From the IMG/VR virus record IMGVR_UViG_3300027365_000007: DNA of 64,000 bases; one strand, written 5' to 3'. Of the stretch, positions 1-64,000 are shown one piece after another. Positions within the stretch are counted from its first letter, which is position 1. Every line of letters starts with the position of its first letter. This DNA is from a virus. Lineage: Duplodnaviria > Caudoviricetes. The position numbers were made by a program, and so were the translations under genes. The notes under the pieces are model-generated. The model ran no database searches. It was not told the DNA's origin and saw only the letters and a list, made by a program, of their open reading frames with translations.

Positions 1-591
1 AATCTTTTTATCAAGATAAAGATATAGATATAATGCTGCACCAACCATAGCACCTATGATATGCGTGATAATACTGACATTCAACGGCAACAATAACAGA
101 ACTACGTGCATAACGACAAGATAAATGGCGAGACCTTTATATCCACGAACTTTATTAAGGATACCAAAAGTTATATACGCCATTACGACACCAGAATATC
201 CAACAACAGGTTGTGTTGAAAGTAGAGTCACAAGGGGTCCAATGACGAAGGCTGAGCCAATGTACAAAAACCACAAAACCCATTGCTTCGTGTGGAATTT
301 ATACCGAAGCTCATTGGTTACAATAAAGAAGCAAAGCATGTTCATAACAAAATGAACAACGCCTGCATGTACAAAATTACCCACAAACCATGATATTTCA
401 GTCATACCAGCGGGATTATTCATTGCAAGCATCGGTATTAGGTTCGGATTAACCAATGTAGCAATAAGGAAGATTGTATTAATCGCCAATGCTATAATTA
501 CTGGCCAATTGTACGTACTGAATTTGTGATAGTACGGTTTTTTAAGTCGTATCTTATAGCTTTTTTTACTATTCGTTCCAATATCATACAT
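1..591 (-). CDS. Rhomboid-family intramembrane serine protease (3' end runs off the window; absent from the ORF track)
   Basis: Hand translation from ATG at 591 is open to position 1 (197 codons): MYDIGTNSKK...NFVHAGVVHFVMNM...PVVGYSGVV...SIITHIIGAMVG. It shows the HxxxxHxxxN loop, GxSG catalytic Ser and TM6 His motif, with several hydrophobic segments. Confidence 0.88.
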   Translation of the reverse strand, partial: MYDIGTNSKKSYKIRLKKPYYHKFSTYNWPVIIALAINTIFLIATLVNPNLIPMLAMNNPAGMTEISWFVGNFVHAGVVHFVMNMLCFFIVTNELRYKFHTKQWVLWFLYIGSAFVIGPLVTLLSTQPVVGYSGVVMAYITFGILNKVRGYKGLAIYLVVMHVVLLLLPLNVSIITHIIGAMVGAALYLYLYLDKKI

Positions 592-596
592 TGTAT

Positions 597-1115
597 TCAC
601 CATAAATTAAAGAGTTCATGAACCATGTCCATGTGTTTTTCGTTGTACAAATTCAAAACTGGTATTTCAAAGATAGATGCTATTCTAATTGCTGTTGCTG
701 TTCCACCTGTTTTATTAGTGCAGGTTTCTTGATTATATGCACCATCTGGTGTCCAACATATTACCACGTCTGATCTATTACTTTCAAGCAATTCTACACC
801 GAATACTTGAAAGACGTTTCGAGTATGTAGCAATTTAGCACCGTGCGACAATCTATTAAATGCAGGATGGACAGTACTAATGATACTTTCCGCCGCTTTA
901 ACCAATGTTGGATTAATTGAGCTTAATGGTATACCATGGGATGAAAAATTGCGCCAAGGTAGATATATTTCCAAGTTATTAGTAGTCTGCTCGAAAGCAG
1001 TATCACAACCACTAGCACCACCGCTACGTACCACATGATCTTGTAAAGGCAAGGTCGTTATAAAGTCATATATTTCTCTCGGTACTTTACGGCTTCCAAT
1101 GCCTGTTATTATCAT
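597..1115 (-). CDS. SLOG/DprA-like Rossmann-fold protein
   Basis: GIGSR, RSGGASGCDTAFE, IYLPW, GGTATAIRIA and IPVLNL motifs typical of phage DprA-like/SLOG proteins. Confidence 0.7.
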   Translation of the reverse strand: MIITGIGSRKVPREIYDFITTLPLQDHVVRSGGASGCDTAFEQTTNNLEIYLPWRNFSSHGIPLSSINPTLVKAAESIISTVHPAFNRLSHGAKLLHTRNVFQVFGVELLESNRSDVVICWTPDGAYNQETCTNKTGGTATAIRIASIFEIPVLNLYNEKHMDMVHELFNLW

Positions 1116-1417
1116 TGATAGTATACTTCCTTAGAAACGAAAATCTTAAAATTACAATTACGAACCATGATTCCATCTTTTAGATCGGCCCGTTCTAAAT
1201 AATTTTTTAAATTTTCATCACTACAATGCGATACCGTGAAGAACTCTTCGCCGTTTTCTTCAATTTCATCAATATTATTATCAATGTCATTATAGAGAAG
1301 ATATTTCATAGACTCGGCATCTTCGTTAGATTTGAAAATACCAATGCAATAAAATAATACATCATCGTCAGTATCTTCGATGACATACACACCCCATACA
1401 TTTCTAAAGCTAACCAT
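1112..1417 (-). CDS. Hypothetical acidic protein
   Basis: ORF track; 4-nt overlap with the downstream gene. Confidence 0.6.
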   Translation of the reverse strand: MVSFRNVWGVYVIEDTDDDVLFYCIGIFKSNEDAESMKYLLYNDIDNNIDEIEENGEEFFTVSHCSDENLKNYLERADLKDGIMVRNCNFKIFVSKEVYYQ

Positions 1418-1429
1418 ATTGTATTATCC

Positions 1430-2242
1430 TCATGTCCATAACGATGTACGAATATTAAGAAGCCGTCTTAACATTTTTTCATCGTCCTTCTCAAACTCAT
1501 CTTCAAGATTATTCATTCGATCTAAACTTTCATGCAACTTCTTGTAATCATCTGGGTGATCTAGTGCAAATCTTGCATCTAGTATCAGCGCCCCTGAATA
1601 CTTTTTATTATATGTAACCCATGGTTCTTGGGACATATCTAATCGCTCTGACTCAGCTACGTCTTCCCTTTCATCTAGAATCTCAGTATACCACATATAC
1701 AATGCAAACAGTTCCGTATAAAAATCTTTGTTTTCATCATCATCATTAGTGCGCTCTATGATATGGTGTAAGCCCAGTTCCTTTGAGCGAAAGAATGCTT
1801 CTGCTATACCAAATACATCAAAATTATTATTCAACCATAGTCGCTTTTTGTATGCCTCATACAATGGATGGTCCTTGTCCATTGAAATAAATTCCAACCA
1901 AGCCAACTCTATTTCAACATAATCAACGACTAAAGCAAACATGGCATGTAGCATTCTCACATCTGCATCATAGTATCCGGGCGGTAAGGTAGTTTTCACA
2001 ACATGCAAACGTTGTGTTGTACGATACCTAACCCAATCCTTGACCTTATCTAAATGAGGTTTTATACATGCATGATAGTCCCTAGCAAAAAACATATCAT
2101 AAAGGTACGATATTCTATTTGGAATTATACGAAATAGTACAAACCTGAATTTATGATCCTTTTTATATTCATGCAAACTACTGTACTCGGGCTCAAGTTT
2201 CCTTAAGCCCTTAAGTACTAGCTTACTAATTTCTTCAATCAT
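1430..2242 (-). CDS. Hypothetical phage protein
   Basis: 270-aa ORF, coupled to the Thg1 gene by overlap. Confidence 0.7.
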   Translation of the reverse strand: MIEEISKLVLKGLRKLEPEYSSLHEYKKDHKFRFVLFRIIPNRISYLYDMFFARDYHACIKPHLDKVKDWVRYRTTQRLHVVKTTLPPGYYDADVRMLHAMFALVVDYVEIELAWLEFISMDKDHPLYEAYKKRLWLNNNFDVFGIAEAFFRSKELGLHHIIERTNDDDENKDFYTELFALYMWYTEILDEREDVAESERLDMSQEPWVTYNKKYSGALILDARFALDHPDDYKKLHESLDRMNNLEDEFEKDDEKMLRRLLNIRTSLWT

Positions 2243-3023
2243 GATCTACCAGCCTACTACCTAACGAAAGATTTTTGATTTCATTAAACGACAAGTTTTT
2301 AAATGCATTACATTTAATCTTGTGTCGTGTATATTCACGCGATTGAGGCTTTTTACCATCTGGGATTTTTGCCCAAATATGATCAGGAATCACATTATTT
2401 TCAAGACGCTTATATACATAAACACCATATTTGAAATCGTCTGGAAATTCATCCCAAACAACAGCACACTGATCTTCGAGCATTTCGATAACATCTTCCC
2501 GACTTCTCTTATGCATCTGCTTTTTATTCAGGAAGTGATGACCGACCATAGATACCGAGTTACGAACACAATCATGCTGACGCCATAGAATAGAATTAAC
2601 GGCTTCGTTATAATCAGGGACGTTGAATACTCTGGCATCAAAGTGTGGTACACTTTTTGAAACATGCTCTGGCCATACTTTCATAGCTTCAATAACAAAT
2701 TTCGATGTAGCTGTCGCTGATAAAACACTGACCAACTTCTGAATCTTAGCATCGAAAAATAGGTCTGGCTTAGGCACAATAATTGAAATCTCATCACTTT
2801 GGGTATATGCCAAGCATCCATCACATTCCTTCATGACATGTTCGGCGGTTCGGGTCATAACATGTCTAAAGTCTTCGTCATACGGACGTTTAAAGTTTCG
2901 GGTGAAGTTACTAAACCCGCGTCCATCTAAACGAACAATGACTGGAAGATTTTTATCGAGCCGTTGTTCAGTTTGCTTCTTTTCGTACATTTTCATACGC
3001 TTAGCAAAATCGGTATTGTCCAT
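2235..3023 (-). CDS. thg1: Thg1-like 3'-5' polymerase / tRNA(His) guanylyltransferase
   Basis: VRLDGRGFSNFT, AYTQSDEISI, FDARVFNVP and WRQHDCVRNSVS motifs; catalytic Asp residues intact. Confidence 0.92.
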   Translation of the reverse strand: MDNTDFAKRMKMYEKKQTEQRLDKNLPVIVRLDGRGFSNFTRNFKRPYDEDFRHVMTRTAEHVMKECDGCLAYTQSDEISIIVPKPDLFFDAKIQKLVSVLSATATSKFVIEAMKVWPEHVSKSVPHFDARVFNVPDYNEAVNSILWRQHDCVRNSVSMVGHHFLNKKQMHKRSREDVIEMLEDQCAVVWDEFPDDFKYGVYVYKRLENNVIPDHIWAKIPDGKKPQSREYTRHKIKCNAFKNLSFNEIKNLSLGSRLVDHD

Positions 3024-3047
3024 TGCACTGTCCTTTTATATTATTCA

Positions 3048-3272
3048 TTAACCAAAGTTGATGTATGATGCTCGACTTAGGATATAGTCAATGACACCTT
3101 CATTGACGTATGCAAGAACACGTTCACCGTTAATGGTCTTGCACTGATAGTTCTCGTTGTCGATGACATGAACAACATTCTCGGCAAATTCAACTTCAAT
3201 TCTTTTACCATGCAGGCTTCCACCTACAACATTAACTTCATCATTAGACACTACAGTTTTAATATCTGACAT
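3048..3272 (-). CDS. Hypothetical protein
   Basis: ORF track; co-oriented in the operon. Confidence 0.55.
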   Translation of the reverse strand: MSDIKTVVSNDEVNVVGGSLHGKRIEVEFAENVVHVIDNENYQCKTINGERVLAYVNEGVIDYILSRASYINFG

Positions 3273-3294
3273 AATGCTTCCTCATTCGTGTTTG

Positions 3295-3327
3295 TTCTAG
3301 TATACCAAAAATCATTCAGAAAGCAAA
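3295..3327 (-). promoter_or_regulatory. Candidate sigma70-type promoter (TTGCTT-N16-TATACT)
   Basis: Minus strand reads TTGCTT tctgaatgatttttgg TATACT upstream of the 3272 gene; coordinates approximate. Confidence 0.35.
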
Positions 3328-4376
3328 TCTTTAATGATATAATAATGATCTTCGAAAAACTGATCTCTCATTTTATCGATTTCGAACAGAGAAAACCACC
3401 CTGCATGTTCTTTTTGACTCTTCGTCTTACGTACTTTTGGGAAACCTTTTAGGCTTGTAACGTTATCTAGTTCAATAAGACCTGCATTAGTAATGATGCG
3501 TCCACGTAGTGATCGATTGGGATCATCATAGGTCTTTACCTTACGAACGTTTGAGCTGAGAATGTTTTCATGGACTTGAATATTGGTATCTTTTTTCAAG
3601 TTCTTAACGACACCTTCCTCAATGGTATCAACTTGGGCAAGAAAGCCCCCCGGCAAACAATAAAGGTCTTTCCCAACCGCGCCTTTTCTTTTAACAACCA
3701 ATACATAGCCTTTATAATAAACGACAGCATCTGTCGTTACGAACGTAGGTGGGAAAGGCGCAGCCTCCCATTGTGACTTTTGAAACATGACCGCTTCATA
3801 TTCTTCCTTGAGAGTTTCAAAGTCATAGCCTTTACGGTATGTATCATACCACTCTCCTTTTCTAAACTTATCATAAAGACTAGTCATATTGGGTGCGATA
3901 TGCAAAGAAATGTCTTCCATACCATAGAAGTCATGATAAAGCTCCTGACTGATGCCCATGTCTACCTTATTCACATTAAACATAGGTTCAGGGAAAATGT
4001 TTTCATAACGATGGTGTGATTCATTCGAAACATACACATTAAGCTCAAGATCTTTACGGTTCACACACAAGGTATTAAAGCGTTCATTCAATTTCGAATG
4101 AATATCTGTAATCCATTGTCGCTTATTGACAGGATTATCATTCAGAACACCGATGGAAAAATCTTCTTTTTCCAATCCACCATTGACTTCGATGGTTTTT
4201 AGAATATTATTTGCACGATCATTCTTGTCAAAGGGCATTGTATAGTCTTTAGAACGATCAGCCGAACATACGAAGATTAGTACGTGGTCGTTCTCATCCG
4301 ACGCCTTCCTAAGAACGTGGAAGATTTCGCGTGTTACAAAAGAGAACTTACTTACTACTATTCCGATCTTAGCCAT
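3312..4376 (-). CDS. NadM-Nudix (NMN adenylyltransferase/ADP-ribose pyrophosphatase) homolog with degenerate active sites
   Basis: Architecture and motifs PFPPTFVTTDAVV, GLYCLPGGF-like, DDPNRSLRGRIIT and FEDHYYII match the family. The HxGH motif and the Nudix box RExxEE are replaced. Confidence 0.85.
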   Translation of the reverse strand: MAKIGIVVSKFSFVTREIFHVLRKASDENDHVLIFVCSADRSKDYTMPFDKNDRANNILKTIEVNGGLEKEDFSIGVLNDNPVNKRQWITDIHSKLNERFNTLCVNRKDLELNVYVSNESHHRYENIFPEPMFNVNKVDMGISQELYHDFYGMEDISLHIAPNMTSLYDKFRKGEWYDTYRKGYDFETLKEEYEAVMFQKSQWEAAPFPPTFVTTDAVVYYKGYVLVVKRKGAVGKDLYCLPGGFLAQVDTIEEGVVKNLKKDTNIQVHENILSSNVRKVKTYDDPNRSLRGRIITNAGLIELDNVTSLKGFPKVRKTKSQKEHAGWFSLFEIDKMRDQFFEDHYYIIKDLLSE

Positions 4377-4597
4377 TTATCACTATCCCTTTTCATTATT
4401 AATCTTTCTTTACGATATAAATATACTACCACAGCCACATAGCATAATGCAACTATAATATGAATAAATGGGAGTTTTGATAATACAATAGAAAACGCCA
4501 CTTTTGTAGCTATAAAAGCGGTACTGTATAATGCTATGATGTAAAATGCGCCTATAAAGGCGCATATCAGAAAAGTCTCAATCTTTTTGTTCATCAA
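4358..4597 (-). CDS. Small membrane protein (two predicted TM segments)
   Basis: Hydrophobic stretches in the ORF translation. Confidence 0.5.
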   Translation of the reverse strand: MMNKKIETFLICAFIGAFYIIALYSTAFIATKVAFSIVLSKLPFIHIIVALCYVAVVVYLYRKERLIMKRDSDKWLRSE

Positions 4598-4617
4598 CTG
4601 TTAATCTCACAAGGTTG

Positions 4618-5118
4618 TCATGGATACTTTTTAAAAATATTCCTAACAATATCAATATTCATAAAATATGTTCTATTAAATTTATCAAAAATTCTGTTTA
4701 AGAAACTGGGATGTATGCAATCACGAAATACATGAAGCTGTAATATTTTACTATCTTTATATGTTTCATCTATATTAAAGCTGTTTTTCAGACCCATATT
4801 CATGTAAAATATAAACGTTTTTGTGGGTATTACATCATTGTTATCCCATATAGATGTTGTACTTACACCATCATTGCATGGTAGGTTCATACTGATAATA
4901 AAACTACATGTTTCGCACACCCCTCCATTATACTTCATCTCATAATTCATGATAGAGGCTAAGGACCGCTCATCATTTAGAACAATACCATTCTCAATCA
5001 TATAGTGTTTGAAATCATACGATTGGACATCCTTCATATAGTGGACTAAGGACGTTATGATATCAATTTCATTTTCTTCAGATGTATAGGGGTAAACGAC
5101 AATAGACTTACTCTTCAT
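4618..5118 (-). CDS. Hypothetical protein
   Basis: ORF track; 4-nt overlap with the upstream gene. Confidence 0.6.
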   Translation of the reverse strand: MKSKSIVVYPYTSEENEIDIITSLVHYMKDVQSYDFKHYMIENGIVLNDERSLASIMNYEMKYNGGVCETCSFIISMNLPCNDGVSTTSIWDNNDVIPTKTFIFYMNMGLKNSFNIDETYKDSKILQLHVFRDCIHPSFLNRIFDKFNRTYFMNIDIVRNIFKKYP

Positions 5119-5579
5119 AGATACAGTCGATAACAGAATATTGGTAATTTTATATTCTTATTTATCACCGTATCGACAATTGTTGCACTAGAAAGCATAC
5201 TGAAGTTATTCAGCAACAAAGCGTCATCTACGTTAGTTGTTATAAGATACGTATATCCACGCACGATAGTAATTAACTTTTCTTTCTTATCCAACACGTG
5301 TAGTTTATCGTAATCTACTTCTTTGTCGTTTAACCACTTTTTTACTAATTCACCATCAGGATCACTATTCGATCTTCTAGAATAGATATCTATTGTGTAA
5401 CCACGCTGTCTAAGCATATGTATCATAACCAACATATAAGCATTGATTTTTAGCCTAGACATACACCACTGATCCATCGCACCAACGGATATGGGATTGA
5501 TGCGATGTTTGTTAATCTTTTTGAGAGTACCAAAAGTGTCTGCTATGGTATTATCAAATTCAAATAATGCTACTGGCAT
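5115..5579 (-). CDS. HAD-fold nucleotidase-like protein, degenerate (start re-called at 5579)
   Basis: MPVALFEFDNTIADT resembles motif I DxDxT with D>E; YSRR matches motif II. ATG 5579 follows the DUF3307 stop directly. Confidence 0.55.
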   Translation of the reverse strand: MPVALFEFDNTIADTFGTLKKINKHRINPISVGAMDQWCMSRLKINAYMLVMIHMLRQRGYTIDIYSRRSNSDPDGELVKKWLNDKEVDYDKLHVLDKKEKLITIVRGYTYLITTNVDDALLLNNFSMLSSATIVDTVINKNIKLPIFCYRLYL

Positions 5580-5581
5580 AC

Positions 5582-5965
5582 TTAAACAAAGACAATACAG
5601 GCTATGATAGCATAGTGTGTCAGATGATGTACGGACTGGTCCAGTCCAAGCGACCACCAAAAGTACTTATTTTTAATATCGAAACGTCCCAACAGGTCTG
5701 GGCTGGCTTTAACCCTATCCATGATAGAATGAATTACAAAATCAAAAGCCGCCAATGCCAATGATAGAACGAACGTTTGAGTAAATGCTAACGAAATAAT
5801 AAAGGTGGCAACTGAATGTACCGCTGTGTGAGCAAATAACGGTTTCATCCATCCTACTTTTTTGAATTTTCCAAGCATATATTTTCCCTGTAGTGGAAAG
5901 TCACACAGAAAATGCTTAACTTGGAAAATGACTAGCAATACGAAAATACTAACAATCGGGTCCAT
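5582..5965 (-). CDS. DUF3307-like membrane protein
   Basis: HFLCDFPLQ, HTAVH, HSIMD and GLDQSVHH motifs within hydrophobic helices. Confidence 0.8.
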   Translation of the reverse strand: MDPIVSIFVLLVIFQVKHFLCDFPLQGKYMLGKFKKVGWMKPLFAHTAVHSVATFIISLAFTQTFVLSLALAAFDFVIHSIMDRVKASPDLLGRFDIKNKYFWWSLGLDQSVHHLTHYAIIACIVFV

Positions 5966-6125
5966 TCTTATCTCCTGAATTATTTAATGTAATTTGTTCT
6001 TTATACAGGTGTGGTAATTCTACACCATGATCGATACCACTACAATAGGTCTGATTGTCAAAATGCCAATTGCGATAGTTGTAATACTCGACACTTTGAT
6101 TATTTGTTAGATTCTTATCTTCCAT
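5949..6125 (-). CDS. Small hypothetical protein (58 aa; below the track cutoff)
   Basis: Hand translation MEDKNLTNNQ...; fills the gap between co-oriented genes; no clear SD. Confidence 0.3.
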   Translation of the reverse strand: MEDKNLTNNQSVEYYNYRNWHFDNQTYCSGIDHGVELPHLYKEQITLNNSGDKNGPDC

Positions 6126-6126
6126 A

Positions 6127-6483
6127 CTACTTTAGAATTTCATTATTGATTAATGTGAGGCGAATCTTATACCGATCCCAAAAAATATGCTTAGCATTGA
6201 GAATATACTTTACGGCATTCGTATTTGATGAATGAACGTATATAACCTTAAGCTTACTAAGATCAATATCATTCCAGTAAAGGCGCTCTTCAATCCAATT
6301 GAAAATGTCTTTACCTTCAACTTCTTCACCCAAGTCATTGTCAAGACTCAATACTTCAAATTTATTGGAAGACAAGTGCTTAAAGGCTTCTTCAGAAGTC
6401 TTTGCCCACACCCAATCACCTTTTACATAATCATTGGGATCTCTTAGGTCATCGACCCATAGTTGCAATGACATAACTTTCAC
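6127..6483 (-). CDS. Cyclic-phosphate-processing receiver (REC-like) domain protein
   Basis: LWVDDLRDP, LSLDNDLGE, GKDIFNWIEE and VHSSN motifs. Confidence 0.8.
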   Translation of the reverse strand: MKVMSLQLWVDDLRDPNDYVKGDWVWAKTSEEAFKHLSSNKFEVLSLDNDLGEEVEGKDIFNWIEERLYWNDIDLSKLKVIYVHSSNTNAVKYILNAKHIFWDRYKIRLTLINNEILK

Positions 6484-6508
6484 TCCTACGTGTTATACAA
6501 TTACGTGA

Positions 6509-6649
6509 TTACTCATCGTCTTCTTTATCGTCATCATCATTTAAGATTCGGGCATCATCTTCAGCAAGTTCATCTTCATGCCACATATCATAAATATCTT
6601 GTGTTTTGGTGACGACTTCGTGTTCAGTCTCTCTTTCTTTACCATCCAT
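6509..6649 (-). CDS. Small acidic protein (46 aa; not in track)
   Basis: GGAGG at 6661-6657, ATG 6649; MDGKERETEHEVV...DDKEDDE*. Confidence 0.5.
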   Translation of the reverse strand: MDGKERETEHEVVTKTQDIYDMWHEDELAEDDARILNDDDDKEDDE

Positions 6650-6749
6650 AATGATGCCTCCGAATAATTTAGACCATTACTGATCATACCAAGACTTGAC
6701 GCATTTGTCGAGTCAAAGATAAATATATTTATCAAGGAGATTATATTAT

Positions 6750-7094
6750 ATGAAAACTGGTGACATTCTACCACAGAAAGAACAGATAGGAAAAGTAGTT
6801 TCCTATATTATTAAAAATCTACAAGATGGACAAACAATACTGGATGGTGTTGAGATAAAAAACAAGCATGATTATGATTTCATAAGCGATGCGTTAATTG
6901 TAACTATTGATAAAAATATAGAACCACCAGCCAACTCTGAATATAAAGTAGATGAATTCTGGGGTAACCAAATACGAATAGATATAGCTGCAAAAGGTTT
7001 GGATAAAAAGGAAATACGCAATATCTTAAAGAAAGCATTTGATGAGTATATTGATGTTTTCAATCGAAAAACACATAAGTATGACACACTATAA
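6750..7094 (+). CDS. Hypothetical protein
   Basis: 114-aa ORF followed by a terminator hairpin. Confidence 0.6.
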   Translation: MKTGDILPQKEQIGKVVSYIIKNLQDGQTILDGVEIKNKHDYDFISDALIVTIDKNIEPPANSEYKVDEFWGNQIRIDIAAKGLDKKEIRNILKKAFDEYIDVFNRKTHKYDTL

Positions 7095-7098
7095 TTAA

Positions 7099-7120
7099 AA
7101 AATCCCCCGTAGGGGATTTT
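7099..7120. terminator. Bidirectional intrinsic terminator
   Basis: AAAATCCCC-CGTA-GGGGATTTT between convergent genes. Confidence 0.75.
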
Positions 7121-7227
7121 GACATCATAGAACACACTTTGGCAGGCATTAAGTATTCTAATTGTATTTATAACTCGATGTAACACTTTATATAGTCAGT
7201 TTTTATTCATCAAAACAAGTATAGTCA

Positions 7228-7470
7228 TTAAGAAGTTCTAAACATAAGTGAATAGGCATTAAAAAAGTCTCTGAATTTATCGTCCAGAGACTTTTTATGT
7301 TTTACCTTCCTGTTGTAAGATTTTCCCTTTCCTTTCTTAGGTTCTTCAACTTTATGTTTGAACATTGGTGAAGTAACCGCTGCGGCGAAATAATTATCTT
7401 TTATTTCACCTCTCCCAAGATCGTGCTTATGCTTGGGAGTATTTTTATGTTTATTTCTTCGTTTAGACAT
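7228..7470 (-). CDS. arfA: Alternative ribosome-rescue factor A
   Basis: GEIKDNYFAAAVTSPMFKHKVEEPKKGKGKSYNRKVKH aligns with E. coli ArfA [37 protein letters not shown] (recalled). AGGAG at 7483-7479 places the start at ATG 7470. Confidence 0.9.
   Translation of the reverse strand: MSKRRNKHKNTPKHKHDLGRGEIKDNYFAAAVTSPMFKHKVEEPKKGKGKSYNRKVKHKKSLDDKFRDFFNAYSLMFRTS
7261..7296 (-). terminator. Intrinsic terminator inside the arfA coding sequence
   Basis: Perfect 12-bp inverted repeat AAAAAGTCTCTG (7262-7273) / CAGAGACTTTTT (7285-7296). On the mRNA a GC-containing stem is followed by six U residues, 10 codons before the stop. Confidence 0.75.
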
Positions 7471-7481
7471 AATATACACTC

Positions 7482-7868
7482 CTATAGTCTCAGTCTTGCT
7501 TTATCGATAAGTTCTATCATTTCTTCATGTGGTATTGTATTTAGGTATTCCTCAGTAGATTCCAGTGTCATCTCGGATTCATAATGTAGTAGTATCAATT
7601 CTCCTGCACAAAAGCGTGTCCGCAATGACATAGCATATACAACTCGGGCATCTTCATCAATTGTTCCACGAGGCATATTATACTTATCTTCCATTTTAGT
7701 AAAATCTTTAGCTAGAAGTTTAAAAATACCATTTAGTTTTTTACGTTGAATATCATCAGCATCTCCATTGCAGTACTCCATGTACTTGATTTTATAAAAT
7801 GAATCAACCTCTACACGCTTATTAGAAAACGTTTTTGGGTGCGAAACAATAACTACATAGGAAGACAT
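7482..7868 (-). CDS. Hypothetical protein
   Basis: ORF track; directly upstream of arfA. Confidence 0.65.
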   Translation of the reverse strand: MSSYVVIVSHPKTFSNKRVEVDSFYKIKYMEYCNGDADDIQRKKLNGIFKLLAKDFTKMEDKYNMPRGTIDEDARVVYAMSLRTRFCAGELILLHYESEMTLESTEEYLNTIPHEEMIELIDKARLRL

Positions 7869-7895
7869 AAATATACCTTTTGAATTTATCTATTA

Positions 7896-7903
7896 TATAA
7901 ATA
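7896..7903 (+). promoter_or_regulatory. T4-type late promoter TATAAATA
   Basis: Exact motif 34 nt upstream of the endolysin start. Confidence 0.7.
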
Positions 7904-7936
7904 CTACCATAACATAATCTTAAAAGGAAATCAACC

Positions 7937-8518
7937 ATGAGAAAGATTTTGAACAAAATATATAATTTTTTCATCCCAGATACACCCATGAAAAAGCCAA
8001 TTGAGCATATATACGGAGAACCAGTCATGAACGTACAGAATATACGCCAAACAGATAAATTATCTGAAAATTTTAAACTGAGTGAATTTACGAAGTCTCA
8101 AACTGCCTCACGAAGAGGTATAAATAACACCCCCAACGATGAACACCTACGGAATATCAAAACCCTAGTTGATAACGTCTTACAGCCTCTTAGAGATGAC
8201 TTAGGCAAGCCTCTGATCATCACGAGCGGGTACCGTTCACCTGCGTTAAACAAGGCTATAGGCGGTTCTGAAGACTCTCAGCACTCTAATGGTGAAGCAG
8301 TTGACATAGAATGCATTGGAATGTCCAATAGAGAACTTGCAAAGTATATTCGTGATAATTTCACATTTGATCAACTTATTTTGGAATTCTATAATCCAGA
8401 TGAAGGTGAAAATTCCGGTTGGGTTCATGTATCTTACGTATCTAGTGATAACCGCAAAGAGGTATTAACAGCATTATCTCAGAACGATGATGTTACTTAT
8501 CAGTATGGTATCTATTGA
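7937..8518 (+). CDS. Peptidase M15 (Zn D,D-/L,D-peptidase), probable endolysin
   Basis: LSENFKLSEF, ITSGYRS, SQHSNGEAVDI (SxHxxxxAxD) and WVHVS motifs; late promoter upstream. Confidence 0.9.
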   Translation: MRKILNKIYNFFIPDTPMKKPIEHIYGEPVMNVQNIRQTDKLSENFKLSEFTKSQTASRRGINNTPNDEHLRNIKTLVDNVLQPLRDDLGKPLIITSGYRSPALNKAIGGSEDSQHSNGEAVDIECIGMSNRELAKYIRDNFTFDQLILEFYNPDEGENSGWVHVSYVSSDNRKEVLTALSQNDDVTYQYGIY

Positions 8519-8937
8519 TAATAACTAGCCCATTCGGCATCTAGGTCAAATGATTCTAATTCCAATTCAGTCATTGCTTCTATTTTTGAAGCAATGACAT
8601 TTTCTACACTAAATGCTTTTTGTACATGTTTGGTCACTGTTGTTGCAATTAAAACCATTTGATTATAGTCCACTGACCGTATCCAACCATTCTGCCCTTT
8701 CCAATCCACGGAGTCGGTAATGCCTGCCTGCAATGCCATCATGGTTGAAGATATTTTAGCAAGAGAACCTTCATCTGTCTTAATGATGGTACCGTTAAAA
8801 TCGACTCCACCTGTTTCGATTTTTTTGCGTAAAGACGACAAACGTTTCAACATTCTTTGATGAGCGGTAGTGATCACTTCTGTACTATCATCGTATATGC
8901 TTATTGAGTGTGTTGTACTTTCAAGTATGTTTTTCAT
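8512..8937 (-). CDS. DUF4376-like tail-fibre-associated protein
   Basis: RKKIETGGVDFNG...TD, VDWK and HVQKAF pattern. Confidence 0.65.
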   Translation of the reverse strand: MKNILESTTHSISIYDDSTEVITTAHQRMLKRLSSLRKKIETGGVDFNGTIIKTDEGSLAKISSTMMALQAGITDSVDWKGQNGWIRSVDYNQMVLIATTVTKHVQKAFSVENVIASKIEAMTELELESFDLDAEWASYYQ

Positions 8938-8938
8938 A

Positions 8939-9391
8939 TTATTCTATAGGCACTAGTGATAAAAATATTATTTCGGAATGGTTGTTGCCACGTTTTTTAT
9001 TTTCATTCGTGGCATAAATTTCAATTTTTTCATTCACAAGATATGGCGGTGTGTTTGCTGATATTTTTCCAATTGCGTTATTATCATAAGAAAAAACGCT
9101 CTTTAAAACATCGCCTGCTAAAGAACTATCGAATACAGTAACATTATCAATGATAATTTTTGTTATTGAAACGCCAACATCACTGGTTTCAATTCCTCCA
9201 AAGTTAAAAGTCCCAGACCCAGATAAAACTAATATAGGCGTATATGTCTCATTTGGAATTGTTACTTGTATAACACCTGCATTTTGTATTTCACTCGTAT
9301 TGTATATGTTAAGTGCATGTACAGGCAATCTTGGAACAGTTATGATACGTTTCAATAAGCTCGATTTTATTTCTTTGTGCTTATTAGCCAT
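8939..9391 (-). CDS. Hypothetical (probable virion) protein
   Basis: ORF track; beta-rich composition; operon context. Confidence 0.55.
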   Translation of the reverse strand: MANKHKEIKSSLLKRIITVPRLPVHALNIYNTSEIQNAGVIQVTIPNETYTPILVLSGSGTFNFGGIETSDVGVSITKIIIDNVTVFDSSLAGDVLKSVFSYDNNAIGKISANTPPYLVNEKIEIYATNENKKRGNNHSEIIFLSLVPIE

Positions 9392-9904
9392 TTAAAGAAG
9401 CTCCCAGTTATTTGAACCTGCATAAATGAATGAAACCTCAGTCATAGTATCTACCGTAAAAGAAACCGAACTGCCTGCGGTAGTTACAATGGCATCATTA
9501 ATGGTGTCGTTAACTGTGATGCTCGCTGAAGTGACCGCATTTGAACTACGGACAACAATTGTGTCGCCCACAGACACGGTTGATACATCTGGTAATGTCA
9601 GCGTTTGATTAGAAGTAAGATAGTATTTCAAGCCAACGTTTAAAGATACACTCGCCGTAACCTCATTATATTTAGGTATGGTTGTTAATGTTTTGACGAT
9701 ATCACCTACTTGTCCTTTTGTAATCGCATGATTATCATTTGTTGCAGTTGCAACTTCAAGAGGTGCTAATGTCAGTTTGTCACTTTTGTAAAATGTGTAT
9801 GTTTGGGTCACAAGATCATATTTGAGCATCCCGCCTCGTTTACCCAACTCAATATTATTATTGATGCTTGATAAATTGTATTTTTTAATAGTCGTTAATG
9901 TCAT
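9392..9904 (-). CDS. Virion structural protein sharing an N-terminal module with the 27122 gene
   Basis: IELGKRGG...LEVATATNDNHAITKGQV resembles LQYGKKGG...VKVADAVDTDDATSLSQV; Thr-rich C-terminal module. Confidence 0.6.
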   Translation of the reverse strand: MTLTTIKKYNLSSINNNIELGKRGGMLKYDLVTQTYTFYKSDKLTLAPLEVATATNDNHAITKGQVGDIVKTLTTIPKYNEVTASVSLNVGLKYYLTSNQTLTLPDVSTVSVGDTIVVRSSNAVTSASITVNDTINDAIVTTAGSSVSFTVDTMTEVSFIYAGSNNWELL

Positions 9905-10013
9905 TTGAGAACCTTTAAATAGTTTTATTATTTACTTTACCATTATATGTGTACATGTCAATTACATAAAATCAATAAATATATAAAACTCTACCATACA
10001 AGGAGTAACCGAG

Positions 10014-10505
10014 ATGGCAAACATAATAGTCAACGCTAACGGAACTGTTAGCAATTCATTTTCTATAGGAAAATCTGGTAAAGGTATAGTTATTTATCAG
10101 GGAGATACTATACCATCCAATCTACTCGGTAACACGGGTGATATCTATATAAAGAGATCGACTGAGCCTTTAATACTAAAGAAAAAATCTACTGGTTGGG
10201 TAGATGTCAACAATAAAGATATTGAAACAGTCGCAACTTCATCAACTTTATCACCAGTACAAGCAAGTACTGTGTATTTAGTAGACTCATCATCTTCTGA
10301 ACTAACACTAACATTGGCAACATCTTCAATGACCAATGGTAAACAAATTGTTTTCAAAGATTCGACAGGTTCGACAAGTACCAACACAATTACTGTTCAA
10401 ACCGAAGGGTCTGAAACCATTGACGGCGACACATCATTCACAATAGCATCGGATTACACCTCGATAACAATTGTTTCTGATGGTAACAATTGGTATATAA
10501 TATAA
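10014..10505 (+). CDS. Virion/tail-associated protein
   Basis: PSNLLGNTGDIYI and C-terminal ETIDG...ITIVSDGNNWYII modules common in phage fibre proteins. Confidence 0.6.
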   Translation: MANIIVNANGTVSNSFSIGKSGKGIVIYQGDTIPSNLLGNTGDIYIKRSTEPLILKKKSTGWVDVNNKDIETVATSSTLSPVQASTVYLVDSSSSELTLTLATSSMTNGKQIVFKDSTGSTSTNTITVQTEGSETIDGDTSFTIASDYTSITIVSDGNNWYII

Positions 10506-10515
10506 GCGTAATAAC

Positions 10516-10740
10516 ATGAGTCATATTTTTAATGATGAGATACAATATAAACGTACTGAACAAGTAGATTCATTCGGGAGACTTAGAGCTTCTACACCAC
10601 ATACATATTTTGACTCTCCTAATGCATGGAAGGTGTTACCGGGATGTAAATTCAAACTTACTGCCACAAATGTAACAAATGGAAATTGGGACGTGTCGCT
10701 ATCATTTTATATGATTAAAAGAAAAACAGTGAACTATTAA
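10516..10740 (+). CDS. Short protein with DSFGRLRAS motif, possibly an internally deleted structural gene
   Basis: The N-terminal motif normally begins much longer phage proteins (recalled); only 74 aa here. Confidence 0.45.
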   Translation: MSHIFNDEIQYKRTEQVDSFGRLRASTPHTYFDSPNAWKVLPGCKFKLTATNVTNGNWDVSLSFYMIKRKTVNY

Positions 10741-10742
10741 GT

Positions 10743-11222
10743 TCACTGTTTTTGATATGTTATTAAATAGACACCCTGTGTCTTCATTTCTTCAATGTAA
10801 TCGAAACGTTTAACTTCCAAGAAGTGTGCCATTTCCGGCATTTGAAGAAAACGCTTTAGTCTTTTCAGGTCAGTATTATCAACTGATACGAATTTTATTT
10901 CATCTAACCTTGTGTAAAACTTCTCAATCAGGGTAGATACCATCTTTTCCATCTGAGATCGATATTCATATGCATCTGCAACCTGTATGGGATTTAAGAG
11001 TTGTTCAATCGATCCAACAATAATACTGAATACATCTTTCGATTTAGTTGTACTGACTAAAATTCTTCCATCAGTATATAGCATGGCAACAAGATATAAT
11101 CCATCAGACACTTCTGATACTAAGGTGAACATTTTCTTTTCAGGAATATATTTCACCTTGCCATCGTTGAACTTTCCAGCGTTACTACCGTATGATGCCT
11201 CGTAAAGATCTGACTCGCGCAT
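10743..11222 (-). CDS. Hypothetical protein
   Basis: ORF track. Confidence 0.65.
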   Translation of the reverse strand: MRESDLYEASYGSNAGKFNDGKVKYIPEKKMFTLVSEVSDGLYLVAMLYTDGRILVSTTKSKDVFSIIVGSIEQLLNPIQVADAYEYRSQMEKMVSTLIEKFYTRLDEIKFVSVDNTDLKRLKRFLQMPEMAHFLEVKRFDYIEEMKTQGVYLITYQKQ

Positions 11223-11225
11223 AGG

Positions 11226-11711
11226 TTAACACCATTCGTCGCTTATCGCTTCGCTATATTCTTCACCGAGCGTTATCTGACCTAAGTCGCTCAACAGATC
11301 ATTATCAGGTAAGTCACCGTCATAATCATAACTCAACGTAATATGAGGCGAATAGTTATCATAGGAGTGTATAAATCCTGCTGCAAGAAGCTCGTTATGT
11401 CGAGATTGAAGTTCAGGGGAGTCTAACTTTATAACCAAGCAATCAGACTCGTCGCCATATAATGCGAACTCAGAAGCAGTTGCGGTGTATTCTAAGTCAC
11501 TACTTGGTGGAATTAGCGGATTACCTTTATCCTCAGAATACACAAGTGTTACATGTAGCGTATCTAAATCTATTGGATTTTTGATCTTCAACTTCTTTAT
11601 TAAACCATCAATCTTTTTCTTTGTTTCTTCGTCTGGTGTAACGCCAAAGTATGAACCATTTTTAAATGATTGATAATAGTATTCGAATTTCTCTTTATTA
11701 AAATAACTCAT
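11226..11711 (-). CDS. acb1: Anti-CBASS 2H phosphoesterase (T4 gp57B/Acb1 homolog)
   Basis: Two HxT motifs (LHVTLVYS, PHITLSY), LVIKLDS, RH, HSYDNYSPH and C-terminal EY.E...W, collinear with T4 Acb1. Confidence 0.88.
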   Translation of the reverse strand: MSYFNKEKFEYYYQSFKNGSYFGVTPDEETKKKIDGLIKKLKIKNPIDLDTLHVTLVYSEDKGNPLIPPSSDLEYTATASEFALYGDESDCLVIKLDSPELQSRHNELLAAGFIHSYDNYSPHITLSYDYDGDLPDNDLLSDLGQITLGEEYSEAISDEWC

Positions 11712-12640
11712 TTCTTCCCCTTGATAAATTGATCATAGATTGTATCATGTTCTTCTTCTATATCATCGCTCCAATCAAATTCGTCATCTTCATTGCATTC
11801 TGATTCTAGCTGTTCCATGATGATAGAGTCGTGATGCTCATTGATATTTTCTACTAAATTATCTACTTGTGTATTTAATAGAATCCCATTTATATCGTTT
11901 TCAGCAAACTCAAATTCATTACATTCTTTAAACTTTACTGGATTCTTTTTGAAATAGTCAGCAATGGCCACTGCGGTTGTAAAACCTATCAAACTTCCAA
12001 TTAAGTATGCATAGTCATCATCAACTTTCTTTTTTAACTTTTTAGGAAGATATGCATATACTTGGTTTGGTTTAGGCTTTGGAGCTTTAGGGTTTTCTTG
12101 TTGATATTCCTTATACATGTCATGCATTGACTTGTACATCTTTGTATATTGTGGGCGGTATTTCGCCAACACTTCTTTCTCAACATCCCCATTCAAGCCA
12201 AAAGATGTTATTAGATCTTCAAAAAAAGGCTTACTATATATCTTGTTATTAGCTTGATATTTTGGAAGCAACGCATTGTAGTGAAAATAATACTGGTCTT
12301 TTAAGCGCTTAGTAATTTGCTTCACCTGCTTTTTCATTTGAGGTGACATACGTGCATTAAACTTCGTAGTTATTTTTCGCATAGCCTTTTTATAAGAATC
12401 CTCAGCACCAGACTTTATATCTTGCATAAGATTCTTAGATTGTGAAAATATCTTTGATAAACTGCTACGAAGCCCTTCATCCAATTGTTCACTTTCCATG
12501 TACATGAACAAAAAAGACATGCCATGGTCGTCTTCAAATATTTCATAAGACGGTAATTCATTTATCTCTTCTATGAAATCATCAGAGGCTTCGTATGAAG
12601 CCTCGTCTAATAACTGACGATATTTTTTAATATCATTCAT
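11708..12640 (-). CDS. Hypothetical protein, possible internal head protein
   Basis: ORF track; LDEA/LDEG motifs; acidic tail. Confidence 0.6.
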   Translation of the reverse strand: MNDIKKYRQLLDEASYEASDDFIEEINELPSYEIFEDDHGMSFLFMYMESEQLDEGLRSSLSKIFSQSKNLMQDIKSGAEDSYKKAMRKITTKFNARMSPQMKKQVKQITKRLKDQYYFHYNALLPKYQANNKIYSKPFFEDLITSFGLNGDVEKEVLAKYRPQYTKMYKSMHDMYKEYQQENPKAPKPKPNQVYAYLPKKLKKKVDDDYAYLIGSLIGFTTAVAIADYFKKNPVKFKECNEFEFAENDINGILLNTQVDNLVENINEHHDSIIMEQLESECNEDDEFDWSDDIEEEHDTIYDQFIKGKK

Positions 12641-12654
12641 TGTTACTCATTTCC

Positions 12655-12879
12655 TTAACGTTTTGTAAACCTGAACTTCTTAGGATCGCGGTTCTTAATA
12701 GCTGATAGCATTCTCTTTTCCAAAAGAATCGCAGCTTCTTCGCCATATTTTTCTTCAATCTCTTCTATCAGATTGATACTCGAATTAATAACGTGGTCAG
12801 CGCGAGTCTTTATCACAGCTTCCGATAATCGACTTCGGCCATTTTCCATTAAACTATCGAGAATACCACCACTACTCAT
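12655..12879 (-). CDS. Hypothetical small protein
   Basis: ORF track; operon context. Confidence 0.65.
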   Translation of the reverse strand: MSSGGILDSLMENGRSRLSEAVIKTRADHVINSSINLIEEIEEKYGEEAAILLEKRMLSAIKNRDPKKFRFTKR

Positions 12880-12882
12880 GTA

Positions 12883-14334
12883 TTACTCCAACTCATCGTC
12901 TTCATCGATAAATCCCCTAAGTCTTGCAAGCTTCTGACTGCCCATACCCGAAGCCAATTCATTGGGTAGCTTCGCCCCTGTTTCTATATCAACTTCGTCG
13001 TATTCTTCATTATCACTATTTAGACTGTTTTGAATTTCGTTATATTGTTTTTCAGTTTCAGTTAATTGCGTCTTCGACGTATTAGAACTACTCATATATG
13101 TATTTATGTTTGCCAAGAATTCAGGATCATCTTTAATCCGCATACACTCACTAAGGAACTTAAGTCGAACCCTACGGCCTGTGCCACTACTGTTACGAGT
13201 TTTTAATACTTGTAATTCATAAACACCTTTCTCGCGCATCGCATCAGTCACAATAATACCTAATACCATATCAGCCGTATTGATTTTTGAAATACCACCA
13301 GCAATATGACTATGGTCAAGATCGTCATTGCCCACAGCGGTACGATTCAATTGTGATGCCGTAAGACATAAAATATTAAATTCTTGCATTACATTACGCA
13401 GCTCTTCACTAACTGCCTTATCTTTACCAAAAGTATCACCAACTGATACTTTTTGAGCAGGTGATAATAGATCTAGATAGTCGATTGCTATTACATCGGG
13501 TTTTATGCCTGTCGTCTGAATATAGTCTTTGATATAAGCTTTAACTTCAGTCGTACATGTACCACTTGGCATGAATTTAATATTCATACGACCGCCATAC
13601 TTTTCACCAGCTTTAGAAACTGCCGTATCTACTGCATCAAGGTTATCATAGAGACTACTAGTTGTTTTCTCCAAGAACATCGCATCCATACGTCTCGCAC
13701 ATAATTCCGGGTGTAGTTCTAGAGTGATATACAGTACATTCTTACCCTTTTTCCAATGATCAATACAGTTGTTTTGTAGTAATAGAGATTTACCTGTACC
13801 AGAGCCCCCTGCATATATAATCAAATCACCATAGTTTAGCTTCCCTACAACACGGTCCAATGCGTCGAAGCATGTACTGATATTACCACTACGATCCAGA
13901 ATATTCTGTAGACGCTCTTTAACGTTTTCATGGTATGGTAAGCCATGATCTTCGATTAGACGAGTTTGCATAGCCTCTTTGATTAGGTTCTCAATTGCCT
14001 CATAGTTTTGGCTACCGAGATAGTCAGAACTTTGTACCACAGCGTTCTCAAGCGCTTTGTGCAAGCAGAATTTTGGGTATTCCTCAATGAACCATTTCTC
14101 AATGGCATAGTCGGTCTTTGATGGTACACGTATTTCCACACCAGTCTTAGACTTGAGATATTCAGGGTCAGGTACGCCACTGTACTTATCACTGTATTCA
14201 ACCATTTCTTCAACTGCTTTTTTTATTCTAGGGTCAAAGTGTTCTGGTTTGGTAATGGAACGAACTCTGGTAAACAAATCTGGACTAGAAAGTAATACAC
14301 CGAGATATAGCTTTTGCATGTCTAAATCATACAT
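12883..14334 (-). CDS. Replicative DNA helicase (gp41/DnaB-like)
   Basis: Walker A GGSGTGKS, YITLEL, IAIDYLDLL, TASQLNR, GGISKINTAD and LKTRNSSG motifs. Confidence 0.93.
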   Translation of the reverse strand: MYDLDMQKLYLGVLLSSPDLFTRVRSITKPEHFDPRIKKAVEEMVEYSDKYSGVPDPEYLKSKTGVEIRVPSKTDYAIEKWFIEEYPKFCLHKALENAVVQSSDYLGSQNYEAIENLIKEAMQTRLIEDHGLPYHENVKERLQNILDRSGNISTCFDALDRVVGKLNYGDLIIYAGGSGTGKSLLLQNNCIDHWKKGKNVLYITLELHPELCARRMDAMFLEKTTSSLYDNLDAVDTAVSKAGEKYGGRMNIKFMPSGTCTTEVKAYIKDYIQTTGIKPDVIAIDYLDLLSPAQKVSVGDTFGKDKAVSEELRNVMQEFNILCLTASQLNRTAVGNDDLDHSHIAGGISKINTADMVLGIIVTDAMREKGVYELQVLKTRNSSGTGRRVRLKFLSECMRIKDDPEFLANINTYMSSSNTSKTQLTETEKQYNEIQNSLNSDNEEYDEVDIETGAKLPNELASGMGSQKLARLRGFIDEDDELE

Positions 14335-15365
14335 TATTTAAAATTCTCCTTAAAAATTCTTTTCGTAACTTCAATCTTAACTGGGTTGGAAATCTTATCT
14401 TTTATTATTCGTTCTAGAACGAATATCTTCCCGTATATCTGTGTAGCTTCACCCAAGTCAAAGTTTTTATTCCAATTGGGGAAGAACACAGACCAATTAT
14501 TTCGTATTGCAGCATCTATCATCTTTGATCCACCTGAACCAAAATCAGGTATAACAATGATTTCGCCTTTGAACTGGTTTATTAGTTCAATTTGGTTATA
14601 TGTAGGTTCAAAGTTCATAGTACCCACGCCGTCATAAAGAAGGGCATCAATAGGGGACTCGTTAACTATTAGATACTTTCTGTCTTTGAAAATGCTGTCG
14701 ATATTGAACACATACTTAGAACTATTTGGGCTCTTAGTTAAATAACGTTCTTCTTTGCGACATTTATCAACCAATCTTCCTGTATACCCTACAATATCGC
14801 CTTGGTACATAAATGGTATTATCAATCTACGGTTTAGCTTATTAGTCTTTGAAGGGCTCCACATGATATAAGGATGGTTTTCAATACCTCTATCAACCGC
14901 ATAGTTATATACATCTAGAAGATCTTTATTGTTGTTATCATTAATTAACTCGTCTTGTATAAGACGACAATCGTCAGGAAGGTTTACCTTCTTAAAATCC
15001 AGATTTACCTTTGGTTTGCTCTTAGGCTTTATATCTAGACCCAATAGGTTATACGCAACACTACTATTCTTAAGACTTTCTAATTGGGCCTTATTTATTT
15101 CAGATGATGGAACCCCTAATAATTCCATGAACTTCTTAATCTTAAAGCCTAGACGTTGGCCTTTTTCTTGTCTGAATTTGAATCGACAGTTAAAACAATT
15201 ATATCCAATAGTATCGTACTCAATGAAAAGACCACCACGACCTTTTACGTCAGGTCTTGCTTCGCCCATATACACACAACAAGGACAATTGAAGGATATG
15301 CACTTCCCGGTAGATCTTGATTTGGATGGGATGTAACTCATCAATACTTGTTTTAATATTTCCAT
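14334..15365 (-). CDS. DNA primase (gp61-like)
   Basis: Zn-binding FNCPCC...YNCFNC, RLIIPF, GYTGR and TOPRIM ESPIDAL...PDFGSGG motifs. Confidence 0.88.
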   Translation of the reverse strand: MEILKQVLMSYIPSKSRSTGKCISFNCPCCVYMGEARPDVKGRGGLFIEYDTIGYNCFNCRFKFRQEKGQRLGFKIKKFMELLGVPSSEINKAQLESLKNSSVAYNLLGLDIKPKSKPKVNLDFKKVNLPDDCRLIQDELINDNNNKDLLDVYNYAVDRGIENHPYIMWSPSKTNKLNRRLIIPFMYQGDIVGYTGRLVDKCRKEERYLTKSPNSSKYVFNIDSIFKDRKYLIVNESPIDALLYDGVGTMNFEPTYNQIELINQFKGEIIVIPDFGSGGSKMIDAAIRNNWSVFFPNWNKNFDLGEATQIYGKIFVLERIIKDKISNPVKIEVTKRIFKENFK

Positions 15366-15383
15366 AACTTAACCTCTATAAGA

Positions 15384-15410
15384 AAGTATCATGGAACCAA
15401 GTATTGTCAA
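15384..15410 (-). promoter_or_regulatory. Candidate sigma70 promoter for primase-helicase (TTGACA-N16-TACTTT, extended TG)
   Basis: Minus strand reads TTGACA atacttggttcca TGa TACTTT, then GAGG SD; coordinates approximate. Confidence 0.45.
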
Positions 15411-15415
15411 TATAG

Positions 15416-16210
15416 TTACATGCGGTTTATTTTGCTGTATATGAAGAAATATTCTTCAGGGACTTGGGTATATAAGATTACACGATATTTGCCTTCAGGA
15501 AGCTCCTGAAAGCTCCATGTATGATTATGCACATTACTGACTTCAATGAAGTCTTCCCATTGTAAATGATCGTTTGGACGGACAGGGAAATACTTACCAC
15601 GATGTTTCTGTATCTTTATTCTTATAGCATCAGATGATAGATCGTTATATGTTTTGAGTTCAAGTGATCTGAAGTTTTCATCGACTTCAACATAATCGTC
15701 TAAAACATATTCACCTTCCACTTCTTCTTCGTGGGCATCTAATCTAAGACTATAGTTTTCATTCATCTTCTCAGAAACGATCTCAGAATAATTGTCTTCA
15801 ACTGTTATATCGCCTTTGAGCATGAAATTATGATCAATATACAATGGTTCCTCATTACCCTCAGCGTCCTTAAGGGATACAAAATAAGAATATCCACGAC
15901 GTGGCAATAGCTGATTTACAAATGTCTTAGGTAGAACAACGGTGTAAATTTTAGCGTTTTCAGTGGGGGATAAATAAAACGTATCAACAATTAATGTAGT
16001 CTCATCGTCAACGATTTTCACACATATATTTCGGTTGTCAGTGGCTATTGAACGTCTATCACGATCAGTTAATTTAAAGTTTAGAACATTATCTAAGTTG
16101 CGATGTAAGGTTAAAGTATCATCAAACATGGTGGTTGTATTTTCTAATCCTTCGTATGAGATGTTCCTAAATATAGGTACAGTTCGTGAATATTTATATA
16201 TGTGAATCAT
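15416..16210 (-). CDS. Hypothetical (probable virion) protein
   Basis: 264-aa ORF with beta-rich composition. Confidence 0.65.
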   Translation of the reverse strand: MIHIYKYSRTVPIFRNISYEGLENTTTMFDDTLTLHRNLDNVLNFKLTDRDRRSIATDNRNICVKIVDDETTLIVDTFYLSPTENAKIYTVVLPKTFVNQLLPRRGYSYFVSLKDAEGNEEPLYIDHNFMLKGDITVEDNYSEIVSEKMNENYSLRLDAHEEEVEGEYVLDDYVEVDENFRSLELKTYNDLSSDAIRIKIQKHRGKYFPVRPNDHLQWEDFIEVSNVHNHTWSFQELPEGKYRVILYTQVPEEYFFIYSKINRM

Positions 16211-16234
16211 TTATTATTTATCCTTGGAGTTGAA

Positions 16235-16606
16235 ATGCTTTTTGATGTTACTAAGATTAAAAACACTTTCCCGTTTATATCTGAAATTGAATCTAATAAC
16301 AATATTTATCATGGTATTATATTAAACTATGACAAGCTTAGTGTGACGTTTATCGACATTTCAAAGATCATAGATAAGAAAGAATTTGTAGCGCTTATAA
16401 ACTTAGCTGAAAAGTGGTGGTGGTATTCGAACAGGTCTATACCATTGAATCTCTTCTATTCCAATGAATCACAATTATTCATGAAGTATGTAACTCACCT
16501 CCCAGCTAAAACATCAAATGTTGTAAGTGGACACGTGGCATCACTTCAGACAATTCTTGACATGTCTAAGACTAATAAGAAAAACCGCACACTGAATATA
16601 TACTAA
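16235..16606 (+). CDS. Hypothetical protein (start re-called at ATG 16235)
   Basis: GGAG SD at 16226-16229; KWWWYSNRSIP motif. Confidence 0.65.
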   Translation: MLFDVTKIKNTFPFISEIESNNNIYHGIILNYDKLSVTFIDISKIIDKKEFVALINLAEKWWWYSNRSIPLNLFYSNESQLFMKYVTHLPAKTSNVVSGHVASLQTILDMSKTNKKNRTLNIY

Positions 16607-17190
16607 GAACGTAGTACGTACTTGATGTAGTTCATTCTCACTGTTATCGATACTGCGTATGCAATGGCATGACTATATTTAAAGTAGAACTCACCATTAT
16701 CTGGTTTTGTATAAAGCGATTTCCTAGCACTCTCTTTATCTTTTATATACAAGTCAAGTAAATGCTTTTTAGCTGGTCTCATAAGGGCCAACACATCTGC
16801 CAAGTCCTTCACTGATGTAGGAGATACAGAATTCACTAAATGATAATGCCTTGCTAGATGGGGCAAGTCATTAACCACTTCCTCTTCTTTGAGTAAATCC
16901 CAATCAACTTCAAGGTTCATCAATGTATCTAGCTGCTTCTCGTTTTCAATATCTTCATATACTGAATTATTCAATACATCAATTTTAAAGAAGCCATATT
17001 TTCCGGTTTCTTTATAGTCTATTGAACACATGTTAGTATTCATAAAAGTAGGGGCATCTTGAAAATAGACACCCACGTTATGTTTTTTGATAACATCATT
17101 GTTGATCATTGATGCATCAACATGACCAACCAAATTTAATAATTGATCGCGGTCAGCCATGTCAATATCTATATCCGTATCGTTAATCAT
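16603..17190 (-). CDS. Miniature DnaE-like (family C polymerase palm) protein
   Basis: DTDIDID, KHNVGVY, FKIDVL, LALMRPAK and FKYSHAIAYA match DnaE motifs PDxDxD, HAxGxV, KxDxL, ALxRPG and FNKSHAxAYA in order. Confidence 0.8.
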   Translation of the reverse strand: MINDTDIDIDMADRDQLLNLVGHVDASMINNDVIKKHNVGVYFQDAPTFMNTNMCSIDYKETGKYGFFKIDVLNNSVYEDIENEKQLDTLMNLEVDWDLLKEEEVVNDLPHLARHYHLVNSVSPTSVKDLADVLALMRPAKKHLLDLYIKDKESARKSLYTKPDNGEFYFKYSHAIAYAVSITVRMNYIKYVLRS

Positions 17191-18007
17191 ACATTGAGCC
17201 TATAATAGTTGTTTTAATGTTATCCAGTGTTTTTTCTGAATGTTTCTTCTCATTGTTTATAAAAATGGATTTACTTGTAATATTTTTTATCACACTACAA
17301 ATATTATAAAACCTACAAACATGATATAGATGCAGTACATCGTTAGGCGTGAACTCAGTATCTGTTAATGCATTAAATAATTCTGGCCTATCTAGCCCTT
17401 GGGCGCTGCGCATATCTATAGATTTAACATAGTCTGTTGTATTAATAGATTCAACACTTCGTCCGAGACCAAATATCTTTTCACCTTCATTAGAAAGAAT
17501 AGGAACTGCCCATTGTTTGTCTGCGTTATAAAAATATACTGCACCTGTGATATTATGATCTTTCAAAATATTCAGAAACAAGTAAACGTACTCCATGTCA
17601 TTCAATACATGATCAACATCTAGTTTCCTTTCGTACAAGAATTGTTTCTTGTAATGAGTTTCTATGTTTTTATATTTTTCAGACAACACAAAATTAACAA
17701 ATGATTCTGGTATGCAAAGTAAATATCTATCATCGTCCAACACTATGTTATGTCTCTTTATATAGTTCTGTATATAATCAGTTCTTAAACCAGTCACCCA
17801 TTGATTTGAGTATGTACAATGTAACGCATGGTACCTATAAACATTATCACTATGAATGGACAGTCCTGCGTTGCGGAAGGATTCGGGATCTTTGAGCTTT
17901 ATGAGATTGGACATTTTTGAAAACTTTTTGAGTAAGCTTTTATTATCCACTGCATGCGATTCATATAACTTTCCACGGACTTTATTAACATCGATACGCT
18001 TATACAT
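17183..18007 (-). CDS. Hypothetical protein
   Basis: 274-aa ORF, coupled on both sides. Confidence 0.65.
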   Translation of the reverse strand: MYKRIDVNKVRGKLYESHAVDNKSLLKKFSKMSNLIKLKDPESFRNAGLSIHSDNVYRYHALHCTYSNQWVTGLRTDYIQNYIKRHNIVLDDDRYLLCIPESFVNFVLSEKYKNIETHYKKQFLYERKLDVDHVLNDMEYVYLFLNILKDHNITGAVYFYNADKQWAVPILSNEGEKIFGLGRSVESINTTDYVKSIDMRSAQGLDRPELFNALTDTEFTPNDVLHLYHVCRFYNICSVIKNITSKSIFINNEKKHSEKTLDNIKTTIIGSMYD

Positions 18008-18921
18008 TAATAGTACCCTCCTTCAACTATACCATTGTTGCCGTTCATAGTTTGACCCTCTAGAAGATTTTTAATATCCTCTTCTTTAAACATCATACCA
18101 ATTTCCGCATATTTCAATATTCGAGATATCTGATTCACATTATTCATAGCACACTCAGATACATCGCATTGATATATATTGTTTGTGTTTGCATATTGAG
18201 AATTAACTATACATTTATCCATATCATCAGACATATATTCAATAAAGAATTTTGTTTGGGATAAATCAAATGTACTTACCAGCTTACATGTATAAGCAAT
18301 CTTGTGATCAACCTTAACGGTCTTTGTCGTTTCTACTAGCTTTTTCTTTGATATGTTCACGTATTGTACATGTGGTATGGGCTTTCCTGTGTTTTCAACA
18401 TTTTGTATAGAAAATATATGGTTTTTGCCAAATTCAGACACCATAACCTGACTACCTTTATAAAAGGCGTATTGTCTTTGGTACTTAGGTAAAGGCAGAG
18501 ATTTTAGTTTATTTTTCAGCGGCTTAAAATTTAAACAAATCGTATTTTCTTTATCTTTGCTGCAATATATATTAAGCTTAAACTTATCTATTTCATCAAC
18601 ATAACATAATGATATGCTACTAGAGCTGGTTATATTAAAAAAGTTATCTAGTACAGGGGTGACTTTTTCTTCAAAATGTGACGATATAGAAAAGAAGTCT
18701 ACATCAGAACTGAAATACGCATTCATATCTTCAGGCGTCATTTCAATATCATTTTGGACCATATATAAACGCCTAGCATATCCACCAGCAAACGCAACAT
18801 ACGAGCGTTCAATCATATGGTTTAGAACATCAATGTCATCGATTTCTAGGAACCGCATTATGGTATTGACAATCACTTTATGGTTTTCTTTAAACAACGT
18901 TTTGAATTCTTCGTAATTCAT
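18007..18921 (-). CDS. Pol-beta-superfamily nucleotidyltransferase-like protein (start re-called at 18921)
   Basis: FAGGYARR...SSDVDFF...TFDLSQ motifs; GGAGG SD upstream of ATG 18921. Confidence 0.6.
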   Translation of the reverse strand: MNYEEFKTLFKENHKVIVNTIMRFLEIDDIDVLNHMIERSYVAFAGGYARRLYMVQNDIEMTPEDMNAYFSSDVDFFSISSHFEEKVTPVLDNFFNITSSSSISLCYVDEIDKFKLNIYCSKDKENTICLNFKPLKNKLKSLPLPKYQRQYAFYKGSQVMVSEFGKNHIFSIQNVENTGKPIPHVQYVNISKKKLVETTKTVKVDHKIAYTCKLVSTFDLSQTKFFIEYMSDDMDKCIVNSQYANTNNIYQCDVSECAMNNVNQISRILKYAEIGMMFKEEDIKNLLEGQTMNGNNGIVEGGYY

Positions 18922-18930
18922 TACAACCTC

Positions 18931-18969
18931 CAAATAAAAATAGCGTATCATGGATACGCTATTCGTCAA
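18931..18969 (-). terminator. Intrinsic terminator overlapping a sigma70-type promoter
   Basis: 11-bp inverted repeat AATAGCGTATC (18939-18949) / GATACGCTATT (18953-18963) followed by TTTTATTT on the minus strand. It overlaps TTGACG-N16-TACGCT. Confidence 0.6.
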
Positions 18970-18989
18970 CATTATATGTGTATATAAAT

Positions 18990-19754
18990 TTAAAGACCGG
19001 CAGACTTTAATACAGATGATATTGCTTTAGTTTCTTGGCTATGTTTCTTAAAAGCATATTGCCAGTATTCGGGGTCGATTATTTTATACATACACGAAAC
19101 GTCTTTATCAGTAAGAGTGGCGAGGAAACGTTTACCAGATTTAGTGTTGTAGACAAGCCAAGGGCTTATCTTACCTGTCCTCAGATTCGATACAATGCGC
19201 ATTTGACCGGCTTTCTCAAAGTAGGTATCCCATGACTCCTGATGCTCATCGGCCCACTTCTGCATGGTCTTAAGGGACTTCTCTATTGCGTAGTCGGGTT
19301 TTTCATTCTTCACCTTCTGAGATATATAGATCTCATACATGCTATCCTTCGTCCATTTATCTAATGGTACATTGTTCTTAATTAAGAAGTCGATATACTT
19401 TTCTGGTTCCAACATTTTCATATCCGCCACATAATGTCCAAATTTAATAAACCCGTTATAATACCTACTTGTAATAAACTCTTCGAAGCGTATGGGTTTT
19501 TTGCGTTGCTTGGCGCATTGTAATGTTTCGTAGAACTTTAAGTATGCCATAAAACCAATGCGCGAAAACAATTCCTCTTTACTATTAAGACGAATCTTAT
19601 TCTCACACTTATGGAAAAGCAACCCGCCTTCGGTTTTATATTTCTTTTTACATAAATCGCATTTGTATGTGTTTTTACTTCGTTTACCTTTTTTAATACT
19701 ATAATTATGGACTTTTTCAGACATAGATACTTCTCCGTGATATGCGATACTCAA
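18990..19754 (-). CDS. Zn-finger-containing hypothetical protein
   Basis: CDLCKKKYKTEGGLLFHKC zinc-finger-like motif. Confidence 0.7.
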   Translation of the reverse strand: MSIAYHGEVSMSEKVHNYSIKKGKRSKNTYKCDLCKKKYKTEGGLLFHKCENKIRLNSKEELFSRIGFMAYLKFYETLQCAKQRKKPIRFEEFITSRYYNGFIKFGHYVADMKMLEPEKYIDFLIKNNVPLDKWTKDSMYEIYISQKVKNEKPDYAIEKSLKTMQKWADEHQESWDTYFEKAGQMRIVSNLRTGKISPWLVYNTKSGKRFLATLTDKDVSCMYKIIDPEYWQYAFKKHSQETKAISSVLKSAGL

Positions 19755-19800
19755 TATGATTTTGGTGTTGTATATGTAGTTACAAACAAAGGACAGAAAA

Positions 19801-20292
19801 TTATATTATCTGTTTAACCTCTTTAAGTAACTTTTTCACGTCAGAATCGCTCCATCCGTAGCTTTCAGCCAAGCTAGTCCAAAAATCCTCTCCATAAATT
19901 TTATTTTTTTCCACCATCATTTGACATTCAGTCTCAGTCATATTTTCATCTGAGTACTCAAGCATAAGCTTTTGTAGTAATGATGTAGACTTTTTCGACT
20001 TAGGCGGTTTCACGAACGGCCTAAACGTCTTACCATTCCCTCTACACACACAGCAAAGGCGATAGAACAAGTCCTTGTTGTCATATAGTGATGTAAAATC
20101 CTTATTCAACACATCGTTCGTCGTAGCAAGAGCCTCCACATGGCTATTAGTGTTGTTCGTTGAACTTAGAAACTGCATAACGATGAATGGATCAAAGGCG
20201 TTGTAGTCTTCTTCAGAAAGTGAAGCAAGCCAATCCTTGTTGTTATCATCAATATTCTTTAGTACTTCTTTTATATCTAATCTCTTAGCCAT
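19801..20292 (-). CDS. Clamp-loader small subunit-like (gp62-like)
   Basis: FDPFIVMQFLS...NDVLN...LFYRL...FRPFVKPPK pattern; replication context. Confidence 0.55.
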   Translation of the reverse strand: MAKRLDIKEVLKNIDDNNKDWLASLSEEDYNAFDPFIVMQFLSSTNNTNSHVEALATTNDVLNKDFTSLYDNKDLFYRLCCVCRGNGKTFRPFVKPPKSKKSTSLLQKLMLEYSDENMTETECQMMVEKNKIYGEDFWTSLAESYGWSDSDVKKLLKEVKQII

Positions 20293-20301
20293 ATTCTCAC
20301 C

Positions 20302-20817
20302 TTACATGAAATCATTTGCAGACAATACGTTTGGAATCTTTGATGTCGAATGTGTGATATAGAGACACATAGGATTTTCAGTATTGTCATCAATAGGGAT
20401 AGCTAATGCTTGTCCATTCTTAATCTTAGGCAATACCCAATCATAATCCGTATATACCGTCTTCACCTTTATAGGAGCGAAGTAATGCCTGAAACCATCA
20501 ATAGGGTTGGTCACGATTACCGAAAAGTCTCTGGCATTTAATGCAGTCATTGGAATAATTTCAACTTCAGAAATGTCTTCTTCTCCAATAAATACCTGCC
20601 ACGCCAGCGGTAAGATAACAGTTCGACCCATAACATCACATTCAATTGCTGGTCCAGTGTAATCTTCGACGTAAACCAGACGCGGGAAAATAATATCGGA
20701 ACCATCATAGTTTTTTGCATCGGAGCCCATATCAACTACTGTGAATTGAGTTTCAGGTATTTCATCTTCGAGTTCCGTTAAATCAATTATATCTTTCTCA
20801 ACCGTCAATATATTCAT
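20302..20817 (-). CDS. Hypothetical protein
   Basis: ORF track. Confidence 0.7.
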   Translation of the reverse strand: MNILTVEKDIIDLTELEDEIPETQFTVVDMGSDAKNYDGSDIIFPRLVYVEDYTGPAIECDVMGRTVILPLAWQVFIGEEDISEVEIIPMTALNARDFSVIVTNPIDGFRHYFAPIKVKTVYTDYDWVLPKIKNGQALAIPIDDNTENPMCLYITHSTSKIPNVLSANDFM

Positions 20818-21119
20818 CGCTTCCCACCTTTAAATTCATCATCTTCTTTAAGCATCATTTCAATTAACCTATTAACTCTAGTTAACTCACGATCAAGAGA
20901 TGTGACGCGTTTGTTTAAATTGTTTATTATTCGTTGTTGATCAACTACATGCTTTCTTAATGTTCGGTTATCAGTATGCATGGTTTTCATATTACCATCT
21001 AACCGCAATACACTGTCACTCAGTCTTTTATATTTTTCATACAACTGTTTTTCGTCGTCTTCTTTTTTAGGTGGTATGTATTTAAAATCTTTTCCATACT
21101 GATCTTTCTTATCTACCAT
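20814..21119 (-). CDS. Coiled-coil hypothetical protein
   Basis: Heptad-like central segment. Confidence 0.6.
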   Translation of the reverse strand: MVDKKDQYGKDFKYIPPKKEDDEKQLYEKYKRLSDSVLRLDGNMKTMHTDNRTLRKHVVDQQRIINNLNKRVTSLDRELTRVNRLIEMMLKEDDEFKGGKR

Positions 21120-21122
21120 ATT

Positions 21123-23447
21123 TTACTCCAAGTCATCATCATATTCAGAAACTGCTTCTATGATATCTCGGTAGTTTCCTTCAAAACGATCATGTGGGTA
21201 TTCCGATTCATCATAGTAGTCAATGCGGGTTTTTAAATGCTTTTTACTGAACTTCGAATTTGATGATATATCCCATATATTAACAAAGTCTTTGTCTTTG
21301 GCAACCCTAATACCACGACCAATTGTTTGTATAACTCGGACAAATGATTTACCAGCTTCAATCATTACCAAATTGAATATTCGTGGAATATTAATACCAA
21401 CGGCAGCAACTTGATATGTTGCAATGATCACCTTATTATCAGATGTCTGTACACTTTTATATGTACTCTTTCTTTCTTTAACTTTCGTCTTGCCATATAC
21501 AAACGTTGAATCCGGTATCAAGTCATTTAGCATCTCACCTGCGGCAACGCTATTAACAAGCACTAGGGTATTACCAGTCTTATTAACTTCATTTACAAAT
21601 TCCGATATAAAATCAAGCCTTTCTTTATCTGTATTCAGAGACTTTGCCTCTTGGTCGTAAGAAGCATATTCCTTCTTGTCTTTAGTCACTACACAATGTA
21701 CATGGCATTTCGCCAGTATGCCTTTATCCTGAAGCTGTTTCGCTGTCACACGATTGACAACAGGCCCTACGTTACCAACAATAGACTTATAATCAAAAAT
21801 CTCTTTAGGCATAGTACCTGTGAATCCACGACGCAATGGCACATGTGGTAGATATTTTCCCAAAATTGTGTCCAGTGATTTACTTTTTGCTTGATGACAA
21901 TTAGAGACTACAACGCCTTCGGCGACGTAATTGTGGTCATTCTCAATATGTAAATTGTAAACTTTCTCAGGCTTCTCGATGTAAGTAATATCTTGAATTC
22001 CAAGATCTTTGCTTGATGCGACTATCTCACTCCTTTCAGAAAGTCTGTCTGCACGTTCCCATCCTTCAGTTGTAAGAAACTTGTGATTGCCTGTTACCTC
22101 GATATTATTCCCATCATTGAGTTGAACGTTTAACATATTTTCCGTTGAAGACGTTGTAAGGTTTTCGTGTACTTTGACCACACGATCTTCCTTAAACTCT
22201 CCGGTCTTTTCGGAAAAATTAATAACTATGTCACCTTCCTTTATATTTTCTATAGGAACCTCACCATACGGTGTTAGAATCTTCGTATGTCCTGCAAAGC
22301 ACTCATCCACAATAACTTCCACTACATTTTCCGTCATTGAGTGGAATACCTCAGCATTCTTGGACTCAATAATTTCGTTTAGTGATTGCCATGTTGTAAT
22401 AGTATGCGTTCTGTTAGGGTCTTTAACCTCACTGTAGTATACCCCAACATCCATACCTACCAATCTAAAGTCATCGGCAGTTTGCTCAACAAGACTTTGA
22501 GATGGTACGATAGTTAACGTCCTACCCATGTCTTCAACTACCTTACATACTGCTGCTGTAAGTAATGTGTTATGATGCAGAACACCATTAGCATCATAAT
22601 ATGCATTTGGGTATTCAACTGAAATGTCGTAAACGTCAACTTCTTCATCAGTTACATCTAAGTGCGTAATTTTTCGTATACCATGATCAGTATCGATGAG
22701 ACCATACTTTACAATCGTCGAAGCATTGACTGGAAGACCATTGTAGAAGCACTTATGCTCTGGGGAAACTTTTACTCGGTGGCCACCCTCGATAGTAAAA
22801 TCATATATTATTGATTTTTTCTTAGTCGCACCAAGAATCCTAGTCTTGCCATTAGGTGAGTCTAGATACATTTCTGTATCGTGATTAACTTTATATTCGT
22901 TTCCTTCTGTTTGTTCACCAACACGTGTAATCATATCGTAAAGATTTTTAATCTTAATGTTTCCTAGAGGATGAACATATAAGGGCATATCTCCCGCCAT
23001 ACACTTACCGAAACCAGTTGCTAGAACTTGGACACCATAACGATTGTCAGCGAAGATATTTGCAGCTTCAGTCTGATCATCACGTAAACGTATGGGTTGT
23101 CCTTCCATAATATGGCCTTCAGGCCATACATGATCTGCGAATATGTCGTTATCTATTTTAGGAACTGTTATTGAGGGGGTTTCCCTTTTATCTTCAAACT
23201 CAAATGTATACCCTGAATCTGCAATAATTGGAATAATATCTTCTAGAAGATTGATATACGTCTTACCATTCTTCTCGAAAAAACGAATACTACCATCCCA
23301 ACGACCTAATCGATACGCAGCCACATGGAAACGATAAGGCACTAAGTACTTCAATTTATCAATACATTGAGATGTCGTTTTATAATCCAAACCTTTAACT
23401 TGTGCACGAACCTCATCTATAAAAATAATCTTACACTTCTTGCTCAT
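21123..23447 (-). CDS. uvsW: UvsW-like SF2 helicase precursor containing two inteins
   Basis: After removing the inserts: TGFGK|T, TWQSL, VIVDE|CH, RGFTGT, ATYQVAAVGINIP and QTIGRGIR motifs. Confidence 0.92.
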   Translation of the reverse strand: MSKKCKIIFIDEVRAQVKGLDYKTTSQCIDKLKYLVPYRFHVAAYRLGRWDGSIRFFEKNGKTYINLLEDIIPIIADSGYTFEFEDKRETPSITVPKIDNDIFADHVWPEGHIMEGQPIRLRDDQTEAANIFADNRYGVQVLATGFGKCMAGDMPLYVHPLGNIKIKNLYDMITRVGEQTEGNEYKVNHDTEMYLDSPNGKTRILGATKKKSIIYDFTIEGGHRVKVSPEHKCFYNGLPVNASTIVKYGLIDTDHGIRKITHLDVTDEEVDVYDISVEYPNAYYDANGVLHHNTLLTAAVCKVVEDMGRTLTIVPSQSLVEQTADDFRLVGMDVGVYYSEVKDPNRTHTITTWQSLNEIIESKNAEVFHSMTENVVEVIVDECFAGHTKILTPYGEVPIENIKEGDIVINFSEKTGEFKEDRVVKVHENLTTSSTENMLNVQLNDGNNIEVTGNHKFLTTEGWERADRLSERSEIVASSKDLGIQDITYIEKPEKVYNLHIENDHNYVAEGVVVSNCHQAKSKSLDTILGKYLPHVPLRRGFTGTMPKEIFDYKSIVGNVGPVVNRVTAKQLQDKGILAKCHVHCVVTKDKKEYASYDQEAKSLNTDKERLDFISEFVNEVNKTGNTLVLVNSVAAGEMLNDLIPDSTFVYGKTKVKERKSTYKSVQTSDNKVIIATYQVAAVGINIPRIFNLVMIEAGKSFVRVIQTIGRGIRVAKDKDFVNIWDISSNSKFSKKHLKTRIDYYDESEYPHDRFEGNYRDIIEAVSEYDDDLE
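21900..22301 (-). mobile_element. Mini-intein 2 in the UvsW DExH box (134 aa)
   Basis: DE|CFAGHTKI...VTGNHKF...VYNLHIE...NYVAEGVVVSN|C. Confidence 0.92.
22569..23003 (-). mobile_element. Mini-intein 1 in UvsW Walker A (145 aa)
   Basis: GK|CMAGD...VSPEHK...VYDISVE...GVLHHN|T; no endonuclease domain. Confidence 0.9.
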
Positions 23448-23478
23448 TTAACACCTTTATTATTTTTTTAATAACAAA

Positions 23479-23506
23479 ATACTATCACGAAAGCCTAATC
23501 CGTCAA
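23479..23506 (-). promoter_or_regulatory. Sigma70-type promoter for uvsW (TTGACG-N16-TAGTAT, extended TG)
   Basis: Read directly from the minus strand of the divergent intergenic region. Confidence 0.55.
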
Positions 23507-23516
23507 TGGTTCATCC

Positions 23517-23524
23517 CATAAATA
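23517..23524 (+). promoter_or_regulatory. Late-promoter variant CATAAATA
   Basis: 26 nt upstream of the structural gene at 23550. Confidence 0.5.
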
Positions 23525-23549
23525 CTGTAATAAAAAGGAATGAATTTTC

Positions 23550-24533
23550 ATGTCAAATCTTAAAAAAGGCTCTACCGTAGGCGGGTTTGGGATTGTCTCA
23601 GAACTCGACAAAGATCAACATGTCCATCATGTATCAGAAATTGATGGATTGGGTGGTGGTGCGAGTGTAGACACTGGTCCGGGTAGTGGTTTTGACGCAG
23701 ATACATTGAACAGTCTTCATTATACTGACATAGCTTCTAATTTTGTCAACCGCGACGGCGATACCATCGTGGGCGGTGTGTCATTAACAGATGTCCAGAC
23801 TAGTGATTTTTCTGCTACAAGTAGAAACCACGCATTAACATACATGAATAATGAAGTGATTATTGACGCCCCCAGCGTTCCACTAGTCAGTATAAGCCCA
23901 ACATGTAACCTCACATATGATACAACCAACCAAGTGGTTGATTTCTCTGGTGGAGATATACTTATTGGTGGTACACGTTACCATTTCAATACACTTAGCT
24001 TAAGCTTAGCGCCCGTGGCATCAACAACCTTTTATATATATGCGTATCTAAACTCAGGGACTTTAGAACTTGTCACTGAAGAAGGTTTTATTGAACATTC
24101 ATTTAGACGTATCCATTTGGGGACAATATCATTTGATAGCAATTCTCAATTGGATACAGTAAACCAAAGAGCCCTTTTGTGTAATTTAGACGGTATTTCA
24201 TTGCGTGAAGATGCCGCGCCTTACTCGGCAGTACTGAGTGATCCATCCGGTAATGTTGACCCAAGTTGGTTCAATTTCACTACCAGTGCTTCTGCTGACA
24301 CAATTAATCTACAAGGTAATACGACCGTTACCTCTGGAACCACAAACACCTATACCATAACTGATTATGATTCATATTCAGTATATTTTACTAATACTGA
24401 CCAAGGCACAACATCATTAGATGGTGATCAAATAACATTTAATGCACCCGTGGTTACAGAGCCCACTAATGTTCTACTTACTGTGAATCGAAATATAAGC
24501 TCTATACAATTTGTCATCGAGGTACTTCCATAA
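23550..24533 (+). CDS. Virion structural/tail-associated protein
   Basis: GSGFDADTLN fibre motif; paralogous to the 26001 gene. Confidence 0.65.
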   Translation: MSNLKKGSTVGGFGIVSELDKDQHVHHVSEIDGLGGGASVDTGPGSGFDADTLNSLHYTDIASNFVNRDGDTIVGGVSLTDVQTSDFSATSRNHALTYMNNEVIIDAPSVPLVSISPTCNLTYDTTNQVVDFSGGDILIGGTRYHFNTLSLSLAPVASTTFYIYAYLNSGTLELVTEEGFIEHSFRRIHLGTISFDSNSQLDTVNQRALLCNLDGISLREDAAPYSAVLSDPSGNVDPSWFNFTTSASADTINLQGNTTVTSGTTNTYTITDYDSYSVYFTNTDQGTTSLDGDQITFNAPVVTEPTNVLLTVNRNISSIQFVIEVLP

Positions 24534-26011
24534 TGAAGATTAATTCAGAATGCATATATAAAAGCAAACCAACTCGTGATCGAGTAATATCTACTTATAA
24601 ACCGTCTTCTTTATGTAACGATGGAAAGGTATATATTGCAGGTGGAGAAATATCTGGAAGACAATCGAGATGTATATTTTACTACGACATCTCTTTACGT
24701 GAGATCAAACGACTTCCCGATATGCCGGTTGACAAGGCATTAATAATAAAAATAAACGATAATATAGGATTATGTGGATATAATGGGGAAGTGTTTGAAT
24801 TAGATAATAAGACGTGGGTTAAAATAAATGATGTACAATTAATTGGTAATGAACATAAATCGGTTTTAACTGAAACTAAGCAATATGTTATATCGAATGG
24901 AGCATTGTGCGAATTGACACCTGAAGGCTTACGCATTGTCTATGAATCATCAATTATATCCCCGAACAATTATATCCCATCTATAGACAAAGATATAATA
25001 TACTTTAAAGACGGTAAATACGACTTAAAAGATAATACACTTGTCAAGAACAGCTATACTGGCGACTATATTGCGTATGAAGAACCCTTTTATTCTGAAT
25101 ATGATCCTGTTATTGATAAAAAGAATGCATTAATAGTGGGGCATGATAACCCACTCACATTCATAGCATTTGCTACGTTTCCTGACAACACTTGGGTTAG
25201 AGACTATATGTCTGAAAAGCCAGAATCATTGTCTCCCGGTATTAAGATATGTTTACCTCAGAACCAATTTTACATAGCCGAAGACAATGAAAAATATCAT
25301 AATGTATATAAATTTGATTTTAAGTCTCATAAATTCACGAAAGTATTGTCTATAGAACTTAGTGAACATAGTTATAGTCAAAATATACAATATAACCATA
25401 ATAAGCCACTACCCATATGGTTCGAGAACGACATAGCTTTGGCTGGTAGGGGCGGACGTTATTACGATAATAACGAATTTGACAACTCGATCTATAAAAG
25501 TAGTGATGATGTGTTTGAATTATCATTGAATATCGAGAATGCTTTATATGACTATCATAATAAACAATCGTTATCTATAGCTGATATAAACAATCAAAAG
25601 TTATATCGTGTTAATACAGATACTAAAGATATTAATATCTATGATGTACCATTTGATATATATTTCACGGAACAATTTAGAGACTATGGTGATGTTGTTA
25701 CTATCACAACAAATAGAAAATCTCAACTCTATGATATAAAGAAGAATGTGTTTATCAGCAACCTTGAATACGATGAAGTAAGTGCATTATGCTCAGACCG
25801 ATACTTTTCTTATAGCCTGTTCGAAGATGGTGCTTTGTACTTACGCAGAGAATCATATTCTAAAGTCACTAATGATGTGATCAAGCTACCTATAGACATT
25901 GAAAACTCATCGATGAGTAACATGTCATTGCATAAGGCTGAAAACTATTTAATTTTATACATTGAATATCTAAATGATTGGGAAATACATAGGATTGTAA
26001 TTGATGAGTAA
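24533..26011 (+). CDS. Beta-propeller (Kelch-like) protein
   Basis: GKVYIAGG...YDISLREIKRLPDMP Kelch-like repeat; Tyr/Asp/Asn-rich. Confidence 0.55.
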   Translation: MKINSECIYKSKPTRDRVISTYKPSSLCNDGKVYIAGGEISGRQSRCIFYYDISLREIKRLPDMPVDKALIIKINDNIGLCGYNGEVFELDNKTWVKINDVQLIGNEHKSVLTETKQYVISNGALCELTPEGLRIVYESSIISPNNYIPSIDKDIIYFKDGKYDLKDNTLVKNSYTGDYIAYEEPFYSEYDPVIDKKNALIVGHDNPLTFIAFATFPDNTWVRDYMSEKPESLSPGIKICLPQNQFYIAEDNEKYHNVYKFDFKSHKFTKVLSIELSEHSYSQNIQYNHNKPLPIWFENDIALAGRGGRYYDNNEFDNSIYKSSDDVFELSLNIENALYDYHNKQSLSIADINNQKLYRVNTDTKDINIYDVPFDIYFTEQFRDYGDVVTITTNRKSQLYDIKKNVFISNLEYDEVSALCSDRYFSYSLFEDGALYLRRESYSKVTNDVIKLPIDIENSSMSNMSLHKAENYLILYIEYLNDWEIHRIVIDE

Positions 26012-26954
26012 TTTACCAAATAATACAACAATAGATGGTTATAAAATTATAACTGCTGATGAGAGTAATAATCATCGCCACGATGCCAGTGAAATTATCG
26101 GCCTGAGTGAAGATGCTATCGGTGATTCATTCGTATATGCTGAGTATATCGATGGTGTGTCATATAGTGATATGCAAAACCAATTCATATCTGAATCGAA
26201 CAATACTATGACCGGCGACTTGACTGTTCCCAATACTAGTACATCTGGTGATAATATCATTAATGTGTTCGAATTAGATTCTATAAAAATATCTAAGAAT
26301 ATTGAGGACTATGATATAACTGATTTGCCCCCTGTCGAAGAAGAGAATACTGCTATCCAAAGTATAATGGTTGTCGGTGAGTCTGGAAATATTCACAACT
26401 CTTGGATACCATTTGGTTTGCCAAAAAGCGATATATCTGTAAATGGCCCGAAATACGTACAAACAGATACTACATATCAACTACAAATAACAAATTATAA
26501 TAGTTTTAGCAATTATAACGTAAGCACAGATGTAGGTACTGTCGATATAGACCAAAATGGTTTGATTACGTTGAACACCCCTTCGAGTACCCCTAGTAAT
26601 CAAACCATTACGGTTACGGTCTCAGACCTTACCAACTCCATTGATAAGGTATTAGAAATAAGCACTGGTATGAACATCTTATATTCTGACGATAACGTTG
26701 AATATACGGATTTACCTGCTGGTGGTATTTTTATAACAGAACCATCCGAATTCTATCTAAAGCTCGGCAACTATTATCCTTTGGGTTATAGTTATACAGC
26801 AAGTACTGACTTACCTTCGCTAACGGTAACTTTACAAAACTATATTGTGATCGTAACACCACCTAGTAGCAATAGTACAGAACTGTCTGGATCAATCACC
26901 ATTGATAGAGGTGACACGTCTGAGACTATAGATATAATCATTTCAGTGTATTAG
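26001..26954 (+). CDS. Virion structural protein, paralog of the 23550 gene
   Basis: Shared N-terminal MSNL...HxHxxSEIxGL and Ig-like ITxYxSxS modules. Confidence 0.65.
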   Translation: MMSNLPNNTTIDGYKIITADESNNHRHDASEIIGLSEDAIGDSFVYAEYIDGVSYSDMQNQFISESNNTMTGDLTVPNTSTSGDNIINVFELDSIKISKNIEDYDITDLPPVEEENTAIQSIMVVGESGNIHNSWIPFGLPKSDISVNGPKYVQTDTTYQLQITNYNSFSNYNVSTDVGTVDIDQNGLITLNTPSSTPSNQTITVTVSDLTNSIDKVLEISTGMNILYSDDNVEYTDLPAGGIFITEPSEFYLKLGNYYPLGYSYTASTDLPSLTVTLQNYIVIVTPPSSNSTELSGSITIDRGDTSETIDIIISVY

Positions 26955-26961
26955 ACGACAG

Positions 26962-26984
26962 AATGTAGCAAAATGCTACATTTC
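26962..26984 (+). terminator. Probable terminator
   Basis: AATGTAGCA-AAA-TGCTACATT hairpin followed by T residues. Confidence 0.5.
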
Positions 26985-27005
26985 AATATGTTCCTTCTAT
27001 CAATG

Positions 27006-27082
27006 TATAAATATAATCAGAAGGAGCAATAGTTCCTTTTTAAATAACATACTATATTTCACTAGATTTATAGCTATAAATA
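27006..27082 (+). promoter_or_regulatory. Two tandem late promoters (TATAAATA at 27006-27013 and 27075-27082)
   Basis: Two exact motifs in the intergenic region upstream of a strongly codon-biased structural gene. Confidence 0.7.
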
Positions 27083-27121
27083 AGAAAGTAAATTGATCAA
27101 TTAACTAGGAGATAAATTCTT

Positions 27122-29314
27122 ATGGCGACTAAAAACTTTGGTATTTCTGCGGTAGGTGGTGACCTACAATACGGTAAAAAAGGTGGTCGAATCGTATTCG
27201 ATTCTACGAACGATCTGTTCAAGATCACTGGTTCTGACGGTGCTACCGTTTCCCGTGTTAAGGTTGCTGATGCTGTAGATACTGACGACGCAACTAGTCT
27301 CTCACAAGTACAATCACTAATTTCTACTTCTGAGGGTACACTACAAACTGAAATCGACGCAATTGAAACCGGCGCTGGTCTAGGTACTGATGGTTCTTAT
27401 ACCACTGAGGAAACCAGTAACTATCTAAAAGCTGCTGACTTCACCAATGCTACACTAGGCGAGTCCCTGTTCAATGCTGATCTATTGCTTGATGCACAGA
27501 TTAAGCAAGTGGCTGACGATCTAGCTGCTCTAGGTTCTGGTGATATCAATGCTATCCAGACTGAGCTAGACAATACACAAGCTGGTGCTGGTCTAGCTAC
27601 TGACGGTACATATACCGCTCTTACCGGATCTAACTATCTAGCAGGTGCAACCAGTATCCATAATGCTACTAGCCTACTTGATACTCAGGTAAAAGCTAAC
27701 GCTGACGCTATTGCTACTGCTGATACTGAAATCGGTGATCTAGCAACATTAACAACTACTGAACAGGGTTCACTAGTAGGTGCAATCAACGAGCTTGATG
27801 CTGACCTAGCTGGTCTAGGTACTATGGCTTCTCAGGACGCTGATTCTGTTGCGGTTACTGGTGGTACTATCGACGGTGTTACGATTGGTGGAACAACTGC
27901 TGCTGATGGTACGTTCTCTAACGTAGTTATCAATGGTGACCTTACCGTATCTGGTACTACTACTACTCTAGACGTTAACAACCTAGCGGTAGAAGACAAC
28001 ACCATTATCCTAAACAACGGTGAAGCTGGTCCGGGTGTAACTTCTGGTACTTCAGGTATTGAAGTTGATCGTGGTACTAGCACTGGTAATGCTCGTTGGG
28101 TTTGGGACGAGTCCACTGATAGCTGGGTAGCCGAAGTATACAACACTGGTACTACTAGCTGGGAAACTGCTTCCATTACCGCAAACATTGCTGGTTCTAG
28201 CATAGACTATGGTTTCGCAACTAGCTCTCTAATCCGTGGTGACGGTGTTGAGTTCACTGTTGGCGCTGACAACCAAGTATTAACTGTATCCGGTGGTGAC
28301 ATTAGCTATGGCTATGTAACCGACCTACGTAGTGCTGCTGGCGATTCTGTCATTAGCCAAGGTACTATCAACGGTACTGGCGGTGAATATCTAGAGTTTG
28401 CAAACGAAGACAACGGAGTATATCTAACTGCACGTAACAGTGCTGGTACTGGTGATGTTGATCTTTACCTAGCAGGCCAAGGCAACGGCGACGTTATCAT
28501 CTCTCAAAACGCTTCACAGCAAGGTCTTATCATTGCTGAAGATGATACTACTCTAACCGTTTCTGGTGGTGACTCTGCTACTGCTGACGCAGGTGACGCG
28601 GTGATTAAAGGTGGTGACGGTACTTCCACATTCGCTTCTGGTGATGTTGTACTACAAGGTGGTACTGGTGGTTCTGCTGAAGGTATCACTATCGTTAAAG
28701 ATTCTGCTGGTAACGAAGTTACTACTTTCTCTGGTCTGGCTTCTGCAACAGACTATGTAGATATCGAAAACGGTATTGGTGAAGCAACTATCTCTGCTAC
28801 TGGTGATAGCACTGATGTAGATCTAGTACTTGCTCCATCTGGCGCAGGCGTTGTACTAGTACCTGCTGGTTACGACATTTCTACTGCCGCTGATGAAGCT
28901 GTAGCAAACAAGGGTTATGTTGACTCTCAGATCTCTGAAGTAGCCAACAACGTTGATCCTCTGATCATGCGTTCTACTATTGCTGCTGACAGTACTAATA
29001 GCACGTTCAACATTGGTACTATGAGCAATGTTGCTGGTAAGACTTACTATGTAAGCCGTATCACTCTACATGTAACTACTGACTTCTCTGGTGGATCTAT
29101 CGATCACATGGTTGTATCTGACGGTACTACCGACCTTGCTGAAGAGGCAGATAGTGACATCCTAGCTGGTACTTACGTAGTTGATCTACCGTTCGCAGTT
29201 GCTACTGCTGGTGGTGCATCTGTTGATGTTAACTTCCTACAGACTGATGGCACAACTGCTGCTGTCCCAACTGCTGGTAACATGATCGCGGTAGTTGAGT
29301 ACAAAGTACTTTAA
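27122..29314 (+). CDS. Highly expressed virion structural/fibre protein
   Basis: Gly/Thr/Asp/Ala-rich; coiled-coil N-terminal half; VEDNTIILN...SGIEVDRG...RWVWDE module; extreme codon bias; tandem late promoters. Confidence 0.8.
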   Translation: MATKNFGISAVGGDLQYGKKGGRIVFDSTNDLFKITGSDGATVSRVKVADAVDTDDATSLSQVQSLISTSEGTLQTEIDAIETGAGLGTDGSYTTEETSNYLKAADFTNATLGESLFNADLLLDAQIKQVADDLAALGSGDINAIQTELDNTQAGAGLATDGTYTALTGSNYLAGATSIHNATSLLDTQVKANADAIATADTEIGDLATLTTTEQGSLVGAINELDADLAGLGTMASQDADSVAVTGGTIDGVTIGGTTAADGTFSNVVINGDLTVSGTTTTLDVNNLAVEDNTIILNNGEAGPGVTSGTSGIEVDRGTSTGNARWVWDESTDSWVAEVYNTGTTSWETASITANIAGSSIDYGFATSSLIRGDGVEFTVGADNQVLTVSGGDISYGYVTDLRSAAGDSVISQGTINGTGGEYLEFANEDNGVYLTARNSAGTGDVDLYLAGQGNGDVIISQNASQQGLIIAEDDTTLTVSGGDSATADAGDAVIKGGDGTSTFASGDVVLQGGTGGSAEGITIVKDSAGNEVTTFSGLASATDYVDIENGIGEATISATGDSTDVDLVLAPSGAGVVLVPAGYDISTAADEAVANKGYVDSQISEVANNVDPLIMRSTIAADSTNSTFNIGTMSNVAGKTYYVSRITLHVTTDFSGGSIDHMVVSDGTTDLAEEADSDILAGTYVVDLPFAVATAGGASVDVNFLQTDGTTAAVPTAGNMIAVVEYKVL

Positions 29315-29340
29315 GATTACTAAGTAATCAAGTCTAAAAA

Positions 29341-29363
29341 GGAACCTTCGGGTTCCTTTTTTT
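29341..29363 (+). terminator. Intrinsic terminator with cUUCGg tetraloop
   Basis: GGAACC-TTCG-GGTTCC followed by a T tract. Confidence 0.9.
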
Positions 29364-29423
29364 ATTGCTTTGGTATAGTCAATATGCTACCATATGTACA
29401 TTGAGGTAACCAAAGGAATAAAA

Positions 29424-30041
29424 ATGTCAAATGAGATGTTGAGTACCGATCTCGCAACTTTGAATACAATAAGTGAGGTTATTACCAATAAATTAAAACT
29501 ACATAAAGAAGATGGTACATGGTATCATAAACCAATATGGTTCATGGGTATGTGTTTTATCATTGATGTAGCGTATTTCCATCGTTACAACGAATCACTT
29601 TTCTATTTCACTTTTATGATTTCTGAAGATATACCTGTGCCATATATAAAGCTGGTTTCGGATTTTCACACAACCAAAACTGGTTGTTACAATATGAATG
29701 AGGCTATGATTTTTTCATTACCATCAGATGATTCAGATACCCAAAGTGGAAAAGTTTCATACAATCATTTAAACGACACAACCATAGAATACGATTTCAT
29801 TTGTGAGTTTGTTGATAATTTTTTCTCTTCATGTTTTCACGAAGGTACATTCACTACTGCGCTAACCAATACATTCCGAGAGATGGAGATTTATGAGATT
29901 GCATCTAGACATTCATATCCAGATATTGGTATTATCAATATGAAAGATTATCAAAATATCATTACTAAATATTACAAACAAGCAACAACTCATAAATCTA
30001 AAAAATCAGACGGCAACGTAATTTTCTTATCGAAGGACTAA
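29424..30041 (+). CDS. Hypothetical protein (start re-called at 29424)
   Basis: AAGGA SD upstream of ATG 29424. Confidence 0.6.
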   Translation: MSNEMLSTDLATLNTISEVITNKLKLHKEDGTWYHKPIWFMGMCFIIDVAYFHRYNESLFYFTFMISEDIPVPYIKLVSDFHTTKTGCYNMNEAMIFSLPSDDSDTQSGKVSYNHLNDTTIEYDFICEFVDNFFSSCFHEGTFTTALTNTFREMEIYEIASRHSYPDIGIINMKDYQNIITKYYKQATTHKSKKSDGNVIFLSKD

Positions 30042-30043
30042 TT

Positions 30044-30703
30044 ATGGAGTATGAAAACGATAGCATTGACTTTATGCGCTGGTTCGACCACTATTCCAGT
30101 AACTGTACTTTTCTTGGTTCCGAATGTATTGAAGATTTCAGGAAAAGGGTAACTTCTAGTGTATTCGAAACACCCTATGGAACTATCAAATTATCAAAAA
30201 CTGCAAAGGTTATCATAAAGGATAATTGTCAGTGTGTAGAGTGTAATAAACCAGCTACCTTCGTGACATATCAAAAGTCGAATGAAAACGGACAAGTATA
30301 TATCACCTTTTGGATCAGAAAAAAGAATATGTACACACCCCTCACTAAGGACCATATTGTCGCTAAAACGCATGGTGGGAGTGACGCATACGAAAACTTA
30401 CAATCACTATGTTACATATGTAATCAGGATAAAGGAGATTGTCTAATGCCTCAAACAACACTGTCTGTTTCTAAAAACGGGCCTTCTAATCGAAAGGTTA
30501 TTACAAAAGAAGATTACGACCTATATCAAAAGAAGGTAAAAGATTTTAAATTTCTGCGCAAGCGTGTTAAGCGCTTTCGGAATTTAATGCCATGGTATAT
30601 GCGCTTGATGGGTGTTGACAAGTTTTTAGAAAGGCATGTTATCTCTCATATGAAACAGAAAGGTTATTTTATCGAAGACGACGAAAAGAAAGGTGGGTCA
30701 TAA
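30044..30703 (+). CDS. HNH endonuclease
   Basis: CVEC...TKDHIVAKTHGG...ENLQSLCYICNQDKG. Confidence 0.85.
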   Translation: MEYENDSIDFMRWFDHYSSNCTFLGSECIEDFRKRVTSSVFETPYGTIKLSKTAKVIIKDNCQCVECNKPATFVTYQKSNENGQVYITFWIRKKNMYTPLTKDHIVAKTHGGSDAYENLQSLCYICNQDKGDCLMPQTTLSVSKNGPSNRKVITKEDYDLYQKKVKDFKFLRKRVKRFRNLMPWYMRLMGVDKFLERHVISHMKQKGYFIEDDEKKGGS

Positions 30704-30715
30704 ACCCACCTTTTT
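30689..30715. terminator. Bidirectional terminator between the HNH gene and gp46
   Basis: AAAGGTGGGT-CATAA-ACCCACCTTT, flanked by A and T tracts. Confidence 0.7.
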
Positions 30716-33500
30716 AAGTATCGATATGCTCGTATGTAGTAAAGCCATTCTCTTTTTTAACGAGTATCGTTTTATCTACATGCTCAACAAGTTCTTCTTT
30801 ATGCGTGACCAAATATACCGCTTTATTAAAGTCACGTGCTTTGCTCTTTAGTATTTCTACAGCATCTTTAGCACCAACACTATCCATACCGAAGTCTAGA
30901 ATTTCATCAACGAATAAACAGTTGATTGGATTCACAAGGTTTTCATACAAATCTCTAAATGCTATATTAAGTGCAAATGTAACACGATTCTGTTCACCGC
31001 GAGACAAATTATTGAAATTGACTTCACGTCCTTTATCAGTAATACTGAATGTAAGGTTTGGATCAAACACTACCTGATGAGGTAGTGACAAACTATCAAT
31101 ATACTCTTGGAATACTTTATTAAGAAACGGTAAACTATAGTCAATGATTCTCTTACGAACAAAGGAATCTCTATTTGTCAAAAGCTTCTGAAGAAACTTT
31201 TCATGTGAAAGCTTTTTCTCTAAAGACTTCAAATTACTATAGTCAATCTCTTGGATACCCAAGTCGCCAGTCTCAAGCTCTTCAATTTGCTTACTGTACG
31301 GATTCTCTTCAACCTGTTTATCTTCAACTTTGGATATTAGCGTTTCCATTGTATTCTTGTGATTATACGCATCATCAACTGATCTATAAAACGTATCCTG
31401 AATCTCATCACCTATTGTAATAGAATCAATCACCGTTTGATATTCCTTTATCTTGGCTTCGTATTCATCTACCTCGTCAAGCTTTGAATTAATATCTTCA
31501 GTAAGCAAGGTTTTGTGCTTTTCATGACTTTCTTCATCATTAAGAGACTGTTTACACGTTGGACAAATACTTTCATCAAAGCTATTCATTTGCTTACTAA
31601 GGTCATTAAGCTCTCTAACCAAACGGGACTTATTATTTTCGAAGTTTTTAAGCTCAGTTTTTACAAGTTTCACCTTACTTTCAACTTCACGTATCTCAGC
31701 ATTTTTTGTGTGCTTCTCAATTTCCCCATCAATATCCAGATCACCCATTCCCTTCAACGTATCCATAAGTTCAGCAATAGTTCTATTCTTATTACGCTCC
31801 CATGTATCAGACTTTTCCTTAAGATTTTCAATATTACGTAAAATTCGATCATTGCTCTGTTGCAATGTTTCAATACGAATCTCTTCCTTATCAATATCAA
31901 TTTTTGTCTGCTTGATCCTATCAGCCAATACTTGAGCTTTCTTTGACAAAGCGTCAATGCCTAAAATTTGTTCAATAACTTCCCGTTGAACTGCCGCACT
32001 TGAACTCATAAAATGTGTCGAATAGGTATTCATCGCTACAATGAATTTAAATAATAAATAGTTCATCTGTATAAGATTGTTTATTTCACGCTGAGTGTCT
32101 TTATTTTCGCCATGCGCTCTATTCTTATCCTCATCGTCACTAAAATCATCACTAACAATAGACTCATCGTCTTCAGAAAGTTTAATGAGTCTAAGTTTAT
32201 TAGGCTTCCTACCCCGTTCTATGCGGTAATCGACTCCATTTGCCTCAAAATCCAACGACACCATCATATGCTTACCGTTTACGTTATTCACCAAATCGTC
32301 TTTCTTTGAGGTGGTGATAGTATCCCCATATAACGCATAACTCAGTCCATTTATCACAGTGGTATTGTGTGTAGGTATATAATCGTCAGTAATATACAAT
32401 GCATCGTCATCAGCAATTTTAATACATGCAACGTCTTGTTTTTCTACCGTCTTGATCGACTTTATCACCGAACATAGGTTCTTCTGCATTGGGAAATCTT
32501 TTTTGAATTCAAGACTAAACAGCTTGTTTGCATCTGGGTATTTGCTACGCAAAATAATGTCTTTCTCAGTATCAGCAACACCATTGGTCTTATCACGAAT
32601 AGTATAGGCAATGAATTTCAAATTAGAAACACCCGATAGACTCCACGCTATGCGTTGTAGATCCTTCGCTAGACGCTTCTCATCGTCACCAAAGAAGCTC
32701 ACTACGTATTCCTCATCTTGCTCACCACGCGCATCGTTGAATCCCATCATAAGGTCACGGCGTTGGTAGTAGGATGAATCCATATAATTAACTGGAATGT
32801 AGCGCTCTTCGTCTAGACACATGTCTGTAACAAATTTAATTAAAGGACAAAGGTTGTCCACGCGGTATTTCATATATAAGTCACCACCTACATAATTATA
32901 GTCATAAAGACTTTCGGGCATATAAACCTTCAGTTTATGAAACACCTCATATGACACATCTTTAAACAAAACACCACCATTTTCAATACTACCACACGCC
33001 AAATATAGACCTAATGCATAAGGGCAAGTAGGGAGTACAGATTCCTTATCACCAATTTGATCAACCACTGGTAATTTTACATGAACGCCAGATTTCATAG
33101 CATCGTATATTTCTCTAGTATCCACTGTTTTATAATCGTCTCCCATGTAGACGTTCCACAGATGTTCCTTGCAACAATGCGTAGTCTTTCCATCATGGGT
33201 TTTTATTTCATAAACAGTGCGTTTACCTTGAGGATATTTCCCCATAACAACACTGGTAGTCCCTTTAGGCGTTAAAACAAAGTCTCCAATATCAATATCC
33301 TTCATGGTTTTCCAACCATAAGGGGTGCGAATCTTTGAATACATGGGTTGTGCTTTTCCAACACCATTTCGTATACCTTCACCATAGTCTGGGTTACTGC
33401 CCAGAATAAGTGTTACAAATCCTTCGTCTATATTAACACTTTGTGTTACTTGTCCCACTGAAAAAAAGTTTCTCAGAGTAAGGTTTTTAAATTTAATCAT
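30714..33500 (-). CDS. Recombination ATPase gp46 (SbcC/Rad50-like) precursor with an intein
   Basis: NGVGK|TT Walker A, CPTC zinc hook, coiled coils, LSRGE signature and FVDEILD motifs. Confidence 0.93.
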   Translation of the reverse strand: MIKFKNLTLRNFFSVGQVTQSVNIDEGFVTLILGSNPDYGEGIRNGVGKAQPMYSKIRTPYGWKTMKDIDIGDFVLTPKGTTSVVMGKYPQGKRTVYEIKTHDGKTTHCCKEHLWNVYMGDDYKTVDTREIYDAMKSGVHVKLPVVDQIGDKESVLPTCPYALGLYLACGSIENGGVLFKDVSYEVFHKLKVYMPESLYDYNYVGGDLYMKYRVDNLCPLIKFVTDMCLDEERYIPVNYMDSSYYQRRDLMMGFNDARGEQDEEYVVSFFGDDEKRLAKDLQRIAWSLSGVSNLKFIAYTIRDKTNGVADTEKDIILRSKYPDANKLFSLEFKKDFPMQKNLCSVIKSIKTVEKQDVACIKIADDDALYITDDYIPTHNTTVINGLSYALYGDTITTSKKDDLVNNVNGKHMMVSLDFEANGVDYRIERGRKPNKLRLIKLSEDDESIVSDDFSDDEDKNRAHGENKDTQREINNLIQMNYLLFKFIVAMNTYSTHFMSSSAAVQREVIEQILGIDALSKKAQVLADRIKQTKIDIDKEEIRIETLQQSNDRILRNIENLKEKSDTWERNKNRTIAELMDTLKGMGDLDIDGEIEKHTKNAEIREVESKVKLVKTELKNFENNKSRLVRELNDLSKQMNSFDESICPTCKQSLNDEESHEKHKTLLTEDINSKLDEVDEYEAKIKEYQTVIDSITIGDEIQDTFYRSVDDAYNHKNTMETLISKVEDKQVEENPYSKQIEELETGDLGIQEIDYSNLKSLEKKLSHEKFLQKLLTNRDSFVRKRIIDYSLPFLNKVFQEYIDSLSLPHQVVFDPNLTFSITDKGREVNFNNLSRGEQNRVTFALNIAFRDLYENLVNPINCLFVDEILDFGMDSVGAKDAVEILKSKARDFNKAVYLVTHKEELVEHVDKTILVKKENGFTTYEHIDT
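32364..33353 (-). mobile_element. Class 3 (Ala1, WCT) intein with LAGLIDADG-like domain (330 aa)
   Basis: GK|AQPMYSKI...CCKEHLW...DVACIKI...YIPTHN|T; internal ALGLYLACG and LMMGFNDARG degenerate endonuclease motifs. Confidence 0.9.
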
Positions 33501-33515
33501 TTACTACACTACCTC

Positions 33516-34547
33516 TTATAATTCGTTATATATTTCAATAAGGTACGCTGGATCATACTCGCCTGAGTCCATAGAATTGATTTGATCAACAACAATAGTA
33601 TCCACACTATCACATGTTGCTGCTTCCTCAACTTCTAATCCTTCATTATCACCGCTGTCTACTCTAGGTAGGAGCTTTATTGATCGAATGTCATATTTAT
33701 CCAACAACATGTCTCTAAACGAAGATACTTCAGAATACGTCACATCTGATTCATTGTAGTCAACTTTCATGTGTAACTTTGAAACATTGTCGAAAAACTT
33801 GTCAGGGTTGTCGCAAACCATACTATACTCATAACGGCGATACTTAGGTGCATCCGGCCAGTGATAGTATTCGGGCTCCCGATCCCATTCTAATATCATA
33901 ACGCCTCTCTCGTCGTCCCAGACATCATTAAAATCATGGGGGAAGGCATTACCTATGTAGGTTACGTTTCCTTGTGTCTGTCGTTTATGGAAGTGTCCTG
34001 TGAATACTTTACCGGCATTATTGAAGTCATCGTCCTTGAGTTCACCAGTATCTGGCATTTTAACCATAGAGTTTAAATAAAAATTAGGCAGCTCAAAATG
34101 ACCAAAGACATACTTATACTTCGTATTTCGTATTTCTTTCCATTCGTCGCCAACCAACCACGGATAAAACGCCACGTCACCTTTGATCATTTTATGATCT
34201 ACATAGATGATATTTTCCAAGTCCCTTGCGTATACTAGAGATGAAATATCACGATTATCACGGAAATATAGATCATGGTTACCTACAATAAAGTATGTTT
34301 CCTCAAAATGATCGTTTAATAACTTCATACCTTCATATGAATAGTTCAGAGTTTCTACATTAACGGTTTGTCGGTTATGATGCCAGTCACCGAGAAAGAT
34401 ACAGGTCTTTATGTCACGTTCTTGTGCCTGTTTAATCATCCATTTAATAAATTCTACACAATCTTCATTATGCTCTTGTGAATTAGATTTATTACCAAAA
34501 TGTATATCACCAAAACAAATCGCTTTGTCAAATAATTTTTCAGTCAT
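33516..34547 (-). CDS. Recombination nuclease gp47 (SbcD/Mre11-like)
   Basis: GDIHFG, LGDWHH, VGNHD, GHFEL and GHFH phosphoesterase motifs. Confidence 0.93.
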   Translation of the reverse strand: MTEKLFDKAICFGDIHFGNKSNSQEHNEDCVEFIKWMIKQAQERDIKTCIFLGDWHHNRQTVNVETLNYSYEGMKLLNDHFEETYFIVGNHDLYFRDNRDISSLVYARDLENIIYVDHKMIKGDVAFYPWLVGDEWKEIRNTKYKYVFGHFELPNFYLNSMVKMPDTGELKDDDFNNAGKVFTGHFHKRQTQGNVTYIGNAFPHDFNDVWDDERGVMILEWDREPEYYHWPDAPKYRRYEYSMVCDNPDKFFDNVSKLHMKVDYNESDVTYSEVSSFRDMLLDKYDIRSIKLLPRVDSGDNEGLEVEEAATCDSVDTIVVDQINSMDSGEYDPAYLIEIYNEL

Positions 34548-34628
34548 TTGTTATTATGTACCTGTTGTAAATTCGAGACTTACATCCCAAATTTATTACT
34601 TCGTAATTATTATTATTTTAAAATTTTA

Positions 34629-35393
34629 TTATTTTATAAGTTTTGAGTAATTCACTATTGTCGAAAGCTTATCCATCTTCTCATCCAAGCCAAATGGCAG
34701 CTCCGAGTAATCACTTACATATTTCTGTATATATCCAAGTGATGAAGACAAAAATTCCTTGAATAGAGAGACCCTACACATGTTCTTTAGTGTAGTTTCA
34801 TGTATCATGAGAACATCAGATAACTTCTTCTCAAAACTATTACTACTAATAGAAATGGATTCATGAAGATAATATGCAAATATTCTCGCCGATTGTTTAT
34901 TAAGTATGTTACGCCCCAGTGGTTCAGACATAGCCGTTAAAAACTGATACGGCCACTTATTACTTCCTCTACAACCATCCACCAATGTATCTTCATCAAT
35001 ATTTATAACTTCATGTGGAATCATGTTATAAGTACAATACTTATCAAATAACGTTCTAACATGAGTATTATCTTTAACGAACCGCTCGACATAACATTCA
35101 TCTTTCAATATATCCATAATATCTTTTGCTTTGGGATCACAAATAAAAAACAATGTGTTAAGAAACTCAGTAGATTGTAAGCAGGATTCATTGCAACCAA
35201 AAAGAATATATTGAAATACTTTTCTATCAGAAAAAAACTTCATCGTCGTTGTTGCTAGTTCCAATAACTCATGTGTACCAAACTCAGGAATCGAATCTAA
35301 TGATTCTTTCAATGTACTAATAAACTCTTTACGACTCTCAATATCTGATTGCGCAAATTGTTTTACGTCAATGTAACGTATGTCTAATCCCAT
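34629..35393 (-). CDS. Hypothetical protein
   Basis: ORF track. Confidence 0.65.
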   Translation of the reverse strand: MGLDIRYIDVKQFAQSDIESRKEFISTLKESLDSIPEFGTHELLELATTTMKFFSDRKVFQYILFGCNESCLQSTEFLNTLFFICDPKAKDIMDILKDECYVERFVKDNTHVRTLFDKYCTYNMIPHEVINIDEDTLVDGCRGSNKWPYQFLTAMSEPLGRNILNKQSARIFAYYLHESISISSNSFEKKLSDVLMIHETTLKNMCRVSLFKEFLSSSLGYIQKYVSDYSELPFGLDEKMDKLSTIVNYSKLIK

Positions 35394-35399
35394 AATTTT

Positions 35400-35428
35400 T
35401 ATACCTCTAGGTGAATTCTAGAGGTATA
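35400..35428 (-). promoter_or_regulatory. 11-bp hairpin covering the SD of the 35393 gene
   Basis: TATACCTCTAG-N7-CTAGAGGTATA; the 3' arm contains GAGG 10 nt before the ATG. Confidence 0.5.
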
Positions 35429-35438
35429 TTGCTTTTTG

Positions 35439-35882
35439 TCAAGCTTTTGATGTGGAATTCATTACATCTAATACAACGATATTACATGTGTTTAAACTAT
35501 GACAGATATTATCACATATTACTAAATCCTCAATGATAACACCTATATTAACTTCACCGTTATCTCTAAACTGAATAGATGTTATTTCCAATTCCATCTT
35601 ATCGCCCAAGATATATTCGAGTGTGTAATAAATCCCATATGCTTTTTCAGTTCTTGTAATTTTGAATCTATCAAATATATCCCATACTTTTCTAGGAGCT
35701 TTATCACAGCCAATACGTTGTTTCTTTTCTTCTTTATCTGGGTAATTATCCCACCATTTCACTACTTCACGCACAACCGTATTTGTTTCTTCATCAATGT
35801 TCTTTTCGACCATTTCATTCCAGCTTTTAAAAACTTCGTCGTAATGTTTCAATTCATTGGGAACATTGTATATAAACTCCAT
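35439..35882 (-). CDS. Hypothetical protein
   Basis: ORF track. Confidence 0.65.
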   Translation of the reverse strand: MEFIYNVPNELKHYDEVFKSWNEMVEKNIDEETNTVVREVVKWWDNYPDKEEKKQRIGCDKAPRKVWDIFDRFKITRTEKAYGIYYTLEYILGDKMELEITSIQFRDNGEVNIGVIIEDLVICDNICHSLNTCNIVVLDVMNSTSKA

Positions 35883-35899
35883 AAGTCTTCCTTTTAAGC

Positions 35900-35932
35900 A
35901 AAAAAGGCCATGGAATATTGTTCCGATGGCCT
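35900..35932 (-). terminator. Terminator downstream of the tail-fibre genes
   Basis: AGGCCAT/ATGGCCT stem with an inner GGAA/TTCC pair, followed by TTTTT on the minus strand. Confidence 0.65.
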
Positions 35933-36016
35933 GTAATAAAATTTAGAGATTTTCGTTTTCATTCATAGTGAATATCATACCTCACAATTATTTATATCAC
36001 AACATACATGATTATC

Positions 36017-37897
36017 TTAGTACTTAATACAATATAGCATAGCAACGTTCATCGGGCGTGTCTCATCGCCACCAGCAGGATCTGTTGTGAATGTATGGTT
36101 ATGTTCACCAGCATACCCGGTAGGATGACTATTTGAGTATCTTTCGTCACGGTTCGCAGTATTCACTAAAGCAAAAAGATTTTGTGAGCCATTACTTTCG
36201 ATAGGTAACGAATGTCTGTGATTTCCATCCATATCAGTTGAACCACCATGCTCATGTTCACCTATCTGGTCACTTTCTTCATTACCAACGGGTCTAGTAG
36301 CGCTTGCACCACGTATAAACTGGTTTTCTAACATAGGTAAGTTAAAGGTAGTAACACCATCACCAGAACCATATAAAGTACCTATGTAAGCATATAAGTC
36401 TGCATAAGTAGTTCTACTTATAGCAGAACCATCACACACTAGCCATCCATCAGGCGCAGTTGTTCCAGCGAAAGGTAAAACAGCTCCCGGTGGCAATAGC
36501 TGGTTGGTGATTAGGGAGTTGGTCGGAACTTGAGAGGGATCGGTACCTATATCTCTCTGCGAAGCCGTTCCTAGTCCATTTACGTTCGCTGGTACATCTT
36601 TTAAGTTATTCCAAGAAACCTTACCATTGGAATCAGCAACCTCTGTATTACCAACATTATAACCAGTAGCACTTGACACCCTACCTTTTGAATAAATTCC
36701 ATTAGTTGGTATAAGACTACTTTCAGTGTAATTATTAGAGACCAATAATCCACCAGCATAGAGTCTTTGTTTTTGAGATCCATTAACAATACCTATAGCA
36801 TTATTGCTGTCCAATGTGGACTGTGCACTATCTGCTTTAATATCTAAAAATGAAGTACCATTAGAATATCGTATTTTATTACCACCAGTGATCGTCACTT
36901 GCCCCGTTATAGTATCACCTGAACTATTAACAAACATGTTATTCAGATCACTGAATTGATAGCCATCTAATTTATCAGCGTCCAATTCAGACCCATCACC
37001 ATCAACTGTAATTAGCCGAGCCAATATTTCAGGACCATTGAACCTAGCTTCAAGATCTTCTACCTTAGTATTAACAATATTCACAGCATTGCTTGTTGCA
37101 ATGCTTTCGCTACTTGAGGATGATACTTGGTCTGACAATGGATGATTAGCATCTGTATGAATGGTATACCATGACTCAAAGTCATCAATACCCAATGTAC
37201 CATCATTTCTACGAAACTTGATATCATCTGAGTCAGTGGATAAGAATATTTGTGCAGCTTTAGGGTTTGTCTGAGAAGGATCTGTTCTTAAACGTGATGA
37301 TATGATATAACCTTGCTCACCTGTTGCTGGTCTATTAAGTGTACTATAACCCGCAACGAATATACCACTAGTCATGGTATTAGCATTTGATTCTGGTACA
37401 TCGGGGTAATTTAAAAGACTATCAAAATCAAAATCACTTTCTATGATACTTGTACCATCAGAGCTTACTTGTAAGAACTTATCAGCCGCAGATGCACTTG
37501 TTGGCTTTATATCAGTAACAGATATATCACTTGGTACTAACTGTCCTTCCGAATTTATCTTAACAAAGTCGTTTTCACCATATTCAGACCAGTCTAGGTC
37601 GTTCGGTACCAATAGGCGATTATGATAACCTCCTTCAGTTGATGAGTAAATGAAAACATGTTTTTCATCTTCATTTTCAGAAGATATTGAAGTACCTTGG
37701 ATATAACCAGCATTCCAATCATCATTGTATGTCGGTGACTTTGCTATTCCTATGGTTTGTTCAACAAGGTTCTCAAAAGTAATATGTTCATCCAAACCAT
37801 TTGTGCGTGACAATAGCTTACTATTATCATTTAGATAATTTCTTGGATTTAAATCGTCTAGATTGACAAGATTATCTGTTGTTATATTATCTGCCAT
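36017..37897 (-). CDS. Tail fibre protein with phage tail-collar domain
   Basis: DGDGSELDADKLDG; LPPGAVLPFAG...GWLVCDG...FNLP...FIRG collar; ETRPMNVAMLYCIKY terminus. Confidence 0.9.
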   Translation of the reverse strand: MADNITTDNLVNLDDLNPRNYLNDNSKLLSRTNGLDEHITFENLVEQTIGIAKSPTYNDDWNAGYIQGTSISSENEDEKHVFIYSSTEGGYHNRLLVPNDLDWSEYGENDFVKINSEGQLVPSDISVTDIKPTSASAADKFLQVSSDGTSIIESDFDFDSLLNYPDVPESNANTMTSGIFVAGYSTLNRPATGEQGYIISSRLRTDPSQTNPKAAQIFLSTDSDDIKFRRNDGTLGIDDFESWYTIHTDANHPLSDQVSSSSSESIATSNAVNIVNTKVEDLEARFNGPEILARLITVDGDGSELDADKLDGYQFSDLNNMFVNSSGDTITGQVTITGGNKIRYSNGTSFLDIKADSAQSTLDSNNAIGIVNGSQKQRLYAGGLLVSNNYTESSLIPTNGIYSKGRVSSATGYNVGNTEVADSNGKVSWNNLKDVPANVNGLGTASQRDIGTDPSQVPTNSLITNQLLPPGAVLPFAGTTAPDGWLVCDGSAISRTTYADLYAYIGTLYGSGDGVTTFNLPMLENQFIRGASATRPVGNEESDQIGEHEHGGSTDMDGNHRHSLPIESNGSQNLFALVNTANRDERYSNSHPTGYAGEHNHTFTTDPAGGDETRPMNVAMLYCIKY

Positions 37898-37900
37898 GTG

Positions 37901-38296
37901 TTATCCTTTAAATGGCGCTTTAGGTCTATATTCCTTATTTGGGAATTTTTTACTCTCTGGCCATTTTTGTAATTTCTTAATATATCGTTTTAATTTAAAA
38001 TATTTATAAACAGTTAAATCTACATTATTTAGGCATTGTGAGTACCTAATTATTTGATCTCGAACCCATTGTCTTTCTAGATCTTTATAATCATCAATGG
38101 TAAACTCTGCATAGATCCACTCATTATCGATGGTGTTGAATATAATCTTACATCCATCCTTGGGTTCAGGAGGGACTATCTCAGTTGTGTCAGGAGGTAT
38201 TAGAAATACCCCCGGTTGCCTCGGTGATTCTTGTGCATATTCATAGCCAACATATATCTTAGTTTCTGGCTCAAATTTATATACTTTCTTCTCCAT
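37901..38296 (-). CDS. Tail fibre assembly chaperone-like protein (start re-called at 38296)
   Basis: ESPRQPGVFLIPPDTTEIVPP and LQKWPESKKFP...RP motifs; GAGG SD. Confidence 0.7.
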   Translation of the reverse strand: MEKKVYKFEPETKIYVGYEYAQESPRQPGVFLIPPDTTEIVPPEPKDGCKIIFNTIDNEWIYAEFTIDDYKDLERQWVRDQIIRYSQCLNNVDLTVYKYFKLKRYIKKLQKWPESKKFPNKEYRPKAPFKG

Positions 38297-38307
38297 GGTT
38301 ATGCCTC

Positions 38308-39843
38308 TTAATATTTTATACAATACAAAAGAGCAACGTTACGAGGGCGAGTTTCGCCGTCTGTAGTGTCTGAGACACGAGCATCAGTTGAGCCAGCACT
38401 ATCAAAATGTAAATATCTTGAGGGGGCTATTGGGTATCCACTAGCCCCCGAAGCAAATTCACTCCACGTAGACGATGAAACGCTGAAAGCACCAGATGGA
38501 TTATAGAATATCCCAGCACTACTACCTATAACGGCATGGACTGTGCCAGTAATTCGCTGCATTTGATCAAGTTGTGTAGTTCCGAAGTAACGGGCCGTAT
38601 CGACACCGCGCCCATCATCCCATCCACGTATAAATTCACCACGTAAATCAGGCACAGCGAAGGTTCCATCAACTTCCGATCCACCAAATGTTCTACCTAT
38701 TTGTGCAAAAAGTTCAGGATATACACTCTCGTCCAACAATGCCCCATTACACTTGATATAACCGTCTGGTGGTGTCGGCATTGCAACTGCGAACACCGTT
38801 CCCGTAGGCACACCATTGAGGTAAGCTAGAAGTCCATCGATATAGTCCTTGCTGTACACTTCTAAATTGTCTCTAGCTAACGACTTGCTAGTAAGTTCAG
38901 AAAGATTCAAACCTTTTTGTAAATACCTTGCATCACTTTCAGTAGTGGAAAATACATTCAGGTTATTTCTAGCACTAGCTTTATTGGTCAAATCATTTAG
39001 ATTATCTTGTACTTTTAAAAAGCGTGAATCACTGATTGATTTCCCATAGTAATTATCCTTCAAAGTAGTCGGAACTACAGCTACATCACTTCTAAGACCA
39101 TCCTGCACTTCTGGACTGGTACCGATTTCCAGAACACCTGCATACGATGTAGTACTGTTTTGTTTAATATTGTCAAATGACAATATAGGGTTATTAATAT
39201 CCGACAAATTGGCATTTTTAGCCAAATACCTTGCATCACTCTCAGCTTCAGATAATACTTCTAGTGATGCACGAGCAATAGATGGATTGTTTATATCCTG
39301 TAAATCATTGGTCACACGTAGATAACGATTATCTAGATCGGATATTGCATTGCCTTCCAACGTCTGTGCATTGATGGTAAACTCGTCAGGGTCAAACTGA
39401 ACCGCTTCTATTTGGCGACTTCCAGATTTAACTCTTAAAAAGAATCCACTAGAAGTGTCGTTATCAGCACGTAAGCTCGGTATTTCAATAAAACTCTGGT
39501 CAACAACACCAGAAGAATTCACTTGTAAATACTGATATTGATTAACTGAAATATTACTCCAATCAATATTATTAGAATCTAGTTTTTTATTCACAAAAGA
39601 TGACGTAGCAGAATCATACACCACAGTCTCACCTTCTGAAGGTGATTCAACCGTCAAGTCTGTACCATCCAATAGTTGTGCATTCCATCCATCAGGTTGT
39701 TCAGAACGCAATGTATCGGCAATGTCTACGACGAAATCGCTATAGAACATTTTCTTGTAACCATTCTGGTCAACTAAAAGTTTTGCCCCATCTTGAATAT
39801 CTGTTATTGGGGTTAAGTCATTAATATATACTCGTTCTGTCAT
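38308..39843 (-). CDS. Second tail fibre protein with collar domain
   Basis: Repeated NLSDL...ARxNL units; VPTGTV...GYIKCNG...PDLRGEFIRGWD collar; ETRPRNVALLYCIKY terminus. Confidence 0.9.
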   Translation of the reverse strand: MTERVYINDLTPITDIQDGAKLLVDQNGYKKMFYSDFVVDIADTLRSEQPDGWNAQLLDGTDLTVESPSEGETVVYDSATSSFVNKKLDSNNIDWSNISVNQYQYLQVNSSGVVDQSFIEIPSLRADNDTSSGFFLRVKSGSRQIEAVQFDPDEFTINAQTLEGNAISDLDNRYLRVTNDLQDINNPSIARASLEVLSEAESDARYLAKNANLSDINNPILSFDNIKQNSTTSYAGVLEIGTSPEVQDGLRSDVAVVPTTLKDNYYGKSISDSRFLKVQDNLNDLTNKASARNNLNVFSTTESDARYLQKGLNLSELTSKSLARDNLEVYSKDYIDGLLAYLNGVPTGTVFAVAMPTPPDGYIKCNGALLDESVYPELFAQIGRTFGGSEVDGTFAVPDLRGEFIRGWDDGRGVDTARYFGTTQLDQMQRITGTVHAVIGSSAGIFYNPSGAFSVSSSTWSEFASGASGYPIAPSRYLHFDSAGSTDARVSDTTDGETRPRNVALLYCIKY

Positions 39844-40760
39844 TAGTAATCTCCGTCTATACCTAATACGCCATCGCCATATAATCCAAGTGCACCGTCA
39901 GTATCGCCAATACCCAGTACCTGATTTGGTGGTGGTGTTGGCATATCTGTGAATTCACCAGCGACAACCCCAGCAATATTCCAGCGCTGAATTCTATAAT
40001 AAATCTTCGTACTATGATCGGACGGTTGAGTAAATAACACCCGTAGCTTGGAATTAACTGTATCAACTGACGCATCAAACTGTATGAAGCTACCATCTAT
40101 CGCAGCATTCATTAATAGTTGATCATCGTCAAATCCAATGTATTCTTGACCGTCTCCACTCACTGAGTTGTCTCCCATCAATGTCATCGTGCCACTACGG
40201 CGATGCCAGCCGTCGTTCTGAACCAATGTATATTCCACCTGTAAGTGGTATACTTGCTTCATATCAAATTCTAAAAATACTCCCGCATCAGAACTATCTA
40301 GTACCTTTGTCATAAGACTTCTTGAGGGTCTTAGTGATGTCGAAGGGGAATAATTGGCATTAAAATCAGAAGGATGAATGTAATCATTAACATTTTCACT
40401 TGTAACTATTTCAATATTACGTTCTAAACGCGCAACATCGTCGGGGCGATTAGCGTTAATGAAATTAACAATTTCAACAGCTTTAGTGTGATCTTCAGCT
40501 TCAATTGTAAGACCTTCACTTATTTCATAACTGTTATAGTCAACACTACTGTCGAGCATTGATTGAATTTCTTGAACCGCATTCGGGAAAGCGTCTACTG
40601 ACACGACATTTGCATTAACATAGGTCGAATCTTGAGGATCTGTGCCTATGAAAAGCTGTGCAGTATCCGTTGTGAAACCGAATTCACCAGAATCTAGGGT
40701 AGGTAGTTCAGAGCGCAAGCCCTGACGTTGTAAAATCTTTTCGTAGCGTATATCAGCCAT
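39843..40760 (-). CDS. Virion structural protein with Mtd-N-like first domain
   Basis: QRQGLRSELPTLDSGEFGFTTDTAQLFIG motif; CATAAATA at 40786-40793. Confidence 0.7.
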   Translation of the reverse strand: MADIRYEKILQRQGLRSELPTLDSGEFGFTTDTAQLFIGTDPQDSTYVNANVVSVDAFPNAVQEIQSMLDSSVDYNSYEISEGLTIEAEDHTKAVEIVNFINANRPDDVARLERNIEIVTSENVNDYIHPSDFNANYSPSTSLRPSRSLMTKVLDSSDAGVFLEFDMKQVYHLQVEYTLVQNDGWHRRSGTMTLMGDNSVSGDGQEYIGFDDDQLLMNAAIDGSFIQFDASVDTVNSKLRVLFTQPSDHSTKIYYRIQRWNIAGVVAGEFTDMPTPPPNQVLGIGDTDGALGLYGDGVLGIDGDY

Positions 40761-40799
40761 AAATACTTGTTCCTATTGTTATAAGTATTTATGGTTATT

Positions 40800-40825
40800 G
40801 AAAAGAGTCCTTAAGGACTCTTTTC
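40800..40825. terminator. Palindromic terminator
   Basis: GAAAAGAGTCC-TTAA-GGACTCTTTTC. Confidence 0.75.
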
Positions 40826-40900
40826 AATGTAATTCGTCAGGACGCTCACTGCGTTCGACGCCTTCCTCACAATAAAGACAAAAGCCGTCTAATCGGTCTT

Positions 40901-41608
40901 TCAGACCTCTAACCAGCGGACTGCTCTGGTCCTATGGGAATAAGGCTTGTTATTGTAGTACTGAGATCCATATCTGAAACTCTGCATCCAAGAAGTAGCA
41001 GGAGTGTATTCCATCGACGACCAATACCAAGGATGTGTTAAGACATCAAATGCTTGACTACCACCTTCAACAAAATCACTAACAGATGTCTGGGACGGCT
41101 CACTCGTCGTATAAGAGCTACCTTCAGGACTACTGTTTGGATTTGTGCCGTTAACAGCATCATGAAGAGGTCGGGTGTTTGTATAATTATCATCAGTAGT
41201 GGGCTTCAGAAACCGATAACAAATTTCCAATTCATCGGGTGCTGGTAGATGCCAATCATTAAACCCATTAATATCTAAGTTAGCACAGTATTGTGCGGCA
41301 GGATGATCACTCAGACCAACCGCTATGATAGCGTCCATATTGGCTTTGCCATTATACGTACTGGTAGCGCCACTGGTGGTCGTTTGACTCGTTTTCCATT
41401 GAAGAGTACCATTATATTCACCTAATTCTTTAGGGGCTATAATGATAGCGTATTCCTTTCCGTCCACTAAAATATTACCACCGGCATAGTAGCCACCAGC
41501 GCTTTCGATGTACTTGCCAGCATCCGCTACTAGCTCTGGTGTTGTGAATACTTGGTTTTCGCGAATGCGAATGTTATTGAGCCCTGCGTTATATATTTTG
41601 ACAGCCAT
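40901..41608 (-). CDS. DUF1566/Lcl-like C-type-lectin-fold protein
   Basis: GGYYAG, AAQYC, DWHLPAPDEL and YWSSME...W...RAVR motifs; AGGAG SD and CATAAATA (41643-41650) upstream. Confidence 0.8.
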   Translation of the reverse strand: MAVKIYNAGLNNIRIRENQVFTTPELVADAGKYIESAGGYYAGGNILVDGKEYAIIIAPKELGEYNGTLQWKTSQTTTSGATSTYNGKANMDAIIAVGLSDHPAAQYCANLDINGFNDWHLPAPDELEICYRFLKPTTDDNYTNTRPLHDAVNGTNPNSSPEGSSYTTSEPSQTSVSDFVEGGSQAFDVLTHPWYWSSMEYTPATSWMQSFRYGSQYYNNKPYSHRTRAVRWLEV

Positions 41609-41678
41609 AATTAAAAAATACTCCTATGTTTTATTATAAGAGTATTTATGCCTCATAATAACTTCCATTTTCTCACCA

Positions 41679-42374
41679 CTACTCAGAATAATACTGATCT
41701 AGAATATCAATCCATTTGTCTTTATAAAATTTAAAATCATCACCAGCTTTTATTACTTTTTTTGCAGTAATATTACTTGAATTCGCAACGAATATGACAC
41801 ACTGTTCAATATTAGTATTAAATAGATAATCATGTGCCACTGCATATGCTGCGGCCTGTGTGAAGTAGTCTTCCATGTGTTCTTCTTTTTTATCTTTATA
41901 TGCATTCTTGAAGTCAATAATAGAAGTTGCACCTTTGTATGTTCCTACTAAATCAGTACGACCTGCATAACATTCTGGCACAAATAGCGGTACTTCAGCG
42001 CCCCATACTTCGTCTACATCTTTGAGTCCTACTTCCCAAATCTTTTTAGCCATATCCCCGGCTACTTTAAAAATAAAATTCTGCTTAAACAGCTTTTCAT
42101 AATCTGGTGTTCCAACAATTTGATGATAAAGAATGTCGTGCATACAATTACCGAAATTCAAACTTTTATCTAGAATCTGTTGGGCATTTTTATGACCTAT
42201 AGTACGTTTCCATTCTTCTATTATCTCTTTCTTATCCGACATACGTGATAAGATGGTTGTAACTGAATACACGGGGTCATATTTAACACCGTTCAGTTCG
42301 ATGAAATAAACACGACCGGCTTTGCCGGTCGATTCTTTTACAACGGTAGGATAATCATATTTCTCTTTATACAT
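41679..42374 (-). CDS. PD-(D/E)XK (Cas4/RecB-like) exonuclease
   Basis: SVTTIL, G..MH, YAGRTDL, IIDFKN and YFTQAAAYA motifs. Confidence 0.85.
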   Translation of the reverse strand: MYKEKYDYPTVVKESTGKAGRVYFIELNGVKYDPVYSVTTILSRMSDKKEIIEEWKRTIGHKNAQQILDKSLNFGNCMHDILYHQIVGTPDYEKLFKQNFIFKVAGDMAKKIWEVGLKDVDEVWGAEVPLFVPECYAGRTDLVGTYKGATSIIDFKNAYKDKKEEHMEDYFTQAAAYAVAHDYLFNTNIEQCVIFVANSSNITAKKVIKAGDDFKFYKDKWIDILDQYYSE

Positions 42375-42712
42375 TATTTCATTCGCTTTTTAGTAGCTTC
42401 TTTAGCTTTTTCCGACGCTGGATTATATTCTTCTTGGTCAGAAATATCAGGACGTTCGTCGTCTATCTCATCACTTTGTGTTGAAAATACAACTTGTTTA
42501 TCCTGATTCGTACTAAGATTTTTATTACTATCAACAAAATCCTCAATATCTTTTTCGTTAGCGACGTAACCAATCTTATCCAATTCCGCAATTATGTTTT
42601 CAATATCAACTTCCGTTAGACCAGATTTCATGAACATCATAATAATGTTCATGATTTCTTTATTAAGTTTTTCCTGATAATCATTGTCTTCGTAAAGTTC
42701 GTGAATTTTCAT
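42374..42712 (-). CDS. Hypothetical protein
   Basis: ORF track; MKIHELYE start. Confidence 0.65.
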   Translation of the reverse strand: MKIHELYEDNDYQEKLNKEIMNIIMMFMKSGLTEVDIENIIAELDKIGYVANEKDIEDFVDSNKNLSTNQDKQVVFSTQSDEIDDERPDISDQEEYNPASEKAKEATKKRMK

Positions 42713-42714
42713 AA

Positions 42715-43662
42715 TTACTCTTCGCGTCTCTTGAATTCATTGCCCAAATCTACGTCGTCAGTGTCTTCTTCAGACTCTTCCCCACCTTCAGTGGATTCCT
42801 CATCGCCTGAGTCAAGATCTTCAAGACCTTCCAGATCTTCATCACCAAATTCCGATTCACCATCTTGAGATTCAATATCATCAAGTTCATCACTTTCGAT
42901 GTCACCCTTTTCATCACTAACCATACTATCCATTTCTGCATCACCACTTAATACAGCAACAACGTTAGCAAACACTTCTTTTGTATCACGAACCTGTGAA
43001 AGAAGATCACTCAGTGAACTATTCATCTTTTCATAAATATCATCTGCTACCTCATTGGAATACTCAGATCTTACCATCTCAATAAATGGATCTAGATATT
43101 TATTTTGAGTCTCACCGATTTTGGCCTGATATCCCATCATGTCGTCAAGAAGACCACGGGCACTCATGATAGCTTCTGCCTTTTCAGCATCTTCTTTTAG
43201 TAAAATGTTCAGCTTGGAAGAAACACTTTCACTGTATATTTTTTTCTCCATAGATGAAATCTTTTCAGCCATCATTTTAGCTTTTTTGGTTTCACCATGC
43301 TTTTTTACGTAGCCCTCATACATATTGCGCAAATCTTGAAGTTTGTCAATACTTCCTGTTACACTTGACTCGCTACGTGCTTTTGAAATTATATCATCCA
43401 GTTCGCTTTGTGTGGATTTCTTATTGGTTAGAATGTTAACCGCTTCCACTACTAACATGGATTGGTTATAATCCGGGTTTTTGTGATATGAATTAAACTC
43501 CGCTGACTCAACAATGGTATTCATATTTTCTTGAGCTTTCTTCTTAAGTTCTACCAATGCAGACTTAGAAAGTTTGTTCGATATATCTCTTGTAAAACCA
43601 AATGATTCTTTAAGAATCTTATTGATTTTCTGTAAATTTGCTCTATCCTGTTTACTTAGCAT
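42715..43662 (-). CDS. Acidic helical protein, possible prohead core/scaffold
   Basis: Helical body with a very acidic C-terminal tail; LxE motifs. Confidence 0.5.
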   Translation of the reverse strand: MLSKQDRANLQKINKILKESFGFTRDISNKLSKSALVELKKKAQENMNTIVESAEFNSYHKNPDYNQSMLVVEAVNILTNKKSTQSELDDIISKARSESSVTGSIDKLQDLRNMYEGYVKKHGETKKAKMMAEKISSMEKKIYSESVSSKLNILLKEDAEKAEAIMSARGLLDDMMGYQAKIGETQNKYLDPFIEMVRSEYSNEVADDIYEKMNSSLSDLLSQVRDTKEVFANVVAVLSGDAEMDSMVSDEKGDIESDELDDIESQDGESEFGDEDLEGLEDLDSGDEESTEGGEESEEDTDDVDLGNEFKRREE

Positions 43663-43664
43663 GA

Positions 43665-44249
43665 TTATTTCCCCAATCTTTTATATTCTTTTAATATGGT
43701 ATTTTTAAAATTCTTGGCACGGAACTTGTTTTCTTCAAATTTAGTATTCTCAATGTCCATGCCATCAAAGTTGCTATCTTCTTTATATTTATTGTAGTTT
43801 CGTTTGTTCAAACGGGCTTCATTAAGATGTTTTTCATAGCGATTATTACTTGTCAGTAGTGAAACTATTTTAGAAGAGCTAAATGTTTTCCCTTCATATA
43901 AATGGGATGCAATCGAATATACTGTTTCATACAAAAGTACATCATCAACCAAAACACTACCATACTCATCGTATAACGAATAGGTGCCTTCAACCTTTTC
44001 GATTTTGTAAGGCCCTATGGATATAGCGTTTTCAGACACAACCTTAGTATCTTTTATTTGTTCAATTGCTTTGTCTTGTGTGGGTAGGTTTTCCACACTT
44101 TCAACAGCGGAATTGAACCTTTGAAGAATTTCGTCCATTGATTGAACACTGCTTTTAGATGCAGATACTGACGGACGTTCAACACCGTTTTCAACGTCTT
44201 CCATAATATTCAATAATTTATCAAACTCTTCTACACTTTTTTTAGACAT
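43665..44249 (-). CDS. Hypothetical protein
   Basis: ORF track. Confidence 0.65.
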   Translation of the reverse strand: MSKKSVEEFDKLLNIMEDVENGVERPSVSASKSSVQSMDEILQRFNSAVESVENLPTQDKAIEQIKDTKVVSENAISIGPYKIEKVEGTYSLYDEYGSVLVDDVLLYETVYSIASHLYEGKTFSSSKIVSLLTSNNRYEKHLNEARLNKRNYNKYKEDSNFDGMDIENTKFEENKFRAKNFKNTILKEYKRLGK

Positions 44250-44457
44250 CTAAATGAACCTCTTTTATGTAATAATATTCACCATCAAAATCGAGAATAT
44301 GACAATCAACCAATCTTTGCGCCATGAATTGCGTTTTTTCAGGTAGATTGTCTTTTTTTAGTTTGTAACGCTTCTTTTCTAACATACGTTCTATAAGTTG
44401 AAAATCATGCTCAGAAACATGCGTGTATAAACCGCCTACAATTTCCACAACCTTCAT
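44242..44457 (-). CDS. Hypothetical small protein
   Basis: ORF track; overlap coupling. Confidence 0.6.
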   Translation of the reverse strand: MKVVEIVGGLYTHVSEHDFQLIERMLEKKRYKLKKDNLPEKTQFMAQRLVDCHILDFDGEYYYIKEVHLDV

Positions 44458-44630
44458 AGACTGTACCCTGTATAAATTTTAAACACGGTTTCTTTATCTG
44501 ATTCATCGATAGCATGTACTATACGTACTAAATCTTTAATACTCATAGTTGCTAATATTTTCTTAACTTCTTCGATGTCTCGATCTAAAAAATCAGATAG
44601 TATTTCGCTTAACGGCTTTTTAACGTCCAT
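44454..44630 (-). CDS. Small hypothetical protein (58 aa; not in track)
   Basis: GGAG SD; MDVKKPLSEIL...GYSL*; ATGA overlap with the next gene. Confidence 0.65.
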   Translation of the reverse strand: MDVKKPLSEILSDFLDRDIEEVKKILATMSIKDLVRIVHAIDESDKETVFKIYTGYSL

Positions 44631-44659
44631 AATACTCCATAAAGGGAACTGTCGTTCCC

Positions 44660-44914
44660 TTATTTATCACGTAATTTGTTCAAACGAGCAACTTGTTTAC
44701 TTACTGGGTTCGTCATCTTAGTACGCTTTGTTTTAAGAGCGATTGAACGCTCCTTTTGCTTTCTAAGACGACGCATTCTCATTTTTTTCTTTATATCCAG
44801 CGGTCCAAAGCAAGCTTGTGGACTTGATACAAGTTTTCCTTTTCGCTTTCCAGTCGTACAACGATATTTTTTAACAATTTTATTGCCACGCCTTGCGTAT
44901 ACTAATTTAGCCAT
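44660..44914 (-). CDS. Small basic protein, possibly prohead core (gp68-like)
   Basis: K/R-rich; KKYRCTTGKRKG...C motif; head-gene-like context. The gp68 link is recalled and weak. Confidence 0.5.
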   Translation of the reverse strand: MAKLVYARRGNKIVKKYRCTTGKRKGKLVSSPQACFGPLDIKKKMRMRRLRKQKERSIALKTKRTKMTNPVSKQVARLNKLRDK

Positions 44915-44926
44915 ATATCAAGATCC

Positions 44927-45352
44927 TTATAGGTTGTCGTTATACATAAACTCAATATTTAGTTCGGTACCAGAAGACTGGAACGTTTCGTCTTCGATAG
45001 TTACACCATCAAACATATATTTCAGATGATAAAGATGATCATCAATTTGATAATCTTCATCAACACTTGCGAAGATGCCAGTATGTTCAACGATAAATTT
45101 AAAAACATATCCGGGTCCGGTAAGTGATGGAGCCCCTTCGTTTTCTAATGTAGTGACACTATAAGGAGAAGCAACTACAATAGGTTGAGCCCTCATGCTA
45201 ATAAGAGAAATAATGTTGTCAAAAATTCTTTGTGATTTATCTTCATAGTTACCAGTAGCAGTTATGTCAACATCAGTAAAAAGGGTAAAATATTCAATAT
45301 TACCTGAAAATTGCTCACTTGGTTTAGAAGCTGTTTTTCTTGCTAAAGTCAT
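44927..45352 (-). CDS. Virion structural protein, paralog of the 45466 gene
   Basis: G.IEYFT...II.L...R...F.VEH pattern shared; GATAAATA at 45385-45392. Confidence 0.65.
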   Translation of the reverse strand: MTLARKTASKPSEQFSGNIEYFTLFTDVDITATGNYEDKSQRIFDNIISLISMRAQPIVVASPYSVTTLENEGAPSLTGPGYVFKFIVEHTGIFASVDEDYQIDDHLYHLKYMFDGVTIEDETFQSSGTELNIEFMYNDNL

Positions 45353-45413
45353 AATTCTGTCCTCATTTTTATATGATATAAAAGTATTTATCCTTATACT
45401 TCATTTAGATAAA

Positions 45414-45440
45414 AAAATAGCCGGTTAAAAACCGGCTATT
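45414..45440 (-). terminator. Intrinsic terminator
   Basis: AATAGCCGGT-N5-ACCGGCTATT followed by a T tract on the minus strand. Confidence 0.8.
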
Positions 45441-45465
45441 TCCAAAGATATATACTCAACCACTT

Positions 45466-45909
45466 TTACAGTAGGTCGTAGTCTACCTGTGCTACAGTAA
45501 CACCAGAAAGGTCTACAGTTACAGGAACCACTTCAGTATATTCGTCACCACTGTTAGGAGTACCGTCAGGATCAACTAGATTTTCAGTAGTACCGAAAGC
45601 AACAGCACCACCAAGCTCTTGAATCTTGCCTTGAATTTCAGCAGGATCAATTGCATCGTTGTGTTCAACTGCAACAGTAAAACCACCAGCAGCAAGTTCA
45701 CTAACGATAACTACGTTACCACGGGTACGGAAGATTTCGATTAGCTTTTCCCAAACACGGGCTTGCTCGTAATAATCGTTGAATTCCTGAGTACCATAAG
45801 CAGCATCAGCAGAAGCAGACGGTACGATAGATTCTGGGGTAGTCACGGTGAAGTGTTCTAGACCACCAGTAAGCATTTGAGTATCTTTAACTTGAGTATA
45901 ACGTTTCAT
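45466..45909 (-). CDS. Highly expressed virion structural protein
   Basis: TATAAATA at 45944-45951, AAGGAG SD, strong codon bias, own terminator. Confidence 0.75.
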   Translation of the reverse strand: MKRYTQVKDTQMLTGGLEHFTVTTPESIVPSASADAAYGTQEFNDYYEQARVWEKLIEIFRTRGNVVIVSELAAGGFTVAVEHNDAIDPAEIQGKIQELGGAVAFGTTENLVDPDGTPNSGDEYTEVVPVTVDLSGVTVAQVDYDLL

Positions 45910-45986
45910 ATTGTATTCTCCTTAAATCTGTTATATACATTATTATTTATACTTTTCAATAAAAATGGTTTTAATTATCGCAGAAA

Positions 45987-46712
45987 TTAAAGTTTACGTA
46001 TTTTATCACGTATTCTTTGTTGTTTCTCACGTTTGTTTTGTAAAAACTTATAAGCAGCCAATCCACCAATTGCATACATAGCCTTCTCTGTATTGCTCAT
46101 GCCTTCCGGCTTCTTATCTTCGGGAGACTTATTAGATACAGGTTTGTCGTCTTTTTCATCATGAACTACAAATTCAGACGCAAACTCTCGAATTTTAGTA
46201 GTCACGTCACTATATCTAAACTGTACTGTACCGTAGTTTCTCATTTTGTCTAGTGTTAATTTTCGCTCTCGTAGAGTTAAACGGTTCCAGTTAATAGCCA
46301 TTCGTCCTAGCGACTTGAGAATATTGTCCTCTATATATAATTGCTTAGTAATTCGCTTCATGAACGAATCAAGCTCTACTACCGAAAGAGATCCATTCAC
46401 CATTCTACGCAAATACCGTGTGTAGAAGTCGATATCAACGGATGCCCTTTTTACCAATATCTCATCGTTTTTACTTATCTTCTTTTGCTCAGAAAGCTTA
46501 TTTATATACGTAAAAAGGTTATAAATGTCTGTCGCATTTATTCTATGCTTATCATACCTTGAATACTTTATTGTATTTTTAGCATAGCGCGAAGCGTATG
46601 ACGAATATTCATAATCTTTATACATAATACATATACCAATCATCTCATAGTATATGTGGTTGAGAACCTTTCTCAACCCTTGATTTTTTAGTTCAGACAT
46701 GTTTCTAATCAT
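45987..46712 (-). CDS. Hypothetical protein
   Basis: ORF track. Confidence 0.65.
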   Translation of the reverse strand: MIRNMSELKNQGLRKVLNHIYYEMIGICIMYKDYEYSSYASRYAKNTIKYSRYDKHRINATDIYNLFTYINKLSEQKKISKNDEILVKRASVDIDFYTRYLRRMVNGSLSVVELDSFMKRITKQLYIEDNILKSLGRMAINWNRLTLRERKLTLDKMRNYGTVQFRYSDVTTKIREFASEFVVHDEKDDKPVSNKSPEDKKPEGMSNTEKAMYAIGGLAAYKFLQNKREKQQRIRDKIRKL

Positions 46713-46721
46713 AATCTATCC

Positions 46722-48692
46722 TTAAGAATAAGATATTATTATCTTTAATACACCTGTACTACTTGTGGCAGCGTCAAGATATGCATTTAGATCTGTATCA
46801 GAACCACTATCATATACATATGATGGTGTAAATGTATAGGTTCCAACTTCGGTAAGATCAATGATATCTTCTGACATAAGTCTATTATTTACCGCACTAT
46901 CGCCTATATTTAGCGTTGAATTGATATCATCAAACGCTTCAGTCACTTCTACTGTCACGTTGGTCACTCTCGAATTATCTGAGACAGTGCCAACAAGGTG
47001 TGTACCAGTATCCGAACTTGTCAAATTAAGTGATAAAACATCGGCATCTGTTCTTGCAGAATCTTCCGTAGCAATCAATTTCCACCCAGACGACGTATAT
47101 AACCAATATTGCCATTCACCGTTACCACCATCTTCTACATAAGCGGCATCGCCAATAATAACGCTTAGTTGTGCACGCTGCGTATTGTCAAGAACGGAAT
47201 ATACTTCACCCTTTCTAACACCCTGTCCAATATAAGATGCTTTAGCTTTAGTGCCATTTTCTACCGAATATATACCAAAGTCGTCTAAAATATTTCCATT
47301 ATTCCCAAGGGCATTTTTTAATCGAATCTCACCAGCATCATTTTTTTCAAGATATAAGAACGTGGATGTTGATGGACCATAGTTACCAGCTACGATACCC
47401 GTAGTAGATGCAGTAGAAGCATCTGGTGATAATATAGGGTTGCCTTGATCGTCATTCTTCACATTTACAAGTGATAACGTACCGCCTGCGGTGTTGACAA
47501 TTTTTAATATATTCGTACCAACCTCTGCTCTAACATCGGGAATATTTGCGGCATTGATATCAAACGCCATATCTTCTTCCAAGCCGACATTCATACCATA
47601 AGTGGACTGCCCTTCAGTATTTGTTGTAAATGTCACAACGGTGCCATTTATAGATATCTGAGGACTATTAGCAACATATGTAGCTGGTTCACCTAAAGAA
47701 AATGATGTGGTACTCTGAACAACTAGAGGTGCTATTTGCTCGGATGCATTCACATCATGATTAGATGTTTCTAAATTTATAGAATTTACTGCATCCGAAA
47801 TTGTTCCAGTACCACCTATAGTAACAGACGTGCCATTTATTATTATTGAGTTCGTTGGATCAGTTGATGCATCAGTAACGCTTCCTAGTATGTTTGTTAA
47901 TGTATACTCTTTTAACTTTACATATATAGGCAATGACGTTTCAGTGGTAGTAATTTCATCTAGTTGCGGATCATAGTAAAGAACATCACCAACACCACCA
48001 ATCAGTTCATCAAAAACGTTTACATCAGACAATGGCTCCATTACAAAGCTATCTGGACTAGTTATATCAACTACTCTACCGACTAAAATATTTTTATCAC
48101 TAGGGATTACAAAATTATCATCTACAGTGTTAACCGAAATTATGTCATCTATCACAAATCCATGATTAGCCTGCTCAATGATAATATATTCACCTTCAGT
48201 AAAGTTCTGAAACCTAGAAAGAAGGTTTGACCAGAATGCCGATCCAAAACCACCACCGGGGGCTGGATCAACAACAGGCATACCCAAGTGATTTAACTCA
48301 AATACTACAATGCCGGACGGCACACTAAAAATACCATTCGCTAAAGGTGACCTATATGTATTGTATCTAAATAAATCTTCAACGACCAATGTTACATCCG
48401 TTGAAGTCTTAGCTTCTACCGATACTATCCTAAGCGCAATCCCAGTATTTTTTGATGCTATCCACATATCCGGTTTTATATCAATGCCATTATAAATATT
48501 TGGCTCTCTTGTTAAATGACTAGAGTGTTCCTGTTCAGACACCGTTATGTCTATAGTCCAACGGTAAGGCTTTGGAGAACTCCCGCCTTCCCAATAAGGG
48601 TCACCTGAACCGTCATCATATGGCCAAAAATCTTTAGGCACACTGTTAAACGCAGTGCCATCAAGAACTATAGGTGGTAAATTCACTTTCAT
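46722..48692 (-). CDS. Large virion structural protein
   Basis: Beta-rich; C-terminal VTVEVTEAF...GTY module resembles the C-terminus of the 27122 gene. Confidence 0.7.
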   Translation of the reverse strand: MKVNLPPIVLDGTAFNSVPKDFWPYDDGSGDPYWEGGSSPKPYRWTIDITVSEQEHSSHLTREPNIYNGIDIKPDMWIASKNTGIALRIVSVEAKTSTDVTLVVEDLFRYNTYRSPLANGIFSVPSGIVVFELNHLGMPVVDPAPGGGFGSAFWSNLLSRFQNFTEGEYIIIEQANHGFVIDDIISVNTVDDNFVIPSDKNILVGRVVDITSPDSFVMEPLSDVNVFDELIGGVGDVLYYDPQLDEITTTETSLPIYVKLKEYTLTNILGSVTDASTDPTNSIIINGTSVTIGGTGTISDAVNSINLETSNHDVNASEQIAPLVVQSTTSFSLGEPATYVANSPQISINGTVVTFTTNTEGQSTYGMNVGLEEDMAFDINAANIPDVRAEVGTNILKIVNTAGGTLSLVNVKNDDQGNPILSPDASTASTTGIVAGNYGPSTSTFLYLEKNDAGEIRLKNALGNNGNILDDFGIYSVENGTKAKASYIGQGVRKGEVYSVLDNTQRAQLSVIIGDAAYVEDGGNGEWQYWLYTSSGWKLIATEDSARTDADVLSLNLTSSDTGTHLVGTVSDNSRVTNVTVEVTEAFDDINSTLNIGDSAVNNRLMSEDIIDLTEVGTYTFTPSYVYDSGSDTDLNAYLDAATSSTGVLKIIISYS

Positions 48693-48695
48693 ATA

Positions 48696-50357
48696 TTATT
48701 CTCCAAAGGTAAACATAAGATATAATCTTGCTCTTTCACCTAACCCCGCACTAGCACCAACCTGACCCTGCGCACAATCAAGTGTGATTACGTTATCAAA
48801 AGTGCCAGAAAATAAAGTGGTCTGATCGTATGTTGCACCGCCACCAGAAACCTTCCTTGTGCTAGTGACAGGTGTATTGATTATATATTCATTTGTTTGC
48901 GTAACATGTGCATATTGTTGGATACTAATAGGTGGATATGCTTTGCCATTAAACGTAAACTCAACAATACCACCCGGACCATTTACGATATTCACATTAA
49001 CACCGGGGGTTGTATTTTGTATCGCATCAGGTGCGCTTAGATCACCACTTGATCCAGAAGTGTACCAAAGTTCGACCCATTCATATGTTAAGGTACTACT
49101 ACCGCCTGAGATTGCTTGTGGTACGAAATTTGTTCCATCATATACCAATGCATCACCAGATGTTGGTGCAGTGGTAGTAGTGTCTACATCACCCAACTCA
49201 TCAAGTACCGTTGCTCCACTTCCAGAAACGGTCGCCGCAACAAAGCTCGTACCATCAAACTGTAATACTTGCCCAGAAGTTATACCAGTGGTATCAACAT
49301 CCGATAACTCATTAATTGAAGTAGGTATAACGGGCGTATTTACTAGATCGTTATAGTCACCAGATGTTGCCACAGTTGACAGAACGGGTAAATTACTCAA
49401 ATCATTATAGGAACCAGTAGTCGCTACAGTAGCAAGCGTTGGAGTACCAGTGACTTCAGAATATGCAACCGAACCATCAACCCAATTAGCGCCATCATAT
49501 TTCAATACATTGTTAGCGACGACACCAGTGGTATCTACATCACTAAGATCATTTACATTGACAGGTATAGATGGAGTGTTTGATAGATCGTTATAATCCC
49601 CGGATGTGGCAACTACAGCTAAACTCGGTGTGCCAGATATTTCGCTATAGGAAACTACACCATCAACCCAATTAGTACCGTCAAATTTTAGAACATTATC
49701 AGTAACGACGCCAGTTGTATCTACGTCCGTTAGCTCATTGAGTATAGTAGCGCCACTACCAGATACTGCCTGTGGTACGAAATTGGTTCCATCAAATACC
49801 AACGCATCACCACTTGTAGGTGCAGTAGTAGTGGTATCAACGTCTATCAGATCGTCTACTGATGATGGAATAGAGGGTTGGTTAATTAAATCAGTATATG
49901 AGCCACTTGTAGCTACTGTTGAAAGAACAGGCGTATTCGATACTTCACTGTAATCAACTGAACCATCAACCCAATTAGTACCATCATATTTTATAACATT
50001 ATTAGTCACAACACCAGTTGTATCTACATCCGTTAATTCATTGAGTATAGTAGCACCACTACCAGAAACTGCCTGTGGTACGAAATTGGTTCCATCAAAT
50101 ACCAACGCATCACCACTTGTAGGTGCAGTAGTGGTGGTATCCACATCACTCAACTCATCAAGGGCGGTAGCGCCACTAGAAATTGTATAAAAACCAGTAA
50201 CGCCACCTACTTTCCCATAAAAAGTATTATCCTGTGCAGTGCTGAAACCTTCAATATCTTGAGCAACTTCAACTACATTATCTCCATTAGAATCGTATGT
50301 AGTCTTCGTCATCAAGTCTTGTGGTTCTAAAAAACTAAATTCTATTTCATTAGCCAT
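48696..50357 (-). CDS. Repeat-rich fibre-like virion protein
   Basis: Many LxELxDVDTT...LxFDGTNF/W and LxTVATSGxYNDL repeats. Confidence 0.8.
   Translation of the reverse strand: MANEIEFSFLEPQDLMTKTTYDSNGDNVVEVAQDIEGFSTAQDNTFYGKVGGVTGFYTISSGATALDELSDVDTTTTAPTSGDALVFDGTNFVPQAVSGSGATILNELTDVDTTGVVTNNVIKYDGTNWVDGSVDYSEVSNTPVLSTVATSGSYTDLINQPSIPSSVDDLIDVDTTTTAPTSGDALVFDGTNFVPQAVSGSGATILNELTDVDTTGVVTDNVLKFDGTNWVDGVVSYSEISGTPSLAVVATSGDYNDLSNTPSIPVNVNDLSDVDTTGVVANNVLKYDGANWVDGSVAYSEVTGTPTLATVATTGSYNDLSNLPVLSTVATSGDYNDLVNTPVIPTSINELSDVDTTGITSGQVLQFDGTSFVAATVSGSGATVLDELGDVDTTTTAPTSGDALVYDGTNFVPQAISGGSSTLTYEWVELWYTSGSSGDLSAPDAIQNTTPGVNVNIVNGPGGIVEFTFNGKAYPPISIQQYAHVTQTNEYIINTPVTSTRKVSGGGATYDQTTLFSGTFDNVITLDCAQGQVGASAGLGERARLYLMFTFGE
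49765..50132. repeat. 65-nt perfect direct repeat (49765-49829 and 50068-50132) within a 303-nt tandem unit
   Basis: ACTGCCTGTGGTACGAAATTGG...GGTGCAGTAGT is identical in both copies; offset 303 nt = 101 codons. Confidence 0.85.
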
Positions 50358-50392
50358 TGTTATTATTCTCCATAAGTTATTTTAGAACTTCG

Positions 50393-53300
50393 TTATACTT
50401 GAACGAAGTTCACAATTCTAATTGTATCCCCTGCATTACGCGCAGTAGTTAATGTTATTTGTGTCGGATCTGATGTATCTACAGCATTTGTACGCAATAG
50501 AATACCGTTGGCAAATACCATCACATTTCCACTATGGTTGAATGGTATAACTGTTTGATCTTGTACCATTACAAACTCATGTTCGACCGCATTAGTCACA
50601 GTAGCCTGTGTATTAGTCTGTGATGTTGCAGGATCATGTAGTACCAGTACCCTAATGGTATCACCAGAATTTCGCGGTGATGTTAGTGTGATCTCTGAAG
50701 TACTTGTTGCTGCATCAACTTCACTTGTAGGTAATAGGAAACCATTCGCAAATACCATCACATCGTTATCGTGTTCAAGGACAAATACTGTCTGATCTTG
50801 TGATGCGGTGAATTCGTAATCACTGGTTGACTGACTACCAGCAGCAGGGTCTCGCGGTTCATATTGCTGCGTACCCGCGTTATAAGTTAGAACCTGATTA
50901 TCCTGTGGCGTCACCGTTTCATCTACGTTATCTAGATCTTCGATGGAGTTCACACTACTAACTAGGCCCATCTCAAATTGTCCAGATGTAGAGTTATAAA
51001 CCAATGTTTCACCATCGCTTGGTGCGAGTGCCGAGTCAACATCATTAAGTTCACTAAGTTGTGTTGCCCCTACCTGATCAGTAATAGTAAAAGGAACGAA
51101 ACCAGTGCCATCAAACTGCAATACCTGACCAGTCGTTATACCCGTAGTATCAACATCAGAAAGTTCGTTTATCGCAATAGTACGATTTGCAAAATTCGTA
51201 CCATCATAAACTAACAAGTCGCCACTAGAGGTATTAGTCAGTTCAATACCACTAAGGTTATAAACACTAGGTTGAATGTAGGTGTAACCGTTAGTGACTA
51301 CGTTTTTATATTTTCTCTCAATAACATCAGGTGTTTGTAACGCATTGTATACCGCAAAATTATCAATACTATATGCTTGAGATCCAATTTCTAATTCTTG
51401 TAGCAATTGCACATTGACGCTATAAGAAGAGTCATCGCCAATAACAGTTGATACTGTCTGGTCAACAACATCATTGGTATTCACAATAACATTAATATCG
51501 GTATTGGTACCATTCTTGTAATAATTCACTACAACATGGTTGAATATGCTATCGTTTAAAGTAACCGCGTATGAACCCGCAATAGTTCCATTCTTAACCA
51601 CACGAATGCGATGTTCAAAAGAGCCAGTCCCATCTGGAACAATCACAAACTCCACTGATATTTCTTCCGATGCTAATGTGTCAGCAACGATATTCATTCT
51701 CATCACTATGGCATCTTCAGGTGTTCCTTGATAAGCAACATTCGTAGTAGGCTGATACCAAAAATCATATGAAAACTGATATGATTCTGCTTGAGCGAAG
51801 GAGCCAATTGTTGCGCTTAGTGACTTTGCTTCAGTACCACTGTTGATATCATAACTGGTACCAGAATAGATACTAGTACTACCTTTTACACCAATACCTG
51901 TTTCGTAACTGTATCCAGTGTCAGGAACTATATTAATATCATTAATTGTACCAATTAGATCTTCATTAAAGTTCCAATATTCATAGGCATTTGTAACTTT
52001 AACAATCTCGTCATACGACAGTTCCACCTTGGCTTTTATATATTCAGAACCATTCCATACAATAGAATCTCCATTCGAAGGCATCTCAGAAGACACATTC
52101 GACAGTTGTTCCACTGAAACGGATGGGAAACCATTAACAAACTCACTGTTTGTTGCATCCCATACAATTGCGTCTCCATCGGACAATGTGGTAAAGTTTA
52201 CATCACCTGCTTCTTGAATTTGAGACTTACGGATTTCGTATGTACCAGTTGATGAATTAAAGAATACGCCACTGCCGTCAACTTCTTCGACAAGATCAAC
52301 ACCATTGAGATTCTGTAGTGATATCACATCACTTACTGGACGTAACTGATAAGATGAGCTTGTGCCGTCCCATACCATTGTATATGCTACACCTGAAGAT
52401 GGAGCTGCAATCTCAGATACATCTGATAGAGCCGATATGTTAAGGGCGTTACTTTCATAAACACCAGAAGTACTATTATATTGTAAAATATAACCATCAA
52501 TCGAAGCGCTTGTATCAATACCAATAGCATCAGTAATGCTGGTGTTTACGAATCTACTGTTCAGTGAATCATATGTCAGAACCTGTCCATCAGTCGGAGA
52601 TGTCAATGCGTGACGTAGGTAATTCTGTGCCACGAAATCATTTCCATCATAAACAAGTGTTTGACCGGAAGTAATACCACTTGCGTTCACGTCTTGAAGG
52701 TTTAACAGTTCTATAGATTCAAATATATTTTTATTAACATATTGTGATAACGCACCGTCATAAACGACGATTTGTCCATCAGCAATGTTAGTGATAGTAA
52801 CATCAGCTAAATCGGAAAGATTCTCAACGCCAAGTGTGTTACCATCAACAGATTCATACTGTCCGGTAGTTCCATTAAACTGAAGAATATTACCGTCACT
52901 TGGTACTATGCTGGTGTTATACGGTAATATCCCTTGAGGAACGTATGTACCTGATTGGTATACCAGAACATCACCATTGGTAATTCCAGACGCAGAAACA
53001 TCGCTAAGTTCAGATATAGACTGGGTAATGTCTGAGAACTCAAATGTTCCAGAGGTAGAGTTGTAAACCAGACCGTATCCATCTTGTGCATTAATAACAC
53101 TAGATTCATTAACATTGTTGAGATCTTCGATCCCCATGTTGACAGTGACATTAAGTGATGAGCTATCAGCAGGGACAAATGCAGACTCTGACGAACTCCA
53201 CACCAGTACATTGTTATCTGACACACCTGTAGTATCAACATCAACCAACTGGTTAATACTTATATTCTGTAACTCATTAACCAAGTTAGTATTATTCAAA

Positions 53301-54817
53301 AACTTATTCTGTGGAGTCTCAGTCAAATTATCAGTAGTCTTCTGACTAAAGAATGAATCGAATGATACAGAATTGAAGTGTAAACTATCAGTAGTTTCAC
53401 CAAGATCAATAAGATTTTGTGGGAACTGTCCTACTTGGAATTCACCACTGCCTGAATTATAAACAATGGTTGAACCGTCGCTTAAACCAGTAAGGTTTAT
53501 ATTTGAAATATCAGATAGAACGATTTCTCTATTATTCCACGTGGTTCCATCTGAATACAAGAAGGTTCCCGCAGATTGAAGGGCATCTACATCACTTATC
53601 TCATTAAGACTAATACCATAGTTCACATCAACAAGATACTCACCTATATCTGTGTAGACGCGTTGTGATTCATAATAAAGATTGTTAGATCCTTCGGCCA
53701 GATCATCAGTGGTGTCAAGGTTTGTAGCAACATCAGTAAACACCCATTCAGAACCATTCCACACAGGGGCCTGTCCTGAGACAGGGGAAGTCGCATTCAC
53801 AGAACCTAGATCTTGGATTGATACAGAACCTAAAGTATCTCTTACACGTTGGGTTGTGAAATATAAGTTGCTTGTACCTTCAGGTAATCCGTCAGTGTCT
53901 TGAGGCACGTCAGCATCAATTACAATTTCTTCACCGTTGAAGTTGGTTGAAACATTAACATTATTTCCACCAGTAACGCTACGGAATTGAAGATTGCCTC
54001 CAAACCTTGCAAAAAATGTACCAACGCCATTACCCACGTTCTCAGCATCAGTGATTGATCCAGCAGTGTCGCCATCAGAAATAACACCAAGTGAACTTAA
54101 TGGTGCAGACTCCCATATATTTCTCACACCGTTGTACACCAACACGCTTTCATGTTCTATGTTGGCTAAATCAACGTCTACAAGCTCTGATAAACGACCT
54201 GTGGTAGATGGTTTTGGTATCCAAGTACCTTCTGCCGTGTCCCATGTCAATACATCACCATTATCAGCACCGTTACGCTCAAGGTTTTGTGATATGATTG
54301 ATTCAGTCGCAAGACCATGGAAAGTAACTGCGTACATATCGGCATAACGACGACCATTTGAGCCTATATCATAGGTTGCATCAACATCTGGTATATTGTT
54401 TGCATTCGCAAACATGAAGGTGCTATCAGCTTCACCAGTGCTATATACGTCAATATTACTTCGAACCAGTGTTGAGTCAGCATCAGAAAGGTTGTTGTTT
54501 TTTTCCAAGTAGCCAGAACGTGGTAACCCACCTAGCGTACTCGCTTCACCATCAAATTCAATATCAATATAAGAACCTGAAGAAATTAGATTAATTCCAT
54601 TAAGTCCTCTTATACGTCTAAAACGCATAACGTTCGAAACAACGTTATTAAAAATATACTCACCGTCACTAGTACCTAAGTTCATACCACCTTGAATAAA
54701 CGTGGTATTACCAAAAAGACTAAGATCAGGGTCTACATTTACGAAAGCTTGTTGAGTTTCATCATACACCAAAATCTGGTTATATGAAGGGTCTGTTACC
54801 TTTAGTTCGTCAGCCAT
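50393..54817 (-). CDS. 1474-aa repeat-rich fibre-like virion protein
   Basis: Many LxDLxDV...DGxxLxY repeats, a LamG-like segment (YWNFNE...IDNFAVYN) and a duplicated C-terminal VFANG module. Confidence 0.8.
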   Translation of the reverse strand: MADELKVTDPSYNQILVYDETQQAFVNVDPDLSLFGNTTFIQGGMNLGTSDGEYIFNNVVSNVMRFRRIRGLNGINLISSGSYIDIEFDGEASTLGGLPRSGYLEKNNNLSDADSTLVRSNIDVYSTGEADSTFMFANANNIPDVDATYDIGSNGRRYADMYAVTFHGLATESIISQNLERNGADNGDVLTWDTAEGTWIPKPSTTGRLSELVDVDLANIEHESVLVYNGVRNIWESAPLSSLGVISDGDTAGSITDAENVGNGVGTFFARFGGNLQFRSVTGGNNVNVSTNFNGEEIVIDADVPQDTDGLPEGTSNLYFTTQRVRDTLGSVSIQDLGSVNATSPVSGQAPVWNGSEWVFTDVATNLDTTDDLAEGSNNLYYESQRVYTDIGEYLVDVNYGISLNEISDVDALQSAGTFLYSDGTTWNNREIVLSDISNINLTGLSDGSTIVYNSGSGEFQVGQFPQNLIDLGETTDSLHFNSVSFDSFFSQKTTDNLTETPQNKFLNNTNLVNELQNISINQLVDVDTTGVSDNNVLVWSSSESAFVPADSSSLNVTVNMGIEDLNNVNESSVINAQDGYGLVYNSTSGTFEFSDITQSISELSDVSASGITNGDVLVYQSGTYVPQGILPYNTSIVPSDGNILQFNGTTGQYESVDGNTLGVENLSDLADVTITNIADGQIVVYDGALSQYVNKNIFESIELLNLQDVNASGITSGQTLVYDGNDFVAQNYLRHALTSPTDGQVLTYDSLNSRFVNTSITDAIGIDTSASIDGYILQYNSTSGVYESNALNISALSDVSEIAAPSSGVAYTMVWDGTSSSYQLRPVSDVISLQNLNGVDLVEEVDGSGVFFNSSTGTYEIRKSQIQEAGDVNFTTLSDGDAIVWDATNSEFVNGFPSVSVEQLSNVSSEMPSNGDSIVWNGSEYIKAKVELSYDEIVKVTNAYEYWNFNEDLIGTINDINIVPDTGYSYETGIGVKGSTSIYSGTSYDINSGTEAKSLSATIGSFAQAESYQFSYDFWYQPTTNVAYQGTPEDAIVMRMNIVADTLASEEISVEFVIVPDGTGSFEHRIRVVKNGTIAGSYAVTLNDSIFNHVVVNYYKNGTNTDINVIVNTNDVVDQTVSTVIGDDSSYSVNVQLLQELEIGSQAYSIDNFAVYNALQTPDVIERKYKNVVTNGYTYIQPSVYNLSGIELTNTSSGDLLVYDGTNFANRTIAINELSDVDTTGITTGQVLQFDGTGFVPFTITDQVGATQLSELNDVDSALAPSDGETLVYNSTSGQFEMGLVSSVNSIEDLDNVDETVTPQDNQVLTYNAGTQQYEPRDPAAGSQSTSDYEFTASQDQTVFVLEHDNDVMVFANGFLLPTSEVDAATSTSEITLTSPRNSGDTIRVLVLHDPATSQTNTQATVTNAVEHEFVMVQDQTVIPFNHSGNVMVFANGILLRTNAVDTSDPTQITLTTARNAGDTIRIVNFVQV

Positions 54818-54894
54818 ACTTTTATCCCTTTTAATAAAATATCTCTATATATTTTATTTATTGCTAACGACTATAAACTAAATGCACATATACA

Positions 54895-54925
54895 AAAAAG
54901 GGATAAGCTTGGCTTATCCCTTTTT
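54895..54925. terminator. Bidirectional-type terminator after clpA
   Basis: AAAAAGGGATAAGC-TTG-GCTTATCCCTTTTT. Confidence 0.85.
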
Positions 54926-54952
54926 AAGGTTTAGGTATTGATTAGTAAAGGT

Positions 54953-57175
54953 TTAGGTGACTTTGAGTGTGTAACCATCACCCTGCACATTTACTGATAC
55001 CTTACCACCATTTTTCAGATCGCCGTAGACAATCTCTTTAGAAAGTGGTTTCTTGATCTTGTCTTTGATTTCACGCTTCAGAGGACGTGCCCCCATCGCT
55101 TCATCAAATCCATCTTCCATAAGCTTTTCTTTCGCTTTCTTAGAAAGCGTTACGCTTACACCACTTTCTTCAAGTTGTTTGTTGAGAAGCTTGATTTCTT
55201 TCTCAACAATTAGTGCCATGCTATCAATAGTAAGGTTATTGAAAGAACATGTTGCACTCAGGCGATTCACAAACTCAGGTGCGAAGAATTTATTAATCGC
55301 ATCCAGATCGGCAGTGTTTTGTGTTTTATTATTAAAACCAATGCTGCCAGCATTTTTAGCTTGTGCCCCGAGGTTTGTAGTCATCAAGATAATTACATCC
55401 TTGAAACTCACTGTCTTACCTTGTGAGGATGTCAGTTTTGCGTCATCCATCACTTGTAGAAGCACTGTCAGTACTTTAGGATGTGCCTTTTCAATCTCAT
55501 CCAGTAGCAGAACACAGTTGGGGTTATCTGCAATATCATCAATCAGCTTCGCTGAATTCTCATCATAACCTGTATAACCCGGAGGCGCACCAATCAGTTT
55601 TGCCACGGAATGCGATTCCTGATACTCAGACATATCGTACTTGATCAAAGGAATCGCAAGGTTATCTGAAAGTTGACGAGCAATTTCAGTTTTACCCACA
55701 CCGCTAGTGCCTGACATCAAGAATGAACCAGTTGGTTTGTTATCTTCTTTCAGACCAGACTTCGCAATAAGAATTTCTTCACAGATCAGATCAACTACAT
55801 GATCCTGACCAAAAAGGTTCTTCTTGATATTGTCTTCAAGGTTCTTGAAGACATTATCTTCAGTCTTTTGCATTGCCTGTAGCGGCACATTAGTGAATTT
55901 TGAAACTGTTTTCTGGAACTCATCTAGAGTCACCGATTCGATATTGTTGATTTTGCAGTATGCACCAGCCGCATCCAAAACATCAATCGCCTTATCTGGG
56001 AACGCTCGATTCTGAATGTAGCGCTGACACAGACCCAACATATCATAAACTTCATCCACGTTATATTTCACACTATGGAACTTCTCATATACTGGGATAA
56101 GCTTTTCAATAATGGTAGCTGTATCCTTCAGAGACGGTTCATTAATAGTGTAATTCTGGAACCGACGGACCATTGCTTTATCTTTCTCAAAACTGGTTTT
56201 ATATTCTTCACCAGTAGTAGCAGCAATACACATGAGCTTACCACGAGAAAGCATCGGTTTCAGAATATTACCAAGATCAACGCCGCCCTGTGTAGATGCA
56301 CCAGCACCCATTACAGTATGTGCTTCGTCAATGAAAACGATACAATTGCCTTGTTCGGCAAGGTATTCAATAGTTTTCTTAGCACGTTCTTCGAACTCAC
56401 CGCGATACTTAGTACCAGCAAGCATACCAGCAACATCAATTACCATTACTCGCTTATCCAGCAATGATTCGTGACAATCACCGTTATGAATAGCAAGGGC
56501 AATACCTTCTACGACCGCAGTCTTACCAACACCCGGATTACCCAGAAGCATTGCGTTATTCTTTTTCTTACGAGCAAGAATTTCTGCGATTTCATGAATT
56601 TCAGTATCACGTCCAATTACTGGATCAATACGGCCTTCTTCCGCTTCTAGTGTAAGGTCAGTGACGAAATCACCTTCTTCCACTTCTTCTTTTCCAGTGG
56701 TTGTTTTAGACTTCTTCAGTACATCAATGATTCGATCACGTGCACCCGGTACAGATCCTTCAATGATGGCTTTAGTAATATCAAGCTTATCGTACTGTTC
56801 TTCCAGAAGCACAAGCATGATGTCTTCACATCGAGTATCTTGGGTATTACGCCCCTTGGACATAACGTTCATTACTGCACTGGAAACAGATTTCAATACG
56901 GTTTGTGAAATACGAAGCTCATCTTCATGGGCTACGCTATGTTGAGGCGAATTACGGTTCAGCTCATTCTGGATCACACGAGCCAAGGATTCAGAGTTGA
57001 TTTCAGACTCCCTGAATGCTTTCGCAATATATTCGTTATTCAAAAGACATACGAAAAGGTGATCAGGCGTGAGAACGTCATAGTAAGTACTCATTGCCAG
57101 ACGTGTACTTTCAGTGATTACATTTTCCACTTCTGGCGGAACACGTGGCTCACGATTTTGGTTTTGATCACTCAT
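54953..57175 (-). CDS. clpA: ClpA-like AAA+ unfoldase
   Basis: Clp N domain (PDHLF), GNPGVGKT, AGTKYRGEFEER, FIDEAH, GTSGVGKT, DMSEYQE, LLDEIEKAH, IGF loop and MGARPL; no ClpB middle domain. Confidence 0.92.
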   Translation of the reverse strand: MSDQNQNREPRVPPEVENVITESTRLAMSTYYDVLTPDHLFVCLLNNEYIAKAFRESEINSESLARVIQNELNRNSPQHSVAHEDELRISQTVLKSVSSAVMNVMSKGRNTQDTRCEDIMLVLLEEQYDKLDITKAIIEGSVPGARDRIIDVLKKSKTTTGKEEVEEGDFVTDLTLEAEEGRIDPVIGRDTEIHEIAEILARKKKNNAMLLGNPGVGKTAVVEGIALAIHNGDCHESLLDKRVMVIDVAGMLAGTKYRGEFEERAKKTIEYLAEQGNCIVFIDEAHTVMGAGASTQGGVDLGNILKPMLSRGKLMCIAATTGEEYKTSFEKDKAMVRRFQNYTINEPSLKDTATIIEKLIPVYEKFHSVKYNVDEVYDMLGLCQRYIQNRAFPDKAIDVLDAAGAYCKINNIESVTLDEFQKTVSKFTNVPLQAMQKTEDNVFKNLEDNIKKNLFGQDHVVDLICEEILIAKSGLKEDNKPTGSFLMSGTSGVGKTEIARQLSDNLAIPLIKYDMSEYQESHSVAKLIGAPPGYTGYDENSAKLIDDIADNPNCVLLLDEIEKAHPKVLTVLLQVMDDAKLTSSQGKTVSFKDVIILMTTNLGAQAKNAGSIGFNNKTQNTADLDAINKFFAPEFVNRLSATCSFNNLTIDSMALIVEKEIKLLNKQLEESGVSVTLSKKAKEKLMEDGFDEAMGARPLKREIKDKIKKPLSKEIVYGDLKNGGKVSVNVQGDGYTLKVT

Positions 57176-57246
57176 ACAATTTACTCCTGTTTTGTTTATT
57201 AACTACTATATTGGATCAACATCACTAATTTTCAAGTGACAATCGA

Positions 57247-57627
57247 TTATTTGTTTTCAGTCTTACCAGAAGGCTCTTTACGATAATATTCTTCGATAGA
57301 CTTTAACAAGATCTTATTCGCCTCTAAGTAACGATTGATATCCTGCATATTATAGGACATGCTTTCGTAGCCGTCAACACTAAGTCCATAATAAACTTCT
57401 GGAAGCTCATTAGGATTCCCATTCAGTATCTCACGCATTTTTTCCTTAGTCAACACATGAAATTTCACGTCCCTCATCTGAATAGGTTGTGGCTTCTCAA
57501 AATCATATGGGATCTTACATACAAGCGCAGGATTGTCTTCTATTGTTTCAGTTTCAAACACTCTGAAGATCGAACATCCAGTCATGAGGGAACTAATCAG
57601 AACTAATATTAGAATTTTTTTCAACAT
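57247..57627 (-). CDS. o-spanin (outer-membrane lipoprotein), start re-called at 57627
   Basis: MLKKILILVLISSLMTG|C lipobox; overlaps the 3' end of the i-spanin gene. Confidence 0.75.
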   Translation of the reverse strand: MLKKILILVLISSLMTGCSIFRVFETETIEDNPALVCKIPYDFEKPQPIQMRDVKFHVLTKEKMREILNGNPNELPEVYYGLSVDGYESMSYNMQDINRYLEANKILLKSIEEYYRKEPSGKTENK

Positions 57628-58027
57628 TATCAAATACCTTTTTAGTAGCATCGTTAATTCGTCTTTCAATCAATCCCGGCTTGGCCACAGTAAGTGCCTC
57701 TAAATCACGTTCAGATCCATCTGCCGAAGTATTGAAAGTGTCATAAAGGTCCGAAATTGCTTGATTATTACGTTTATTAGCTTCACGCATTTCATCCGCG
57801 AATTGTTTTTGTTCAATCAAGTCATCTTGAACTTGATTCTGGAATGACACCATCTGTTGTGCTATTTTATTATTTTCCTCTACAACATTTTCAACTTCAG
57901 TTTCAAGTTTAGCATTCTCGTTCTTCAATGCGTCTATGCGATAATATCCGGCTATGATTACCAGTGCTATGATAATATACACAGACCAGTTAGAGAAGTT
58001 AAAAAAATTCTTTATTGCACTTAGCAT
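57593..58027 (-). CDS. i-spanin
   Basis: N-terminal TM segment, coiled coil, and C-terminal AKPGLIERRINDAT motif. Confidence 0.8.
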   Translation of the reverse strand: MLSAIKNFFNFSNWSVYIIIALVIIAGYYRIDALKNENAKLETEVENVVEENNKIAQQMVSFQNQVQDDLIEQKQFADEMREANKRNNQAISDLYDTFNTSADGSERDLEALTVAKPGLIERRINDATKKVFDNVEKNSNISSD

Positions 58028-58048
58028 ATCATACTCCTAAACACTACT

Positions 58049-58450
58049 TTATTCCTCAGTACCACTCTTTTCAAAGAACTGACGGACATCATTAATATCT
58101 ACTTTTTTAGAATCCTGTTTATAAATTTTCATTTTCCAGTTATCCAAACCAGATGCCATACCTAGTTCCAATAATATTCTCATAATATCAGTCCACGTTT
58201 GTTCATTAAGGAACAGTTCGATATATACTGAATATCTACCATCTCCATCACTGTATTCTATAGTAGTAACATCAACTAACTGTTTCAATGGCATATAGTT
58301 AACGAAATTTCTAATATCCTTAAGAACATCCTCTTCCTTAACATAGAAGTTAACCACTACCATCTCACTATTAGTACCACTCTTCGGCTCGTACATACCA
58401 ACCTCTAGATACGGTAATAGAACATATTCCAAATCTTTATGTTTAAACAT
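58049..58450 (-). CDS. Hypothetical protein
   Basis: ORF track. Confidence 0.65.
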   Translation of the reverse strand: MFKHKDLEYVLLPYLEVGMYEPKSGTNSEMVVVNFYVKEEDVLKDIRNFVNYMPLKQLVDVTTIEYSDGDGRYSVYIELFLNEQTWTDIMRILLELGMASGLDNWKMKIYKQDSKKVDINDVRQFFEKSGTEE

Positions 58451-58470
58451 AATTTCAAAAACCCTTATTT

Positions 58471-59058
58471 TTAAAACTCAAAATCTTCATCACCGCCTTC
58501 GCCGCTGCCGAGGCCACCAAAATCATCGCCTCCACTGTCCATTGACGACGCAGCACTTTCTTCAGCTTCTTCCTCACCTTGATATATAGCCTCAATATCA
58601 CTATAAAGAATGTCTTCGCCGTCAATATTAAACATTGTGTTTCCATCAAGGGCAAGATAACGTTGCGGTACCCGTATAGTAACAATCCATACTTTATGCT
58701 CAAACACTTTTTTATGAAAACCTTGTTGGGTAGTGTACTCGAAAGGCTGCACGTTCTCATCCTTGATAAGCGCTACGCGTTTATACGTATCTTCGTTCAA
58801 CTCAACCATACATTCAAGATTTGTAAGTCTTTCAAATACGGCAGGATTGGGCGGCATCTTGTTAGGAAACATCAGTTTTATTGTTACGTAATATTTCTCT
58901 ATTTGTGGTCCAAATACCAATTCACCATCCAACCAATTATCAAACGCGAATGCACCTATCTGTTCCATGAAAGCAGCAACCTCCATGGCAGCATCCAATT
59001 TTCCATAATCGTCGTTTACATTCTTAGTGTTTTTGTATATCGTACTTGTTGTAATCAC
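58471..59058 (-). CDS. Hypothetical protein with acidic tail
   Basis: ORF track (GTG start); TATAAATA upstream. Confidence 0.65.
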   Translation of the reverse strand: MITTSTIYKNTKNVNDDYGKLDAAMEVAAFMEQIGAFAFDNWLDGELVFGPQIEKYYVTIKLMFPNKMPPNPAVFERLTNLECMVELNEDTYKRVALIKDENVQPFEYTTQQGFHKKVFEHKVWIVTIRVPQRYLALDGNTMFNIDGEDILYSDIEAIYQGEEEAEESAASSMDSGGDDFGGLGSGEGGDEDFEF

Positions 59059-59080
59059 TGCTTATACCCTTGTTTATTGA

Positions 59081-59100
59081 TATTTATACAAGGATAAATA
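59081..59100. promoter_or_regulatory. Back-to-back late promoters (TATAAATA minus 59081-59088; GATAAATA plus 59093-59100)
   Basis: Both motifs lie in a 65-nt divergent intergenic gap. Confidence 0.55.
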
Positions 59101-59123
59101 TTACTACATCAAAAGAGGTGAGT

Positions 59124-59852
59124 ATGACAACAAACAAAAATGAATTCAAAGTCAATACAAAATATGTACCGAAATTGAAGCCTGAAAACAAAGAGCAATC
59201 GAAGGCACTACAACACTTGGAGTCAGATGTTCCATATAATTTTCTTGTCGGACCTGCTGGATCTGGTAAGACCCTTTTCGCCACTGTATATGCCATTAAA
59301 AAATTTCTAGACGGTACATACCGTAAAATCGTAATTACCAGACCAGCCGTATCGGTTGACGAAGATCACGGTTTCCTTCCGGGGGACATTACAGCCAAAA
59401 TGCATCCTTGGATGCTTCCTATAATCGACGTATTCATGGAGTTTTTTGATGCAGATACCCTTGAAAGTATGATCAAGGAAGGTGTATTGGAAATTGCCCC
59501 TCTTGCCTACATGCGTGGTCGTAACTTAGGTGCTATCATGATAGATGAGAATAGCGACAAGCGCGGATTTATCGTATTAGCAGATGAGATACAAAACTCC
59601 ACTCCTGAACAAATGAAAATGCTACTGACTCGTCTTGGTAAAAATAGTAAGATGATCATCACGGGTGATTTAACCCAACATGATCGTGGGATGGACAATA
59701 ACGGTCTTCTAGATGCTTACAATCGACTTACCAAAAATTATGTAAGTGACGAATACATATCAATTGACAAATTCAGTAAGAAAAGTGTTGTGCGCAGTGA
59801 TGCTGTACAAAATATACTCAATTTATACCCAGAAGATGAGAGTGATGTATAA
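59124..59852 (+). CDS. phoH: PhoH-family ATPase (start re-called at 59124)
   Basis: GPAGSGKT, ITRPAV, GFLPGD, PLAYMRGR, ADEIQN and ITGDLTQHD motifs; GAGG SD. Confidence 0.95.
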   Translation: MTTNKNEFKVNTKYVPKLKPENKEQSKALQHLESDVPYNFLVGPAGSGKTLFATVYAIKKFLDGTYRKIVITRPAVSVDEDHGFLPGDITAKMHPWMLPIIDVFMEFFDADTLESMIKEGVLEIAPLAYMRGRNLGAIMIDENSDKRGFIVLADEIQNSTPEQMKMLLTRLGKNSKMIITGDLTQHDRGMDNNGLLDAYNRLTKNYVSDEYISIDKFSKKSVVRSDAVQNILNLYPEDESDV

Positions 59853-59930
59853 AAATTAACTTATAATTATTATTCGTTGGATATTATATAAATAATAGTA
59901 ACAATATACACAACGTAGGAGATATATGTT

Positions 59931-60143
59931 ATGACGCATGAAGAAAAATTTACATCACTACTTGGTTCACTGAGCGGTTCTGAGCAAGCATTTATGATCA
60001 ATATTCCGAGCGACATTGGGAACCCTATCAAGATGCTTTCACGCAACATCCCTGAAGGTGCTAAAGTGAAAATTGACGGCAGTGTAATGTATGTTAAAGC
60101 ACCTAGCTTTAGTCATACTGACGCAATTCTACTTCAAGTGTAA
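59931..60143 (+). CDS. Small late protein
   Basis: TATAAATA at 59887-59894, AGGAG SD, terminator downstream. Confidence 0.65.
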   Translation: MTHEEKFTSLLGSLSGSEQAFMINIPSDIGNPIKMLSRNIPEGAKVKIDGSVMYVKAPSFSHTDAILLQV

Positions 60144-60167
60144 CTAAGTACAGTAAATTGTATAACG

Positions 60168-60197
60168 AAAAAGAGAGGCATATGCCTCTCTTTTTTA
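60168..60197. terminator. Bidirectional terminator
   Basis: AAAAAGAGAGGCA/TGCCTCTCTTTTT inverted repeat between convergent genes. Confidence 0.8.
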
Positions 60198-61625
60198 TAC
60201 TGCCATAGGTGGTCTTTTGGCTTTCATAGGTTCTTTATTAACCTCTAGGCCAACAATATCAATATCTTCCCATTTCAAACCAATGACATCATCAATAGTA
60301 TTAAAATCTTTATTGATAACTAACTCTCCCGGTTTTCCTAGATCACGTTCAACAATTTCCTTTGCAAACTCAAGCTGATTCTCATATATATGAACATCGG
60401 TTAAATCACAAGACATATATCCAACGTTCATGTTCGCCAATTTTGCCATGCATATTAGATACAATGCGTATTGCTGACGTGCAAAGGATTCGCCGAATAC
60501 TACATCCAGACTTCGGTTCATAACTTTTAAATTAAGTGTCATAGAACCATCTTTTTCAGGAATGCATACAAATTGATGTGAATGCCAACAAGGCGTGAGT
60601 GCCATTTCTTTACTCTGCGATGGATTCCAGAAAGTAGTTAACATTCTTCGACTGTAAGGATTGTTAAGCAGGGTGTCACTGGTTTCTATAAGTTGATCGA
60701 CACCTTGGGTGTTTTTTTGTCTAGAAACCAAACGATATCCATTCCGCGTTATATTTTTGTCTATGTTTTTTTCAGACCATAAATCATAAAAGTTTTTTGG
60801 ATCAAAATTCATCTGTTTTGCAAATTTGACCGCATTATCAAATGTGTGAACTTCACCTGTTTCGACATCTTCGACGGTTATAGTATAGTTTTCTGGATGA
60901 TTTTGTGAATCGGTAATCCACATACAGTTTTCTATAGAATATTCAAATCCATTACCAATAATATCCTTATCCAAGACGTATCGGGTATGAGGATTGGCAA
61001 TCTTATCCTTCCAGCCCGGTATTTTTTTCACATCTTCTGAAAACTTCTTAAATTCAAGCCAATCATTACACACAGACACACCTTTTGCACCATATAAATG
61101 ATAACTACTTGAATCTCTGCGATAACAACGATCTATCATTCCCATCCATGTGGACTTTAGTGGATCATGCTCACTACCGTATCCATTTGCAATACCCAAA
61201 TACGTCGCACTAAGCCCTTCTTTTAGTCTTGGTTCAGGTTGAGTTATACTATCGTATTGACCATTAAAATTTCTCCACGCAAACCCATACGCTTTACCCA
61301 TTTCACCCTCACCAAGATAGTTTAGGTTTCGGTTATCTAGAAATTCACGACTAGTATTACCTTTCCAGAAGCCAACGCCTTTATCCTCAAGTAATTTGGT
61401 TTGAGTTTGTCCATGCATAAAGAACCAAAATTCTTCAAATGCAAGCCTTAATGGCGCTGATCTAAAAGTAGAAAACGGAAATTGCTTTCCTACATTCCAA
61501 ACTAGTTTACGGTCAAAGACCTTATAGCATCCAACACCCGTTCTATCAGGTGTTTTAACCCCATTTTCCAAAACATCTTTGATAAGGTTGATGTAACCTT
61601 GCTCATCATAGTATACTACTGACAT
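60195..61625 (-). CDS. thyA: Thymidylate synthase with an in-frame homing-endonuclease insertion
   Basis: PDRTGVG, EEFWF, YGFAWR, GVDQL, RRM...WNP, ALTPC, RSLDV and DVHIYENQ motifs; ~180-aa insert between YGFAWRNFNG and GVDQL. Confidence 0.9.
   Translation of the reverse strand: MSVVYYDEQGYINLIKDVLENGVKTPDRTGVGCYKVFDRKLVWNVGKQFPFSTFRSAPLRLAFEEFWFFMHGQTQTKLLEDKGVGFWKGNTSREFLDNRNLNYLGEGEMGKAYGFAWRNFNGQYDSITQPEPRLKEGLSATYLGIANGYGSEHDPLKSTWMGMIDRCYRRDSSSYHLYGAKGVSVCNDWLEFKKFSEDVKKIPGWKDKIANPHTRYVLDKDIIGNGFEYSIENCMWITDSQNHPENYTITVEDVETGEVHTFDNAVKFAKQMNFDPKNFYDLWSEKNIDKNITRNGYRLVSRQKNTQGVDQLIETSDTLLNNPYSRRMLTTFWNPSQSKEMALTPCWHSHQFVCIPEKDGSMTLNLKVMNRSLDVVFGESFARQQYALYLICMAKLANMNVGYMSCDLTDVHIYENQLEFAKEIVERDLGKPGELVINKDFNTIDDVIGLKWEDIDIVGLEVNKEPMKAKRPPMAV
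60711..61250 (-). mobile_element. His-Me-finger homing endonuclease domain plus C-terminal HTH, fused inside ThyA (boundaries approximate)
   Basis: W.GMIDRCY...Y.LYG.KGV.VC..W..F..F...LDKD...YS.ENC.W, followed by an IENR1/NUMOD1-like TGEVHTF.NAV.FA segment. Confidence 0.8.
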
Positions 61626-61641
61626 ATTAACCTCTTTTTAC

Positions 61642-61671
61642 TTGCAATTTGATTAAGAATTATGTTAACAT
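61642..61671 (+). promoter_or_regulatory. Candidate sigma70 promoter (TTGCAA-N18-TAACAT, extended TG)
   Basis: Divergent intergenic region upstream of the HD-kinase gene. Confidence 0.4.
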
Positions 61672-61695
61672 AGAATGGTTATAAGGAAAGGTCTT

Positions 61696-62772
61696 ATGTA
61701 CAAAAATATTTTTATAAATTGGTTTGAAAATGTATTCTCTGGTGAAGCGTTCCGCGATGACATGGTGGATACTGTCGAAGATTCTCCATATCATCGTGAA
61801 GACAACGTTTGGGTCCATACAGAAATGGTAGTTGACGCATACATTCGTTTGTCACCTGCTACATGGTCCAAAAAAGATCTCATGGGCGCATTGATGTGTG
61901 CATTTCATGATGTTGGCAAGCCTGCGAGTGAAGAAGTGAAACAGCGTGATAACGGTACTGAATATCGTCGCTACAATAACCACGACACTGTATCAGGTAA
62001 TATGTTTATTGATTATTATCTTCAGAATAAAGACCAACAGGTATTTTCTGACTTGAACTCTACCGACATTTATAACATTTGGGTTATGATTGCATATCAC
62101 ATGCCGTATAAGATTAAGCAAAAGCGCCTTGATAATCTCTCATACCATATGAATAAATTCGGACTTGTCAGTGTGTTTACCCGTGCGGTATATGCTGATG
62201 CAAAAGGCCGTATTAGTGATGATGAAGAGAAAACACTAAAGTCATCGAGTAAGTGGTGTGAGCGGTTCAACAAGATGTACGTTGAACATCCAGTGCGTAA
62301 CGATTCCAAGACTGTTATTGTTTTGTGTGGATGTTCTGGTATTGGTAAAAGTACTCTCTCTGAAAAGTTGATGAAATCATACAGCAATGAAAGCATTGTT
62401 TATCATTCTATGGATGACCTTCGCCTCAAGTGGTACTCGGATGATTATCGCGTTGCGTTTGAAAAAGCGTCACAAGATTCAGATTTCGGTAATAAAGTCA
62501 CTAGTGACTTTATGCATAAGCTGAAAGTCAATGACATTGTACTTGTAGACAATACTAATCTAACTTACAAGCGCCGTAACCAGTACTTGAACAACAATAA
62601 AAATACTGTTAGAATTGCATATGTTCTAGTCGCATCCTTTGACGAAGTTCTAAACCGTCAATCTAAGCGAACTGATAAAGAAATTGGTTATAAATCGATT
62701 GAACGTATGTACTATTCTCATCGCCCTGTTATCTACGGGGAAGTTGATGAGGTGAAACTAGTAGGATTCTAA
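61696..62772 (+). CDS. HD-domain plus P-loop polynucleotide-kinase-like fusion (start re-called at 61696)
   Basis: HREDNVWVHT, FHDVGKP and NHD (HD domain); GCSGIGKS and VDNTNL (kinase). Confidence 0.85.
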   Translation: MYKNIFINWFENVFSGEAFRDDMVDTVEDSPYHREDNVWVHTEMVVDAYIRLSPATWSKKDLMGALMCAFHDVGKPASEEVKQRDNGTEYRRYNNHDTVSGNMFIDYYLQNKDQQVFSDLNSTDIYNIWVMIAYHMPYKIKQKRLDNLSYHMNKFGLVSVFTRAVYADAKGRISDDEEKTLKSSSKWCERFNKMYVEHPVRNDSKTVIVLCGCSGIGKSTLSEKLMKSYSNESIVYHSMDDLRLKWYSDDYRVAFEKASQDSDFGNKVTSDFMHKLKVNDIVLVDNTNLTYKRRNQYLNNNKNTVRIAYVLVASFDEVLNRQSKRTDKEIGYKSIERMYYSHRPVIYGEVDEVKLVGF

Positions 62773-63225
62773 ATGATTGTAACATTTGGTTATGATGTGA
62801 AGTTAGATGAGTTTGTGCCGACTTTTGAACCTTCAATGTCGCATGAAGTGTGGGTTGATGCTAATGACAACCTACCAATCTATATGTCTAAAAGTTTTTT
62901 CATCACACACTATCGAAAGTTGACATTCATGAAGCGGTTTGGTTTTGATTTCTCTAAATTGAAATCAGAATCAGAACTGGAACGCATGCTTCAACTTTCA
63001 GGTAATGATTTATACTATGCATGTAGACTTCTCACTATAAAAAAGAGGTCTGCACTGTATACGTCGTGTCGTTCCCAATTGTTGAATTTCCTTAAAGCAA
63101 ATCAACCAGAGCCTGTTTGGACATCCAAACAAACACGATGTTTGAGCGCTGATTTTGGTAAAGAATATACCAATAAATATATTGCAATATCCAAAGCGCT
63201 CAACGTCATATCATCATTTGCTTAG
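62773..63225 (+). CDS. Hypothetical protein
   Basis: ORF track. Confidence 0.6.
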   Translation: MIVTFGYDVKLDEFVPTFEPSMSHEVWVDANDNLPIYMSKSFFITHYRKLTFMKRFGFDFSKLKSESELERMLQLSGNDLYYACRLLTIKKRSALYTSCRSQLLNFLKANQPEPVWTSKQTRCLSADFGKEYTNKYIAISKALNVISSFA

Positions 63226-63999
63226 ACGTTGGTTCAACGTAGTGTTTATTTTAGTGAGCATATCTTTGGCTCTTTCTTCTTCAGTATCAAAATCTATACA
63301 AACATCTGGGTATTGGTTCAAGAACCATAAGAAGATAAGCATTTCCTTAACTTTGAATTCAAGGTCACTTACTGATAGAGATTTTGGGTCACACATAGGT
63401 GTTTGAAGATCTCTATACTCAAGAAGCTGCTTTGTAAACTTCTTGAAAACTACTATATCCTTCTGTACATCAATAGGGCAGTTGATTAGTCGATGATATT
63501 CCTTAACTTGGTTTGGATATACCTTTTCTAAGAATTTAGCAATCAGGATTTTATTTTCCATATCGCCATGTACAAACATAGAGTCTTCAGGGAAACGGGT
63601 ATTTTCAGACCAATCAGAAAGAATAGTACTAAGATTATATGTTTTCATAAGGCTATGAATGTAATCATCAGTGGGCTGTACCTTGAATTTATCGACACAT
63701 ACGTTTAATTTTGCCTTCATGGCATCTCTGACATACTGTAGCGTGTCTTTATTAGTTGCCCCGACATAACCTACATCGTATATTCCAAAGCGCCCTGCAC
63801 GTCCTGAGATTTGCTTTGTGAGCATGTCCCCTAGAACGGTGTGTGAGGTACCGTTGTATTTTTCATGGGTGGTAAACAATATACGCTCAATAGGAAGATT
63901 CAATCCCATGCCTATGGCATCTGTTGTTATCAATACGTCTGTTTCACCATCAATATATCGCTGTGCCTGAAGTTTTCTTACATCCGATCCTAGTGCACC
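63214..63999 (-). CDS. Suv3-like SF2 helicase, C-terminal part (5' end outside the window)
   Basis: The frame stays open to the edge: GALGSDVRKLQAQ...TDAIGMGLNLPIERILF...QISGRAGRFG. Confidence 0.8.
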   Translation of the reverse strand, partial: GALGSDVRKLQAQRYIDGETDVLITTDAIGMGLNLPIERILFTTHEKYNGTSHTVLGDMLTKQISGRAGRFGIYDVGYVGATNKDTLQYVRDAMKAKLNVCVDKFKVQPTDDYIHSLMKTYNLSTILSDWSENTRFPEDSMFVHGDMENKILIAKFLEKVYPNQVKEYHRLINCPIDVQKDIVVFKKFTKQLLEYRDLQTPMCDPKSLSVSDLEFKVKEMLIFLWFLNQYPDVCIDFDTEEERAKDMLTKINTTLNQRLSK

Positions 64000-64000
64000 A

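Follow-up and report, generated by a model that had tools for sequence, protein, structure and literature searches.

An open reading frame of 80 codons and a stop codon lies on the minus strand at positions 7228 to 7470 (stop included) of the window, the whole 64,000-nt stretch of DNA that was analysed. Its product (P0001) matched the Pfam ArfA family (PF03889) with an E-value of 6e-18 and 64.5 bits, over profile positions 1-44 of 44. The start codon is the ATG at 7470, and a Shine-Dalgarno sequence, AGGAG, was found at 7479 to 7483 on the same strand, 8 nt 5' of the ATG, where it overlaps the TAG stop codon (7482-7484) of the upstream gene. The AGGAG site is kept in two relatives (L001 and L003), both of which start at the equivalent ATG behind it. 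A GTG at 7479 was rejected as the start because it sits within the Shine-Dalgarno site. The preliminary description had proposed an ArfA ribosome-rescue factor at this position, with a strong Shine-Dalgarno sequence and the motif string IKDN..A...P.F...VE..KKGKG.SY.RK.KH. The string is read exactly so in the translation of P0001, the AGGAG sequence stands 8 nt from the ATG, and the proposed identity was borne out by a score far above the Pfam cut-off of 25.5 bits. The Pfam scan of P0001 gave nothing besides ArfA, and no RF-1 domain (PF00472, the GGQ peptidyl-tRNA hydrolase domain of ArfB) was detected; no match was obtained against PHROGs v4 (E 0.001) or NCBIfam. When P0001 was compared with PDB sequences by phmmer, ArfA chains only were recovered (5U4I, 7OJ0, 5MGP, 5MDV and 5H5U; best E 7.5e-7). 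These matches identify the product of the ORF as a phage-borne member of the ArfA family.

The ArfA core, delimited by the Pfam stretch and by alignment to the five PDB entries, comprises residues 15-59 (7294 to 7428, minus strand) and contains A30, F37, HKVE at residues 39-42, KKGKG-K-SY and K57-H58. Phage residues 18-59 align with residues 8-48 of E. coli ArfA, with one residue inserted (KGKG-K-SY). The roles of A18, F25 and the Q27-E30 strand of E. coli ArfA in the recruitment and activation of RF2 have been established from solved structures (reviewed in PMC8012679). A18, at which the A18T change blocks RF2 activation, corresponds to A30 of the phage protein; F25, a hydrophobic RF2 contact, corresponds to F37; and Q27-E30, the strand extending the RF2 sheet, corresponds to H39-K40-V41-E42 (PMC8012679). 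The C-terminal KH motif of the E. coli protein is represented by K57-H58, and the Lys/Arg-rich C-terminal part, the mRNA-channel filler in ArfA, is present as KKGKG-K-SYNRKVKH, one residue being inserted. Three further features that had been noted beforehand were all found in the protein: the alanine at the A18 equivalent is A30, the one-residue insertion in KGKGS is seen in the HMMER alignment to PDB 5U4I (KGKG-K-SY versus KGKG-SY), and the basic N-terminal extension is present, exceeding that of E. coli ArfA by 12 residues. The extra residue after KGKG occurs in six of the eight genes of the phage clade described below (it is absent from L096 and L098) and also in P0010. Like this insertion, a G-to-D change in L001 and L003 falls within the ribosome-binding part. 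A basic N-terminal extension is common to the Shewanella and Vibrio ArfAs, which align from phage residues 1-7, and it is therefore not a phage novelty, since marine gammaproteobacterial ArfAs have one too.

The large ORFs of the window matched PHROGs for tail fibres, a baseplate connector, a DnaB-like helicase, an SbcC-like nuclease and helicases, and one ORF matched T4 gp9/10. A 222.6-kb contig is on record with a protein identical to P0001. The claim that the gene is phage-encoded holds on both counts, and the window is DNA of an approximately 222-kb uncultured T4-related (jumbo) phage with a G+C content, in the window, of approximately 36%. Among sequencing runs, only a subsurface metagenome covered it in full. 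Megablast of the 7 kb around arfA against cultured phages gave no match, so that there is no close cultured phage at the DNA level.

A gene of 128 amino acids (7482 to 7868, minus strand) lies 11 nt upstream of arfA, its stop codon overlapping the arfA Shine-Dalgarno sequence, and the two genes probably share one transcript with arfA as the last of two. Homologues of this gene are found upstream of arfA in L001 and L006 (41% identity), and ORFs matching its size and position are present in L003 and L097; the upstream gene of L007 is unrelated. The 128-amino-acid protein had no match in Pfam, PHROG, NCBIfam or Atlas. Past the 3' end of arfA, a convergent gene of 114 amino acids (6750 to 7094, plus strand) has a convergent gene at the same position in the relatives, and it is followed by a gene for a cyclic-phosphate processing receiver domain, cREC_REC (6127 to 6483, minus strand; PF20274, E 5.9e-20). 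The rest of the block (2235 to 5965, minus strand), assigned with Pfam, PHROGs and NCBIfam and found in the same order in L007, L096 and L098, comprises a DUF3307 gene (5582-5965), a bifunctional NMN adenylyltransferase/Nudix-like gene (3312-4376), which matched the PRK05379 models of NCBIfam below their cut-offs, and a Thg1-like 3'-5' nucleotidyltransferase gene (2235-3023; Pfam E 1.7e-36), all on the minus strand. The last two are candidates for restoration of NAD+ and repair of tRNA 5' ends, respectively. An Acb1 anti-CBASS 2H phosphodiesterase is encoded at 11226-11711 (minus strand; PF23474, E 2e-29). Elsewhere in the window, the minus strand of 54953-57175 encodes a 740-amino-acid double-AAA+ Hsp100 unfoldase of the ClpA/ClpB type (phrog_4871, 818 bits; Pfam AAA_2, AAA and ClpB_D2-small), which might be relevant to how tagged proteins are turned over during infection.

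When 1.8 billion representatives were searched, the nearest relatives of the phage ArfA were P0002-P0008, at 47-80% identity. Eight distinct phage contigs carry arfA in one syntenic block, namely the window and the seven others for which context could be fetched: L001 (IMG/VR, 239 kb), L003, L006, L007/L008, L096, L097 and L098/L099. The order of the block is M15 peptidase, a gene of approximately 125 amino acids, arfA, a convergent gene of approximately 92-128 amino acids, cREC_REC, DUF3307, NMN adenylyltransferase/Nudix and Thg1-like, all of which are present in the window. The cREC_REC gene is a constant neighbour of arfA, being found in L001 (by ORF similarity), L003, L006, L007, L096, L097 and L098. 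Two other records filed under IMG/VR were discarded. The match to L002 was a spurious low-complexity match in GC-rich DNA, and in L012 (IMGVR_UViG_2541047228_000006) the arfA gene adjoins hscB-iscA-iscU-iscS, which is a bacterial context; L012 is filed as viral but probably represents host DNA or the flank of a prophage. A short metagenome contig (L009) encodes, at positions 887-1123 and after a YqeY-domain gene, a more distant ArfA (P0005). This arfA gene contains a very strong internal terminator (dG -23 kcal/mol, U6), and the next gene begins at the arfA stop.

ArfA was also found in cultured phages. In Pseudomonas phage pf16 (KU873925), an unannotated ORF of 47 amino acids (L004:3998-4141) matched Pfam ArfA with an E-value of 1.9e-20; it has a Shine-Dalgarno sequence and a GTG start, overlaps pf16_199, an annotated gene on the other strand, and its stop codon falls within an inverted repeat. 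In Salmonella phage Arash (OQ632216), gp99c (L093:2417-2641) is annotated as 'ribosomal protein L2' and matched Pfam ArfA with an E-value of 5.6e-19; it adjoins a tRNA gene cluster, and the tree places it with Salmonella ArfA. Both genes belong to phage lineages and gene contexts that differ from those of the clade described here, and unlike the genes of that clade they have ordinary stop codons and no terminator within the ORF. Citromicrobium phage RXM g10 has been annotated as ArfA in passing (PMC8953757), and it gave no match to the P0001 query at E 1e-3. A tblastn search of phages with a short-form ArfA query (P0053) found nothing. In the literature, no study of phage ArfA function was found, only passing annotation. 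On these sequence matches, ArfA recurs in phages, where its genes have been overlooked or misnamed: that of pf16 is unannotated, that of Arash carries a ribosomal protein name, and P0001 matched no PHROGs v4 family.

Conservation of the core was examined in two sets of sequences. Among the 35 relatives aligned from an exhaustive HMMER search over the 1.8 billion representatives, no column except G21 and A30 is invariant. In the five of the eight phage-clade genes that were measured, pN of the core was 0.015-0.26 compared to a pS of 0.53-1.0, which is near saturation, and dN/dS was 0.02-0.05 where it could be computed. The arfA core is under strong purifying selection. The low dN/dS and the saturated synonymous sites indicate that arfA is functional and has been held for a long time, and that it is no stray host fragment. 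The nearest named bacterial ArfAs were gammaproteobacterial, those of Shewanella, Vibrio and Pseudoalteromonas, with 55-69% core identity, in a search that was biased by its pattern. In a tree of 54 columns, the window, L001 and L003 were grouped with a support of 95, most forks being unresolved, and in this poorly resolved tree the phage clade fell outside the sampled Shewanella, Vibrio and Pseudoalteromonas groups. Since the tree is too unresolved, neither the donor nor the host can be named from it. Outside the gammaproteobacteria, ArfA occurs only in some betaproteobacteria and a few Bacillus species (PMC11633108), and because of this distribution a proteobacterial host is likely. The bacterial nature of the family (PMC11633108), together with the Arash copy that groups with Salmonella ArfA, would also suit a recent capture of a host gene that has no role for the phage. 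We regard such a capture as extremely improbable for the clade described here, in view of the fixed position of the gene across at least eight phage contigs with ArfA identities of only 47-80%, the saturated synonymous sites with very low dN/dS, and the placement of the clade outside the sampled bacterial groups.

A hairpin with a stem of 14 bp and a loop of 7 nt was found within the arfA ORF at 7262 to 7296 (minus strand), where the sequence encodes KKSLDDKFRDF (residues 60-70). It is closed by a run of six U residues at 7261 to 7266 (minus strand; codons F69-F70), the predicted 3' end of a non-stop mRNA, and the A-run of the KHKK codons pairs with the U-run that is read as Phe-Phe. The folding energy was -15.9 kcal/mol (z -6.9), and none of 200 shuffled sequences folded as well. 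A hairpin and a run of six or seven U residues were present within the ORF in all eight phage-clade arfA genes, 25-87 nt upstream of the stop codon; the eight hairpins had dG values of -13.7 to -17.6 kcal/mol and at least five different stem sequences, and the hairpin region of L097 encodes a different peptide. When six hairpins (five of the clade and that of L009) were compared with shuffled sequences, dG ranged from -13.9 to -23 kcal/mol and z from -6.4 to -8.0. The locus was scanned in the alignment of eight sequences, that of 35 sequences being too diverse. In an alignment of four distinct sequences, every cell (100%) of the ten lower stem pairs was paired, compared to 35-70% in slid controls, and two pairs were changed on both sides. 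Between the window and L001 there is a further swap of a G-C to an A-U pair, for which two codons changed synonymously (CTG to TTA and TTC to TTT).

Past the U-run, the ORF continues for 10 codons and the stop (7228 to 7260, minus strand), and this tail is unconstrained. In the five genes that were measured, the tails 3' of the U-run were 6-27 amino acids long and could not be aligned, and their indels were not multiples of three. The structure thus persists over a stretch whose peptide is not conserved, and beyond it constraint disappears, which fits most transcripts ending at the U-run. By its form, a 14-bp stem followed by a U-run, the phage hairpin is classed as being of the intrinsic-terminator type. 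We propose that it most likely ends transcription approximately 30 nt before the stop codon, leaving an arfA mRNA that would be stop-less. The predicted product ends near F69-F70, at about residue 57 of E. coli ArfA when the 12-residue extension and the insertion are allowed for; this is close to the end of the active truncated form of the E. coli protein. Only four of the 14 pairs of the window stem are G-C, so termination efficiency is uncertain. A simple terminator scan did not flag the internal hairpin, and our guess is that a stem running through A5/U5 pairs uses up the T-run. The terminator scan did identify a second, two-way terminator with a 9-bp stem and a T run at 7099 to 7120, between arfA and the convergent gene, which lies 110 nt past the arfA stop and would catch read-through.

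This strong second terminator, the A-U-rich stem of the first and the ordinary stop codons of pf16 and Arash arfA speak for an ArfA that is made constitutively. In that case the internal hairpin would serve only to stabilise the 3' end or as a leaky terminator of the operon, the full-length protein of 80 amino acids translated from transcripts that read through to 7099-7120 would be the active product, and there would be no tmRNA gating. We consider constitutive production unlikely. All eight diverged relatives have the terminator within the ORF even though its distance to the stop varies from 25 to 87 nt, and a tail that varies in length, sequence and frame makes a functional full-length form improbable. 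Since pf16 and Arash use ordinary stops, tmRNA gating would not be a general need of phage ArfAs.

Bacteria rescue ribosomes trapped on broken mRNAs mainly by tmRNA, with ArfA as a back-up factor. We consider it probable, from the features of the gene and by analogy with its bacterial counterparts, that the phage ArfA is an RF2-dependent back-up rescue factor produced from a stop-less arfA mRNA when trans-translation is saturated or disabled. [quoted passage not shown] The internal hairpin and U-run (7261-7296) would end the arfA transcript itself before its stop codon. If the bacterial paradigm applies, the ArfA peptide would be tagged and degraded as long as host tmRNA-SmpB is coping, and an untagged ArfA of approximately 70 residues would escape and act as the back-up once the infected cell's trans-translation is saturated or has been disabled. 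By the same analogy, the conserved internal terminator should keep ArfA from building up unless tmRNA is in short supply. Phage nucleases or defence nucleases that cleave mRNA on a large scale could bring about the saturation. On the 239-kb sister contig (L001), no RF-1-domain gene was found and the tmRNA search gave sub-threshold, tRNA-sized matches only, a result that fits a dependence on host factors.

The conserved channel-binding tail might also serve an anti-host protein that occupies vacant mRNA channels and blocks tmRNA-SmpB or host rescue, performing no rescue itself. This is very unlikely in our judgement, as the RF2-activating residues (the invariant A30, F37 and the HKVE strand) are kept under strong purifying selection and a pure blocker needs none of them. 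The arfA gene lies among genes that suit a role under RNA damage or defence, cREC_REC, Thg1-like, NMN adenylyltransferase/Nudix and Acb1, although evidence of this kind is circumstantial. The preliminary description had suggested that the phage brings its own rescue capacity for a cell flooded with non-stop complexes or deprived of tmRNA; the internal terminator and these RNA-repair-like and counter-defence-like neighbours, neither of which it had listed, would lend that suggestion indirect support. A tentative and rather doubtful extension is that a conserved set of phage genes works as a module against RNA damage, with the stop-less arfA as its sensing arm; the module would consist of ArfA, cREC_REC, DUF3307, NMN adenylyltransferase/Nudix and Thg1-like. 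If that were true, the cutting of mRNAs or tRNAs by defence nucleases would swamp tmRNA, ArfA would accumulate automatically and ribosomes would be freed for phage proteins, and meanwhile the neighbours of arfA would repair RNA and restore NAD+.

Ribosome rescue is usually viewed as bacterial housekeeping. That arfA and its predicted tmRNA-gated non-stop design have been kept through long divergence is an argument that phage yield is, in some circumstances, limited by stalled ribosomes; mRNA cleavage on a mass scale, at take-over or by defence RNases, is a plausible such circumstance. The phage arfA offers a directly testable system.

Bacterial arfA contains a stem-loop, and premature termination or RNase III cleavage gives rise to a non-stop arfA mRNA (PMC8012679). 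The phage protein belongs to the same Pfam family as E. coli and Salmonella ArfA (YhdL) and aligns over E. coli residues 6-48, with the A18, F25, Q27-E30 strand, KGKG and KH positions kept, and in both cases a hairpin lies within the ORF before a non-conserved hydrophobic tail. It differs from E. coli ArfA in its 12 extra basic N-terminal residues and in the one residue after KGKG. The Salmonella arfA fold, a stem of approximately 21 bp that contains the U-run, is of the RNase III type, whereas in the phage the U-run follows the 14-bp stem. In Bacillus subtilis, BrfA (YqkK) is a small RF2-dependent rescue factor whose gene has a rho-independent terminator before its stop (PMC8012679); it is a separately named Bacillus factor, and the Pfam scan of the phage protein gave ArfA only. 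The arfA genes of Vibrio, Pseudoalteromonas and Alteromonadaceae (L016, L019-L027, L031, L035, L037, L042 and others) were mostly without a strong internal hairpin. Their proteins have an ordinary stop after ...YSKAA, ...YLMAA, ...YFMAA or ...YLIAA, which resembles the end of the ssrA degradation tag, and such a C-terminus may be a hard-wired degron that replaces the non-stop design. Terminator-type arfA genes are mentioned for other proteobacteria (Schaub et al. 2012, as cited in PMC8012679). The Shewanella arfA genes contain GC-rich hairpins and T-runs inside the ORF, with dG values of -18 to -24 kcal/mol, and they share with the phage gene the hairpin and U-run in the ORF, an ALVTS-type core, the basic N-terminal extension and 55-69% core identity. 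In contrast to Shewanella arfA, the phage stems are A-U rich, and the phage gene lies in a phage accessory block and not in a bacterial chromosome.

Follow-up and report, generated by a model that had tools for sequence, protein, structure and literature searches.

The ArfA protein, whose synthesis is gated by tmRNA, is regarded as a housekeeping back-up of bacteria. In bacterial arfA, a stem-loop brings about premature termination of transcription or cleavage by RNase III, tmRNA tags the protein made, and its tail is poorly conserved and dispensable (PMC8012679). Schaub et al. 2012, as cited in PMC8012679, reported terminator-type arfA genes in several proteobacteria. The brfA gene of B. subtilis encodes a small RF2-dependent rescue factor and carries a Rho-independent terminator before its stop codon; synonymous disruption of this terminator lifts the control (PMC6881298).

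Comparison of 80 bacterial arfA loci (L017–L096) revealed two layouts. In Shewanella, Rheinheimera and the Vibrio harveyi group, arfA possesses an in-frame hairpin followed by a U-run. In Pseudoalteromonas, Aliivibrio and other Vibrio, the stop codon is enclosed within a long hairpin with a U-run at its end, and stands at a fixed distance of 54–57 nt past the KGKG motif. The gene described here lies in a 64,000-nt stretch of the IMG/VR phage record IMGVR_UViG_3300027365_000007 (the window). Judged by its sequence, its layout is that of the Shewanella, Rheinheimera and Vibrio harveyi type, a member of the ArfA family together with the known control element of that family.

The arfA gene and its operon

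The window is phage DNA, with genes for an endolysin, tail-fibre proteins, a DnaB-like helicase and a ClpA-like ATPase. Among cultured phages the nearest relative is Salicola phage SCTP-2 (440 kb), whose ClpA-like protein shows 59% amino acid identity; a megablast search of positions 6000–9000 against a phage collection returned no nucleotide match. The whole DNA was found in only one subsurface metagenome run, which may be its source. In a separate part of the window, a 476-aa frame (60195–61625, minus strand) matches thymidylate synthase over residues 269–470 approximately and an HNH endonuclease over residues 150–292 approximately, and is possibly a homing endonuclease that was fused with thyA or inserted into it.

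The product of the arfA ORF (Table 1) matches the Pfam ArfA family PF03889 with a score of 64.5 bits (cut-off 25.5, E = 6e-18) over residues 15–59, covering the model in full (positions 1–44). Residues 18–59 align with residues 6–48 of the E. coli ArfA chains in ribosome complexes (5u4i_w and 7oj0_6; E about 1e-6). The protein is small and basic, with a basic N-terminal extension of 17 residues, and it contains both the conserved N-terminal segment G-x-I-K-D-N...A-L-V/L...P-L/M-F and the basic C-terminal segment KKGKG-SY-RK-KH, the portion that has been modelled on the ribosome. A GGAG ribosome-binding site lies 9 nt 5' of the ATG. By these matches the ORF is a clear ArfA gene.

The gene is the second of a two-gene operon. 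The first, orf128, belongs to a family that is kept in six syntenic phage loci and appears as a gene of approximately 127 aa in the relatives. No match to orf128 was found in Pfam, PHROG or Atlas. Its AlphaFold model, computed from six input sequences, has a pLDDT of 77.7, and no PDB fold matched the model at E ≤ 0.001. The hexamers of the candidate operon promoter line up with TTGACT/TATGGT in one relative (L001) and TTGCTC/TATAAT in another (L010). A promoter of the sigma70 type fits transcription by the host polymerase, an enzyme that reads terminators of the kind described below.

Past the small convergent gene that follows arfA lies a conserved island whose genes stand in the same order in related phages. 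The Thg1 family comprises tRNA-His guanylyltransferases, and cREC_REC denotes a receiver domain for cyclic-phosphate processing; some of the island genes are thus related to RNA or nucleotides, and some may act on RNA.

Table 1 Features of the arfA locus and its surroundings (window positions unless a relative is named).
Feature	Position	Strand	Remarks
arfA ORF	7228..7470	-	80 codons plus TAA; TAA at 7228-7230
Hairpin inside arfA ORF	7262..7296	-	Codons 59-70; 5' arm 7296-7283, loop 7282-7276, 3' arm 7275-7262
U6 run	7261..7266	-	Read as F69-F70; predicted site of transcript 3' ends, which may lie a few bases further on
arfA tail	7228..7260	-	Ten codons plus stop, 3' of hairpin and U6
orf128	7482..7868	-	128 aa; co-transcribed, 5' of arfA; stop 11 nt before arfA ATG
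Candidate sigma70-type promoter of orf128-arfA	7906..7934	-	TTGATT, 17 nt, TATGGT; consensus match alone
Bidirectional terminator	7099..7120	.	Strong; shared with convergent gene 6750-7094 (+); stem covaries among relatives
Conserved non-coding element	7121..7196	-	Between arfA stop and second terminator; contains TATAAATA at 7172-7165
Non-coding element in relatives	L001 3236-3348; L004 2385-2497; L005 545-652; L014 655-742
Non-coding element in relatives	L006 975-1070; L010 2185-2285; L011 5195-5300
TATAAATA copies	7896-7903; 27075-27082; 45944-45951	+; +; -
Conserved island	2235-6483	-	Beside arfA, past convergent gene; same order in relatives
cREC_REC	6127-6483	-	Conserved island
DUF3307	5582-5965	-	Conserved island
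NUDIX-domain protein	3312-4376	-	Conserved island
Thg1-like protein	2235-3023	-	Conserved island

A hairpin and U-run within the arfA frame

Codons K59–F70 of arfA (KKSLDDKFRDFF) encode a hairpin. The preliminary description of this DNA had noted a perfect 12-bp inverted repeat within arfA, and the repeat is indeed present, with arms at 7262–7273 and 7285–7296; as RNA it grows to 14 pairs, including G-U and A-U pairs, closed by a 7-nt loop. Its further statements, that the stem-loop and a U6 run precede the stop by ten codons and lie past the conserved ArfA core, also hold: the hairpin occupies codons 59–70 of 80, ten codons and the TAA follow, and the PF03889 match spans residues 15–59. The hairpin thus lies within the ORF, past the functional core and before the stop, as in the genes known to be under non-stop control. 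The ten tail codons are probably seldom translated.

The 71-nt hairpin region has a folding energy of -21.4 kcal/mol (z = -4.45), and none of 200 shuffled sequences was as stable. Without the A/U flanks, the core stem comprises nine pairs (four of them G-C) with an energy of -10.4 kcal/mol and U6 directly after it, and is only moderately strong; a tightly coupled ribosome could suppress its formation. A stable stem with a U-run immediately 3' is the form of a Rho-independent terminator. A consensus terminator scan of the window does not list the hairpin, probably because the scan extends the stem through the U-run, and a scan that folds the sequence 5' of each T-run does pick it up. The A5-stem-U5 build is the same as that of the phage's intergenic terminators at 10722–10753, 54895–54925 and 60168–60195. 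Across the window, hairpins with a T-run are otherwise almost all intergenic. The arfA hairpin also reads as a hairpin with T5 on the plus strand (+ 7292).

Covariation of the hairpin among related phages

When 1.8 billion representatives were scanned in full with HMMER, 84 ArfA-like matches emerged; a word-indexed protein search had matched just the phage's own ArfA and one relative. The DNA of the seven closest HMMER matches was taken together with a 239-kb IMG/VR contig (L001), giving a set of nine genes: that of the window and those of L001, L004, L005, L006, L008, L010, L011 and L014, the relatives all being metagenomic. Seven of the eight relative loci (eight of nine with the window) share a gene order comprising an M15 endolysin on the opposite strand, the unknown gene of approximately 127 aa, arfA, the small convergent gene, and then the cREC_REC, DUF3307, NUDIX and Thg1-like genes. 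The window and these seven loci therefore represent one phage clade.

Just past the KHK motif, every one of the nine genes has a hairpin with U6–7 directly after it. The stems are 11–16 bp long, the core hairpins have energies of -8 to -16.6 kcal/mol, and the stop codon lies 6–28 codons 3' of the U-run. The preliminary description had looked to conservation and covariation in other phage arfA genes as a check on its reading, and both are seen in the eight relatives. Seven distinct stems occur among the nine genes (for example GUCUCUG, UCACUGA, CUCUCGG, GCGCUUA and GGUUCAU). Within each gene the arms pair at seven of seven core positions, compared with a mean of 4.0 of seven when arms are swapped between genes, and every one of the seven core positions varies in a compensatory manner, with two to four pair types each. 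Between the window and L001, for instance, two synonymous changes (Leu CTG to TTA and Phe TTC to TTT) have turned a G-C pair into A-U. Stem pairs were tabulated from each gene's own fold, as MAFFT alignments of the hairpin misplaced gaps within the arms.

Synonymous recoding seldom restores the fold. When the same peptides were recoded at random with synonymous codons, using the codon usage of this phage, the observed energy was attained in 7, 5, 0, 0 and 22 of 1,000 trials for five lineages. Averaged over gene pairs, the nine proteins are 68% identical in the core, 37% in the portion that the stem encodes, 78% in the Phe-Phe of the U-run and 9% in the tail; the tail past the expected point of truncation is poorly conserved and the position of the stop is variable. 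In L014 the U-run is read in another frame, giving P-F-L, and it is therefore the RNA feature that is conserved, rather than Phe-Phe. On these alignments, the 'FF' motif of ArfA is the footprint of the terminator U-run. Covariation among the homologues indicates that the hairpin is under selection in the phage lineage and does not reflect chance.

The 239-kb contig, which is about 54% complete, was also searched for components of trans-translation. SmpB was not found in it. Three of its four matches to the tmRNA model were checked and all proved to be ordinary tRNA genes, and the stretch of the relative that is roughly syntenic with a tRNA-like RNA upstream of the window gave no tRNA, tmRNA or Rfam match.

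Downstream terminator and conserved non-coding element

The separate terminator that the preliminary description placed at 7099–7120 is real, and is stronger than the arfA hairpin. From its presence it had been argued that the arfA hairpin is not needed to end the operon. This argument is weaker than it was put, because the downstream terminator also serves the convergent gene and closes a separate conserved non-coding element.

That element is near letter-for-letter identical in the closest relatives and recognizable in all eight syntenic loci, next to an arfA tail that is unconserved; in L006, L010 and L011 the arfA frame traverses it. It holds a T4-late-promoter-like TATAAATA and a TGCCTGCC core. 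Covariation support in this region is confined to the terminator stem, and no Rfam family reached or approached the gathering score between 6500 and 8000. The element could be an RNA of about 64 nt driven by a late promoter, or a regulatory DNA site. The window contains 15 copies of TATAAATA, compared with about ten expected, and several of them stand 34–40 nt 5' of start codons, including that of the endolysin gene, a placement that fits T4-like late promoters in this phage.

ArfA-like genes in other phages

Phage-borne ArfA has been annotated before, in Pseudoalteromonas phage J2-1 (MF988720), and gp30 of pelagiphage HTVC027P is reported as an ArfA with high expression at both early and late stages of infection (PMC12753301). 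No hairpin was found in either gene; both have ordinary stops that are overlapped by the next gene, so phages can use ArfA without non-stop control. Salmonella phage Arash gp99c (OQ632216; L102 1123–1347) bears the annotation 'ribosomal protein L2'. It is a homologue of ArfA (GVIKESAVKAIL...KKGKGSYRR) that is extended at the N terminus and has an ordinary stop and, by eye, a weak 5-bp hairpin beside the stop. Pseudomonas phage pf16 (KU873925, about 131776–131919, minus strand; L003 1498–1641) has an unannotated ArfA homologue of 47 aa that overlaps the hypothetical gene pf16_199, annotated on the opposite strand; a 9-bp hairpin (AGCUGAAUG/CAUUCAGCU) that has no U-run holds its TGA stop in the 5' arm.

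A 46-aa ORF on the G+C-rich IMG/VR contig 3300013132_000026 (L002 2941–3081) contains the C-terminal ArfA motif alone (KRGKGSYNRKVKHKK), with a TGA stop in a hairpin loop that is closed by 7 bp (CUUUUCU/AGAAAAG).

The preliminary description put this regulatory logic forward as not known to have been described in a phage. In the searchable full-text literature, no account of an in-frame terminator within a phage arfA was found; the protein itself was already on record in phages. Within that literature, only the retention of the non-stop design in a phage appears to be undescribed.

Proposed mechanism

We consider it likely, by analogy with bacterial arfA and brfA, that the hairpin and U-run at 7296–7261 act as a Rho-independent terminator within the arfA frame and that the full chain from non-stop message to tmRNA control operates during infection. 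Host RNA polymerase would start at the candidate sigma70-type promoter 5' of orf128 and transcribe orf128 and then arfA. The early transcript would mostly end in the U-run, and the arfA message would end at about codon 69–70, without a stop codon; a terminator ahead of the stop yields a non-stop mRNA whatever the purpose of that terminator. Ribosomes would reach the message's 3' end and stall. With spare capacity in the host tmRNA–SmpB system, the nascent ArfA would be tagged for proteolysis. With trans-translation saturated or disabled, untagged ArfA of about 70 aa would be released and would recruit RF2, freeing stalled ribosomes. A possible trigger is a flood of broken mRNAs in the cell, caused by infection or by host RNase defences. 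From the precedent of the bacterial genes we infer the termination in vivo, the ssrA tagging and the physiological trigger.

Alternative explanations

An inverted repeat might be no more than a functionless by-product of the amino acid sequence or of AT-rich composition, the palindrome being short and flanked by A/T in a genome of 34% G+C. This is extremely improbable: the stability is far outside that of shuffled sequences (z = -4.45), the recoding null was attained in 0–2.2% of trials, and the comparative data, in which the hairpin is kept across total turnover of the stem sequence, effectively refute it. The hairpin could instead be a place where RNase III or some other endonuclease processes the RNA, with the full transcript cut in the stem and the resulting non-stop mRNA under tmRNA control. 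Such control is known for RNase III in enterobacterial arfA (PMC8012679), and a hairpin occupies the corresponding position in Salmonella arfA. The Salmonella stem is built differently, however, as a two-part helix of about 20 bp with the U-run within the 3' arm, whereas all nine stems here are 11–16 bp, shorter than an RNase III-type helix of about 20 bp or more, and end in U6–7. RNase III does not require a U-run. The short stems with a terminal U-run, unlike that of Salmonella, favour an intrinsic terminator, and processing by an endonuclease is unlikely here; either a terminator or an RNase III site would give a non-stop arfA message.

A different possibility accepts the terminator and denies its regulatory use. 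The hairpin would be a plain operon terminator, possibly bidirectional and blocking antisense transcription from the convergent gene as well, that chances to overlap a loosely constrained arfA 3' end; the non-stop effect would be tolerated rather than used, and active ArfA would arise mainly by read-through or without tmRNA control. The hairpin with T5 on the plus strand agrees with this, as do the A-run, which is partly set by the lysine-rich KHKK motif, and the ArfA-like genes of J2-1 and HTVC027P, which work with ordinary stops. Yet the frame is open through the terminator in all nine genes (seven stems), although one point mutation could stop it, and the same layout defines bacterial arfA and brfA, in which regulatory use has been experimentally shown. 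We therefore regard a plain terminator as improbable, and prefer the terminator that places ArfA under tmRNA control.

Possible role in infection and significance

If ArfA is controlled in this way, the circuit might serve as a damage-gated counter-defence, switched on only when broken mRNAs exceed the capacity of tmRNA; this suggestion is tentative and, on balance, doubtful. The damage could come from host anti-phage RNases or from the phage's own destruction of host mRNA. If the suggestion were true, ribosomes would stay free for phage proteins, and phage proteins would be spared ssrA tagging. The neighbouring cREC_REC, DUF3307, NUDIX and Thg1-like genes hint, as speculation, that the circuit may be connected with RNA damage.

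Both the ArfA protein and its self-limiting non-stop design are kept under selection throughout a clade of giant phages. This implies that ribosome stalling on broken mRNAs may be a genuine bottleneck in infection and that the phages would gain by tying a rescue factor to the state of host trans-translation. The ordinary-stop genes of J2-1 and HTVC027P and the non-stop type together form a natural experiment in constitutive versus regulated rescue. The practical value is modest, comprising corrections of annotation (the 'ribosomal protein L2' of Arash and the pf16 ORF) and an explanation of the FF motif.

Comparison with known systems

The closest counterparts of the phage gene are the terminator-type bacterial arfA genes, which likewise encode a small basic PF03889 protein and have a hairpin and U-run within the ORF about 50–80 nt past KKGKG, with the stop further 3' and an unconserved tail. 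The phage gene differs from them in that a giant phage carries it, within an early-type operon of two genes next to a conserved island of uncharacterised and RNA-related genes, and in having the 17-aa N-terminal extension and a stem flanked by A5/U5 like the phage's own terminators. The arfA genes of E. coli and Salmonella belong to the same family, and the phage gene would, by analogy, share with them the non-stop mRNA, the tmRNA tagging and the dispensable hydrophobic tail; the Salmonella (enterobacterial) stem is a two-part helix of ~20 bp with the U-run buried in its 3' arm, whereas the phage stem has 14 bp and ends in the U-run. The phage-borne ArfA peptides of J2-1, HTVC027P (gp30), Arash (gp99c) and pf16 are likewise PF03889-like, but none of their genes has the in-frame terminator found in the window. 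In brfA, as presumably in the phage gene, a Rho-independent terminator precedes the stop of a small RF2-dependent rescue factor, but BrfA belongs to an unrelated protein family and is encoded on the chromosome of a Gram-positive host.

What the first reader, a model, noticed from the sequence alone, without database searches (positions are those of the whole stretch)
60711..61250. Homing endonuclease fused in frame inside thymidylate synthase with neither intein nor intron
Seen: a ~180-aa insert with His-Me-finger and HTH motifs lies between YGFAWRNFNG and GVDQL. There is no stop, no Cys/Ser...His-Asn splice junctions and no spare non-coding sequence for a ribozyme core. Known: this position is the variable surface region of TS that tolerates insertions, and phage td genes are classic homing targets via introns or free-standing genes. 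Inference: a splicing-free homing strategy in which the nuclease persists as a passenger domain of a bifunctional enzyme.
Basis: partly seen in the sequence, partly recalled or inferred. Interest (0 to 1): 0.7.

Follow-up and report, generated by a model that had tools for sequence, protein, structure and literature searches.

The report
Unspliced homing-nuclease module inside phage ThyA
A marine jumbo-phage thymidylate-synthase gene carries, in frame in a surface loop and with no intron or intein to remove it, a complete homing-endonuclease-like module that is under selection and has moved between related genes, so a selfish gene appears to survive inside an enzyme by being tolerated, not spliced out.

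Summary
ORF 60195..61625 (-) encodes a 476-aa ThyA-family protein. Its fold is interrupted between YGFAWRNFNGQY and DQL by 185 in-frame codons (60699..61253).

The insert is a homing-endonuclease-type module. Its core is a divergent HNH-like domain of the IPA-HNH family (it matches ICP1 gp59 and gp209), with LD-K-D where canonical enzymes have D-H. An I-HmuI-like HTH domain follows.

- No intron signal, no unusual RNA structure, no Hint domain and no conserved splice junctions were found; positive controls for intron and intein detection worked.
- The insert evolves under strong purifying selection (dN/dS 0.05).
- It is absent from syntenic relatives about 80% identical, and its presence needs at least 3 gains or losses on the ThyA tree.
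- It shares history with about 35 upstream codons across ThyA subclades (Fisher p 1.5e-5), a co-conversion signature.
- 63 of the 149 nearest module clusters are ThyA genes with the same in-frame module, at two different loops. They include cultured Bacillus and Tenacibaculum phages.

Best reading (0.62): a splicing-free, in-frame homing element. Nuclease activity is unproven because the family lacks the catalytic His.

This scan has already reported the same phenomenon on at least seven other genomes. The nearest published precedent I found is the ShiLan domain.

The parts
60195..61625 (-). Whole fused gene: 476-aa ThyA-family protein with an internal homing-endonuclease-like module (stop codon 60195..60197)
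   Evidence: Single ORF. PF00303 matches in two stretches, E 6.6e-57. AF2 model has pLDDT 94.6 and pTM 0.90.
61254..61625 (-). ThyA N-terminal part, aa 1-124 (DRTG Arg28, Glu65, Trp87, Tyr113 of YGFAWR)
   Evidence: Aligns to PDB TS chains at query 8-127. These residues are invariant in alignment A1. dN/dS against L003 is 0.013.
61254..61358 (-). About 35 codons of upstream flank (aa 90-124) that travel with the insert; co-conversion-like tract including the F114/A115/N120 signature
   Evidence: In this tract, allele L006+ shares 21 sites only with insert-bearing alleles and 8 only with its own insert-free kin. Elsewhere the counts are 47 and 114. Fisher p 1.5e-5.
60699..61253 (-). In-frame insert, 185 codons (aa 125-309): the mobile module
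   Evidence: Absent from alleles L004, L005, L007, L009 and L010 at 74-83% aa identity. dN/dS 0.05 against L003. phrog_2081 'HNH endonuclease' E 2e-34.
61203..61235 (-). Conserved N-terminal linker of ThyA-embedded modules (QPxPxLxxG, aa 131-141)
   Evidence: Recurs in many ThyA-embedded copies from unrelated ThyA clades.
60888..61157 (-). IPA-HNH-type, His-less HNH-like core (aa 157-246): W160..M163..R166-C167-Y168, Y175, Y178-G179, G182, W189, F195, D198, L218-D219-K220-D221, Y229, C234, W236, N242
   Evidence: Column conservation is 80-100% in 150 homologues. The profile hits ICP1 ORF59 (E 4.6e-24) and ORF209 (E 1.9e-11). Weak fold match to PacI: Z 4.1, rmsd 3.5, 80 aligned.
60711..60893 (-). 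I-HmuI NUMOD-like beta-hairpin plus helix-turn-helix DNA-binding domain (aa 245-305)
   Evidence: Profile A3 against 1U3E residues 108-171, E 1e-6. VIA-align Z 5.3, rmsd 2.2, 55 aligned. PF22083 is present in 14 of 86 free-standing relatives.
60198..60698 (-). ThyA C-terminal part, aa 310-476 (DQL helix, Arg326/Arg327, catalytic Cys346, Arg371-Ser372, Asp374, Ala382 in place of Asn177, His412, Tyr414)
   Evidence: PDB alignment at query 307-460. These columns are invariant in A1. The predicted homodimer interface uses these residues.

Best explanation
The insert is a homing-endonuclease gene that has lost its own start, stop and any splicing vehicle. It sits in frame in the loop-coding stretch between two conserved ThyA motifs (YGxQWR and DQL..P.SRR).

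It is translated as an internal, independently folded domain of the ThyA-family enzyme. The module has an IPA-HNH-type HNH-like core followed by an I-HmuI-like HTH.

Inferred mechanism: during co-infection the fusion protein recognises and nicks or cuts insert-free ThyA alleles of related phages near this loop. Recombinational repair from the insert-bearing allele then copies the 555-nt insert together with roughly 100 nt of upstream exon.

The loop is permissive and the two domains fold separately, so the enzyme is expected to keep working and no RNA or protein splicing is needed.

Shown here: the in-frame architecture, absence of splicing signatures, purifying selection, presence/absence polymorphism, the mosaic flank, and recurrence in many ThyA genes. 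Inferred: nuclease activity, the target site, and retained enzyme activity.
For: - **Architecture.** A single 476-aa ORF with a split TS match.
- **Conserved frame.** The reading frame is kept in three alleles whose synonymous sites are near saturation, and insert dN/dS is 0.05 (dS 1.13).
- **No intron signal.** No Intron_gpI hit at E<=10. The Romulus DNA-polymerase intron, which holds a homologous lone ORF, gives weak hits of 17.7 bits. RNA folding z is -0.77.
- **No intein.** No Hint or intein signal and unconserved junctions. Pfam does detect real inteins in P0172 and P0178, ThyA proteins that also carry the module.
- **Fold.** AF2 gives both the TS fold and the insert at pLDDT about 94-95.
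- **Dimer.** The homodimer model scores ipSAE 0.85 against a best control of 0.00. That mark was reached by 20 of 30 proteins solved as pairs and 1 of 23 solved as single chains. The runs agree in at least 71% of contacts and partner pLDDT is at least 83. The interface is made of TS residues only. TS dimers are solved, so this pass may come from memory.
- **Sporadic distribution.** Insert-free syntenic alleles exist at 71-85% identity. At least 3 changes are needed on the ThyA tree and are forced by starred branches.
- **Mosaic flank.** The co-conversion-like tract has Fisher p 1.5e-5.
- **Insert closer than host.** Between distant ThyA hosts the insert is 43-51% identical while the ThyA parts are 26-39%.
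- **Recurrence.** 63 of 149 nearest module clusters are ThyA-embedded. They sit at two different loops, and include Bacillus phage 015DV002 gp207 and Tenacibaculum phage PTm1 ORF-285.
- **Family context.** Relatives are the lone ORF in the Romulus DNA-polymerase intron, free-standing next to ThyA in Chotacabras, and ICP1 gp59 and gp209, the published IPA-HNH homing-endonuclease genes (PMC10448857).
Against: - The general-base His of the His-Me finger is Lys220 here and is never His in the family. No member known to me has been assayed.
- Foldseek found no significant PDB match for the core, and the PacI match is weak at Z 4.1.
- This copy lacks the roughly 70-100-aa N-terminal beta-rich domain present in longer ThyA-embedded and free-standing forms, so it could be a reduced derivative.
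- Insert divergence between P0001 and P0003 (68%) is similar to host divergence. Old vertical inheritance with losses is therefore not excluded for this subclade.
- The excess of insert identity over host identity is partly an ascertainment effect, because the hits were chosen by insert similarity.
- All 5 IMG/VR relatives are insert-free, so the element is rare in this lineage.
- There is no transcript or protein evidence.
Confidence: 0.62

Rival explanations
1. Domesticated or nuclease-dead passenger. The module is a former homing endonuclease that now serves only as a DNA-binding or structural domain of ThyA, for example tethering the enzyme to DNA or the replication complex, or regulating it. 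Its patchy distribution would come from ordinary homologous recombination between phages, not from self-promoted homing.
For: - The catalytic His is absent from the whole family.
- This copy is reduced, lacking the N-terminal beta domain.
- Purifying selection as strong as on the enzyme itself (dN/dS 0.05) is also expected for a domain useful to the host.
- His-Me domains that lost both the His and the substituting Tyr are known to be DNA binders (PMC5714182).
Against: - The same His-less domain is the only nuclease-like domain in ORFs that sit in classic homing-endonuclease positions: the Romulus DNA-polymerase intron, next to the ICP1 DNA polymerase, and next to the Chotacabras ThyA.
- The Asp219 and Asn242 equivalents of the I-HmuI metal ligands are conserved, as is a near-invariant Tyr229 in the loop where PacI has its nucleophilic Tyr.
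- The flank-plus-insert mosaic and the presence/absence polymorphism among 80%-identical alleles fit homing.
- A useful domain would be expected to be fixed, yet most close relatives lack it.
Confidence: 0.24
2. Cryptic removal. The insert is excised after all, either as an unusual intron whose ORF fills it and happens to be in frame with both exons, or by non-canonical protein splicing or proteolysis.
For: - P0001 and P0002 have Ser or Thr near the N-junction and Asn-Thr at the C-junction.
- Rfam can miss ORF-bearing introns at its gathering score, as it did for the Romulus intron.
Against: - No Intron_gpI hit even at E<=10, although the control gave hits.
- No excess RNA structure.
- All 555 nt are under codon-level selection with saturated synonymous sites.
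- The Asn is Ser in P0003, and junctions are unconserved across about 30 ThyA-embedded copies.
- There is no room for a Hint fold: about 150 of the 185 residues are accounted for by the two nuclease-type domains.
- Real inteins are detected by the same search in P0172 and P0178.
Confidence: 0.06
3. Assembly or annotation artefact (a chimeric contig).
For: The window is probably a metagenomic phage contig; no genome is held for it.
Against: - The same fused gene appears in the same synteny in independent assemblies from other samples (L003 at 89%, L006 at 72%).
- Equivalent fusions occur in complete genomes of cultured phages.
- GC and GC3 of the insert equal those of the flanks.
Confidence: 0.01

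Closest known systems
ShiLan domain of mycobacteriophage DNA methylase genes (Arsenault, Gosselin & Gogarten 2025, PMC11855218; PMC9957025)
   Same: A homing-type insertion inside a phage enzyme gene that is read through in the host frame without stops. It has no detectable intron or intein, is sporadically distributed, and is predicted to loop out of the host fold.
   Different: In ShiLan the HNH endonuclease is encoded out of frame as a hidden overlapping ORF, and the host-frame product is a featureless hairpin. Here the host-frame product itself is the folded endonuclease-like module, and no alternative-frame ORF exists. The host is ThyA, not a methylase.
IPA-HNH homing endonuclease genes (ICP1 gp59, gp115/116, gp209; Barth, Dunham & Seed 2023, PMC10448857)
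   Same: The same divergent HNH-like domain. The insert profile hits ICP1 ORF59 at E 4.6e-24 and ORF209 at E 1.9e-11, with the same W..M..RC and LDKD motifs, and it is invisible to Pfam HNH models.
   Different: The published members are free-standing genes with a C-terminal AP2 domain. This one has no start or stop of its own, lies inside an enzyme, and carries an I-HmuI-type HTH in place of AP2.
I-HmuI (SPO1 DNA polymerase intron nickase, PDB 1U3E)
   Same: Overall order of an HNH-type core followed by a C-terminal HTH. The C-terminal domain is homologous (E 1e-6; Z 5.3).
   Different: I-HmuI has the canonical Asp74-His75 and is intron-encoded. Here the His position is Lys, the N-terminal beta domain is missing, and there is no intron.
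I-TevI / I-BmoI, intron-encoded GIY-YIG endonucleases of T4 td and B. mojavensis thyA (own knowledge; PMC3664794 listed)
   Same: Homing elements that target thymidylate synthase genes.
   Different: They belong to a different nuclease family, live in self-splicing group I introns, and are inserted at a conserved active-site-coding position, not in a variable loop.
Inteins with in-frame endonuclease domains
   Same: An in-frame endonuclease inside a host protein, sporadically distributed.
   Different: There is no Hint domain and there are no splice junctions. True inteins co-occur with the module, at the catalytic Cys, in P0172 and P0178.
PacI restriction endonuclease (PDB 3M7K/3LDY)
   Same: A His-less beta-beta-alpha-metal nuclease in which a Tyr in the loop between the strands replaces the His (PMC5714182). 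It gives a weak fold match to the core (Z 4.1, 80 residues), and Tyr229 is 98% conserved in the equivalent loop.
   Different: No sequence homology was shown, the zinc sites are not evident, and the match is within the noise range the tool states.

Membership tests
ThyA / thymidylate synthase family (PF00303) | TS fold and Pfam match above the gathering score | tested here: met
   PF00303 at 193 bits against a cut-off of 24.3, in two stretches. PDB TS chains match at E 1e-44. The AF2 model is confident.
ThyA / thymidylate synthase family (PF00303) | Catalytic set: Cys146, Arg21, Arg126/127, Arg166, Asp169, His207, Tyr209, Tyr94 (E. coli numbering) | tested here: met
   C346, R28, R326/R327, R371, D374, H412, Y414 and Y113 are all invariant in A1.
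ThyA / thymidylate synthase family (PF00303) | Asn177, the dUMP-specificity residue | tested here: not met
   Ala382 aligns with the Asn of PFN in 1qzf. This holds for the whole clade, insert-free members included. The substrate (dUMP, dCMP or both) is therefore not settled.
IPA-HNH homing endonuclease genes (PMC10448857) | Divergent HNH-like domain homologous to ICP1 gp59 and gp209 and not found by Pfam HNH_3 | tested here: met
   Profile A3 hits ICP1 ORF59 (E 4.6e-24) and ORF209 (E 1.9e-11). No Pfam hit.
IPA-HNH homing endonuclease genes (PMC10448857) | C-terminal AP2 DNA-binding domain | tested here: not met
   The C-terminal domain matches the I-HmuI HTH instead. No AP2 hit.
IPA-HNH homing endonuclease genes (PMC10448857) | Free-standing gene beside an essential gene | tested here: not met
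   The module is embedded in frame, with no start or stop and no SD before internal starts.
Canonical HNH / His-Me finger nucleases (I-HmuI group) | General-base His at the end of beta-1 (the D-H motif) | tested here: not met
   Lys220. Of 150 family members, 120 have K, 28 have R and none has H.
Canonical HNH / His-Me finger nucleases (I-HmuI group) | Metal-ligand Asp before the His, and Asn/His after beta-2 | tested here: met
   D219 is 94% conserved and N242 is N or Q in 96%. HMMER places the stretch through N242 opposite I-HmuI residues 86-101, which include Asn96, but that alignment piece scores only 0.5 bits.
Canonical HNH / His-Me finger nucleases (I-HmuI group) | Nuclease activity | not testable with these tools
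   Needs biochemistry.
Intein | Hint splicing domain (blocks A, B, F, G) | tested here: not met
   No Hint or Intein_splicing hit at E<=1. The same library finds them in P0172 and P0178.
Intein | Conserved Cys/Ser/Thr at residue 1 and (His-)Asn plus Cys/Ser/Thr at the C-junction | tested here: not met
   KN|T in two alleles but KS|T in P0003, and variable in about 30 other copies.
Group I intron | Ribozyme core detectable by covariance model | tested here: not met
   No RF00028 hit at E<=10 in 59800-62000. The control intron in Romulus gives 17.7 and 12 bits.
Group I intron | Non-coding sequence or structured RNA available for the core | tested here: not met
   All 555 nt are in frame and selected as codons. 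MFE z is -0.77.
Homing element (functional class) | Sporadic presence among close alleles | tested here: met
   At least 3 changes on the ThyA tree. Insert-free syntenic alleles exist.
Homing element (functional class) | Co-conversion of flanking exon sequence | tested here: met
   The 35 upstream codons share history with the insert, p 1.5e-5.
Homing element (functional class) | Endonuclease cleaves the empty site | not testable with these tools
   Needs a cleavage assay.
ShiLan-type read-through insertion (PMC11855218) | Insertion read in the host frame, with no intron or intein | tested here: met
ShiLan-type read-through insertion (PMC11855218) | HNH endonuclease encoded in an alternative frame | tested here: not met
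   The endonuclease-like module is in the host frame. No alternative-frame ORF of 60 aa or more lies in the insert.

The most novel reading that the evidence does not exclude
In-frame, never-spliced insertion into permissive loops between conserved motifs may be a distinct fourth habitat of homing endonuclease genes, beside introns, inteins and intergenic sites. In it, the nuclease has no independent expression and uses the host enzyme as its chassis. Both junctions of the insert lie at the ThyA dimer interface in the model (residues 120-122 and 308-314). The obligate ThyA homodimer could therefore pair two monomeric nickase-type modules and turn nicking into double-strand cleavage of insert-free alleles. 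That would make the element mechanistically dependent on the quaternary structure of the enzyme it parasitises. The His-less IPA-HNH core would then cut by a PacI-like Tyr (Tyr229) or a Lys220-assisted mechanism.
Probability: 0.2. Interest if true: 0.8.

Novelty: new variant of a known kind. Interest (0 to 1): 0.62.

Why it matters
Homing endonuclease genes are thought to persist inside essential genes only if an intron or intein removes them, or else to sit between genes. This case, and the dozens of ThyA genes with the same in-frame module at two loops, would show a third route: tolerance by domain insertion.

- It would add a natural catalogue of permissive insertion sites in a drug-target enzyme.
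- It would give a large, uncharacterised His-less HNH family (about 26,000 clusters at E<=0.001) a testable activity.
- It would offer compact DNA-targeting modules that work as internal fusions.
- It warns annotators that over-long 'thymidylate synthase' genes are chimeras.
- The host ThyA clade, with Ala at the Asn177 position, may itself have a non-standard pyrimidine substrate.

Tried and rejected
- **Near-DNA search of phage records:** no match.
- **Rfam at gathering score on five loci:** nothing, not even the probable Romulus intron, so only the E-value mode with its control was used.
- **Foldseek against the PDB with the module model:** no hit at E<=0.001.
- **Pfam and NCBIfam on the insert:** no family.
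- **Whole-genome searches:** no genome is held for the window or for the TARA scaffold, so I could not test whether this is the phage's only ThyA or whether a ThyX exists. Within the 64-kb window there is no second copy of ThyA or of the module.
- **Internal translation start for a separate nuclease:** no Shine-Dalgarno-like motif before any in-frame ATG, GTG or TTG in the insert.
- **Promoter and terminator scan:** at chance level. A small hairpin at the 3' junction (60699..60713) is not conserved in L003 or L006.
- **Compositional foreignness:** none; insert GC is 36.0 against 36.9-37.9 in the flanks.
- **Intein reading via Ser...Asn|Thr:** considered and rejected.
- **Literature searches** for a published description of HNH modules in frame in ThyA: none found in the held library. 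The actinophage intein survey concerns ThyX (IPR003669) inteins, not this.
- **Residue-level structural superposition on I-HmuI or PacI:** not possible, because model coordinates are not exposed.
Full report
**What is in the sequence.**
The window is phage DNA: tail fibre proteins, helicases, PhoH and a ClpB-like ATPase. No genome is held for it. Syntenic relatives come from marine metagenomes, including a 461-kb TARA scaffold. The nearest cultured relative of the gene is in the 440-kb Salicola phage SCTP-2.

On the minus strand, 60195..61625 is one 476-aa ORF. Pfam Thymidylat_synt (193 bits) and solved TS chains match aa 1-127 and 307-476. Codon alignment with insert-free alleles delimits an insert of exactly 185 codons, aa 125-309 at 60699..61253. 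It lies between ...YGFAWRNFNGQY and DQL....

**What the insert is.**
PHROG profiles annotated 'HNH endonuclease' match aa 147-292 (phrog_2081, E 2e-34). Pfam and NCBIfam see nothing. An exhaustive HMMER search with the insert found 25,933 cluster representatives at E<=0.001.

The core motif is W..M..RCY, Y..YG.[KR]G.V, W..F..F..D, LD[KR]D, Y....C.W....[NQ], and P0001 has every conserved residue. The position where canonical HNH enzymes have the general-base His is Lys220. Across the family it is K in 80%, R in 19% and never His.

A profile of the module matches the C-terminal DNA-binding domain of I-HmuI (1U3E) at E 1e-6. HMMER also places the stretch through N242 opposite I-HmuI residues 86-101, which include Asn96, but that piece scores only 0.5 bits.

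AlphaFold models are confident: 94.6 for the whole protein and 94.5 for the module. VIA-align gives I-HmuI for residues 245-305 (Z 5.3, rmsd 2.2, 55 aligned). For the core it gives only a weak match to PacI (Z 4.1, rmsd 3.5, 80 aligned). Foldseek finds nothing significant.

PacI is the known His-less member of the superfamily, in which a Tyr in the loop between the strands replaces the His (PMC5714182). Here Tyr229 in the equivalent loop is 98% conserved. This is a lead, not a demonstration.

Following a lead in earlier notes of this scan, I tested the module profile against Vibrio phage ICP1. It hits ORF59 (E 4.6e-24) and ORF209 (E 1.9e-11). These are two of the genes that Barth, Dunham & Seed named IPA-HNH homing endonuclease genes, and they carry the same LDKD motif.

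Free-standing relatives have no other nuclease domain, and 14 of 86 carry the I-HmuI NUMOD-like domain. One relative is the lone ORF between the DNA-polymerase exons of Staphylococcus phage Romulus. Another sits immediately upstream of an intact ThyA in Bacillus phage Chotacabras. By homology and by genomic habit, the insert is a homing-endonuclease-type module.

**Is it removed?**
- *Intron.* No Intron_gpI match at E<=10 across 59800-62000. The Romulus intron gives weak hits (17.7 and 12 bits) in the same mode, although not at gathering score. The insert RNA folds no better than shuffles (z -0.77).
- *Coding constraint.* All 555 nt evolve as codons. Against the 89%-identical allele L003, dS is 1.13, dN is 0.057 and omega is 0.05.
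- *Intein.* There is no Hint or intein signal. The tempting Ser...Lys-Asn|Thr junction is Lys-Ser|Thr in P0003, and it is unconserved in about 30 other ThyA-embedded copies. The two nuclease-type domains account for most of the 185 residues. As a positive control, P0172 and P0178 are ThyA proteins that carry both this module and a real intein at the catalytic Cys, and Pfam detects that intein clearly.
- *Separate expression.* No alternative-frame ORF and no Shine-Dalgarno before internal starts.

The simplest reading is one 476-aa polypeptide.

**Is the enzyme likely intact?**
All canonical catalytic residues are present and invariant in the clade. The N-terminal part has omega 0.013.

A homodimer prediction scored ipSAE 0.85 against a best control of 0.00. 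That mark was reached by 20 of 30 proteins solved as pairs and 1 of 23 solved as single chains. Runs agree in at least 71% of contacts and partner pLDDT is at least 83. The interface is made of TS residues, including Arg326 and Arg327 reaching the partner. TS dimers are solved, so this may reflect memory; it shows only that the insert is not predicted to obstruct the dimer. The junction residues 120-122 and 308-314 are at the interface.

One departure applies to the whole clade and is independent of the insert. The Asn177 (E. coli) specificity residue is Ala382, and the sequence after the catalytic Cys is PCW, not PCH.

**Is it mobile?**
- Among the closest homologues, three clusters carry the insert (P0001/P0002, P0003, and the divergent P0065). 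Eight at 71-85% identity do not. Gene order around them is identical. All five IMG/VR relatives lack it.
- On a ThyA tree built without the insert, its presence needs at least 3 changes forced by well-supported branches. P0001/P0002 are sister to insert-free P0004-6 and P0009, and P0003 nests among insert-free P0007, P0008, P0010 and P0011.
- The flank is mosaic. Over most of the gene, L006 (P0003) is closest to its insert-free kin L009 and L010. In the roughly 35 codons just upstream of the insert it is closest to the window and L003 (77-82% against 57-68% nt identity). It also shares the protein signature RNL.YLGEGEMGKAYGFAWRNFNG. Site counts are 21:8 in the tract against 47:114 elsewhere (Fisher p 1.5e-5). 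The window shows the reciprocal pattern. This is what co-conversion during homing leaves behind. It lies upstream only, which suggests a cut site 5' of the insertion point.
- Between distant ThyA hosts the insert is 43-51% identical while the ThyA parts are 26-39%. There is an ascertainment caveat, because the hits were chosen by insert similarity.

**How general is it?**
63 of the 149 best module clusters are ThyA proteins with the module in frame. At least 33 have it at the same loop, after YGxQWR. At least 5 have it at a second loop before YGxQWR, among them Tenacibaculum phage PTm1 ORF-285. Bacillus phage 015DV002 gp207 has it at the first loop of a canonical (Asn177) ThyA.

These GenBank genes are annotated simply as thymidylate synthase. 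I found no paper describing them. The closest published concept is the ShiLan domain, a read-through, non-splicing insertion in a mycobacteriophage methylase. Its HNH is hidden in another frame. Earlier reports of this scan describe the same ThyA phenomenon on at least seven other genomes.

**Verdict.**
The best explanation (0.62) is a splicing-free, in-frame homing element of the IPA-HNH family living in a permissive ThyA loop.

The main rival (0.24) is that the His-less module is a domesticated or dead DNA-binding passenger. Cryptic splicing (0.06) and artefact (0.01) are unlikely.

What remains unshown is nuclease activity, the full-length protein, and enzyme function. All three are ordinary bench tests.

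Noticed in passing
window 60195..61625 (-), aa 346-347 and 381-382: The whole ThyA clade, insert-free members included, has Ala where canonical TS has the dUMP-specificity Asn177 (FN to FA). It also has PCW in place of PCH after the catalytic Cys. From memory of the N229/N177 mutagenesis literature, loss of this Asn relaxes discrimination against dCMP, so the enzyme may be a dCMP/dUMP methylase or hydroxymethylase and not a plain TS.
   Followed up: partly
window 59070..59852 (+) versus L004:7204-8985 and L009:4190-6873: The neighbouring PhoH gene is uninterrupted in the window (about 240-260 aa). In two syntenic relatives whose ThyA lacks the module, PhoH carries a large in-frame LAGLIDADG-containing insertion just after the Walker A region, probably an intein. 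Different mobile elements occupy different genes in different members of this phage population.
   Followed up: partly
P0172 (871 aa) and P0178 (909 aa), metagenomic ThyA proteins: These ThyA genes carry two selfish elements at once: the unspliced IPA-HNH module in the loop, and a bona fide Hint+LAGLIDADG intein at the catalytic Cys region.
   Followed up: partly
L017:582-1304 (Bacillus phage Chotacabras gene 46) and 1608-2519 (gene 44): A free-standing homologue of the ThyA-embedded module (29% identity over 229 aa to the 015DV002 insert) lies directly upstream of an uninterrupted ThyA. It is followed by a small separate HTH ORF. This is a possible ancestral or alternative configuration of the same ThyA-targeting lineage.
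   Followed up: partly
window 60195..61625 versus L003:3527-4957: Identity to the closest allele falls in steps along the gene: 98% aa / 89% nt in the ThyA N part, 88% / 84% in the insert, and 83% / 77% in the C part. This suggests a recombination breakpoint at or near the element.
   Followed up: no
L008:1-5046 (Staphylococcus phage Romulus DNA polymerase region): The DNA polymerase gene holds an annotated intein. Further downstream, a roughly 1.1-kb gap between exon ORFs contains a lone 214-aa IPA-HNH-type ORF, with weak Intron_gpI hits on both sides.
   Followed up: partly
L011:2123-3622: In the contig that carries the divergent ThyA-plus-module protein P0065, a calcineurin-like phosphoesterase gene also contains an in-frame LAGLIDADG domain.
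   Followed up: no
P0065 (540 aa), L011:5001-6623: A more distant ThyA of the same clade carries a longer (about 250 aa), highly divergent copy of the module at the same loop. It has an extra N-terminal beta-rich segment like that of free-standing forms and of 015DV002. phmmer with the P0001 insert misses it, but it aligns on the W..[ML]..[RK]CY and IDKD motifs.
   Followed up: no
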